This document shows positions 1 to 64,000 of a stretch of DNA of 64,000 nucleotides, piece by piece. The position numbers and the translations under genes are program-made. The DNA is taken from positions 355,074,001-355,138,000 of the forward strand of contig OZ024740.1 of assembly GCA_964016885.1 (NCBI GenBank), written 5' to 3'. Below the pieces are notes generated by a model. The model was given only the letters and a program-made list of their open reading frames with translations. It searched no databases and was not told where the DNA came from. The stretch is from Eledone cirrhosa. Taxonomy: Eukaryota. Position 1 is the stretch's first letter. Every line of letters begins with the position of its first letter.

Positions 1-78
1 AAAGCATGGCGTCAGGCCCTCTACCAATACTGCCAATCCACACTGAATTCACAACAAATAATAAAGATCAATACTTAC

Positions 79-154
79 AGTTCGCATAGTTTTATCTGCA
101 TATAAGAAATACTCTGAGAATAAACGGTGAATAATTGAGTGAGATAACAGGCTC
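79..154 (-). CDS. PUM3: PUM3 coding exon 10 (last in window; gene continues left)
   Basis: AG/GT bounded; phase-consistent; SLLSHSIIHRLFSEYFLYADKTMRT resembles human PUM3 AVIKHSLVHKVFLDFF. Confidence 0.9.
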
Positions 155-322
155 CTGGAAATTTGAAAACATTTCACATATTAGGTGGATATAAAACATT
201 ACAAGTGTCTTTTAAAAGTCATATATATATTGTGAAGGTACATTGCTAAGTGGTTAGATTACTGGATTCAAGATGTAAGGTTGTATATTCAATCCCCAGA
301 CAAGGCAGCATGTTATGTTCTT

Positions 323-502
323 AATTGTTTCTATTTTTTGGCACAAGGCCAGCAATTATCCCAATGTATTACTGGTACTTTTATCGACCCTGTAAGGATG
401 AAAGGCAAAGTTAACCTCGGCAGGATTTGAACTCTGAACATAAAGGGCCATAACTCTTTGCTGCAAAGCATGGTGTCTGACTCTCTACCGATACTGCCAA
501 TC
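323..502 (-). mobile_element. tRNA-derived SINE with Meta-like central domain. Further copies: 1-41, 8560-8950, 9263-9443, 10495-10665, 18350-18500, 20352-20525, 30340-30770, 41990-42135, 44233-44418, 45121-45435, 46040-46535, 63941-64000
   Basis: A-box TGGCAGTAT.GGT, B-box GAGTTCAAATCC, conserved CTTTGCCTTTCATCCTT.CGGGGTCGATAAA...AGTACCAG in many copies. Confidence 0.85.
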
Positions 503-533
503 CATGGAAATAGTTAATTGAAATATTACTCAC

Positions 534-637
534 TTTTCAATGAGAGGAACTAAAATTTCCTTCATATTTTCCAGAATTGTTTCCTTTTTCTTGGGGTATA
601 CATTAAACATATCTTCTAAGCAAGTGATCTCATCATT
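534..637 (-). CDS. PUM3: PUM3 coding exon 9
   Basis: tttag|AAT...GAAAA|gtgag; NDEITCLEDMFNVYPKKKETILENMKEILVPLIEK. Confidence 0.9.
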
Positions 638-706
638 CTAAATCAATAAAGAAGTAATTATGAATTAATTAAGAGTAAAAAATCATCTGAAATCAAATTG
701 ATATAA

Positions 707-1121
707 TCTCTTAACATTGTATAATTAAAATATTTCAAACAGGTTTGTTAATTCGAATGTTTATGATATCTTTACTAGTGGACAGATTGTTGTGAAAATT
801 TGCAGCATTCAGAGTAAAGTCATATACTCTTAATATCTTGTACCACACTAGCAAGACATCCTTGAAAAGTACAAAACAGCACTATGAATACATCACATTA
901 AAAATTAAAGCCTTTAGTTTACTGCAAATTTTCACAACAATCTGTCCACCAGTAAAGATAATATTATAAGCATTTCAATTCAGAATCTTATTTTTAGATA
1001 TTTTCTGTTGAATCATTACAGGGTGTTAACAGTTAATGTTTAATGCAGCCATAGTGCTATTTTGTACTTTTCAAGAATGTCTTGCTAATGTCATTTCATG
1101 TGGTACAAGGTATTAAGGGTT
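707..1121. mobile_element. TTAA-type MITE family A, with an inverted copy of the same family nested inside (826-1035). Other copies: 4483-4695, 7128-7296, 7528-7697, 8094-8313, 40217-40708, 48533-48738
   Basis: Termini TTAACTCTTAA...TTAAGAGTTAA; shared internal sequence across copies. Confidence 0.7.
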
Positions 1122-1691
1122 TAGCATTTTAGAAGAGATTTATTTATTTTGAAAGTAGTAAGATGGTCATATGGATATATTATCAGCCTAGTACATAGAA
1201 TTTGACTTCAAATCCACTGCAATTGCAATCATTGTTTCTGAGCAGAAGGCATTATCTGAGGTCAGCTAATCCTTAAAAGAGTACCAGATCATTTAGGAAA
1301 ACTAACTATGATAGACTGGCATCCTATTCAAGAGAAAAAGTCGGTAATCAAGTGGAGCAACTGATCAATTAGACTGACCCACACCTTGCTTACATACATT
1401 CCTGTACTCTACTAAGTGCATTTTATCACAATATCAGCACAAGGAAGGCTGTCATATTTTTGACACAACTGGAGTCCTCTTGACCATTTCCTATAGCTGG
1501 ATGCTCTTCCTAACGCCAACCACTTTATAGACAAACAACATTTTTTAAAAATAGGAACAAGAGCAAGATTACACTAAATTACAGAGACTCTACGTAACTG
1601 GTGCTTATTTTATCAACTTTGGAATGCCAAAAGGCAAAGGTATGTAATACTGTGAGGCAATACTTCATCAATTAATAATAACAATAAGTAC

Positions 1692-1796
1692 CTTTAAAAA
1701 CTTGTATGTTGCACCATAGAAATCTTCCAAAAGTGCTTGGCGTTGTGTTGCATTTGCATATTCATTATAGGTGTATTCAATGATATCTGATGCTTC
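1692..1796 (-). CDS. PUM3: PUM3 coding exon 8
   Basis: EASDIIEYTYNEYANATQRQALLEDFYGATYKFLK resembles human EASAIVEYAYND...EELYG; canonical splice sites. Confidence 0.93.
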
Positions 1797-2828
1797 CTAA
1801 AAATAAATGAAAATATATTTTTTTTAAATCAACACAATGTCTACTGATGTTTCAGGACAATGTTGAGGTGGAGGGAAGTAACTGAAACATAAATATCTGA
1901 TGACCTACATCTATACAGTAGTTTCAATTCTCATTTGAAACCATTTCACTTCTATTATTAATGTCTTGTGATTGAAATTAGGTAGACAGAAACTATTTGG
2001 AAACCTGTTGGACGGACTGTACATCATAATCATCATCACTGTTTTACGTCCATTTTTCCACGCTTTCCAAGTTGTCATGTTGTGGGTAATGCTAGGTCAG
2101 GAGACCATGTCATGCACATACAGAACTGATTTTGGCTTGGTTTCTACAACCGCATTTACAGTGAGTACTGGGTGCTTTTTGCCATGTTTCCAACACTACC
2201 ACGTTACAGTGTGGACTGGGTGCCTTTTGTCATGTCACCAACATGACCACAGTATGGACTGATGTAATTTAAAAGGCCAGATTATATCACACACTATCAT
2301 GCTGAATTTCCCAGAGAATTATATTACAGGTACATGTGTTAGTGGAATCCCCATCATTGAAAGTGTTGGAGGTTCATTCCTTCCTATTACTAACAGTTGA
2401 GAAAAGCATGAAAATCAATTACACAACTTCATTTCTATCTTCTCCAATAAAACTTTAGTATTGCACCACTATCACTTAACAGCAGGCAGTGGAGTACAAT
2501 GTAAATTTAGAGTGAAAGAAATCTGCACTCGCTTTCATTCAAAGCTGAAACTACTTTGCCAATGTTGTTGGTAATTGCATGAACACCACCTCCTCTGACT
2601 TCTCCTAAAACTCGAGTGTAGTTGCTCTACAGTCTCCCGAATTAGGTTAATTATTTTCTATACAAAAAGGATGAATGGGGACCAGCTTTTGACAATGTTA
2701 AGCAGATGAGAAATAAATTTTTACCTATACAGGATACAAATCGCAAATAGGATTTTCTGCAGAATAGATTGAACAATATATCACTTGTTTAATTCCACAG
2801 CTCTGCTGATCCTTACAGCAGTGAATTA

Positions 2829-2981
2829 CCGTATTTCCCGGCGTTGAAGACACTACTTTTTTCTTAAAATAAGTCTCAAAAATCTACCATGCATCCTGGA
2901 GGTTGATGAAGGTTGTTTATTATTTTTTTCAAATTTTTGGTTGTCAAAATTAGGGCATGTCTTCGGCACTGGGAAATACAG
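2829..2981. mobile_element. Tc1/mariner(pogo)-type MITE
   Basis: TIR CCGTATTTCCCGGCG / CACTGGGAAATACAG flanked by TA. Confidence 0.65.
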
Positions 2982-3850
2982 TATATCATTCTAGGTAGTT
3001 AATTACAATCAGCTAGATTCAGTTGTTGATAGTTAAGTGCTCAGACCAAGAATATAACAAATTAGAGGGCATATAAACTGCCAAACTCTCAGCTAGTTAT
3101 CCAGTAAACAATCAAATCTCTTATTCTGTCTAATCAGAATGAAGAAGCTATATTATTCTGTTGAATGTGGAAGGGGAGAGTTGAGAGACGGAGAAGGTTT
3201 CATTGTTTTGGTTACCTACAGAACATGCAGACGACACACAACTAAACAAGATGTATGCCTAGGTCTATCATCATCATCATCATCATCACTGTTTAACTAT
3301 TTTCCATGCTTGCATGGGTTAGACAGATTGTCATGTTCTAAGGCTAGACCACTCAGGTGCATGCATGCTCCATTTTTGGCTGGATGCTTTTCTTATCACT
3401 AACCACTTTATAGTATTTACTTAGAACGTTTTATTGTGACTATAGGGTGGACTGGATGATATTTGTTGTCACCAGCACAACTGCTTTATAGTGCAGGCTG
3501 GGTGCTTTTTATCGTGGCAATCTAAAGCATTTTGAAATCAATGTTGGACAAGAAGAAAACTGAAGAAGAAAGCAACCACTATATTAATTTGATATCAATA
3601 ATATCCAATTCTTGTGTATGAGCAACAACAGAAAACTGTACAGTGATAGTAGTAATATTGATGTCAATATATTTTCAGCATATTATAATGGATATAGTAA
3701 AGTTACAACCTATGACCAAGTGAACAGGTGTTCAGTAGGTTAATTTGAAATCAATTGGCAGTTAGCTGGATATCTTTTAAAATGTTATTTATATCATTTT
3801 TAAGATTGCTACAACTCTAATAATAAAAGTATGTTAATATTTATACTCAC

Positions 3851-3920
3851 CCTATGTCTAATAAGTCTACTTGCTTGGCTACAGAGAGACTTAAATACTA
3901 CACTTCGTTCAGTCTTTGAG
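3851..3920 (-). CDS. PUM3: PUM3 coding exon 7
   Basis: SKTERSVVFKSLCSQASRLIRHR; tgtag|...|gtgag; phases 2 to 0 fit the neighbouring exons. Confidence 0.88.
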
Positions 3921-5113
3921 CTACAAAGGAAAATAAAAAAATTAAAATCAATCATATATTAAAACACCAACAAAAATGCCACACATTTTAAATCTTTTCC
4001 AGTTTATCAAGATGAAAAGATGTCATGATATCAACATCCTCATATGTCTGTTTTCCATGATGGCATGGGTTGGACAGGTCCATTACAGTTTGTGACTAGA
4101 TGGGTTCAAGAACGCCATCCTGCTCGTACATTCACTAGAGTTAGCACATATTTTTTTATCCCACAGAATATGATGCTGATGCCTGTATCTCTTAGGTAAG
4201 TTTCCCAGGACAGCTAGATCACTGCAAAAGGTTTGTCGAACTAGATACACAAACTTAATAATAAACCTTCAATATTGTAGTTTATTCAAATGAATGATTC
4301 AAACACAGGAAGTCTTTCTTTCTCCCTTAGGTGTTTTATCTTAATTTTGAGAAAAAGAGAAGAGGAGGGTGTGTATATCTAGAATGACAAACACAAATAT
4401 TATTGGCATTTATTTTACTGGTCTTAGTGACATCTTTTTCTTGAAAAATTGCTAAAAAGAGCAGCTAAATCTTTCTCAATGCTCTTAACATTTTATAATG
4501 ATTTAGCAGAAAATATCAAAAAATGGGTTTATTAATTTAAACGTTTATAGTGTTTTTACTAGTGGACAGATCATCAACCTGTGGACATTTTCAGTAAACT
4601 AAAGACTTAAATTTTCAATGTGATAATGATGCTTTATACTTTTCAAGAATATCTTCCTAATGCAGTTTTATACTGTACAGGGCGTTAAGAGTTAAAAACA
4701 ACAAAATAAACACATTGCATAATGTAGTCCATACTATGTCTGAAAAGAAATATATGGTGATCATCAAAATTTCTTTAATTATAGATCTGTTTGATTAGGA
4801 TCGACTTCGGGCTAAACAACAACCAAGTGTTAACAAGTAAACATGGGAGTTAATTGACCCACTAAAAATAGCAGCCAAATTTTCCACAAATAACACCATG
4901 CCATCTTAGACATATCCTTAGTATTAGTTATACCATATCTAAATAAACGACAGCACCTCCATGGCTGGAACTGCTTTGGTCAGAGTTGTCTTGAGGCTAA
5001 ACAATAATAACTCAAGTGTTGGACATTTAAATGAAAGCTAGCTTCAGTTTTTGAACTCAGCGTGCAATAATTTTAAAAAAGGAGAGAAAGGTGTGAGAGT
5101 GAAATCAACTTAC

Positions 5114-5180
5114 CCATAACTAAGGAATTTTCTGACAATAAATTTTGCATATTTTGACTCAACCATCTCAACAACTTTAT
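5114..5180 (-). CDS. PUM3: PUM3 coding exon 6
   Basis: KVVEMVESKYAKFIVRKFLSYG resembles human LVELSKAKYSRNIVKKFLMYG. Confidence 0.92.
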
Positions 5181-5519
5181 CTAGAATTAAATTAAAAATG
5201 AAAAAATAAATTGATAAGAAAAAAATAAGACTTACCATATATACTCAAATATAAGCCAAGGAATATGTGACCAAAAAATCGATGGTAGAAGGGGGAAGTG
5301 GGGTTGGCTTATGTTTTGATGATTTTCACCAACTTCAAGTTTTACAAAATAAGGTTTGGCTTTTGCCCATTTCTTAGACATAAAATAGTGGAGTTGGCTT
5401 ATGTTCGAGTATATATGGTAATAAATAAAATACATAATTGTCATTGTTAAACTGGAGTTTGGAACATAACTTAAAAGATTATTACATAAAATATAAGAAC
5501 TTTAGAATGATCAGTTTTA

Positions 5520-6047
5520 TAACAGGTAAGCTAACAAAGAACATAGATTTTATATGTGGCCGGTGCTCTGGTGCAATAAGTAGCAGCAAGTGCTCACAGA
5601 ATACTAGCTCATTCCATTGCACAGATGGTTCTATAGAAATAGTGGACAGCTTCCGTTACCTGGGTGACAAAATCAGCAGTGGGGGAGGGTGCTCTGAAAG
5701 TACAGTAGCTAGAGTCAGAACTGGATGGAAAAAGTTCAGAGAGCTTATACCACTATTAGCCACTAAAGGGTTCTCTCTAAAAATGAAAGGCAGGCTGTAT
5801 GATGCCTGCATACGAACAGCAATGTTACATGGCAGTGAGACTTGGGCATTGTGTGCAGAGGATATACGCAGACTGGAGAGGAACGAAGCTTGCATGCTCC
5901 GCTGGATGTGTAATAGTAATATACGTGAATAGCAAAGCATAAACGAACTAAGGGAAAAATTAGAAATAAGAGGGATCAGATGTTGTTTACTCGAGAGAAG
6001 GCTACGTTGGTATGGTCACGTGATGCGCATGAAAGACGACAGCTGTC
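5520..6047 (+). mobile_element. Internal fragment of the RTE LINE family seen intact at 55000-58101
   Basis: Near-identical peptide ITGKLTKNIDF.CGRC...LRWMCNSNIRE. Confidence 0.9.
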
Positions 6048-6136
6048 CTTTTTTTCATTGCAAATACTATTCTTTGGAGAAAGAAAATAAGATAAATGAT
6101 CCTAGCATATCTCTAAGTATCTTATAAATGACATAC

Positions 6137-6230
6137 GTTTCAATTCATCAAAAAGGGTAGCTCTTTGTTCCATGTTTCCAAATTGGATAAGACACTGTAA
6201 TACTCGGGCACCATCGTGAGTGAATGCCAT
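6137..6230 (-). CDS. PUM3: PUM3 coding exon 5
   Basis: MAFTHDGARVLQCLIQFGNMEQRATLFDELK resembles human IAFAHDSTRVIQCYIQYGNEEQR. Confidence 0.95.
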
Positions 6231-6934
6231 CTGAAATCAACAAAAAATAATCATTTTAGTAAATGCCATGGTGAGATAGAGGATAAAAACATAATTAAAT
6301 TGATGTTATACATGTTAAAGTAATTATTAGTATGACATTTATTGTATACCACCAGCAGCACATTGCAACAAATAACATAAACAGTATACTTTGCACCATT
6401 ACAGGTTACATATAGACAGCATACACAATGAAATGAAAATACCCAAAATGAAAGATGATTTGAACATGTAAGACGTATAGTCTTACACTGTAGAAAGCTT
6501 CAACACACAAATCCTCTGCCACTACATATTTAATTACCCTCTAATAACCAGAGGAATGGGCTCCATCTGGTTTTAAATGCCCAAGGCATGCTGTGTGTCA
6601 GGATAGCACACCTACGATTCTACCAGGAATCTGGCGCCTTTATCTTTATAGTAAAAGTACTATTCTTTCCATGCAGGCTAATAAAAAAAATTGTGTTGGA
6701 ATGTATAAAACCAATCAGTACAGAGTAATACCAAAAGTTGATTTTTGACAGGGTCCATTTTACCTCTATTTGATGCTTGGCATGTCTTTATACAACTCTC
6801 ACACCAGCACAATTGTCTTTCTTGAACATTACCCATCCAACAATTCATGCATACTTCATTCTTTCAAATTGTCACAGCATGGAAAAGAAAACATATAGCA
6901 ATGATGGTTATGTAATAGATATAATAAAACTCAC

Positions 6935-7010
6935 CATTTGTGTTTTTCCTTTTGATATATCCATAAGTTGTTTACAGAGCTTGACACGTTTATCAACAGT
7001 TAAGTCATGT
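6935..7010 (-). CDS. PUM3: PUM3 coding exon 4
   Basis: HDLTVDKRVKLCKQLMDISKGKTQM; canonical AG/GT. Confidence 0.9.
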
Positions 7011-7750
7011 CTATAAAAAAAACGTCACCATTATTAAAGAACATTATTTCTGGGACATATTTAAAAGACAAAACATAGTCAATGTAGCAAGATGCATTAT
7101 ATACATATATTGTTATTAGCATTGAATTTAACTCTTAACACCCTGTACGTAAATTGCATCACATTAAAAATTAATGTCTAGATTACTGCAAATTTTTTTA
7201 CAATCTGTACATGAGTAAAGATACTATAAACATTTGAATTAACAAACCTACTTTTAGGTATTTTGAGTTAAATTATTACAAGATGTTATGAGTTAATTAA
7301 AATTACATGCCAGCTCAATTTGGATAGTGAAATCATGAATATGTGTGAATGAGATAGGAGTTTTACATATGGATGATTACTCAAATACCACTTTAACCAT
7401 GAGTGGGGCTTTTTTTCAGTTATATTGAATAAAGCAGGCAGGGTAATGTTTTGCATAACATCAGTACTTCAGTTAAAATCTACAAACTTCAGAATAGAGA
7501 TTTAATAGCTGCCCAGTCAGAGATTGCTAACTCTTAATGTCTTGTACCACATGAAACTGCATTAGTAAGGCATTCTTGAAATGTAGAAAACAGTACTATG
7601 GTTGTATTACATTAAACATTTTGAAGTCTTTAGTTTACTGCAAATTTTTACAATGATCTATCCACTAGGTATTTTATCATTACAGATATGTTAAGAGAAA
7701 ATTAAATGATGCCTACACTCTTCTTCCAAGCAATCCATTGATTTCATTTT

Positions 7751-7961
7751 TTAACCTTTTAGCATTTACATTATATATACTATTATATTTTCATGGTAAA
7801 GCTTTACCACACATAATATCGAATCTACGAGGTTTTGATGTTATTTATTTTGAGAACAATACGTTAACATCAGTATGAGCAACCGGTTACAGCTGGTTTG
7901 AACAGAAAGAGGGTGAAAGAATTCTGGCCGGATATGGCCAGTTTAAATGCTAAAAGGTTAA
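7751..7961. mobile_element. piggyBac-like (TTAA) MITE family B. Also 10125-10321, 20232-20626, 23856-24083
   Basis: TTAA-CCTTTTAGCATTTA...TAAATGCTAAAAGG-TTAA. Confidence 0.75.
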
Positions 7962-8380
7962 ACTGAAGATAAAACCTTTATCTCCAAATTCTATTGGTGT
8001 ATTATTGAAATAAGTGCAGGTATGGCTGCATGACATTTTGAGGTAGAATTTCCTGTCACAGACTTATAAAAACAAAGATGGATTTTTAACATTTTAACTT
8101 TTAACATCCTGTGATGATTTAGCAGAAAATATCTAAAACAGGTTTGGTAATTCAAATGATTGTAGTATCTTTATTAGTGGACAGATGAAAATTTGCAGCA
8201 TTAAATTAAAGTAAAGACTTAAATTTTTAATTTGATACATTTATAGTGTTATTTTATACTTCTCAAGAATGTCTTGCAAACGCAGATTAATGAGAGACAG
8301 GACTATAAGAATTAAAGCAACTAATTTTACTTTCAACCAAGTTGCAAATTTCTGGGAGATAATTACACAAAAGATCTTAC

Positions 8381-8495
8381 TTTCTCAGTTCTTCCCAAAT
8401 GTGCTTTGAACTTTGGAGCAGGGTATAGTTATTCCGCAACTTTTTGAAATCTTTTTTCTCTTCTTTAGCATTCTTAGCTTTTTTTTTTTTTGCAT
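8381..8495 (-). CDS. PUM3: PUM3 coding exon 3
   Basis: DAKKKKAKNAKEEKKDFKKLRNNYTLLQSSKHIWEELRK contains the Puf6/PUM3 K-x-IWE-x-LR motif. Confidence 0.92.
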
Positions 8496-11400
8496 CTATT
8501 ACAAAAAGAGAAATGTAAAATATAAGAATCAAAATCATTCAAACCGAAATATGATATCTAATTTTGGCACAAGGCCAGAAATTTGGGTGGAATGTTATAC
8601 CGGCCCCAGTACTTGACTGGTACATTATTTTATTGGCCCGAGAAGGATGAAAGGCAAAGTTGATGACAGCAAAATTTGAAAACAGACTGTAACTAAATAC
8701 TACAAAGCATTTTGTTCAACGCTCTAACGATTCTGCCACCCGATCTTTCTAATAGCAGCACTAGGCCAATAAATTTGTGGGAGGGGAAAGTTGAATATAC
8801 TGACACAGTACTTGACAGGTACTTTACCATATCAATTCTGCAAGGATGAAAAGTAAAGTTGACCACAGCAAGATTTGAACTTAGAATATAAAAATCTGTA
8901 ATTAAATACTGTAAAGCATTTTGTCTTAACACTAACAATTCTGCTAATTCACTGCTCTCAAAATGTACATAAAAAGTACTTCATTATTGGCTGTTAGAAC
9001 ACTGAGTAATAGCTCTATTTCTCAGACTAAGATATTTGTTAGATAATATCAAGGGAAACTTCTCCAACAGTATAATACATAAGCCTTCAATGCTAGATCA
9101 TTATTGTCCTCCTCAAAAAGTTAAACAAAGAACTTCTCCATGTCACTTTCTGCACTAAATATATGTCTAACAGATCATTCTCTTGCATGTCTTCTTAATA
9201 AGCTGGCTAGGTGGTAGTATGAGGAAAACTATATGGTTGGAGTGGCTACTATCAGAAATGATAATTGTTTCTACTTTAGGCACAAGGCCAGCAATTATCC
9301 CAGTGCATTACTGGTACTTTATTTTATTGACCCTGTAAGGATGAAAGGCAAAGTTAACCTCGGCGGGATTTGAACTCAGATCATAAAGGGACGTAACTAT
9401 GCTGGAAAGCATGGCGTCCGACCCTCTACCGGTACTGCCAATCCGGGCATTGCAAAACCTTTCTCATATCGTAAATACCAGTAACATTTTTATATATTGC
9501 AGCCCTTTTCAATGAGATATATAGTAGTTACCATAGATTGTTATGGGTCACTATAAGGATTATGAACAAAGATGAACACTTTACTATTGATGGCACACAT
9601 ATATATAGCCAACAGTGAATGTGTTTTATGTTTACAACTGTTCTATTCTTTTATTTATTTTCCACTATTGAACTGAACTATGTCTTCAAGAATTTGGTTG
9701 ATTACATGGACCTTCAGCACTCATTTTATTGACTTTGTAACGAAAGGTAAAATGGATTTTAATGGGATTTGAACTTAAAATGTAAAAGTGCATAACCAAA
9801 TAATACAAGGTATTTTGTCTAATGATACCAATTCTGCCATCCATAAAGAATGTTGGTAGATAGGTTCCTTTAACTTCACCTAATTGACTTGAGCATCAAC
9901 AAACAACTGGTGTAAACGACAATGGTTTGTATTTTATCAGTACTACTGTATTGAGTTCCTGGTTAAACAGCTTAACCCATTTGGCTTTACCTCTTTTGTT
10001 ACTGTATTTCTAATGAAATACACTATCTATGTGTATTAATTAATTAAAAAAAGGAAATTGAAGAATTTAATGAAATAGCTAATATTAGTAAGCTATTGTT
10101 TCAAACATTACTTTAAAAGTTTCTTAACCGTTAGCATTTCATTACTCTATATATACTATTATATTTTTACGGTAAAGTCTTTACCTTACATAATATCGAA
10201 TCTGACATTTTGATATAATTTATTTTGAGAACAATGCCTTAATATCAGTATAAGCATCCGGATAAAGCCAGTTTGAACAGAAAGAGGTGAGAGAATTCTG
10301 GCCAAATACAGCCGGTTTAAAGAAAATTACGATGGACCGTTTTAATATAAAGTATGAACATTTTAAAACGAGAAGTTGAATATCATAAAAACCAAGACAG
10401 TTTCGGTAGGTTGTTATCAAAAGGGTTAAACAAATAGTATGAAGAAGCACAATTCATCACAACAAATAACAGAGTATTATTATGGAACTGGTTAGGGCGG
10501 TGGATTGGCAGTTTCAGTAGATAATCGGACGCCATGCTTTGCAGCAAAGAGTTACGGCCTTTTATGGTCTGAGTTCAAATCCTGCCGAGGTTAACTTTGC
10601 CTTTCATCCTTATCCCAGTAATACACTGGGATAATTGCTGGCCTTGTGCCAAAAGTAGAAACAATTATTGTGGAACTGGTGGCTAACCTGAAATAACAGC
10701 TGGTTCTTTGATACAAAATTGTTTATTTTAAAGTGAATAAATTAGAATTTTCCATCATAACTTTATATGGGAACAGTTTGATAACTTATTAACACTAGCT
10801 TGATATAGAAATTAATGTAAAAGTTAAATACATTATTAAATCCTTACAAATTCCTGATAATTAACTGAAACACATGGGCAGTGTTTCATAAGAAATATTG
10901 TCACAAAAGGGTTAAATAATTTTCTTAACAGTTAAGTGAATAAGATGCATAAAATTAAGTGTCACTTCACTTTTCCCATGACCCTCCAGGAGTGTAGGGA
11001 CAGTTTATACAGCTATCATAGATAGAGCCCAGTCTAACCCCTCCCTCTTTGGGTTAAAAAAAAAATTGAGTGTATTATCTAAATATACATGGAAACAACT
11101 GCTGCAAGTTTGAATCCAAGACTTATGAGGAGACAGTAAAAAAATTATTTACACTTGGCAATTTCATTTTTACAATAGGAAATATCTCTCTTAATTGCTT
11201 ATTTTTCTGGAAACGGTAATTAAGATATCCCATTAGGATAGTTTCCTGTAATAAAACAAACTACTGTGGGAAATAAAGTATCTGCAGAAGACATCTAAAA
11301 TATAAGAACAATATACTTAACAGAGAAAGAATCCTACAGATATATAACAATTTCTGGAATTAGAATTTCTCAAAAAATATCATCTTAAAATGATGTCTTT

Positions 11401-12255
11401 AAATATTGTTTTATTACATAAATGGGTACAAATATCACACTACTTTGGTTATAATCAAATGTTATTTTACTTAAAGTTCAAATGGTATATAAACCAGAGT
11501 GATAAAAGCTATCACAATGGTGAAAAAAGAAAAATATATTTATTCCATATTTTAGCTTTAAGCCTTTTCACAAGACATAAGGTTATATGACACAAACCTC
11601 TTATTTTAAAAGCGCCATATTTAATTAAAATTTTCAATGTAATTTCACATAAGAAGCTTTTGATAAGCTAGGTTTTAAACATCATCTTAATAATAAAAAA
11701 AAAATAGGTATTTTAATATATCCTACAAAATTCTTGATTATTTTCAAAATTTGTTGAAATACAGAGCAACATATTTCATTACAAATATGAAAACAGTACA
11801 GCTCCCATGATTTTGGAAACATTTTTTCATGCTCAGAGTTGCTGAAGCATGGAACAAACTACCTGCATCAGTTGTTACCTGTCAGGACACAGCATCCTTC
11901 AAAACTTCCGTGCTTCCTGAAATTCGCCAACACTATACCTTCCATACATGCATGTGTCTGTGTATATCACGACTCATACACTGTTCACTTTCCTGACATT
12001 TGTACATTATTCTATGTACTATACATGCACCTTTGATGAGTTGTAGTGCACCTGAGCACTGTACACAATAATTTTCATTATTATTGAATCTTAATAACTT
12101 TTGATTAGAAACATTGTAATGGCTTTCACAAAACCTAATTGCTTATATTTCAAATCAGTTAAATGAACTACAAGATCTTACTTCAAAATGATATTGCTTA
12201 ATTTTCACTAAAACTTATGATAAGGAAAAAAAAAAGCAATACAAAAGATATTTAC

Positions 12256-12370
12256 CACCAGCTTCTGTATTTGCTAGTTTTCTTTTCAGCTTATTTTCTT
12301 TCAGTTTAGCTGGGATTGATTTACCATCTTTCAGTTTCTTCAATTTTTGCATTGCTCCCTTAACTTTCAC
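12256..12370 (-). CDS. PUM3: PUM3 coding exon 2 (Lys-rich)
   Basis: tttcag|GTGAAA...GGTG|gtaaat; phase 0 in and phase 1 out, joins exon 3 in frame. Confidence 0.8.
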
Positions 12371-12449
12371 CTGAAAGAAAGAAAAAGAATTTAGAATTAT
12401 ACACATATAAACTGAATACCTGACACACATTTTGTATTAAAATAACAGT

Positions 12450-12683
12450 TTAACCCTTTTAACACCGAACTATCCCTGATTCTACAATACAAAACTGTTT
12501 TAAAATATATATATTTATACAAAAACCTTCCATCACAATTTTAAGAACATTTAATTTATGCTCCAAACACCAGCTTAATAACAAGAAAGTTTGTTATACT
12601 ACTAAATTCTTGATTAATTTCAAAAGTATTTAAAAAATCAGAGGCAGTGTTTTTCATTAGAAATATAGTAACAAAAGGGTTAA
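12450..12683. mobile_element. piggyBac-like (TTAA) MITE family C. Relatives near 9972, 10680-10915, 29600-30030, 35053, 40723-41627
   Basis: TTAA-CCCTTTT...AAAAGGG-TTAA. Confidence 0.7.
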
Positions 12684-13123
12684 CATATATCACTACATCT
12701 ATTACTTTTAATAAGTGTTAACTGAAGGAGATAAATGTTTCACAAACCTACAAAAACCATTATTGCCAGTTTCCACTTAAGTCTGATTTTCTATAAACAG
12801 AATTGCCTCAGTGTTGTAGGCCATCAAAATATTCATCATTTTTAGTGCTGTTGATGCTTACACTAGTGAATTGTTCCTACCCTGTAGTAAAATGTTTTAG
12901 TTATATACACAATGTATTGTCGATGATAGGGCTTCTTCAACTTGTACAGTTGGTTGTCCACTACCTTTCTGACTTCTCTATATGAACAAAATGATAATCT
13001 TAAATATGACAGTGTGTAGATCCAAGCCTAACCTTGGAATTACTAAGAACAATTCCTGACCACCACATGGTGTGGTTTATCTGTAACCCTTTATAATCAA
13101 CTGAAGCTTTGTCCTGAAGACCA

Positions 13124-14198
13124 TTGCCTCCTTATCGAGTACCTCAGCCCCTGGTACTATCCCCCACTCTCTTCAACTTGTACATCAGTGACATACCCCA
13201 CACAAAATTACGACAGAATGGTTATACAGATGACCTTACCTTTCTCCACTCTGATAGAGTCTGGACTAACTTAGAGAGTGTACTAACAGCAGACATGAAT
13301 CAACTGGCATACATATTTCCTGACCTGGAGATTGACGCTGAGCATGGCAAAGATGGCTGCAATAGCATTTCACCTGAATACCAAGGAGGCCAATTGTCAG
13401 CTCACCATTAACCTTGATGCATACCCCCCCCCCCCTACAATGCCACACCAACATATCTTGGAGTAAAATTGGACTGATAACTGACCTAACCTACAGACAG
13501 CACCTTGAGTCCTTATCTGCAAAGGTGTCCATGAGGAATAACCTTCTACACTACTTGGCAGGCTCATCCACCCTACATACCAGTGCTTTAGCCTTAGTCT
13601 ACAGTGTTGCAGAAGCTCACATACTAAGAAGCTATATACAGCTGGATGTCTCCATCCTACACCAACTAAGTATCTACCTGTGCTCTCAGGTATTGTTCCT
13701 GCACCCCTTCGTAGAGAGCATCACACACACGAGGTTAGATACTAAGGCCTCAATATACCCAAGTCATCCCCTCCATGACATAGTTGAGGATTCTTAGCTA
13801 GTAGACCAACACCAACCCTCTTCTCTCGTGACACAGCAAAACTAAAATTTCAATATGCTTCAAACATGGAGAGCTAGCTGACAACAGACAATCCAGATTG
13901 GCCCAACTGAATGTCAGCCCCAATAAAACTCTCCCACCAGGCACTGACCTCTTTCGGGAGTGGGTGTCCTTGAATTAGTTACGCACAGGTGTCAGTCAAT
14001 TCAATGCAGCCATGCACCACTCAGGGCCATGGGCATCAGCAGCTTGACAGTGTGGCTCATCAGAGCAGACTGTAGGATATATACTGAGTGACAGCCAGGA
14101 TCTCGGTATATACATCACACACCCTAATCCCACTATGGTGAGCTGGTTACAGCACCCGTGGGATGTGACATGATTGCTGTCTCATAAGAAAGAAGAAA
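13124..14198 (+). mobile_element. Decayed non-LTR retrotransposon, Ingi/Vingi-like RT 3' half
   Basis: VLSPTLFNLYISDIP..GYTDDL, TYRQHL..RNNLL..LAG, TSALALVYS.AE; (GAA)-rich tail; frameshifted. Confidence 0.7.
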
Positions 14199-14762
14199 AT
14201 CCCAATTTGACAGAACAGAGCAACAGTCAGAGGATGCCAGAAGTCTAAAAAGAAACAGATGCTAAAAGAAATTTGTCCACAAATGATGAGTACTTAGTTA
14301 TCTTCCAATCTCCTTCAGTAGACAGAAGCTCCTGGTTTTATGGCCAAAATGTCAAATCTAGTGTCCAGATGAGTGACTTCCCTCCTTTGAACAGGAAAAG
14401 GATTATCCCATCTAGACGTCTACAGTTGCTGTGGTTGTGACAGACAGGACTTGTGAAAGTAAACTTAGTGTTGAAACTCAGTAACATGTTAAAAGAATGT
14501 GTCCCACACTGTGCTGACAAAAAAGCAGGTACTGCCTGAATTTGTCTGCAGTAGCTCCAGCGACATTTGTGGTTCACACACAGAGACCATGGCACAGGCA
14601 GCCCTGAGCCTGTACACACATTTTCAAGAAGAGTGTTGATCAACAAAGAGGATATTGTGTTGAGGAAATTAAGAAAGTGTTGGGTAATGATGACTAGATT
14701 CTCTTGTTAGTGGATTTACATTTGATATTGTTAGAATCAAGTATCAGAATAACATTTTTTAC

Positions 14763-15362
14763 CTTTAATGATTTCTTTTTCTTTTCCATCTTTTTCACTT
14801 CTACCTTTTGTTCTTCTGCCCCACTTTCACCTGGAAGATCATTTTCATCACGTTCCTGTATAACAGAATACTGTGGGGTCTTGGCTGTTAACTTTTGAAT
14901 CCTCATTGATAGTTCAGCACCATCTGGTTGACCTCGTGCACTGCAGACAGCCTTCTCCCAAGTTACATCCAATTTACTCTTGGATTTTTTGGAAAATGTA
15001 CTGTCCAATGTATTGTCTAGAACGGGATGTATGGAACTGATGTCGTTAAGTGGTCCAAGGGAAGTGAGAAAATCAGATTTTGTTTCGTTCCTTGATTGTT
15101 TAGTATTTCCTTCATCAGTTGCCGTCTCCAGGCCACTGTCTGAGCTGATGTTCTTGTGTTTTCGTTTCCTGGCATTTGCAGCTTTGTCTATCTTTCTTTT
15201 GGGCGCTGGCATTGATGGTTGTGCAAGCTTCATTGGCTCCTTTTGTATAATGCTGTCTCCTTCGGGTGGGCGACGTTGATTTTGTGCATGAACATCGAGA
15301 CTAGTGGAGTGACGGCGGATCTTTTTATTTTTTTTAGTAGTGGCGGCCTCGGGACTTTCCAT
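14763..15362 (-). CDS. PUM3: PUM3 coding exon 1 (200 aa basic/acidic low-complexity N-terminus; ATG 15362, acceptor just upstream at 15365-15366)
   Basis: Open frame MESPEAATTKKNKK...KKKKSLK|gtaaaa; in frame with downstream PUM3 exons. Confidence 0.75.
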
Positions 15363-16261
15363 CACTGTAATGGAAATTATACACAATTAAATACAAAATG
15401 ATACAACGCGACTTATAAATAAATATGAAGTAAATAAATACATAAATTATAAAAATGAAGAGATAAAATGCACAGAAAATTACTTTTTATACAGAAACAG
15501 CAAAATCTCAATAATTTGACAAATATAATTCTTGTATATACTCTTTAGAAAAACTAATTAAAACATTTTCGGTTAATTTAAAATGTCTACATAGATTCGA
15601 TTCCAGCACATACTTCGTTACAAAAAGAATGTACACTGGCAACCGCGCGTATTACGGATTGTATTACAAGATATCATGGAGCAACTAGTTAAATAATAAG
15701 ACTGGCTTATTATATATATATCAATATAAAATTATATATATATTATATTCCCCTGAACTTTGCCAAGAGTAAAGTTAATAGAACTCCGCTGGATTACAAA
15801 CAAAAGCTTTTGTGCAGACGGTGGATATATCAAGTAACATTAAATAAATAAATAAATAGATATTTGATGTAGAGAAAGTGGGGGGTAACCGTTTTTAAGA
15901 AACTGAATTTTAAAATAACTGGGGCAACAGTTTCTTGCAAGATTTCAAATGAAATTAAGTTTCTTTAACTGAAAAGCGATGTTTTTTTTCTTTGTCTTTT
16001 GTTTTTTTTTTCAGATCTGCCGTTACAATGATTTTTATGAAGTGACTGATTATCTTTTGGAGGTAAAGTTTGTGGATGAGCATAAAACTCTTAAGAACAA
16101 AAACATTTGCCATACGCGCGCTTTAAAAAACAAAACAACTACAAAAGCTGTAACCAACAGGTTGGTATTAAACAACTAACCGTAAAATATTCAGCTAGTA
16201 AAGTAACTAATATTTTGGCTAAATCGTCTAGAAAATAATTTTAGAATACAATGAAAATACA

Positions 16262-16569
16262 GCGTTCTTTCCTTTTAGGTAGACGTCAAGATCGGATCAA
16301 TAATTTAAATTAATTACAATAATTTTCTTTAATCATTATCAAACATAATTCAAGTTTAAACATTATCTTTTACTAATAAATAATTTCGAATTTACATATA
16401 CAAAATTCCTGCAGATACATGGAAAAAAAAAAGTGCTATGATCCACGTAATTTGCGATATTTCCTTTTCTATTACCGATAAATCATTCGATCAATCGGGT
16501 ACCATTCGTTTTCATATTACTTATTTCATTATGTACAGCGATTGACGTCTACTTAAAACGAAAGAACGC
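16262..16569. mobile_element. MITE in PUM3 first intron
   Basis: 28-bp TIR GCGTTCTTTCCTTTTAGGTAGACGTCAA / TTGACGTCTACTTAAAACGAAAGAACGC. Confidence 0.65.
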
Positions 16570-17249
16570 CAAAAATAAAATATAAAATCTCAATATATAA
16601 ACAGGTGCAAATTTTATACTTCTATTATGAAAAATAGATATTTATTACGATTTCTTTTATAAAAAATATTTTATTACGATGTTAAGCTAAAGCATTTCCG
16701 TTATTTCGGGGTGAAATTGAGATAAATCTCAAGGAATATAAAATGGTTAACTAACAAAAATCTAATGGAATATAAATGTGCAGAAGTGATTCAGTTTGGT
16801 CATTTTTTATATATATATATATATAAAGGTTATGTTAATAAAAACTTTAAGTAAACAAAACATTCATTAATACTAAATATAAGAATTGATTTATCTGATA
16901 GTTTCAATTTACCCATTAACGAAATCAAACCACGTGTCTACATTTGGTGAAGATTTACATACAAATATACGGAATAAAACATGAATATAATAAAAATTGT
17001 ATAAAATAAAGGAGACAAAAATATAAAACTATTCACTTACCTTCAATTAAATGTATTTATTTTCAAACTAAAACTTATAAAAGCCACAAATTGAAGTTAT
17101 TACAATTAAATGTGGCGACTGGGTACAAAAGAGAATGTTAAACCATCAATCTATCAGCAGTTAAATTTTCTACAAATAAAAATCAAAGATCGTCAATAAA
17201 ATTTATCTTTTCATAAAATTAAATCTCTTATTAAATTATTCCTTGCATG

Positions 17250-17791
<542 letters not shown>

Positions 17792-18523
17792 TGAAATCCC
17801 TAAGGCTCAGTTCTTGAACTCTGTTACCCTATTTATAATTTCTCATTTATGTTCCCTTCATTTCCTACTTTTTAACTGGCATGTTATACAAGCACAAAAC
17901 AATTTCTCTATTTGTTCCCTGCCTCTAATGTTAAAACCATTCATTTCCCTTCTTTTATCGGCCACGTATCGTGTATTTATTTTCCAGCATATTTTCCAAA
18001 TTTCATTTTACTTATATAAGTCTATTATATTATATAAGTCTGTTGATTCGTAAATTGTTTAATCGTGAAAATTTGCCATAGATATCTTATATTTGAAGTT
18101 GATTTTACCTATTTTTTTTTTATATCTTGTTTATAAACTAAGTAAAACTCATTAAAATAATTAGACTTGGGTCGGGTGGGGCTGCATGCAAGTTTTCATT
18201 TTGTATATATTTTTAACAAGGCCCAGTACCGAAACTCTAAATATATTACGAGTTGTATATTTTGGTTATGATTGCATTGAGTATAACTTATGTATGACAA
18301 CGAGCTAGTTTTTAAAGCATTTGCATGAATGTTTCGCTTTAGGTATATAAAATAAAAAGCGTCGAATTAGCAGAAATGTTAGATTTAAGAATGCCTTCAG
18401 TGTTTGTCTCGACTCATTGCGCTCTGAGTTCAAATCCCGCTGAGGTCGACTTTGCCTTTCATTCTTTCGAGATCGATAAAGTGGCAGTCCAGTGATGGGG
18501 ATCAATCCCCACCTCTGTCTCTT

Positions 18524-18564
<41 letters not shown>

Positions 18565-18892
18565 CTCTCTCTCTCGCACACACACACTCTCACACATACT
18601 TTCTCTCTCTCTCTCTCTGGGAGACATCGGCTATGTCCAGACTTAGAGAGAGTGGGGGGGGGGGGCTATGCCAGGGCTAAAATGCCAAGACACGCCATGT
18701 GTCAAGATCGCACGCCCATTATTCCATCAGTAGTTAGGGACCTTTCTCTTTATATAAAATAACTGACAATAAAATACTATATAGTTAAATAGAATGACAC
18801 GTGCGTCTTATCGGAGCCTTAGGCAAGATGCTTTTTTTTCGATACAACGAACTGCCTCACTTTTTATTGGGGACATTAAAGGAAACTCAGAT

Positions 18893-19575
18893 CTTCTTCT
18901 TCTTCTTCTTCTTCTTCTTCTTCTTCTTCTTCTTCTTCTTCTTCTTCTTCTTCTTCTTCTTCTTCTTCTTCTTCTTCTTCTTCTTCTTCTTCTTCTTCTT
19001 CTTCTTCTTCTTCTTCTTCTTCTTCTTCTTCTTCTTCTTCTTCTTCTTCTTCTTCTCCTCCTCCTCCTCCTCCTTCTTCTTGAGAGGGTCGTGGGGATAG
19101 AGTCTTCAAACACTCCTTCTAGTGGGTTCTTTTAGAAGCCACCGTCTCCAACTGATCCTGCTGGATCCTCAAGTGTTTCCAGCCAAGCTCATGGATGTTA
19201 TCCAACCATCTTGCTCCGGGTTTAACCTAGAGTCTTCTGCCAGTTGGTTTTGCCTGTAAAATCTGTCTAACTGTTCTTTCCTGAGACATTCTAACCACAT
19301 GTCCATAGTATCGGAGTTATGATTTCACAATTCAGAGTAGTAGTAGCTCTGCCTGGAGTGACTCTCTGATGTCCGCGATCGTATTTTTTTGGTAATTTCC
19401 CAAGATTCATGACTATAGGTAAGTGTTGGCATGAATATCGAATTGAAAATAGCAAGTTTGGTTTTTACACCTACCTTCCTTTTTCTGATTACTGAATGCT
19501 GAAGTTGGCACATTACTGCCCCAGCTCCTGCAATTCTTGTACTTAATTCAGCCTCCTGCCTTTCTTCACTTTTGA
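18893..19575 (-). mobile_element. RTE-clade LINE 3' fragment whose (GAA)n tail has expanded into the long (CTT)n tract at 18893-19080. Sister fragment at 34755-34995 (+)
   Basis: KTKLAIFNSIFMPTLTYSHESW; GRRPRG..W motif and short GAA tail in the second copy. Confidence 0.75.
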
Positions 19576-20724
19576 AGGGATTTAATAATATAAACACTTG
19601 GTTTTTACGGGTGGATGCCCTTCCTGATACCAACCATGTTACAGTGTAGACTGAATGCCTTTTATCATGGCACCAGTATGACCACCTTACAGAGTGAACT
19701 GGGCACTTTTTGTAATGTCACCAACACAACCACCTTACAGTAAGGACTGGGTGCTTTTTTTGTCATGTCACCAGCATGACCACCTTACAGAGTCAATTAG
19801 GCACTTTTTGTCTTGAAAGGCAAAGTTAATTTTTGATTTGAACTGAAAGCACAATGAGCTGGAAGAAATACCAAGGTATTTCTAATCTGGCTCCATAAGG
19901 ATTCTGCCATTTTTCTGTCTTGTTTCTGTGTCTAGTCAAAAGAAATCAATATCTGAACAGTAATTCGTTTTCTCACCAATTTTCACTAGCCTTTCAAATA
20001 CTTGTAACCATTATAACCATTCATTAGTACTGGCATTGTATCAGGAAATGACCAGGAGCATTCTCTCTGAATTTGATTAAAGTATAATTAATGCCATAAA
20101 TGATGTCTTTGTACTGGTTTCTTCTGCTATTACTTTGTCATTGTTCATGATCTGTATTCTTTTATGTTTTGAGGTATTGAGATTCCAGCCTTTTTTTGTA
20201 GATATCTCATGGGACTTAAAAGTGTTACTGATTAACACTTTAGCGTTTACATTACTCTATATTTACTATTGTATTTTCACGATAAAGGCTTTATCTCACA
20301 TAATTGTCTCACGTAATATTGAATCTATGAGATTTTGGTATTATTTATTTTGCAGTACCGGTAGAGGGTCAGACAACATGCTTTGCAACATAGAGTTACG
20401 GCCCTTTACGATCTGAGTTCAAATCCTGCCGAGGTTAGCTTTGCTTTCATCCTTATGGGGTCGATAAAATAAAGTACCAGTAATACACTGGGATAGTTGC
20501 TGGCATTGTGCCAAAAGTAGAACAATACCTTAACATAAGTATGAGCAGCTGGTTATGGCTGGTTTGAACAGAAAGAGGTGAGAGAATTCTGGCTGGATGC
20601 AGCCAGTTTAAATGCTAAAGGCTTAAATACTAAATATAAAACAGTGATCATGATTGTAACCATTAATAGCAACAGTATTTAAGAAGTTGATTAATCTCAG
20701 AAATTGTAGTCAAATCTCCCTCTC

Positions 20725-21960
20725 TTGGACCACACTCTACATTCAAGGATTTCACATAGATATCAAACAAAGGCTTTCACTTACTCTGGTTCTAAATACC
20801 CTTTTATCAGCCCTTTAAATTCAACTGCTGCTTTTACTGCCCTTCCAACTTGTTCACTCTCTAACAATTGTTTGACTCTCTCATCCTGCATCAAGGACAT
20901 CTCATGTCACCCCTCTCCAAACTTATCATCAGTGACTTCAATGCTCACAGCTTTTGTGAACTGCTGTATTTCTCCGACATCATAGACACTGGCACAGAAA
21001 CAGAATCTATTACCATTCTGAAATCTCTGTAATATAACAGCTTCATTGTCATTACCTTTACATAATCCTGATTAACACATTTAAACACTTTTGATCTCTT
21101 TCTCACCTAAAAACCCAGCCTTTACCAGACAACATGAATCTCTGCATTTATCATACAGATTCTTTGGTCATTGCCTAATTGCAGCTACCCACTACACATT
21201 CACATACTGCACAACACTCACATCTTCAAACCCTATTACACCTCTGGTACTTCGAATCAATTCTCTTGTCAGAGTTCTGCTAGTTTTACCTTAACTATTC
21301 CTGGCAACGTATGTACTCCTCTGAGCTATCTAAGTACATAAAATCAACCTTTTACATTTCTCCAACAGCTAAGTCCAACATCCCTTAAGTCCACCAAGTA
21401 GAATAAAATGGCCTGCAATACCTAGATAAATATACCGCCTCCAACATCTTGGTGGCTTTTACTGAATACTGCAACTCCTGTAAGGTTGTCATTAGTAAAG
21501 CAAAAGATTCCATCATTCATTGCACCATCTGAAAAGTTTCTTGCCTTATAAATTGCAGCTGGTCTTTCTGTTCCATTGCGAAAAAAAAAAAAAAAAAATC
21601 TTTACCAACTTTGCAGAATCTTCCTATCCACTGCTTTTCTATTAAACTGGATTCGTTAGCATTACAAGCTGAACATAAAGCACATGAACCTCATCAATTT
21701 CTGAGGCCATGTGAAGATTATGTTTGCAACCCCTTTCTTCTGACTAAGCCATAAGAATAATCTAACTGTGGTTTATCAGCCTCTGTAAATTTTGGTGAAA
21801 GCAATGTTGTACTTAATATCGCTAAAGCCTTTGACTGTGCATGGCATGAGAACCTTCTAGCTCAGTTGCCTACTATGGTCGCCATCTGTCTCATACTTTA
21901 GATTGGTAGCTTCCTATCACACTTTGATCACTGCAGTATTTCATGATTGGAATCTCATTG
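20725..21960. mobile_element. Decayed LINE remnants (RT fragments)
   Basis: Fragment NIAKAFDCAWHENLL near 21816-21860; heavily degenerate. Confidence 0.5.
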
Positions 21961-22225
21961 CAGTATATGTTGATTGGGTTATCACCAACCTACTCTCTAT
22001 CAATTCTCTTCTACTCTGTTGCTGTTAGGTAATGTTTTCCATACTTTTGTTATAGCAACATTAACGACCCACTTATTGCCCTTTCTACCAACACACGTCT
22101 CTATACAGATAACACTACACCCTTTATTCTTATACAAACACACACACACACACATACACACACATGGAAAATGGACGTTAAACGATAATGATGATATATA
22201 CGGACGTAAAACGGTGATGATGATG

Positions 22226-22257
<32 letters not shown>

Positions 22258-22831
22258 ATATATATGTATATATGTATACATACACATGTATGTTTGTGTG
22301 AAGGTAACATTAGATATGATAAGCACTAATGAGAGACAGATAAAAGAAACAGGCTAGCACTGATGAAACTTAAGCTACATTTCTCAGTTGTTGAGCAATG
22401 ACATTACAGATTAAACTTCAGGACATATGTTGATTACCTTCATACTCAAATTAGGTACTTGGATCTATTTTTACTGATGTTCTTTATAAACTGTAGTACT
22501 TGAATCTCTAGGATAAATTGGTCAGTTTCTTAGTTTAGCTGGACAAGTTCACCCTGTAAGGAGGTCGTTTCAGTGCCACTATAAAAAGCATCTAATCCGT
22601 GCTTAACGTGGGTGGTGTTAGGAAGAGCATCCAGCCATAGAAACCAAGCCAAAATACAGATCCATATGAGTAAGACTAGGTCTCTGGACCTGACTTGTTT
22701 CATAATGTGACAACCCATCTAACCCATGCTAGTGTGGAAAATGGATGATGATGTTGATGATGATGATGATATATATTCTCTACTCTTTCAAAAGTAGATA
22801 TAAAAAGATGATGAGGATTTATACATTAAGG

Positions 22832-23107
22832 CAGAGGTCCCAACCACTGGATCACAGACCAGTACAGGTCTGTCGATCATTTGCTACTGGGCCGCAAAGA
22901 AATAATTAACTCATTTAAAATTATATAATAGATAAATTGAATATTGGACTTTAATTTAAAAAGATTTACATGAAAGTCAAAAGTTTATATACTTTTTCTT
23001 CCCTTTAATAAATTGCTCTCTTTATTGAAATGCACTTATATAACACATATGTGCAACTACCGGAAAGATTGTCTGGCATGAAGCTGGTCTGTGGTATGAA
23101 AAAGGTC
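22832..23107. mobile_element. hAT/Charlie-like MITE remnant
   Basis: CAGAGGTCCCAAC... and CTGGTCTGTGGTATGAAAAAGGT resemble Charlie-type termini. Confidence 0.45.
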
Positions 23108-24801
23108 TTATATAGCAAGATGACCCACCTTGATTTGATGTTTATAACAAGAAATAACAATTATGAATGAATTAACTACTATTACTAAGATTTTCAACAT
23201 AAAAAACATATACAACGGTTCAACCTTTACTAGTATAGAAAGCAGACATTAATTGATGTTGATGATGATATATATTAATGTATGTATGTGTCATCATCAT
23301 CACCATCATTTTAATGCTCGCGTTCCTTGCTAACAAGGGTAGGATAGGTCTACATGGACCAAGTCAGTACTGAAGCGGGGCTACTGATCTCCCAGACAGG
23401 CTAGGGATCTGCATCACGCTTATGTACAGTCTCATGTTCTACTGAGTACACAGGAGAAATCGTCATGTCTTTGACACAACTAAAGGGGCCTCTCAACCAT
23501 TTGTTTGGCAAGCTTTATATGGCTGAGTACCCTTCCATCCACCAACCACTTTACAGTGCATACTGTGTGTGTTTATCATGTAGATCACCAACACTAGAAA
23601 TGTTGCCACACTGTGGCATGACTGGAGGGTCCTCTTGACCCTTTTTTTTTTTTTGTATGTATATGAATATACACTCACTTATGTATATTTAGATTTAGAG
23701 ATCTTATAGTCAATTTAACAACAGGCTCCAGTATTTTGCTGGTACATTTTATCTTTTGAAAGTGAAAGCAGGAAGAGAAGAAAAAATAACAAACAATTCT
23801 GGTTGGATTTACAGCCAGAGCATAGGCAGTCAAATTTAACTATTTACAAAGTATTTAACTCTTTAGCATTTACATTACTCTATTTATACTATTATATTTT
23901 TGTGATAAAGGCTTTACCTCACATAAATATCTTACATGATATCGAATCTATGAGATTTTGATATTATTTATTTTGAGAGCAATACCTTAACATCAGTATG
24001 AGTGGCTGGTTACAGCCAGTTTGAACAGAAAGAGGTGAGAGAATTCTGGCCAGATACAGCCGGTTTAAATACTAAAGAGTTAATCCAACATTGTATATAC
24101 TTTCTAGAGTCATCAACACCAACATTTTAAAAATTTATACTTTTACCATGATAGAAATTTTGTTTTGGGGGCTAAAAGTTTTAGTAAAAATAAATGAGAT
24201 TGTGTGGCACTTATGCTTTCTCATTTCTCAATGGGAACATTGACAAAAAACATTTGCAATGAAATCACTCACACTAAAACTAGGTCACACTGTCAGATGA
24301 CAACAACCCTAATTTGTTTCTCTCAAACAATGACCATGCTATTGACTTTCTTCCAAACACCTGCTCTTAAGTTACTTGATAAATGAGAGAAATGCTGGTT
24401 GTATTTGTTTCCTTTCATGGTTGGATGAGTGATTTTAAAGAAAACTGAAGTGTCTGCTTGTAACTGGGTATATATGCAAATGTGTGTGTGTGTATATATA
24501 TATATGTGTGTGTGTGTGAGTACCAACTATATAATGAAGCTATATACACACATACGCACATAAACAAACCTGTCATCATCATCATCATCATCATTTTACG
24601 TCTGCTTTTCCCTGCTTGCAAGGGTGGGACGGGTCTTATTCAGCAATTTAACAACAGGCTCCAGTATTGTGTGTGTGTATATATATATATATATGTGTGT
24701 GTGTGTATATATATATATGTGTGTGTGTGTGTATATATATATGTGTGTGTGTGTGTGAGTACCAATTATATAATGAAGCTATATACACACATAAACAAAC
24801 C

Positions 24802-24856
<55 letters not shown>

Positions 24857-24861
<5 letters not shown>

Positions 24862-24975
24862 AACCAGTAAGACCCCGACAGCTGAGCTCAAGCCGTTTCG
24901 ACGGCTAATTCTGGACTAAATGAAAATTTATCCTGGTATTTAAATAGCCGATCTTCTCAAGGGGTAATTCCATAT
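24857..24975 (-). ncRNA. Type I hammerhead ribozyme, U3:A8 core variant (UUGAGAA)
   Basis: Reverse complement of the 28866-28983 motif; predicted cleavage between 24877 and 24876. Confidence 0.75.
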
Positions 24976-25306
24976 ATGGTCAAAGTGATTGTCAAAAATC
25001 AGTAGTAATTCTGTGGTTGCAAATTAGTAGGGGAGATGGTGGCTAAACCTGCCAGTAGGAGAAAGAGGGGAGGGGGTGGAGTAGACCCAATCAAGCGTTG
25101 GTAGTGCCAGCTACAGCTGGGCATGAGGTCAAAGAAGATACTGGGGAGGGGGAGGGGGAGGAAGTCGGAACGGTAGGTAGAATAATGGGGGGTAGAAATA
25201 TATAGGAAAGAAAAAATACTGAGAGTGAAGAAAAGCAAATAAGTGTAAAGAAAAAAGTAAAGTAAATTCTACGACCTAGGTCTCTAGCTATTGTTAGGCT
25301 AGAATA

Positions 25307-25338
<32 letters not shown>

Positions 25339-25480
25339 AGTAAAGAAAGAAATAACGAAATAAGTAAAAGAACTAGGTGGGACGGATAGACAAGGACCCT
25401 TTAAGAGGTATAAGTACGTAAATGATACGGTGACGGGTCAACAAAAGGGGCCAAAATACTAAAGAGACTACCACGAAATA
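24860..25480 (-). repeat. PLE 3' pseudo-LTR (inverted partner 28317-28980)
   Basis: Near-exact reverse complement, differing by a few substitutions and (TTTC)n length. Confidence 0.95.
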
Positions 25481-26070
25481 AACAATAAAGGTTTCCATCC
25501 CGGGCACAATGCCAGCAACCACCCATGCAGCAAAGTGAACTAGTACGAGATAATAATTCTGAGTCCCGAGAAAAATATATACTAATGCTAACTCTAAAAG
25601 ATCTAAAACAAGCTACATGAAAGTTCGTACGAGGTAAAGGTAGAATACGGAAAGATAAATTCAGAATCCACCCCGCCCAAAAGAAAAGCGAAGAAAGAAA
25701 TACTGAAACGAAAAAATAAGGCATAAGTGCCACTAAGAAATATAGAGGGCACAGAGAATAGTGGGAGCGGTCGGAAAAAGGGGACAAGTATCCGGGGTCT
25801 AAACCAACTGCTATAAAAGGCGGAGTCCGCCAAATCTATCATAGACTAGGGGAGGGGTGGGGGTACTAAGGCTACAAGGGGCCAAAGGGCAGCCTCGGGT
25901 GGGCGAGAAAAGACGCCGGCAAAGGAGAAGAGCTGGGGTAGAAGGACTAAGGAGAGAGGGGGGAAGGAAATAAAGGAAGCGATAAAAGAATACAAAGAAG
26001 ATCTTACGTCTCCCTTGGCAAGCAGGGTTACCCATTGCAAAATCGGCAAGTGGGGTGTTATAGCCCTAGT

Positions 26071-28224
26071 CTACCCCCCCGGGTCATTATGGGGTTTGAG
26101 GGTGAGGTAAGTCCTACGCAATCTATGTTTACATGCAGTAACCAGTTCATCTTTCTTGTTTAGGAGTTGGTCCGTCGAAAACAGCATTTGTAAAGTTTCC
26201 TCCGAGCATAAATTGCACGGACGGCGTCCTCCCGTGTAAGAATTGGCTCTGGACAGTAATCTCCAAGTGAGATCATAGGTGATGTTGTTGTCCTTGAGGT
26301 CCCATATGTGGCCCGAAAGTGTAGTGGCGTGTCGCCGGGCCGGGTTTCGGAAGGTATGTCTATGTTGGTATAGCCGGGTCTTGAAGTCACATGCGGTAAG
26401 TCCTATATAGGCTTTGTTGGAGGTATCCGTCCTCACGTTGCACTGGTAGATCACATTACGGTCTCTGCATCTATTGTCGAGTGGGCAAATGGATCTATCC
26501 GGGCAGTTACACCTCCTGGTCGGTTCTCCACTGATATTTAGGTTATTTCTGCCATCGGGGTTGAGTTTTTTGCTGTTAGAGGAGACGATGTTTTGTGCGA
26601 AGTTTGGTGTAGTGCTGTAAGAGAGTTTGATGGTATTTTTGTTAATTATGTTGTGGTAGCGGTGTTGTAATGGGAAGTGTTTTTCAATGAGCCTAAAGAA
26701 TAGTTTCCCGATGGGAGTTGTCACCTCTGCGTTGTGGGGAGGATTGAACCATGTTACATTGCGTGAGCGGCGGTGTCTCCTGCTGGTTCCGCTAATGGGA
26801 GCTGGACAGTAGGATATTTCCTCCCGGAAACCACTCCGCTTGAGGGCCTGGTTGTAATAAGGCGCATGTTCATCGAATATCCGCTCATTAGCTGACAAAC
26901 GGGATATGCGGAGGGAGATGTTTTTGACCAGGTTGTTTGTGATGTTCCTAGGATGGTTTGATCGGCGGTGGATGTAGTGCAGATTGTCATTAGGTTTCCT
27001 GTATGGGTAGTACAGGTCGTTTTCGAGGTCAAGGGTCACGTCCAGGAAGTTTACTCGGGTCAGGGACGTTTGTAGGGTTATTTTAAATCCCCAGTCGCGG
27101 AAGAATCTGATTAATTGTTTCCGGACCCGATCTGTACTACTGGGGTTGTACCCTTTAAGGGTAAGGAGCCCATCATCACGGTACAATCCACCACCGAATG
27201 CAGGAAACATATCAGTGAGTTTGGCTATTAGGAATAATCCTATAAGATCAGTGACCTCCGCCGAATCCGTGGCGCCCATGCTGACGTCGAAGGGTGAGTC
27301 GGGAGCTCTTTTTATCCATTTAGAGTCGTCAAAGAGTAAGACTGTCTTCCTGGCGTGGAGGATGATTTTTCTTTCCTGGTCGGTGATGGGCACAAGTGTT
27401 TCGGCGAAGTCCAAGGCGGCAGTAAGTAGCGGTAAGGTGATTGAAGCATAGTAGCTCTCTATGTCGAACTGTATGAATTTAGTTTCTCGTTTATCCTCCA
27501 TATTGCTGAACCAGGAGATTACTTCCTGGGTGTTGATCCATAGGCTAAGTCGGGCGTGTTGCTTGACTTTTGGTATCACGCGGTCTAGGATTTTTTTGCT
27601 GATTCTCCCTATGTCGGACTTCGTTGGGTTAATAAGCCTGATAGAGGGTTTACGGTCAAAATCGGATTAATGGTCCTTCAGTGTGAAGTATGGTGTCCGT
27701 GGGTCTAGAGGTTCCGTGCGGTCGGCGACCCCGAGGCTGGAGGTAATTTGTTGTCCATCTCGATTTATGTCCTCGATGCAAGAGTGGTTGGCCTTTTTAT
27801 AGGTGGAGTTTAGGCTGCTCCTGATCAGTGTGTGGTATCTGTCAGGGTTGACAAAGTATAGGTTCCCGGTTTTATCCGAATGCACCATGATGTCATTTGT
27901 GTTATCATACTCTGTTAAGTTGCTACGGAGTTTTTGTAGGAATCGGTTGTGTCTGGGTTTAAATTTAATGTTCTTGACCAGTTGGAAGAGGTCATTCTCG
28001 AAGGGTGCGAGCAAAGGGTTCAGGGGCGGAGATTTGTAGGTAATAAATCCGAATCTCTCCTTTGTGCCGAAGTCTTGGTTGTCGCAATATCTGTCATAGA
28101 AAAAAGTTCTCCATCTAAGTCTTTTCGCAAATAGATCGATTTTTTGCGTGAGCATCCGAAGGTAAAGTTATTTCGGTGGGATTGGGATGTTCTTGGTAGA
28201 GAAGTCAATGTTGTGTTTTCGCAT
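26071..28224 (-). pseudogene. PLE polyprotein: single frame of 718 codons with two in-frame TAA (28170-28168, 27669-27667)
   Basis: ORFs 27667-28155 and 26071-27579 and ATG 28224 are all in the same frame. Confidence 0.88.
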
Positions 28225-28316
28225 GGTGCGGGTGAAATGAATTGAGCTTAGCGGAAAAGTCTGGATACGGCGTGGTAGGGTCGGAAAGTGCTCTACTACG
28301 GGAGTAGTCTCTTTAG

Positions 28317-28467
28317 TATTTCGTGGTAGTCTCTTTAGTATTTTGGCCCCTTTTGTTGACCCGTCACCGTATCATTTACGTACTTATACCTCTTAAAGGG
28401 TCCTTGCCTATTCCGTCCCACCTAGTTCTTTTACTTATTTCGTTATTTCTTTATTTCTTTCTTTACT

Positions 28468-28523
<56 letters not shown>

Positions 28524-29060
28524 TATTTATTTATTCTAGCCTAACAATAGCTAGAGACCTAGGTCGTAGAATTTACTTTACTTTTTTTCTTTACACTTAT
28601 TTGCTTTTCTTCACTCTCAGTATTTTTTCTTTCCTATATATTTCTACCCCCCATTGTTCTACCTACCGTTCCGACTTCCTCCCCCTCCCCCTCCCCAGTA
28701 TCTTCTTTGACCTCATGCCCAGCTGTAGCTGGCACTACCAACGCTTGATTGGGTCTACTCCACCCCCTCCCCTCTTTCTCCTACTGGCAGGTTTAGCCAC
28801 CATCTCCCCTACTAATTTGCAACCACAGAATTACTACTGATTTTTGACAATCACTTTGACCATATATGGAATTACCCCTTGAGAAGATCGGCTATTTAAA
28901 TACCAGGATAAATTTTCATTTAGTCCAGAATTAGCCGTCGAAACGGCTTGAGCTCAGCTGTCGGGGTCTTACTGGTTCCTATTACCCACTCTACTACCTC
29001 AAGTATTGAGTACTTTGGTGCGTTATGGTCCTCCTGGTTCCTTACCACATTTCTTTCGTT
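28317..29060 (+). repeat. Inverted pseudo-LTR, extending about 80 bp further to the true 3' terminus ...TTTCGTT|ATATA
   Basis: Same terminus in the independent copy at 61114-61248. Confidence 0.93.
28866..28983 (+). ncRNA. Type I hammerhead ribozyme, U3:A8 core variant
   Basis: GGAATTA-CCCC TTGAGAA GA(T)CGGCTA..TAGCCGTC GAAA CGGC-TTGAGCTCA-GCTG TC^GGGG..TGGTTCC. Confidence 0.78.
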
Positions 29061-29184
29061 ATATATATATATAGTTTTAATATAGATGAGATTCTACAGG
29101 ACTAGAACTGTTTCAAACTTTATACTCTGCTATGTATTGAGTACCTTACTTACTGTGGTTACCTCCGATTCAACCCGGAATAAC

Positions 29185-29220
<36 letters not shown>

Positions 29221-29704
29221 TGCAACTTTTTAAGGTGACCTACAAGTATATGTGATGTGAGGGAAATTTAGGTGGTTATTTGTAGCTTGAGTAGACCTAC
29301 AACAAAAACATTCCAACAGTCATTGTATATAACTGGGACTATATTCTCTAATATATCTTTCCATTTTAAGGACACAAAGTGTAATTTGTGGGAGCTCAGG
29401 TTGTTATTTTTAGCAGGTCAGCTTTCTGCATACAGGCTGTCTTAGTCATTGTAGTTATCTAACCCCTGGTTGGTTCTGATTAATTAGACCCATGATAAAA
29501 GGTGCACAAGCCATGGCCATCCTGTCTTTTTATATATCAGGGGCTACCTTGTCTTCTTTTGAAGTAGGGAGTATGTTGGACTACATTATATTTTTGTTTC
29601 ATTCTTCTGATACCAACCTGCCTGAAACTGCCCCTGGTTCTATAATACTAAACTGTTTGTTTTAAAGTGTTTATACTTAAATTAAAACATTCCATTATAA
29701 AATG

Positions 29705-29984
29705 CTTTTGCAGTCTTGTCTGCGGAGCGCAGCCCCAACACTGCTGCGCCCTAGGCATAGAGCCCATCACCCTCCCTTTTCCCCCCTTCATTTTGCATTT
29801 TTTAAATATCTGTAGTGTTGTTATTTGAAATAGATTTGTTTATGATTTTCTTGATTTTATAACTGTAAATATCTTAGAAGAAAAATTGGTTGACATCTAT
29901 CTGTATGGTTGGCTGTCTGATTTCAAGATATATTTATTGTTTGATTAAATAAAAATACAATTTTTTGTAATAAAAAAAAAAAAA
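29705..29984 (+). mobile_element. Short poly(A)-tailed retroposed insert inside a MITE
   Basis: AATAAA x2, A13 tail, AAAATG direct repeat on both sides. Confidence 0.55.
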
Positions 29985-30890
29985 TGTTAAATAATGTTAC
30001 AACCATTAACTTAATAATGAAAACTAAGCTATATTAATAAAATAAGGAGCTGATAGTCAGATTGGTTCAAGGAAACAATATTTCTATAGGTGTTAATTTT
30101 GCTGATACTATCTACTGGGTGATATTAGATAGTGTAGAAGAAGGTGGGATTTAAACTGAGAACACATAGAGAGTTAGATCACATATTCAACAATCCTGCC
30201 AATCCACCACCCCTGGAAAGGTACTTTATTTTTTGACCCCGAAAGGATGAAAGGCAAAGTTGACAGTGGCAGAATTTGAAGTGAGAGCACAGATAGTTGG
30301 AGCAAATACTGACACTTCAACAAATTTTCAACAACATGCTTTACAGCATAGAGTTACGTCCCTTTACGCTCTGTGTTCAAATCTCTCCAGGGTTAGCTTT
30401 GCCTTTCATCCTTTTGGGGTTGATAAAATAAAGCACCAGTAATGCACTGGGGTCGCTTTAATCGACTTTCCCCTCCCCATATATTGTTGGCCTTGTGCCT
30501 AAATCAGAAACCATTATTAGTTAGGTAACTAATCCCGCCGAGGTTTACTTTGCCTTTCATCCTTACGGGGTCGATAAAACAAAGTACCAGTAATGTACTG
30601 GGTAATTGTTGGCCTTGTGCCAATAGTAGAAACAATTATTAGTTAGGTAACTGAGCAGTGATTTGGCAGTATTAGTAGAGCGTCCAACAACATGCTTTGC
30701 AGCATAGAGTTACGTCCCTTTATGTTCTGAGTTCAAATTCCGCTGAGGTTAGCTTTGCCTTTCATCCTTAGAAATATGGTAATACATGTAATAAGAAGGC
30801 AAGGTGTGATTCGGTTGCTGGTCTAGCAGTACATAGAGGTTCCCTCTTTGTCTTTATGTACTTTTGAAATGTATTTCTATGACCCGCCTT

Positions 30891-31293
30891 AATACAGAAG
30901 ACCCGCCTTGCCTAAGTACAAAGCGAAACCTACAGTCAGTAGGCATCTCTAACAAAAATACACCCCGTCCCACCCCCACCCCATCCACACCACCCCTTTC
31001 GATGTAAAGTTATGTTGGTACCACAACATCCACTCCAAAATAAATGAGGTTGTGTAGGTGTCTCGACAAAAAAACACAGTCCACGCTGTAATGTGGCCGT
31101 GTAGGTGACACGATAAAAACCTCCCAGTCCACACTGTAAACGTGGTTGGTGTTAGGAAGGGCATCCAGCCATAGAAAACCTGCCAGACAGTCCTATACAA
31201 GCAAGACAACCAATCTTGCCTCAAGTGGGAAAACTCCCGTCCAAACCCATGGTAGCGTGGAACATGGACGTTAAACGATGATGATGATGATGA
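30891..31293 (+). mobile_element. 3' UTR copy of the RTE LINE with (TGA)n tail. Other 3' copies: 52693-53248 (-), 53701-53861 (-)
   Basis: Matches the reverse complement of 54495-55025. Confidence 0.85.
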
Positions 31294-31671
31294 TAGGTCA
31301 CATTACTAAATGTTAAAAACTGTGTTAGACTTATTCATTTCACTTGGACCAACATTGAACATAAAACAATAATTCAATGCTCCTTTCTTTGGCACACTTC
31401 TATATCTCTAAAGCACAATGGATTGTTAGAAGACTTCAGTTGACTTTCTTCCCCTTTCAGTTATTTTAGCCAGAATAATCCTTGCAAACTCATAATTTTT
31501 TATCTAATAATTTATTTCTGTTTGCAAAATACCATTTTATTTATTTATTAGTGGACCCATGCTGTCAATAATGATGGTGGTAGCATTGAACATATTTAGT
31601 TGTTAGAGACTAGAATTGATATGTCATGTATACCAGGGTTGTATGTTTGGTCCCATAACTCCTGATGGAGT

Positions 31672-34533
31672 TATAACAGGACACTGGGTTGTATGTACAA
31701 TACAGGACACTTGGTTGTATGTACAATATTTATTTACGAAGATTGAGCTGAGTAGAGCTGAATAGCTGACATGCCGAGAGAGATGAAACAATGAATTAAG
31801 GAATTCAGGAGGCACGGTCTACTGGCGGAAATGTTGCCAGGGCGTGATTAAGTTGTTGTGTTACATGTTGGCTAGTGGGTTCACGACAAAAGAAAGTTAG
31901 GTTTTTACTTTTTCACAGTCAGAAAGCGAGAGAGTGATTCTTTAAATCAAAGCGGCAATTTTTTCCTCAGGGCGCGTAGAGATACATTCTCTTCTACTGG
32001 CGCTGATTGGCTGAGCTGCGCCAAATTACGCACAGAGAATGTATGTGTGCCTGCGGAATGTAGGTCACTACAATACTCCCCCTCTAGACGTAAGACGATA
32101 CAGATTATTGAATCAGCAGAAAAAAATGCTGAAAGAGCACATCAATGGAAAAAATATATAATTGAACAGAAGCATGCATGCAAGAAAAAAAGGGCCATGT
32201 TGAGCCGCTGTGTCAAATGACTAGCTGTTTTGTAGTTTATACGTGACCACCAAAGGTCTAACAGAAAACGGATAAAGTCTAACATGGGTGAAGTTGCTGC
32301 TCTTGCATTGAATGTTAATGGTAAGTGTTGTACCAGTAGTTGTGAATGAAGCTATTATGGTAGTTTACCAGTGCTGGCAAGAAGATGATGGGTAGGCGAA
32401 AAAATGTCCGCCTCCCAGATGTATTGCCGAAAGTGCTAGGCAGCCAGGAAAAAAATGGCTGGTTGCTTTGAAAAGAAAAAGCAAGTTGAATCTGTAGGTG
32501 GGTAGTAGTTGCAGTGTAAATTCCATAATTCCGGCGAATCCAAAGAAATGGTGGAAATGCTGACTAGTCCAGTTCTATTTGTTGTTTTCCCAGTGAGTCG
32601 GGTAAGGTAACAAGATGGAGGTTGTTATGGACGATGAGTGTGCAACGAGATGCGAAGCTGTTTGAATCCAGCTGCACTTAGCAGTTCTCGTGTTGCGGTG
32701 CCTGTTTGAATCCAGGTGAATTAAGCTCTATGAGTCGCTAGCATGTTTTGGTACCTCCACCAGGTGAAAAGGGATTTCGCAGAATATTACGACGCTTGGA
32801 GATCATATACTATAGACAACAACATGTTGGTGGGTGACAAAGAAATGTGTGCATATGCAGGCATGTAATACAGCAAAGAATGTGTAGGTGCAATCATATA
32901 TACAATGATAAAGAAAATGATACAGTCATATATACAATGTAATCAACTTAAACGAAGAGGTCAAAGGAGCAAAGAAATGTGCTTGAACATAGTTATTAAA
33001 AAAAAAGTTCAAATGTTCAAAATAAAGTTAACAGGTATGTAAGCATATGACAGCAGGAAAGAAAGTGTATCCTCCAGAGAATGTATGCAAGTGGTTTCTG
33101 GACTGTGGTACAACGTGAAATTCCCAACTTCCGAAGGCGGTGGGATTTTCTCACAGGAAGAGTGCTGCAAAAATAAATTCTGTGTTTTGTTCTGCTGGTT
33201 TTGGTTGTTGATAAAGCAAAGTTGAAGCTGTATTGTTGTCTCGCGGAGTGAGCCTATTCGAAGTTGTTTCAATTCACAGTAAAAAGTTTCCCAGAAAAAA
33301 TGAGTTGCGCAAAGTGCTAGAAATAACAGCCAAAGTTGATGGTCGATGTTGAGAACGCGTTGACCTGGATGGGTCAAGAGGCCAGCGACCATAGAAATTA
33401 GCATTCTGAATAAATGCGCAGTTTTCAACGGCAAATTTATGTGGTAAATGTTTAAACCGGCAAATATGAGAATATAGCTTAAGGCTGGAGAATCCTTGGC
33501 AAGAAACATTATCTATGGCGTGTGTTATCTCAGTGAGTCGAGATGTGTGCTCCCACACACGTGCCGAAACAAGGTTAAAGTCAAGTTGAATAAAAAAAAA
33601 ATATTTCTTTTGTGCGAAAAAATGGCGCTAAAATGACAGTGGAACAGGTCGTTGGCAGCCATTTTGAAAAATTTGTGTGTGAACGTGACAATATGATGAA
33701 AAAGAAGGAAAGGCTATATTCACTTTGTATAACAAATATGGCGAGAGTTCAATTTTTTGTGAAAGTGATGAAAAAGTAGCAAAAAAGGCTTAGTTGAATG
33801 AGTAAACGAGCTGTGATGTTCATCAAAATTGCCATGTTGAATATAAGAAAGAATACAGGAGTCCAAGTCTTTTTTTGAGTATTCGTTGTGAGAAGAACGA
33901 AGGATATATCCATTGAGTGAAATACATTTAAACGATGTAAACACGTGAGGTGAAGAGCAAAATTGTTTCTTGTTTGTTTGCTGCTGAGAAAAAGATTACT
34001 TCTATTTTTCATTGTAGACAGTTTCAGAGAAAAAATCCATGTGGAATGTTGTTAGAGGAATTTTTTTTTTTTTTTTTTTTGAAATACTGCTAATTAATTT
34101 TCTTTTTTTCATATTCACACAACACCAGATCCTATTATATTTTCTCGGGGTCACCAATTATAACAGGACACTGGGTTGTATGTACAATATTTATTCACGA
34201 AGATTGAGCTGAGTAGAGCTGAATAGCTGACATGCCGAGAGAGATGAAACAATGAATTAAGGAATTCAGGAGGCATGGTCTACTAGCGGAAATGTTACCA
34301 GGCCGTGGTTAAGTTGTTGTGTTACATGTTGGCTAGTGGGTTCATGATGAAAGAAAGTTAGGTGTTTACCTTTTCACAGTCAGGAAGCAAGAGAGTGATT
34401 CTTCAAATCAAAGCGGGAATTTTTCCTTCAGGGCGCGTATAGATACATTCTCTTCTACTGGCGCTGATTGGCTGAGCTGCGCCAAATCATGCACAGAGAA
34501 TGTATGTGAGCCTGCGGAATGTAGGTCACTACA
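31672..34533 (-). mobile_element. Internally deleted Ty3/Gypsy-like LTR retrotransposon (LTRs 34159-34533 and 31672-32072)
   Basis: Direct repeats of about 375 bp; PBS TGGTGACCCCGA (tRNA-Trp type) at 34145-34156; PPT AGAGGGGGAGT; GAGT TSD; RT (SPFHLV..PK) and RNase H (HFRQY..GRTF) remnants. Confidence 0.88.
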
Positions 34534-35441
34534 GAGTCATAGGGGCGCTGTATTGACGTACACATTTCTTGGGCAGAGCCCATCTCTCTCCTTGTCTGAA
34601 TACAGCAGATTTCTTCCAGAGAAGGGTAGAAAGCGTGAGAGAAGAAATGAGAAAGAGATATAGAGGAAGAATTGACCCCAGTACTAGATCGGTACTTTTT
34701 TTTGTATGAAACGCAAAGTTGACTTTAGTGGGATTTGAACTCAGTGAGGAGTGAGTATGTGGTTAGAATGTCTCAGGAAAGAATTGCTGGACAGATTTTA
34801 CAGGGCAAACCAATAGGTAGGAGACCCAGGGGTATACCCCAAGCAAGATGGTTGGATAACATCGATGAGCTTGGCTGGTCATGCTTGGGGATCCAGCCGG
34901 ATCAGTTGGAGACAGTTGCTTCTGACAGGACCCACTGGAAGGAGTGTTTGAGGACTCTGTCCCCATGACCCTCTGAAGGGTGAAGAAGAAGAAGACACTA
35001 GTTACAGAAATCTAACTTCATAAATCATTAAAGCTGTTTATCCATGCTTCTTTAACCTTTTTGATTCCAATCTGACCAAACTTACATCTGGTTTTATGGA
35101 CCGAATCACCCATTTTACACATATATGTTTCTAATTTAAATCCAAACCTTCCAACATAATTTTATATAAGAACCTTTTGTTATGTTTGAAATCCCATTGC
35201 TGTCCTAGTTGAAAGACACTCACTTGCTGTTCTCTGTCTCACTATGTTGTTTTGTCTCATATGCTTCTTTCCAGTGGCTTTGTCTAAGCCATCATGCAAT
35301 GTGAACTCAGTATTATGCAATATCCGTTTTGTATGAAATTGCATTGCCCAGGTAGTGGCTGATGAGGAAGTTGGATACTTGTGTTCATTCATCCCACATA
35401 TTTCCCACATATTTCTTTTTTTTTTTTTGTGTGCAACATTG

Positions 35442-35497
<56 letters not shown>

Positions 35498-35767
35498 CAT
35501 CATCTCCATTTAACATCCATTTTTTCCTACCTGGCATGGGTAGCCGAATTATCCTGTTGTGAGCAATGCCAGGTCAGGCAATTTTGGCTTGGTTTCTACA
35601 GCTGGATGCCCTTCCTAGCACCAACCTCATTTACAGTGAGTACTGGGTGCTTTTTGTTATGATGCCTACATGACCACTTTATAGTGTGATCAGAGTACAT
35701 TTTGCTGTGACACCTACACAACCACTTTACATGGTAAAAAGTACCCAGTCCACATATATCTATCTAA

Positions 35768-35815
<48 letters not shown>

Positions 35816-36464
35816 ATATTTGTGTGTATTTATGCACACACACACATAGCTCAAGAGGATGAGAAAATCATAAAGAGATAAACCTGTTTCTAAGGGATGA
35901 TAATTTCTGGCATAAAAACATTTCAGTATGATTTTGTGTCTTTCTTTACCATGCATTTTCACATTTTTATTATTTCTTACATAAATGCATGACCTGGATT
36001 TTTATAGGACAAGAACAGTCAGTTATAATAATTAGTACTTATTTTATTGACCCCCCCCCTCCCGGTAGGTTGATAGTCCTCAATAGTATCATAGAAAAGA
36101 CATCTCACAAATACAATGTCTACTTCACCATTGTCACTTCCACTTCTTACCTTCAGTGTCTGTTGTTATTCTATTCATTTTGATTTCTCTTACTGACACT
36201 CTCTGTCTCATACTGTTACCTCATTTTACTGCCACTCCCCTGCATCTCTCTCTTTCCTTCATTTTTTTTGTCTTTCATTTCTCTCATGCTTTCTATCTTT
36301 CTGGCTCTCTCTCATATTCTTTCATCTAACTTCAACTGTTAGTTTGTATGCTTTGTTTATATATTGATAACTTCTGTAACTTAAAATTCTTTTTTGTTAA
36401 AGATGTTTCTATTACCATAGAAAAGATATTCCAAACTTACGTTATGTTTGTGTTTATTCCCTAG

Positions 36465-36584
36465 CTATTGGAGTGTCTGCAAAACAATACATCGATGAAG
36501 GTCAGCTTGTACCTGATAACCTGGTACTTCAATTGATTCTTGATTCAGTACAGTCACACAAAGATGATTCTTGGCTTCTTGATG
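36465..36584 (+). CDS. AK3: AK3 exon 2
   Basis: AIGVSAKQYIDEGQLVPDNLVLQLILDSVQSHKDDSWLLDG; cctag|...|gtaagg. Confidence 0.95.
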
Positions 36585-36689
36585 GTAAGGCCACCTCTCT
36601 TTGCTCTTTTTAATGAAGATTGTTCTTTAACCTTTTTATTATCATGGTCTATTTGTCTTAATGGTAAGTCTAATATGTTTGTTAAAGTT

Positions 36690-37260
36690 AAACTGGCAGG
36701 TGATCTTGAATATGACCTTTGATCTTTTTGTTGAGTGAAGCAAGAAATGGCTTGTTACCTTTAATGCATCCAACACTAAACTGCTATTTTATAATCATCA
36801 CAGAGAACCACTTTTGCCTTCTATTAATATGGTTGATCATATCCTTCAAGAGAACAATTCTATATGCCTTCTTGGTCTGATATTTTCTAATGATTTCAGC
36901 TGGAATGGTTTTATCACATCGATTGCCAAGTCTGCTGCCCAGAAAAAAGGTTTGCTCTATCATACCAAAAGATTTTTCAGGTCTGAAAATATCTTATATC
37001 TTTATAAATCTACTATTCATCTGGTTTAGTACTTCTGCTGGACACCTTGAGACTTTAGATAAGATCCAGAGAAGAATTATCAACATTATTGGTCCTAACT
37101 TGTCATGCCAGCGTCAATCACTATCACACCATCAAAATGTTGCCTGTCTGTACTGGCTTTATAAATATTTTCATGGGAATTGTTCTGATGAATTTCCCCT
37201 TTGTTGCCTTTGTTTAACCTGTCGACTGACATCTATATTTTACAGAGCTACAGTTGCTGT
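36690..37260 (+). mobile_element. Decayed CR1/Jockey-group LINE 3' fragment
   Basis: LLGLIFSNDFSWN..IAKSAAQK.GLLY..K.FF....LYLYKS; LDKIQRR. Confidence 0.7.
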
Positions 37261-38728
37261 GCCATTTTTTTCCCCAGTAAAATGACTAGTTTTTTTTAAA
37301 CAAACGTTTATTAACAACACATATCTGAATGATTGACAAACGTCACATCAATAAACTAGTAACCCCATCTAGCTTTGAAGTTGGAAACGAGTTCATAACT
37401 TTGAAGTTAATAGCTGTCAGAAAAGAGTGGCACTGGAATGCATACATGTTAGGATGAGTTAGCTCATCTATGGAGTTTCTAAATGTAATTGCAAATCCTA
37501 TTCTGATAGTTTCTTCCCCTGCACATCTCACCTATGGACTTCTCTTCCAGCTTCTTGCTTTCCTGACAACTACAATTTATAAAAATTCAAAAGTAATATC
37601 GATCATTATCCTCTCTCTTCTTGAATTTTGTTCTCTCTATCTTGTCCTTTTCCATTCTCAGTAACTGCTTGCATTTTAGTGGCTTTATTTATTTTGGACC
37701 ATCAACATTTTGGTATGGGCTACTAGTGGTTCACCTGGACCATGTGTTGCATCACTGTATTAGTAGATCAACTTTAGTACTTTAGAAAGAAAGAAAAGGG
37801 TCCTTAACTCTTGGTGAAGTCATTGAGGTTAATTCAGATTGTTGTTTCTTAGGGCTTGTCTGTTCTGATTAAATAGACATGTGATTAACTGTCTAATTGC
37901 CATATTTTTCTATAAAATATGCTACATATGTGTTTCAATTAATTCTGTAAATAATCAACAATTTAACCATGATGACACCAGATTTGTTGGCCGTTGATAG
38001 ACTATTTTGAGTGTGTTCTACTTCTGCAGTAGGATCGCCCTGACGACTACAGAAGTCAAGGGATGATGATGATGATGATGTTTAGTACATAAAGATATTC
38101 TTCCATAACATTTTATACTTAAAATAGGAATACTTTAAATCAAAAGGTTTGTCAGAATAGAATTGGAGTGGTTTATGGGACTAAAAAAACATCCACGACA
38201 ACCCCTTGAATCCAAAGGTCCACTTTCTCTTGCAGATTATCAAGGGATGTAACTCTTACATATACTGTAAGGCATTTAGTCCAACATTACTGTGATTATG
38301 CCAATCTGCTTTCTTCCTCTGATTTTCATACATTGGTACAAGGTTACAAATTTACATGGAAGAAGTATAATCAGTGGAATCAATCTCAGTACATTACTGG
38401 TATCTATTTCATTATTCCTGGCAAGGGATTTGAAGTTAGAAAGGACACAATTAAATACTGTTTATTATTTAGTCCCCTTTTATAACACTCCAGAAATAAT
38501 AGTTGTTTAGCCCCAGGCCAAACCTGATTGCGCAGTCCTATGGTCAAAGGCATCCCTGTCGTAACCACTTCTTTTTAGGGGTATGTCTCAAACTACATTG
38601 CCCAATGCAGAGGGAGTTAGCTACTAAAAAATTAGCTTTGCTATGTGCAAGTGTTTTTTCTTAGAATAATCTTATTTAATTGAATTGGTTTATTGAGATC
38701 CTCCTCAATATACTACATAACCCCCCCC

Positions 38729-38761
<33 letters not shown>

Positions 38762-38775
38762 CATGCATATACATA

Positions 38776-38940
38776 CGAGGATCGACTGAAATGATCAAAT
38801 GAGGTTTATTTTTCAACATAGTTCATAAAAAGAAACAATGCAGGTATTAATAGGAAGATTTGAAATTAATGCATGCAAGATTTTGAAGCTCTAGCATCAC
38901 TCCTTCATAATCAGTCTATGGACTTTCCAGCCAATCCTCA
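38776..38940. mobile_element. Mariner-type MITE remnant
   Basis: TA-CGAGG...TGAAA start and CTTTCCAGCCAATCCTC end. Confidence 0.45.
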
Positions 38941-39326
38941 GACATACAATAAATAATGAGGAAACCCTCTATTTGGTTTCTTGACCTGCTGGAATCTCCC
39001 TCAAATGGCACCCAGCTGTCTAAAGGGAAAAAGGGCACATTGAATATGCTATACTTGAAAAAAAAAAGATGGGGTGGTCATGGTAGGATAGCCAGCCTTA
39101 TGCTGAACAATAACAACAAAAGTGCTTTTACAAGACAACAAATGTGCCTTTACATACGTAGTTCCTCAACCTGCAAGAAATAGCAGGCACTCCTTTCTCA
39201 AAGCACAATCTAAGGTGTAAAAAAATATTAACTCGGGGTATATAGCCTTAGGTATTATATGATAGCATAGAAGAAATATTTTTTTTGCTAGCTAGCTTCT
39301 CTCATGCTAGCCACCAAATACAATAG

Positions 39327-39614
<288 letters not shown>

Positions 39615-40044
39615 TAGGGTTTTGGTTCACTATTGTAACATTGAAAGTTCAATTACCAGTGGTATGTTACGTTCTTGGTGCATACTCATATGGTGCAAGA
39701 GAAAACCGTAGATATGAGGAAATCAGAAAGCTAAAAAAACAGTCTGTTAAATAACAAGTAAGGAAAAATTAGAATCTGTGACTAATTATAATCTTTTTTT
39801 TATTTACACTATATTAGATCAACTTCACATTACTACGTAGTAAAAGTAATATTCATATTCAGATTTAGGTGCAAGGACCAAATTTCTATCACCAACTGCT
39901 TTACATTGTGTATTGTGTGCATTTTATTTTGTCATCAACACTAGAGAGGTTGTTATGTCCTTGACATAACTGAAGAGTCTTCTGATCCCTTTTATTAATT
40001 TTTTTTTTGTGTGTTAAAATTCTAAGATATTTTATTTTTCTTAG

Positions 40045-40164
<120 letters not shown>

Positions 40165-42679
40165 TAATCATGAAGAAATTATTATTATAAAGTATTGGTG
40201 GTATTGTTGAGTTCTTAAACTCTTAACATTCTGTAATGATTTAGTAGAAAATAACTAAATTAAACAGCTTTATTGGTTGAAATGTTTACAATAGATTTAT
40301 TGGTGGACAGATTGTTGTAAAAATTTGCAGACTTTAATTTTTAACTTGTGGCCCTGCATCCTATAGGTGACCATGTTAGTACCACAATGAAAAAGTACTC
40401 AGCCCACCCTGTCAGATGGTCATTTTGATGTCATGATAAAAAGCACACAGACGACACTGTAATGTCGTTGGCATTAGGAAGGGCATCCAACCATAGAAAC
40501 CTAGACAGAAACAGATTCATTTGAGCAAGACACTGTCATTTGACCTGACTTGTCTCACAATGTGACAACCTATCTAACCCATGCAAGATGTGGAAAATAG
40601 ATGTTAAACGGTGATGATAATGATGATGCAGTGTCATAGTGTTGATTTTCAATTTAAAAAAATGTCTTGCTAAAGTTGTTTCATGGGGTACAGGATGTTA
40701 AGAGTTAAATAGCCAAATGTAGGGTTAATTCTTTTGGTACCAAACTACTTGAAACTACCCCGGGTTTTATGATACAAAACCGTATTAATGTGTTTATTTT
40801 TATTTTAAAAAAAAAACCTTCCATCAAAAATGGATGTACTGCACCTGAGCACTGTACACAATAATTTTCATTATTATTATTATGTAAGAACTATTGTTAA
40901 GTTATGTTCCAAACATCAGCTTAATAATGAGAAAGTTAGTTATGTTACTAAATTCTTGATTATTTTCAAAACTATTTGAAAATCATAGGCAGTGTCTTTC
41001 ATTAGAAATATGATAATGGAATTGACCTTTTTGATACCAAATCACCCTGGCTTCTACAATACAGAATTGTTTGTATTAAAGTAGTTTATATTTATTTAAA
41101 ACCATTCCATCCAAAATTAAAACAAACAGGAGACACAGAGGAGCAAGAATAGTTATTGAGAAGATCACAGAATGTGAGACAAAAGAGTTTTATCAATTAA
41201 ACATTCCATCATAATTTCATGTAAGAACCTTTTGTTAAGCTGTGTTCCAAACACCAAATTAATATTGAGGAACTATATTACTAAATCTCTTTGAATTCTT
41301 GATTATTTTCAAAATTAGTTAAAAAATCATAGGCATTATCTTTTATTAGAAATATTGTAACAAAATAGTTAAGATGCTGGTGAATCCCTTAACCCTTTCA
41401 CAACCATACTTCTAATGAAATATCCTTTATTTCCATTAACTTCATGAAGAATTTTGAGAGATTTACTAAATAATAATTATTTCATTACTAACATAGTAAC
41501 TTAACATATCATTCTTGTATTAAATTATGTTGGAAGATTTCAATTTGAACAGGAACCCATTAAAATGGGAGGTTTTGTTTCATAGCACTAGAGCAAGTTT
41601 TGGTCAGGCTTTTATCAAAAGGGTTAATTAGTCTGGTGAGTCACTTAATTAGACTGTTGCACAAATAAAGATTTCATCATCATGTTGTATATCTAATGTG
41701 TCAGCCCATCTCTACTACAAGTCAACAAAGGTGCCTTTACATATGTAGTTGCTCAACCTGCTAGAAATAGCAGGCACTCCTTTCTCAAATCACACTCTAA
41801 TGTCTAAAAACACTGATTCAGGGGAAAATATAGTTTTAGATATTGTATGATAGCATAGAAGAAATATTTTTCCATCTGGGTGGCTTCTCTAGTTCTAGCC
41901 ACTCAACCATGAAGTAGTCATAAAACCGATTTTGCTGTATCAGACAAGGAAGCTGGAGCAGGTTTACAAACCTTGCTCCATTGCTGCAAAGCAGAAGATC
42001 AGACGCCATGCTTTGCAGCAAAGAGTTACGGTCCTTTATGATCTGAGTTCAAATCCCGCCGAGGTTAACTTTGCCTTTCATCCTTACGGGGTCAATAAAA
42101 TAAAGTACCAGTAATACACTGGGATAATTGCTGGCAGGGGGGGGGGGGGCTGAGAGTAAGGTTATGATTGGTTTATTAGGATTTAGTGAGTGGGGGTGAT
42201 TGTGGGTAAAGTTTATGACCCTGGATACAGTATGGGTGTTACAATGTGGTAACCTCTGGTAGTATGGGTGGTACTGCAATGGTTATACAAATATTTGAAG
42301 CCTCTATCATATAGATAGAGCAACCGTAGCAGAGGAAACACATGTGTATGTTTTAAGGTTGGTCTGTTCATGGAAGCAGTTCAAGTGTTTGCTGTTGTTA
42401 TTGTCAAATACACAGTTAATGTTGTGTGGTAAATGAACATATACATATATACCAGGTCTGAACACAAAGGAACCAATCTCCCACTGTCACTGCCTCCATT
42501 TCTGCTGCTCTCCCCTTCTTTTACTATTATGAGCAAAAAGGTAGCCAACTCTGTGTTGATGGTGGTGAGTAGGGAGGTGGTCCTAGGGCCAAAATGTATT
42601 GATTTGTAGTGTGGCATAGTTGCTTTAGATGTTTGTCTTTATTTAAGTCAAGAAATGAAATGATCATGCTTCAATGGCT

Positions 42680-43020
42680 GTGCGATGTTAATGTGTATGA
42701 ATGGACTGAAAGAGAGAAACTGAGTATAAGAAGAATCAAATCTAGTGTGCACGAGAGAAAGAAGACAGTGATGGTATGACCATGTGATGTGTATGGATGA
42801 TGATCTTTGAGTGAAGAAGTGCCAGGAGTTCCAAGTAGAAGGAAGCTGCAGTAGAGGAAGACCAAGGAAAACCTAGGCAGAAGTGGTGAGAGCAGATCTC
42901 AAAAACACTGAACCTTACAGAGAAGATGATGAAGGAATGCAATGAGTTGAGGGTAGCTGTGTTGGAAAAGACCCATCCAACCCATGGAAAAATGGATGTA
43001 AAAAAGATGATCATGATAAT
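42680..43020 (+). mobile_element. RTE LINE 3' remnant
   Basis: RGRPRKT-like motif; ends in TGATGA-like tail. Confidence 0.6.
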
Positions 43021-43110
43021 GGTGATCCTAATGAGAACTAGTGCCTATTTTTCATTTGCCAGACCTATCATAATTTTTTTTATAATTACCCTCTTTTTCT
43101 TTTTTTCCAG

Positions 43111-43225
43111 AAAGAACCAGTTATTAGCTGAATTCACTGGTAATTCAACCCCAGAAATTTGGCCTAAAGTTCGACAATATATATCAACTAAATATGAACC
43201 AGTACAAAAAACTGAATATAAGTAA
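43111..43225 (+). CDS. AK3: AK3 exon 5 (stop TAA); joined CDS 672 nt = 223 aa
   Basis: ccag|AAAGAAC...FTGNSTPEIWPKV...EYK*; AATAAA at 43753-43758 is a candidate polyA signal. Confidence 0.93.
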
Positions 43226-45945
43226 CCACCTATGAAAATAAGACTCTTGAAAGAGAAAAATTCTAAACGAACAAAAACGAATGAACATTTTTATTCTATA
43301 GAAAACTTTTTATTCTATAGAAAATTTATATACTTGCTCAAATTCTATTCCAATGCCACTTTTTAAATGGTTTATATTCCATTACTGAATTTTAAAATAA
43401 TTTTTTGAAAAGTTTATATTATGGATCCAAATACCTTTACTTTAACAAAGTAGACCTCATTCTGAACAATATATGATAGATTGTATAGTTTTTGTATAAC
43501 AATGCTTTTCATTGAAGAAAAAAAATATATATATGTCATATATCTTGCCAGACATTCAATTTTTGTATGTAATATATCTTTTGTTTTGTAGATGAAATTT
43601 AAACAAAACAGCTATATTTACTTTTAGAGTTCAAATGAAAATATTTTATTTTTTGGAGTATTATTCTGATTTACATCAACTATAATGAAGCATTATCATC
43701 ATAACGGGTCTTTTTATATCCTTTTGCTTGTCATTCTTGCAACATATCAGAAAATAAATATTCTATCTCTTGCAATGGAATTCGGTGAGGAGTTTCGTTA
43801 AAGCTAGTGTAACAGTGTCACATTTGGTTTCAATTCTTAATTTGATGGGAATTCATTTTGTTTAGGCTACCTATAAATATCTCTTTAAACCCCACTCTAC
43901 CTCCTAAATATTCTATGTATTTGTGAAAAGAAAAACTCTCCCTAGTAATAACAGGATTTCAAACAAAATAGTTCACTGTGTATATATTGTAGCATAGTGC
44001 CTTTGTGTCTATTTGCATACAATCTAAATATATTGTTATTAAAATTGTTGGTGGTAGGCATTGTATATAGTAAACATAGCCTTACAGTTATTCAGATTCA
44101 TAACCTAGTTTCTGTTCACTTATGTCACTAATGTGCTTGAGACAGGCATGAATGTCACACATTCTCATTGAACCTCTATATCTAAATCTTTGCATCAGGA
44201 CAAGAGATTGTCATTATTATTTTGGTGTTTTAGGGCGGTGGATTGGCAGTATTGTTAGAGGGTCGGACACCATGCTTTGCAGCATATGGCTCTTATGATC
44301 TGAGTTCAAATCCCGCTGAGGTTAACTTTGCTTTTCATCCTTACAGGGTCGATAAAATAAAGCACCAGTAATGCACTGGGGTAATTGCTGGCCTTTTGCC
44401 AACAAGTGGAAACAATTATTATTTTGGTGTATGTCATAGAACAAAAAGTAAAGTTTTTCGAAAGACAAAAACTAGATTTGGTTCTTGATTGATTTAAACT
44501 CACCTAACTGACCCTAGGAAAGGTATGAAATAACTTTATAATTTACCTGTTTTTCTAAAATATAGTATAAATTCAGCATTATTATTTTTATTATTGTGGT
44601 AAGGGTAATATGCCACTGGGATAAGGCTGCAGTGTGATTTTGATTTCTGGTTCAAGTAATTCCATTTTCTTTTTCCTTTTTCCTTTCATGCTGCATCATG
44701 TTTGATGGTCAGAAAACATACAATGAACAATACTTATGTGTTTATGCATGTGTGTGTGTGTATATCTACTATTGTTCATCAACATATTTTTCATGCACAG
44801 TGTTTCGATATCAAAGCATTATAACAAAACCTCTCCCAGGGACCACTGCATGGAGGTGACATTGGCTTGGTCTCCTAATTTCACTTTACTTGTGCCATTA
44901 GTGCCCTTCAGAAAAGTATGAACATCACAACATCTCATTGTATGCATCTCCAAAAATATAGGACATTTAGTAAAAAAAATAAATAATCAATATTCTTGAA
45001 AAATACTTTGCACAGGAATAAATTATTTATTCATATTATCTGTTATTTTTAATTTGTAGTTTGAATAGAATAGCTTCATATATTATCCCAGTATATAAGT
45101 CACCATTATTATTTATTTAAGGGCGGGGAATTGGCAGTATCGGTAGAGGGTTGGACGCCATGCTTTCTAGCATAGTTATGTCCCTTTACAGTCTGAGTTC
45201 AAATCCCGCCGAGGTTAACTTTGCCTTTCATCCTTACGGGGTCGATAAAATAAAGTACCAGTAATGTACTGGATAATTGCTGGTCTTGTGCCTAAACTAG
45301 AAACAATTATTATTTATTTAAGGGCAGTTGTTTGGCAATATCGGTAGAGCATCGAACACCATGATTTGCAGCATAGAGTTATGGCCCTTTATATCCTCAA
45401 TTCAAATCCCGTTAAGGTTAACTTTGACTTTCATAATGGCATGGGTTGGATGAGTTGTTATAGTTCTTAACTGGAGTTACTGCCTTTCTAGACAGGTTAG
45501 AGGGGAACATGTTACTTGTACTTTCCATTTTTGGTTTCTATTATTGGATGCCTTCATTAAAAGCTTCCTAGTACCAACCACTTTACAGAATGTACAGGGT
45601 ATGTTTATATTGTGGCAACAGCACTAGGAAGGTTATCAATCCTTCAACATGACTAAAATGTCCTCTCCACCACATGGTGTTTGTTCGATTGCCAATCATG
45701 GTGTACTGGGTGTGTTTTTTATGGCGCCATCACTATAGAGGTTGCCTTGCACCCTGCAAGGCTAATGAGTACTCTTCACTCCATTATAACCCTTCTTTCA
45801 AGGCAAATGTGCTATGAATATCATGGGGGAAAGAGAACGATAGTTTGTGATGATATTGAATATAGACAAGTGATAGATAACAAATATGGGTAATATCTAG
45901 TGATATTGGTCAATGTCAATTTACCAATCTCACTATCCATGGGGC

Positions 45946-45979
<34 letters not shown>

Positions 45980-46926
45980 TGATGGTTAGTGGTAGAGGGT
46001 GATGGAGCTTAATATGGATAGATCTGATGCCAAGCGTCATTTGGATGCCATGCTTTGACACAGAGTTATGGCCCTTGCCATTCTGAGTTCAAATCCTGCC
46101 GAGGTTAACTTTCCCTTTCATCCTTACGGGGGTCGATAAAATAAAGTACCAGTAATCATCATCATCATCATCATCATCGTTTTACGTCCGCTTTTCCCTG
46201 CTTGCAAGGGTGGGACGGGAACTGATTCTGGCTTGATTTCTACAGCTGGATGCCCTTCCTAACACCAACCTCATTTACAGTGAGTGCTGGGTGCTTTTTT
46301 GCCGACCACTTTACAGTGGAATGATAGGGACCCCAGTCTCTATCATCTCATTTCTACAGCTGAGTAAACTGGAGCAATGTGAAATAAAGTGTCTTGCTCA
46401 AGGAAACAACACATCACCCGGTCTGGGAATTGAACTCACAACCTTTCGATTGCAAGGTCAATGCTCTAACCACTAAGCCATGTGCAGTAATGCACTGAGT
46501 AATTGCTGGCCTTGTGCCAAAAGTAGAAACAATTATTTAGGCACTGTGTTAAGTATAATAGTAGAGGGTTGAGTATGAGAGAGCGGTAGAATCTAGAAAT
46601 GTCCAATAGGATTTATCGGAGAATTCAATTTCCAATGTAAGGGATCTAATATTAGACACCCTGCATAAATGAAAACATTGTTAAATTCTAAGGTCCAATT
46701 TACCACAGTGCTATCACGGTGAAACACGTGTCAATTATATAATAAATGTTAGTCCTTTAACTGTGAAGTTGTCATATTCATGTTTCTTATGACATATATA
46801 AACACTCCTGGAATTACCTTCATTGTACCCACGGTTAACCACCACGGGAACACTGATAAACGATTCACTTGTCAAGTCAAAAAACATTGCATGTTGACAT
46901 AGTCAACAAAAAATCTGATCACTACT

Positions 46927-47046
<120 letters not shown>

Positions 47047-49319
47047 AACACGCACAGAGAAATGACATAATAATGTATATCTGAAAGTTCCAAAATGGAA
47101 TATTTTAATCATTTATAATTTGATTATAAATGATATTTTTTGAAAATTTCGGCACCACCTTTAACACACTCTTACCATTCCCTTTCTACAGTGTGACCAA
47201 AGTTTTAAGAAGTCATTTTAGTTCGGTGTGTGTGAGCATTATTAACCCTTTCGTCAGAAGACTATCACCTTACTCGTACTCTAAAGATCTTCCTGAGTCA
47301 ATTCCATTGACCATACAACTTTCCCTGCAAATTATTCACAATGTGTTTAAAGAAAAAATTATGTTGTTCAGGAAGGCTTGCAGTTGTCAAAGGGATGTAT
47401 TGGACTTATAGGCCTCTTGGTCATGTGATTATATTTTGTTGTAGGCATTTGACAAGGCTCTGTATTGTATATTCCAGGATTTCATTCACCTCCAATTATT
47501 TTTGTTATAAATATGCTTTTTTGAGATATTTAACAGTTTTTAAACACACACACGTTTTATTATTGCAGTTATAAAAACAAAACAAACAAAAAAATAATTG
47601 ATAAAATTATATATCTATCCATCTACACAGTAATCCATCCATGCAGCTACACATCCATCCACCCATCATCCATACATTTAACTTTCCATTTGTAAAACTG
47701 CAGTTGGGACATTGAAGTAAAATTAAGTAAATTTTTATTTTATTTGTTCTTCCCACTTATAATTTTACAAAGCTCTGTGTAATTAATTATTTATTTATTT
47801 AATTAATTCATCAAGCAAAACTGGTAAAGGATGGGCATCTTATATATATGTGTTTATACTTATGTATGTATGTATATATAAAGAAAGAGATTGAAGTTTC
47901 AATTCAACATATTTTATTTCTAATCACATGTAACACACACTTCACAAATTATCAACTCTTAGCTTTAATCGGATACAATGGTGATCAGAATCAGAATATG
48001 ATCATCTCTGAAGATGAGATGAACATATTCCGATTCTAATCTCCATTGTGTCTGTTGAGTAAATTGATCCTCGAGTCAAGTTGATTGTAACTGATTTAAG
48101 CTCTAAGTTGGTTAACAGATGTTGATATTAATCCACACTTTTTAACGGTGAATATCCAGTTCCCATAAAAGGATTGAGTGTTGAAACAGGTACCATCTGT
48201 AGTAATTTGTATTACTCACCAACTATATATATATATAGTTCAAGGAGACACAAACAGTTTTATTTGTTTCACGCTTTATATTGGAAAGAGGAAAGAAAGT
48301 TCAATGTGTCGGGCTTAAGCCCTTCTTCAGGAGTACAAAATAGAGACAGGATCACAAAAGAGAAATAGAAAAAAAAAAGGTCCTAGGAAAGATTAAAAAA
48401 TTGAAAATGATGAGTGAAAACAAGACAGCCATTAGTCTTGGATCCATTGTGTCCTAACAAAAAACAATCAGGAACTCTGAATAAAGTTTTATTTTCGAAT
48501 TTTCTGAACTGTTCATTTTATTGAAATGTTTGTTAACTCTTAATGTCCAGTACCATATTAGAAAAACATTATTGGTAAATACAGAACAGTACTATGATTG
48601 CATCACATTAAAAATGAAGGTCTATACTTCAGTTTACTGCAAATTCTCACCACAATCTATTTACTAGTATAAACACATGAATGACAAACCAGTTTTTAAA
48701 TATTTTTTACTAAATCATTACAGGAAGTTAAGAGTTAATTTATTTTATATGTTCAATTAACTGATTACTATTGAATGAATAACGCTTGTCTTCTGATAAC
48801 ATTTCATCTATGAAACTCAGCATCCTGAACTTTGATGTTGAGTTCTTCATTCAGGCTTATATTCCTTTTTTTTTTCCAGTCCACTTCCATTTCTTTTCTG
48901 ACAAAGGACTAACATCTGATAAGCTGAAAACATTTCTGTTTTCCATTTCAAACAGTCATGAACCTAATAACACTTTTTTGTAATCATCCTCCATGTTTGT
49001 TTTCATTGTTGGACCTTACACAATATATATGTGTATACATACACACATATTCATACATACACACACACACACATATTCATACATACACACACACATATAT
49101 ATATAATGTGTGGTGAATGTATATATCATCACCATCATCATCATTTAACGTGCATTTTCCACACTAGCATGGGTTAGACAGGTTATCCCATTAGAGGCAA
49201 GATGGGTCAGATGACCATGTCTTGCTCATACAGGACTGTAAATAGATATATATGAGAATAGACTAGTGTAATTAATATGAAGCACTGCATGATATGTAGT
49301 AAAAAATAAACAACAACAT

Positions 49320-49640
49320 TTTTTTTAAAAGCCGGTACAATGCAGTAAAAAAATATGAAAGGCAAATGACAAATAAAACAAAAAACAAAGTAATGTATTT
49401 TAGCATGATATTTCAGGGCTATTACCCTACTTTCAGATGTAAAGCTGAAGTAATTATCACTTATTTGTTTTGTCTTGGACTGTTTCAGCTTCACATCTGA
49501 AAAGAGGGTAATAGCCCCAGAATATCAGGCTAAAAATACACTGGGTTAAACATTACCTTTTTTTATTTTTTTATTTTATTTTCTTTGTCATCATTTGCCC
49601 TTTGTATTTTTCTACTGCATTGTACCGGCTTTAAAAAATA
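49320..49640. mobile_element. Foldback MITE (long imperfect inverted repeat)
   Basis: AAAGCCGGTACAATGCAGTA / TACTGCATTGTACCGGCTTT outer arms and GGGCTATTACCCT / AGGGTAATAGCCC inner arms. Confidence 0.75.
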
Positions 49641-49689
49641 TTTATCAGTCTTTTACTACATTATATATATATATATATATATATGATGG

Positions 49690-50090
49690 CTGCAAACTTG
49701 TGTTTGAGCATTGCCATCACCTGATAAAATGCTAAAAAATGTGAGGCACGAATGTGGCTCTTTAAAACATCCAAAGACTTACACCCTCTGGGACATAAAT
49801 GGCAACTGTAGGCTCCCCCAGGACTTTCCATTGCTTTGTTCTGGCTGTGTGTTCTCATGTGTCTTTTGAGACCTCCCATGCTAGCACATTCCTTGCCACA
49901 TTCCTTACACCTTTTCAGATCATAATCTACATGAGATCTACTGATATGACTTTGTTCATGTCTAGTCAAACCAGCTTTACTCAAGCAGTTCAGAACAGTC
50001 TCCTTTCCTTACCTTCCTTTTCAGTGTAAGGTGTTCTCTCTGAGTTTCAAAGTGTTCACTACCTGACGTCTCCACTTCACTCGCAACATG
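49690..50090 (-). mobile_element. LINE 3' fragment with C2H2 zinc fingers
   Basis: CKECGKEC.SMGGLKRHMRTH and CHLCPRGCKS...LKSHIR; no splice context. Confidence 0.6.
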
Positions 50091-50219
50091 TAATCTTTAA
50101 ATATATATATATGTATGGATGTAAATATAATGTATTTTGCAATACACTTTATGCTTAATTAAAAGCATTTTGAAGACCGTAAGCTATTGTTTTAAAGTAG
50201 TGACAAATTCACTCACTTC

Positions 50220-50313
50220 GATCTCAGCAAACAGGAGGAGATAAGCCGACATGACATGTTTCGCTTTTGTTGAAGCTTATCAAGGCCAACTACCCCGCCC
50301 GTCCGCTGAGATC
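50220..50313 (-). ncRNA. Hammerhead ribozyme, U3:A8 core (UUGAUAA)
   Basis: Reverse complement of 50750-50843. Confidence 0.75.
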
Positions 50314-50749
50314 AATGATGTTATATTCTTATAGAAATCTAGTAAATAATCAGGAGCTGATTATGCAGAGCGGTTGTTGGTCAGGCAGAAATTAAAAATT
50401 AGAATTGTAGCTCTGAAATAGCAATATATATATGGATGTAAATATAATGTATTTTGCAATACACTTTATGCTTAATTAAAAGCATTTTGAAGACCGTAAG
50501 CTATTGTTTTAAAGTAGTGACAAATTCACTCACTTCGATCTCAGCAAACAGGAGGAGATAAGCCGACATGACATGTTTCGCTTTTGTTGAAGCATAAAGT
50601 GTATTGCAAAATACATTATATTTACATCCATATATATATTGCTATTTCAGAGCTACAATTCTAATTTTTAATTTCTGCCTGACCAACAACCGCTCTGCAT
50701 AATCAGCTCCTGATTATTTACTAGATTTCTATAAGAATATAACATCATT

Positions 50750-50843
50750 GATCTCAGCGGACGGGCGGGGTAGTTGGCCTTGATAAGCTTCAACAAAAGC
50801 GAAACATGTCATGTCGGCTTATCTCCTCCTGTTTGCTGAGATC
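50750..50843 (+). ncRNA. Hammerhead ribozyme, U3:A8 core (UUGAUAA); predicted cleavage after C50815
   Basis: GATCTCAGCGGACGGG..GGCC TTGATAA GCTT-CAACAA-AAGC GAAA CAT-GTC-ATG TC^GGCT..CCTGTTTGCTGAGATC. Confidence 0.78.
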
Positions 50844-51066
50844 GAAGTGAGTGAATTTGTCACTACTTTAAAACAATAGCTTACGGTCTTCAAAATGCTT
50901 TTAATTAAGCATAAAGTGTATTGCAAAATACATTATATTTACATCCATATATATATTGCTATTTCAGAGCTACAATTCTAATTTTTAATTTCTGCCTGAC
51001 CAACAACCGCTCTGCATAATCAGCTCCTGATTATTTACTAGATTTCTATAAGAATATAACATCATT

Positions 51067-51160
51067 GATCTCAGCGGATGGGCGGGGTAGTTGGCCTTGA
51101 TAAGCTTCAACAAAAGCGAAACATGTCATGTCGGCTTATCTCCTCCCGTTTGCTGAGATC
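51067..51160 (+). ncRNA. Hammerhead ribozyme, next tandem copy; predicted cleavage after 51132
   Basis: Same motif with two structure-neutral substitutions in stem I. Confidence 0.78.
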
Positions 51161-52024
51161 GAAGTGAGTGAATTTGTCACTACTTTAAAACAATAGCTTA
51201 CGGTCTTCAAAATGCTTTTAATTAAGCATAAAGTGTATTGCAAAATACATTATATTTACATCCATATATATATTGCTATTTCAGAGCTACAATTCTAATA
51301 TATATGTATGTATATATATAGTAATAATAATAAATGTGAAGAATAAAATCCGAAGAGGGCTCGATAGGGATAATATATATATAAAACCATAGAGCCAATA
51401 TTTATTAAAATAACAGATTAAAGTTTAAGAAAAGAATCGCTGCTTTCACCCTTAATGGGATCTTTAGAAAATCCCGTTAAGGGTGAAAGCAGTGATTTTA
51501 ATAAATGTGTATATACACACACACACACACACACCATACTTGACCTCTTTTTCTTGGTCTCCTAAATCACACACGCACACATTGTGTTGTTGAACCTCAA
51601 TCAGTTCCGATGATGAGTGATCCAGTCTTTTGAACAATGGAATAGTCTGTTCAATAAATTAACTTGCAAGGGACTAAACATTCCACAAACGTGTGTACCC
51701 TTAATGCAGTTCTCAGGGAGATTTGGCATGGCACAATAAATGACGTTTCACTCTCTTTGAATTACTGATACATCTCATTTTTGCCAGCTGTGTGAAGAGG
51801 AATAACACAAAATAGAATGTATTGCTTAAAGACACAACACCCCATTGGAAATCAAATTTATTAAAATTGTGTATTCATATGATATTTCAGTGTTTCTCTA
51901 TAGCTGTATATGTTCACATTTACTGTTACACTCCAGCATCAGTAATACTTTGAAGGATATGGTTAGGATTGTATATATTATCTTGCTATATTCTCTTTTG
52001 ATTGGATTGTATAGGAGAACCTCA

Positions 52025-52106
52025 TGTAGAATGACTTTTCGGCTTTCCTGATGATTTTTTTAAAAATGAAACAGTTCTAGTTCTAGTCCTGTAGAAGCCA
52101 TTTCTA
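52025..52106 (+). ncRNA. Type I hammerhead-like motif
   Basis: GGCTTTC CTGATGA T-rich/A-rich stem II GAAA CAG-loop-CTG TA^GAAGCC; weak stem II. Confidence 0.55.
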
Positions 52107-53321
52107 TATTAAACTTTATATATATATCATCATCACCGTTTTACGGTCATTCTTCCATGCTAGCATAGGTTAGACAGGTATGCCAGGTCAGGTAACCATG
52201 TCTTGCTCATACATAATGGATTTTAGCTTGATTTCTACAGCTGGATGCCCTTCCTAACACCAGTCTCATTTACAGTGAGTAATTGGTGCTTTTTACCATG
52301 GTGCCTACACAACCACTTTATAGTATGGACTGGGTGCTTTTTTTGTTGTGACACCTACATGACCACTTTATATTAGGGAGGGTGGTGGGCGCATACTGTC
52401 TATATGCTTTGGCTTCGTCTTGTACCCGCGGGAAGTCGGGTCTTCTGTATTAACCATAAAAGGCTAAGGAAATTTAAAGCTCAATATGGTTTTATAGTCC
52501 ACAACAAGATAGGTAATAAATAGTCCAGAACTTAATCCAATGGATAAAATTACAATTAAAGTATTGTTTAACACAGCATACATATAAGAACGAAAGTTTA
52601 GATAAGGATTATTATTATTAAAGCATTTAATGGATTTACGAACGTTTCATTAGACTAACAAGAAAGAATAGTCATTCCTGCAAGAATAACTCATCATCAT
52701 CATCGTTTAACGTCCATCTTCCACGCTAGCATGGGTTAGACGGGAGTTGTCTCACTTGAGGCAAGGTTGGTTGTCTTGCTCGTATAGGACTGTCTGGCGG
52801 GTTTTCTACGGCTGGATGCCTTTCCTAACACCAACCACGTTTACAGTGTGGACTGGGAGGTTTTTACCGTGTTACCTACACGGCCACATTACAGCGTGGA
52901 CTGTGTGTTTTTTTGTCGTGACACCTACACGACCTCATTTATTTTGGACTGGATGTTGTGGTACCAACATAACTTTACATCGAAAGGGGTGGTGTGGATG
53001 GGGTGGAGGTAGTGGAACGGGGGTGTATTTTTGTTAAGAGGTGCCTACTGACTGTAGGTTTCGCTTTGTACTTAGGCAAGGCGGGTCTTCTGTATTACTG
53101 TGTAGCACCAAAGATCTCGGTCCAGTGACATTGTCTTGGAGAGGTGTAAGTGTGTGAGGTCGGAATTTATCAAGTCATCCCAGGTTTTTCTGGGTCTGCC
53201 TACTCCGTGGCTACCGTCTATTTTTATCGCCCTGCACTTTTTTGCACTCATCAGAATTAATCAAATACAGAATAAAATCCTTACGTGTTTTGACTTTAAA
53301 ACATGTAATATATCTATTTGA

Positions 53322-53405
53322 ACTTAAATGATTCTGAAGAGTTATTCTTGCAGGAATGACTATTCATTTTTGTAGGTCTAACGAAACGTTCTTACATGCA
53401 TTAAA
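53322..53405 (+). ncRNA. Hammerhead-like motif (degenerate), with inverted partial partner at 52625-52692
   Basis: CTGAAGA GTTA..TAAC GAAA CGTTC(G/T)TA; partner retains GAAACGTTCGTA^AATCCATTAAA. Confidence 0.55.
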
Positions 53406-53409
53406 CTTT

Positions 53410-53445
<36 letters not shown>

Positions 53446-53622
53446 TATTCATCATTTGTATGTCTGTTTCCCCCCGCATACTTATTTACACACAGATAAA
53501 ATGAACAGATAAATGAACAGATAAATGAGGCCATGCCCCAGCGTGGCCTCAGCCGGATGGCTGAAACAGGTAAAAGAGTAACCAAGGTTTAATATAGCTG
53601 ATCTACTTTATATACACATACA

Positions 53623-53653
<31 letters not shown>

Positions 53654-53868
53654 ATATGTATCATTATCATGATACGTCCATATATAAATAGATATACACA
53701 TATCATCATAATCATCATCGTTTAACGTCCATCTTCCACGCTAGCATGGGTTAGACGGGAGTTGTCCCACTTGAGGCAAAGTTGGTCGGGTGACCGTGTC
53801 TCGCTCATATAGGACTATCTGGCAGGTTTTCTACGGCTGGATGCCCTTTCTAATACCAACCTACATAC

Positions 53869-53899
<31 letters not shown>

Positions 53900-54005
53900 T
53901 ATACATATATATATATAGTGTTAAATCTACATATATATATATATATATGTAGATGTAACACTTCACTGCTCGCAAGTGTTTTTTAAGCTTCATATCATGT
54001 CTCCC

Positions 54006-54076
54006 TATTTTATCTGATGAGAATGCAAATATGATCCTATGATGATATTTGTTTTTGAAATGCGCATAATAAAATA
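54006..54076 (+). ncRNA. Minimal type I hammerhead with palindromic stem III
   Basis: TATTTTAT CTGATGA GAATGCAAATAT..ATATTTGTTTTT GAAA TGCGCA TA^ATAAAATA. Confidence 0.8.
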
Positions 54077-54494
54077 CATGGAACTCTTTTAACCATCTTT
54101 TGATCTTATATTATATATATACATATATAAACATATATATATATATTATATACATACATATATACATATACAAACATATATATATTATATACATACATAT
54201 ATAGATACATATATAAACATATATATATATATTATATACATACATATATACATACATATATAAACATATATATATATTATATACATACATATATACATAC
54301 ATATATAAACATATATATATATATTATATACATACATATATACATATATAAACATATATATATATTATATACATACATATATACATATATAAACATACAT
54401 ATATATACATATATAAACATATATATATATATATTATATACATACACACACATATATATATACATATATAAACATACATACACACATGTATATA

Positions 54495-58323
<3,829 letters not shown>

Positions 58324-58611
58324 ACAGGGGTCCATATCATTCCATTGCAAAGTGGTCGTTGAGGTGCCACGGCAAAAAAGCACCCAGCACTCACTGTAAA
58401 ATGAGGTTGGTGTTAGGAAGGGCATCCAGCTGTAGAAATCAAGCCAGAATCAGTTCCTGTCCCACCCTTGCAAGCAGGGAAAAAGCGGACATAAAATGAA
58501 ATGATGATCATCATCATTTCATTTTATGTCCGCTTTTTCCCTGCTTCCTACATAACGGTTGCTCAATATTTATGGTACGTCAAAATTATTTATAAAACTG
58601 TTTATATATTG

Positions 58612-58677
58612 TATTTTATCTGAAGAAGGCATGCCATATTTTTAATATGGTATCCCCGAAATATGTATAATGAAATA
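58612..58677 (+). ncRNA. Minimal type I hammerhead
   Basis: TATTTTAT CTGAAGA AGG.ATGCCATATT-TTT-AATATGGTAT.CC GAAA TATGTA TA^ATGAAATA. Confidence 0.75.
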
Positions 58678-58804
58678 AATATGGTTTTATAAATATAGTT
58701 TCCATTTGTTTAATATCGTATATCTACTCCAAAACTTGTCGAGTGCTTTATATCAGTTATAAAATATTTACTTGTTGTAACCCAACAATTTAAAATAAAA
58801 CTTT

Positions 58805-58867
<63 letters not shown>

Positions 58868-58890
58868 ATATATTATATATATATATATAT

Positions 58891-59086
<196 letters not shown>

Positions 59087-59376
59087 AAGGCGGGTAAAAT
59101 TCCCGAGATCCATGGAAGAGTTCTCTCCAGCGGTCTCTGTCCCTCATTATCGCTGCCATGTCCTGCGTCTCCAATAGACCAGTGTCTCTCCTTAGGGCAT
59201 CAACATACGTTAACCTTGGTCTTCCTATTCTAGTGTGTCCATGTAGGGGCTCTCAAAGGAGCACTGAGTGCAATGTCAACTCTGGATGTCGGTGAGCATG
59301 TCCAGCTAACCTCAGTCTCCTCTGTGTCACTTTTGAGCTGACTTTTGGGACGCTCCCATACAGCTCTGAGTTTTTC

Positions 59377-59790
59377 ATGAATTGCAAAACGAAAAACTTG
59401 ATTTACTGTGCAACCTGCCCACAATGTAAAGAATACTACACTGGTGAAACCGGAACGGGTCTACATGACAGAGTTCGAGTACATAAACAACAAATGAGAG
59501 ATCCCTCTGTCAGAAACACCACATGCAGTGAACACTTCGCAACATGCGGAAAGGGAAAATTCACAATTTTCCCCTTCTTTAAGATATGGTCGGACAACGA
59601 ACATTTCCGAAAATATAAAGAAGAATTCTTTATTAGAAAGTACAAACCACTACTGAACTCAAAAAATGATATTCCTTCTTCAAATAACGGGATTCTCCTC
59701 CTCTCTCTTTTCTTTAAAAAATCTCATATTGAAAAAGAAAGATAGAAGTTGATGACACCTGCACTTTCAAACATTCGATCATTGAAGAGA
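59377..59790 (+). mobile_element. Fragment of a second Penelope-like family (GIY-YIG endonuclease end)
   Basis: CKTKNLIYCATCPQCKEYYTGETG..L.DRVRVH...R..KEEFFIRKYKPLLN. Confidence 0.8.
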
Positions 59791-60763
59791 AGAAAAACCC
59801 TCAGAGGTAAAATAACATTTTATTAATTCCCCCTTCCTCCCCCCAATGTATATGTGAACTTAATTACTTGAGTAGATGTGTATATATATGTGTGTGTAGA
59901 TGTGTTTGTATGTATGTTGGTGTACAGTGTGCATGTGTGTGTGTATATATGAATATATGTGTATGTATGTGCGTGTGTGTGTGTATATATATATATGTAT
60001 ATGTAATTGTGTATGTATGTACATATATGTATATATATGTATGCATATGTAGTTATATAGTAAGGTGTATTATTAGTTGTGTAAAACGGTCCAATAACTT
60101 TATGTTAGCAATATTAAGTTCTCCACGCTTTTGTATATCTTCAATTCCATTCGAGGGAACAGCTAGATGATGTAAAACGGAGTATAAGTATCAAAATGAA
60201 AATCCGAAGGCAAGGTAAAATTTCCAATCATTTTAATCACGACACATGTTTCAATAAGAGATAGATCGATCGTGAAGCCATGATCAATTATCACTGATCT
60301 CATTAGTTGAAAATGAATTGTCTTCAAATTCTTGATATGAGGGAGAAAATTAGCAGTGTTCACTTACAGAGTTTATTCCCTCATATGAAGATCAAGCAGT
60401 CAAAATACGGCGACTGCTATCAACTTCAGTTAAGGTCATAAAACTATCAAGTTTCTATATCCCAATAGCTGCAAAAGACGCTGGACATCAATCAAATGTG
60501 TAGAAATACAGTCAGTCACAGTTAATGTGAGTGGGTACACACACACTCAACACCCACACACACCGACTCGAGGTCAAAGAAAAAAAAATATATATACACA
60601 TATCAACACAGTATCAAATCTGTAGAACTATAGACGGTCACAATTAGTGTGAGTGGGTACACACACACTCTCACACACACCGAAGCGATGTCAAAGAAAT
60701 AGTAGATATAAGAATATACCAACATAGTATTCACCGAAAGTTAGTTTACAAAACAACAAATGC

Positions 60764-60892
<129 letters not shown>

Positions 60893-61113
60893 GTGTATAG
60901 TGGTAGCTATGGTGCTTCCATAGGCGGTATGTCAAAATTAGCACTCGATATTCATCAGAGTAGAGTGTAGATATTATAAAGAAAACGAAAAATCAGTGAT
61001 GCATCTGGACTTAGTTTATTTCGTGTTACAAATGTTTCGCCGGCATGTAGCTCGAGTCATGGTCCTTATATGCTTTTTATTATTACTATTATTCTTGTTG
61101 TATTATCTGGACT

Positions 61114-61415
<302 letters not shown>

Positions 61416-61418
61416 CAC

Positions 61419-61495
<77 letters not shown>

Positions 61496-61871
61496 CATAT
61501 ATATATATAAACATATATATACATATATATATATACATATATATATATATACATATATATACATATTAGAAAGTGAGGTTTTTTTTACAAAATGAAAAAT
61601 AACCGAGGTGTCCTACACGAGTGAAAGTATAAAGAAAAAGAGATGAAATCGAAAATGCAACTGGAGTCTTATTTAAAAAAAAATATATATATATATTTAT
61701 TTGGTTCCTTTACCGGTTTCGCAGTTCTTCTGCTTTTCAAAAGGTGAGTTGAGATGGAGGGTCTGTGGTTTTTCTCACATCTGGTTGGTCTCTGAATGTT
61801 ACTTGTTTTATATGGAAAAAGTGGCTCGAAATGCCAGGTTTTTCGAGAAGAAATTTGATTGGTTTGTCAAA

Positions 61872-62045
<174 letters not shown>

Positions 62046-62184
62046 CACATATATATACATACATATATATATATATACATATATATACATACATATATAT
62101 ATATATATACATATATATACATATATATATATATTCATATATATACATATATATATATACATATATATACATACATATATATAC

Positions 62185-62287
<103 letters not shown>

Positions 62288-62315
62288 TATATATATATAC
62301 ATACATATATATACA

Positions 62316-62347
<32 letters not shown>

Positions 62348-62506
62348 CATATATATATACATATACATATATATACATATATACATATATATATATATAC
62401 ATATATATACATTTATATATATATATATACATATATACATATATATATATATACATATATATACATATATATATATATACATATATATATATACATATAT
62501 ATATAC

Positions 62507-62541
<35 letters not shown>

Positions 62542-62542
62542 C

Positions 62543-62605
<63 letters not shown>

Positions 62606-62606
62606 C

Positions 62607-62730
<124 letters not shown>

Positions 62731-62736
62731 ATGTAT

Positions 62737-63900
62737 ATCTATCTACTTATATATATAACCAGCAATTTCTCTGTCTGTCTGTCCGACAGTGGAAACACGT
62801 GCTTAGAGCGAGAGTGAGAGTGAAAGAAAGAGACAGACTACGAGAGGGGGATAGCGGGAGGGAGAGAGATAGAGTGAATAGACGCTAAAACACGTGCTAT
62901 AGAAACATTACCTTCCCCTCTCCACTGACTTGACACCATTTGAAGAAGGTTGCCATTGAATTTGTGGTTGTTGCTGCTGATAATAAGGACCATTTGAAGA
63001 AGGTTGCTGCTGATGAGGTAATTTATTAATCAGATTGCGCAGTTCCATAACCTACGTTTGATTTGTTCAATTTTTGTTGTTGTTTTTTTTAATTTCTTAT
63101 TGAAAAAATATAAATAATAAAATAAGGTTAGAAATTTAAATACGATTTAATTTCCATTTCCAGCAGCCAATGTCCAGTGTTCAATTTCATGAAAAAATTG
63201 GAAATATTTAAAAAAATTGAAGTTTAACTTTTGAACATTTGTTTTGACAATAAAAAAATATTTCCTTATTCACACCTAATGGTATGATTAAAATTTCATA
63301 GGAATATTTTTTCTAACCTCCAGTTATTTAAATATTATTAAAAATAAATTTTATTTTTAAAAGAATGGAAGATTTTGTGGATTTTTTTACCACCTTCCAA
63401 GCCTTAAACACTAATTCTCGCGAATTTGTGTTTTGTAATGACCCTCAGAACGCTGCTATTGTTGATTACAATAGTACCTGGTATTCGAATATGTTAGTAT
63501 ACAATTTTTTGAATAAAATTAAGGCGCAATTAGAGCTGCCAAACAAAATTTTTTTCGGCTTCGGCCCATATTATTTTTGGGAAAATTCTATTTGCTCTAA
63601 TGAGTCTGCCTCTGTTGGCGTTATTTGCGACAGTCACCATTTCTTGACTTTGAAGTCTCCTTATAATATATAACCAGCAATTTCTCTGTCTGTCTGTCCG
63701 ACAGTGGAAACACGTGCGCGCGTGGTTGCTATATATCTCTCTCTCCAGCTATCCCTCTCTTTTAGTCTGTCTGTTTCTCTCACTCTCACTCTTTCTCTTT
63801 GTAACACACTAACATTCCTCCCCTCTATCGCTGTGACGAATGGGGAGATGGAGGAGGAGGAGGAGGAGAGAGTCACTTCGTCACTTCACCTCTGCCTTTC
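62737..63900 (+). mobile_element. Putative non-autonomous Helitron-like element with duplicated 5' module (62752-62803, 63668-63718)
   Basis: TCTAC..ATATATAACCAGC...(TCTG)n start is repeated; family not confirmed. Confidence 0.4.
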
Positions 63901-64000
63901 TTTCTCTCCCCTCTCACTCCCTCATTACGTACAGACATTAGGGCGGTGGATTGGCAGAATCTGTAGAGAGTCGGACACCATGCTTCATAGCATGGAGTTA

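What the first reader, a model, noticed from the sequence alone, without database searches (positions are those of the whole stretch)
28866..28983. Penelope (Naiad-type) pseudo-LTR carries a full-size hammerhead with the same U3:A8 core
Seen: CCCC-UUGAGAA, an extended stem II, GAAA, a CGGC/GCUG stem III with a palindromic loop (UGAGCUCA), then GUC^GGGG, plus distal stem I GGAAUUA/UGGUUCC. The diverged copy at 61114-61248 has GCCG instead of GCUG (G-U to G-C), supporting stem III. Known: PLE terminal repeats commonly hold hammerheads, usually minimal CUGANGA types. Inference: this autonomous family and the 317-bp array share the rare core, so this PLE lineage is the candidate mobiliser or ancestor of the retrozyme.
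Basis: partly seen in the sequence, partly recalled or inferred. Interest (0 to 1): 0.75.

Follow-up and report, generated by a model that had tools for sequence, protein, structure and literature searches.

The report
Hydra-type Penelope hammerhead, convergent U-A core
A very abundant jumping gene ends in an RNA motif predicted to cut itself; its unusual U-A core pair is already published and recurs in several other repeat families of this genome, so it does not tie the gene to the nearby 317-base repeat, and about a quarter of sampled copies have that pair mismatched, which likely means that cutting is not essential for spreading.

Summary
The motif is real: a type I hammerhead fold with a U3:A8 core at 28868-28979 (+), and an identical copy at 24860-24971 (-). 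It ends a young Penelope-like element (3,531-nt tandem unit, intact 717-residue frames elsewhere). The element is Hydra-clade (RT, then C-terminal GIY-YIG), not Naiad. U3:A8 in Penelope hammerheads is published (Cervera and de la Pena 2014), although all 26 published Hydra rows are C3:G8.

The link to the 317-bp retrozyme is not supported. There is no sequence similarity. The retrozyme's own sister families carry C3:G8. U3:A8 hammerheads also lie behind 21 of 30 GIY-YIG loci, mostly Neptune-type. End spacing is 35 versus 80 nt. None of 38 retrozyme loci is fused to this family.

More interesting: of 7,264 core matches genome-wide, the first 100 listed all have A8 and 24 have C3. A mismatched core therefore multiplied, which suggests cleavage is weak or dispensable. 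No cleavage or RNA data exist here. The scan had already reported the Hydra assignment, U3:A8 and the mismatch on other DNA of this genome.

The parts
28868..28979 (+). Type I hammerhead fold with U3:A8 core (U3 28879, A8 28884), long stem II with a large loop, 5-6 bp stem III with a GAGCUC loop palindrome; predicted cut 28962/28963. It lies in the inverted arm, antisense to the ORF at this place.
24860..24971 (-). Identical hammerhead in sense with the ORF, at the end of the 3' UTR; predicted cut 24877/24876. This arm stops at the 'short' end, 17 nt after the cut site.
26071..28224 (-). Hydra-clade ORF (RT, CxCX5C linker, C-terminal GIY-YIG), 717 codons, broken in this copy by two TAA stops (28168-28170 and 27667-27669)
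   Evidence: intact natural copies
24860..28307 (-). Left arm of the insertion: almost one whole unit (5' UTR, ORF, about 1.2-kb 3' UTR, hammerhead)
28317..29059 (+). Right arm: inverted, 5'-truncated 3'-terminal copy (the 'pseudo-LTR' of the finding), ending at the 'long' end 97 nt after the cut site
28980..29059 (+). 80-nt tail between the two fixed insertion ends; contains an RCTC...GAGYRC hairpin motif (28988-29013) about 8 nt behind the short end
28288..28307 (-). 3' part of the second RCTC...GAGYRC motif, which in tandem units lies about 6 nt behind the long end
24814..24859 (.). (TA)n target tract, left flank
29060..29073 (.). (TA)n target tract, right flank
61114..61247 (+). 5'-truncated end of an older subfamily; begins inside loop II and holds only the 3' half of the hammerhead
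   Evidence: 90.5-93.4% to four subfamily examples
50099..51299 (.). Separate element: two-armed array of the 317-bp retrozyme, with hammerheads at 50780 and 51097 (+) and 50283 (-), UUGAUAA core, and ends 35 nt apart (50947 and 50982 in the unit). No detectable homology to the Penelope element.

Best explanation
This is the terminal hammerhead motif of a young, very abundant Hydra-clade Penelope-like retrotransposon; it is predicted to cut read-through transcripts of tandem copies into 3,531-nt units, likely slowly and likely without being required for copying, and its U3:A8 core likely arose independently of the same core in the 317-bp retrozyme. SHOWN: the motif; the clade motifs; the tandem unit, with one hammerhead per unit 190 nt before the ATG and 1,187 nt after the stop; two fixed insertion ends 17 and 97 nt after the cut site; (TA)n targets; and the census of core states. 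INFERRED, from Frangieh 2024 on a Poseidon element: the element's protein nicks (TA)n and starts reverse transcription at two internal RNA sites, which here would be the two ends, each just before an RCTC...GAGYRC hairpin. Because genomic copies run through the intact cut site, the template must be uncut, multimeric or re-ligated RNA. UNTESTED: any cleavage, and any RNA.
For: [quoted passage not shown]

Young and autonomous: 150 of 150 scored hits at 98-100% amino-acid identity, about 30 of them (hand count) in open frames of 773 codons or more; five head-to-tail units with period 3,531.

Hammerhead-type constraint: 7,264 exact matches to a 20-place core pattern against 0 in the control. In the first 100 listed, position 7 takes all four bases while position 8 is A in 100 of 100 (the same,172 matches). 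Three stem II pairs change on both sides between subfamilies.

Not essential: 24 of those 100 (hand count) have C3 opposite A8 and none has G8. The same change is 24-25% of depth in runs X1 and X2, which are one sample. 37 of 37 hammerheads in 30 loci chosen for likeness to one C3 copy have it, with near-identical sequence and 92-98% amino-acid identity to the window family. In a Poseidon element, core mutants did not affect insertion in vitro (PMC11167929).

Independent of the retrozyme: no blastn match. A profile of 8 retrozyme units gives no hit at E<10 on Hydra families A-E, while the positive control scores 4e-9. A sister retrozyme family has CUGAUGA in 38 of 42 counted rows, and another has CUGAAGA. 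U3:A8 minimal hammerheads lie in sense behind 21 of 30 GIY-YIG loci, mostly Neptune-type. End spacing is 35 versus 80 nt. 0 of 38 retrozyme loci are fused head-to-head with this family.
Against: No activity data. The fold is not unusually stable, and it competes with other folds in its native flanks. The two-sided changes in stem II are few events (mostly family A versus B), and their number does not exceed the shuffle control (469 of 500 shuffles reach it); stem III shows only one-sided changes. None of 264 distinct 3'-end copies begins within -3 to +11 of the cut site, so there is no genomic footprint of cleavage. That a C3.A8 pair impairs cleavage rests on related mutants (C3G, G8C) and on recall; the paper on 3:8 exchanges was not held. 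Against independence: both elements are young, use the same (TA)n target, and 2 of 38 retrozyme loci have a near-identical copy of this family's end tail-to-tail across a TA tract. Trans-mobilisation need not leave sequence similarity.
Confidence: 0.7

Rival explanations
1. One reading: this Penelope lineage is the ancestor or the specific mobiliser of the 317-bp retrozyme, and the shared U3:A8 core records that.
For: Both carry U3:A8, are young (99% copies), insert as two arms into (TA)n, and in 2 of 38 retrozyme loci sit tail-to-tail. The retrozyme tail holds a short GCTA...GAGC hairpin that loosely resembles the Hydra motif. In Xenopus, retrozymes resemble Penelope terminal repeats (preprint).
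Against: No homology. The core toggles within the retrozyme lineage and is shared by Neptune-type and other families. End spacing is 35 versus 80 nt. The 4 of 38 retrozyme loci fused to another element involve family D (twice), another hammerhead family and an unidentified repeat, never this one; those fusions could also be deletions between neighbouring insertions.
Confidence: 0.08
2. The hammerhead is an efficient and necessary step: it cuts unit-length RNA that is ligated into a 3,531-nt circle, which the RT copies round and round to give tandem arrays; C3.A8 copies would still cut, or would be short-lived.
For: One hammerhead per unit in perfect head-to-tail arrays. Stem III is long enough for a monomer to fold, unlike the minimal forms that cleave poorly (PMC4209133). 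The core has been kept across families A and B, 63-82% identical in protein.
Against: About a quarter of sampled copies carry the mismatch, and they form amplified subfamilies. Tandem arrays can also come from uncut multimeric RNA. No copies start at the cut site.
Confidence: 0.14
3. The motif is a catalytically dead relic kept as a promoter or protein-binding structure.
For: 76 of 264 distinct 3'-end copies start between -50 and -31 of the cut site (the sample is biased by my queries). Depth over the last 125 nt is about 300 times that over the 5' ORF. The mismatch is tolerated.
Against: The 5' half (UGA, A8, A9) stays fixed while position 7 varies freely in hundreds of listed copies, which is the pattern of a catalytic core.
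Confidence: 0.08

Closest known systems
Hydra clade of C-terminal EN+ Penelope-like elements, e.g. Hydra-1_Obim, Hydra-1_Amil (Craig et al. 2021, PMC8557442; passages, section 11, supplement parts 1, 2, 52, 53 read)
   Same: Domain order, RWK-type, DKT, CxCX5C, CxxC and CxH motifs, no CCHH, (TA)n target, type I hammerhead near the 3' end in sense
   Different: All 26 Hydra rows of File S2 have CUGANGA cores, short loop II and 3-4 bp stem III. Here the core is U3:A8, loop II is about 36 nt and stem III is 5-6 bp with a 7-9 nt loop. The unit is 3.5 kb against the stated <3 kb, and the tail is 80 nt against the 30-40 nt stated for Penelope elements.
U3-A8 minimal hammerheads of Schistosoma mansoni Cercyon Penelope elements (Cervera and de la Pena 2014, PMC4209133; abstract and Results read)
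   Same: U3-A8 in place of C3-G8, in a Penelope terminal repeat, over a thousand genomic copies, long helix II with an irregularity at its base
   Different: Those are minimal forms without a stable helix III, thought to act as dimers; this one has a full helix III like the fungal and protist Penelope hammerheads of the same paper.
PAc Poseidon element of Anolis (Frangieh et al. 2024, PMC11167929; parts 1-2 of 4 read)
   Same: Two internal starts of reverse transcription that define a tail; AT-rich target; hammerhead near the start codon in tandem copies
   Different: Different clade; C3:G8 minimal hammerhead; tail 30-40 nt. Activity was measured there and not here.
Animal non-LTR retrozymes (Cervera and de la Pena 2020, PMC7229834, passages; Li, Clavereau and Pollet 2026, 10.64898/2026.07.22.740005, parts 1-3 of 5)
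   Same: The 317-bp array is such an element and shows Penelope-type insertion marks, as those papers propose
   Different: No parent terminal repeat was found for it among the Penelope families sampled here; this Hydra family is not it by sequence.

Membership tests
Naiad clade | GIY-YIG endonuclease N-terminal to the RT, CxC linker, DKA motif | tested here: not met
   Endonuclease motifs are C-terminal and the motif reads DKT (definition)
Naiad clade | No canonical hammerhead | tested here: not met
   Full three-helix motif present
Hydra clade | Single ORF with RT then C-terminal GIY-YIG | tested here: met
   VIY...YIG motif near the C-terminus, read by eye. Pfam found no family in the two fragments.
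Hydra clade | RWK-type motif, DKT, CxCX5C linker, CxxC and CxH, no CCHH | tested here: met
   RWR, DKT, CNCPDRSIC, CNLC, CKH; definition
Hydra clade | (TA)n insertion preference | tested here: met
Hydra clade | Placement inside the clade on an RT tree with published reference sequences | not tested
   Published reference proteins were not available as session sequences; best database relatives are 38-54% identical full-length RT-EN proteins, nearly all unnamed
Type I hammerhead ribozyme | Core N3 UGA N7 N8 A, GAA, A15.1-U16.1, H17, with paired 3:8 and three helices, open stem I | tested here: met
   paired 3:8 in the window copy and in 76 of 100 listed family copies
Type I hammerhead ribozyme | Match to a curated Rfam hammerhead model | tested here: not met
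   No match on 28866-28983 at E<=1; the long loop II and variant core may explain this
Type I hammerhead ribozyme | Loop I / loop II tertiary contact | tested here: inconclusive
   Distal stem I and loop II vary between subfamilies without an evident conserved contact
Type I hammerhead ribozyme | Self-cleavage after C17 | not testable with these tools
   Needs an assay; no RNA run was listed
Parent element of the 317-bp retrozyme | Terminal repeat homologous to the retrozyme unit | tested here: not met
Mobiliser of the 317-bp retrozyme | Same end geometry, or fused insertions | tested here: not met
   35 versus 80 nt between ends; 0 of 38 loci fused to this family. This does not exclude occasional action in trans.

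The most novel reading that the evidence does not exclude
A natural hammerhead with a mismatched C3.A8 core still cleaves, rescued by the long stem II and stable stem III or by the element's own protein. The family has moved between U3:A8 and C3.A8 while making roughly 1,700 mismatched copies (24% of 7,264, extrapolated from the first 100 listed on one contig). This would be a core state that hammerhead search rules exclude, and matched subfamilies would give a direct test of what Penelope hammerheads are for.
Probability: 0.2. Interest if true: 0.65.

Novelty: new variant of a known kind. Interest (0 to 1): 0.35.

Why it matters
The function of Penelope hammerheads is still open (PMC8557442 calls it unclear; PMC11167929 found it dispensable in vitro). 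This family offers matched, recently active subfamilies that differ at core position 3, so the question can be tested with two short RNAs. The case also warns that a shared U3:A8 core cannot be used to pair retrozymes with their mobilisers: in this genome it occurs in Hydra-type, Neptune-type and retrozyme lineages, and it switches within one lineage. Descriptors that demand CUGANGA miss thousands of these motifs. The finding as first stated (Naiad, rare core, ancestor of the retrozyme) does not hold.

Tried and rejected
Selenocysteine read-through, as in some Naiads: rejected, because both in-frame stops are TAA and other copies are open.

Rfam scan: no hammerhead match on the motif. Pfam on the two ORF fragments: 0 families. 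PF26215 is not in the local library.

Expression: no RNA holder listed; the runs laid are contigs of unrecorded kind and may include the sample behind the assembly, so they were used only for allele shares and depth.

Order of core states: the tree of 79 terminal sequences has the two outer groups mostly U3:A8 and leaves the forks around the C3 rows open. A 13-row tree with the ORF end resolved nothing. I cannot say whether U3 in the window's subfamily was kept or restored.

Within-subfamily mutation counts (0 in 12 core sites against 7 in 37 loop sites, 47 copies) are too few, and the copies were selected by similarity, so they were not used.

Search for the retrozyme's true parent: not found among about 1.2 Mb of fetched loci. 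Most Penelope families of the genome were not sampled, and all 12 own-genome searches are spent. Fusions with family D were considered as evidence for a mobiliser and set aside as ambiguous (one involves an older copy at 88-92%).

Metagenome relatives: 5 of 8 loci have a hammerhead, all C3:G8; there was no cross-species test of U3:A8 co-occurrence, since no other animal genome was searchable.

Literature: searches found U3-A8 in print (PMC4209133, PMC3088659) and no report of this family's hammerhead or of a natural C3.A8 core. The library lacks most subscription papers, the paper on 3:8 exchanges was not held, and supplements of PMC4209133, PMC7229834 and the preprint were not read and may list such variants.

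Full report
1. THE OBSERVATION. An identical copy lies at 24860-24971 on the minus strand. The lowest-energy fold is the hammerhead three-way junction, but it is no more stable than shuffles (z -0.09), and with flanks the helices have probability of about 0.4-0.5. A strict descriptor finds the two copies and nothing in 20 shuffled windows. Rfam does not match it. The 61114 copy is only the 3' half of the motif. Its G-C pair is the older state, so the window's G-U is a one-sided change and weak evidence.

2. THE ELEMENT. The two hammerheads are the outer ends of one two-armed insertion in (TA)n: a nearly whole unit on the minus strand (24860-28307) and an inverted, truncated end on the plus strand (28317-29059). 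The ORF (28224-26071) has two TAA stops here. Its motifs (RWR, DKT, CxCX5C, CxxC, CxH, C-terminal GIY-YIG, no CCHH) fit the Hydra clade as defined in PMC8557442 section 11 and exclude Naiad, whose endonuclease is N-terminal. The family is young and autonomous. All 150 scored protein hits are 98-100% identical, and one locus holds five head-to-tail units of 3,531 nt with intact 717-residue frames. In such arrays the cut site lies 190 nt before the ATG and 1,187 nt after the stop. Insertions end at two fixed places, 17 and 97 nt after the cut site. Each place is followed 6-8 nt later by an RCTC...GAGYRC hairpin, and a second Hydra family (D) shows the same twin motif. By analogy with PMC11167929, the two ends are inferred to be two starts of reverse transcription.

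3. IS IT A WORKING HAMMERHEAD? Related subfamilies and a sister family B (63-82% amino-acid identity) keep the core. A 20-place core pattern has 7,264 exact matches (control 0). In the first 100 listed, position 7 takes all four bases and position 8 is always A; a longer pattern for an older subfamily gives 1,172 matches with the same behaviour. Stem II has three pairs with changes on both sides, but they represent few events and their number does not beat the shuffle control; stem III changes on one side only. Against strict necessity, 24 of the 100 have C3 opposite A8 and none has G8 (hand count). The same allele is 24-25% of depth in two runs of one sample. Thirty loci picked for likeness to one such copy are near-identical, independent insertions with the mismatch in 37 of 37 hammerheads (the selection is circular for frequency but shows amplification). 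Trees do not settle the order of states. No copy among 264 starts at the cut site, while 76 start 31-50 nt upstream of it, inside loop II (biased sample). No RNA holder was listed.

4. THE RETROZYME LINK. The 317-bp array is a young family with Penelope-type marks: two arms, (TA)n flanks and two fixed ends 35 nt apart. It shares no sequence with the Hydra element by blastn or by a profile of 8 diverse retrozyme units, whose positive control scored 4e-9. A search for GIY-YIG domains turned up, by chance, an older homologue of the retrozyme (72-79% identity). That family has CUGAUGA in 38 of 42 counted rows (the count includes the window's unit as one of the two UUGAUAA rows), and a further relative has CUGAAGA. 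The core therefore switches inside the retrozyme lineage. U3:A8 is also not rare here. 21 of the 30 GIY-YIG loci fetched, mostly Neptune-type by their CxxxxCxxC linker, have a minimal UUGAUAA or UUGAAAA hammerhead downstream in sense. A census of 1.2 Mb of fetched loci shows further U3:A8 families beside many C3:G8 ones, several with long stem II; other Hydra-type families (D, E, probably C) have C3:G8-type cores. Of 38 retrozyme loci examined, four are fused without a TA tract to another element (family D twice, one other hammerhead family, one unidentified repeat) and none to this family; two have this family's end tail-to-tail across a TA tract. The fusions may be deletions between neighbours, so they do not name the mobiliser either.

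5. COMPARISON WITH WHAT IS KNOWN. Natural U3:A8 covariation is reported in PMC3088659 (passages), and in Penelope repeats of Schistosoma with about 1,300 hits in PMC4209133 (Results). Hammerheads are described as universal in the Hydra clade, but all 26 Hydra rows of File S2 are CUGANGA with short loops. The combination seen here (U3:A8, long stem II, stable stem III, 80-nt tail) is therefore a new variant of a known kind. That Penelope elements give rise to or move animal retrozymes is proposed in PMC7229834 (passages) and in preprint 10.64898/2026.07.22.740005 (parts 1-3). My searches found no report of a natural C3.A8 core; coverage is incomplete and several supplements were not read. That this mismatch impairs cleavage is partly recalled; the called source tests C3G and G8C.

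6. EARLIER NOTES OF THE SCAN. Consulted only after my reading was written down. Several unreviewed notes on other DNA of this genome reach the same points: Hydra rather than Naiad, U3:A8 published, mismatch amplified, twin hairpins. They are not independent evidence. One suggested a transcription start inside loop II, which I adopted as a rival. One reports many copies starting at the cut site of a Penelope hammerhead, which my sample of this family does not show.

7. VERDICT. Interest 0.35.

Noticed in passing
window 52048-52118 (+) and 29074-29186: Ends of another hammerhead-bearing Penelope-type family (C) with a CUGAUGA core; the 29074-29186 piece is a tiny two-armed insertion in the same TA tract as the finding and carries the RCTC...GAGTAC motif.
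   Followed up: partly
window 61740 (-): Minimal U3:A8 hammerhead (UUGAAAA core) of the type found behind Neptune-type ORFs L258 and L265.
   Followed up: partly
window 54056 (+): Short end of yet another hammerhead family (J), which has CUGACGA and the twin-hairpin tail elsewhere.
   Followed up: no
window 55000-58167 (-): Intact 1,055-codon frame of an endonuclease plus RT element (RTE-like LINE by my recall of the motifs), with a related fragment at 5438-5932.
   Followed up: no
L182:2591-6797; L214:2338-3726; L233:2100-3075: Retrozyme arrays fused head-to-head, without a TA tract, to ends of other Penelope families (D, older D, G). Either mixed-template insertions or deletions between neighbours.
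   Followed up: partly
L181:3913-6847: Retrozyme array at the centre of a 99.8% perfect palindrome that also duplicates part of a flanking Hydra family E fragment.
   Followed up: no
L216 reverse strand 1300-2300; L010:1-750; L299; L117: Further members of the 310-320-bp retrozyme superfamily with mixed cores; L216 holds adjacent diverged units, one with UUGAUAA and one with CUGAUGA.
   Followed up: partly
window 28949-28957 and homologues: The GAGCUC palindrome in loop III is kept in families A and B; two copies of stem III can pair into a duplex in silico (-27.7 kcal/mol against -5.6 per hairpin), a possible dimerisation site.
   Followed up: partly
window 28918-28932 and homologues: Strong pile-up of 5' truncation and inversion points 31-50 nt upstream of the cut site; such short copies greatly outnumber full-length ones.
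   Followed up: partly
L014, L104, L154, L156, L199, L233, L269: Many hammerheads of this genome have very long loop II insertions (40-90 nt), so an extended stem II is a common local style rather than a mark of this family.
   Followed up: no
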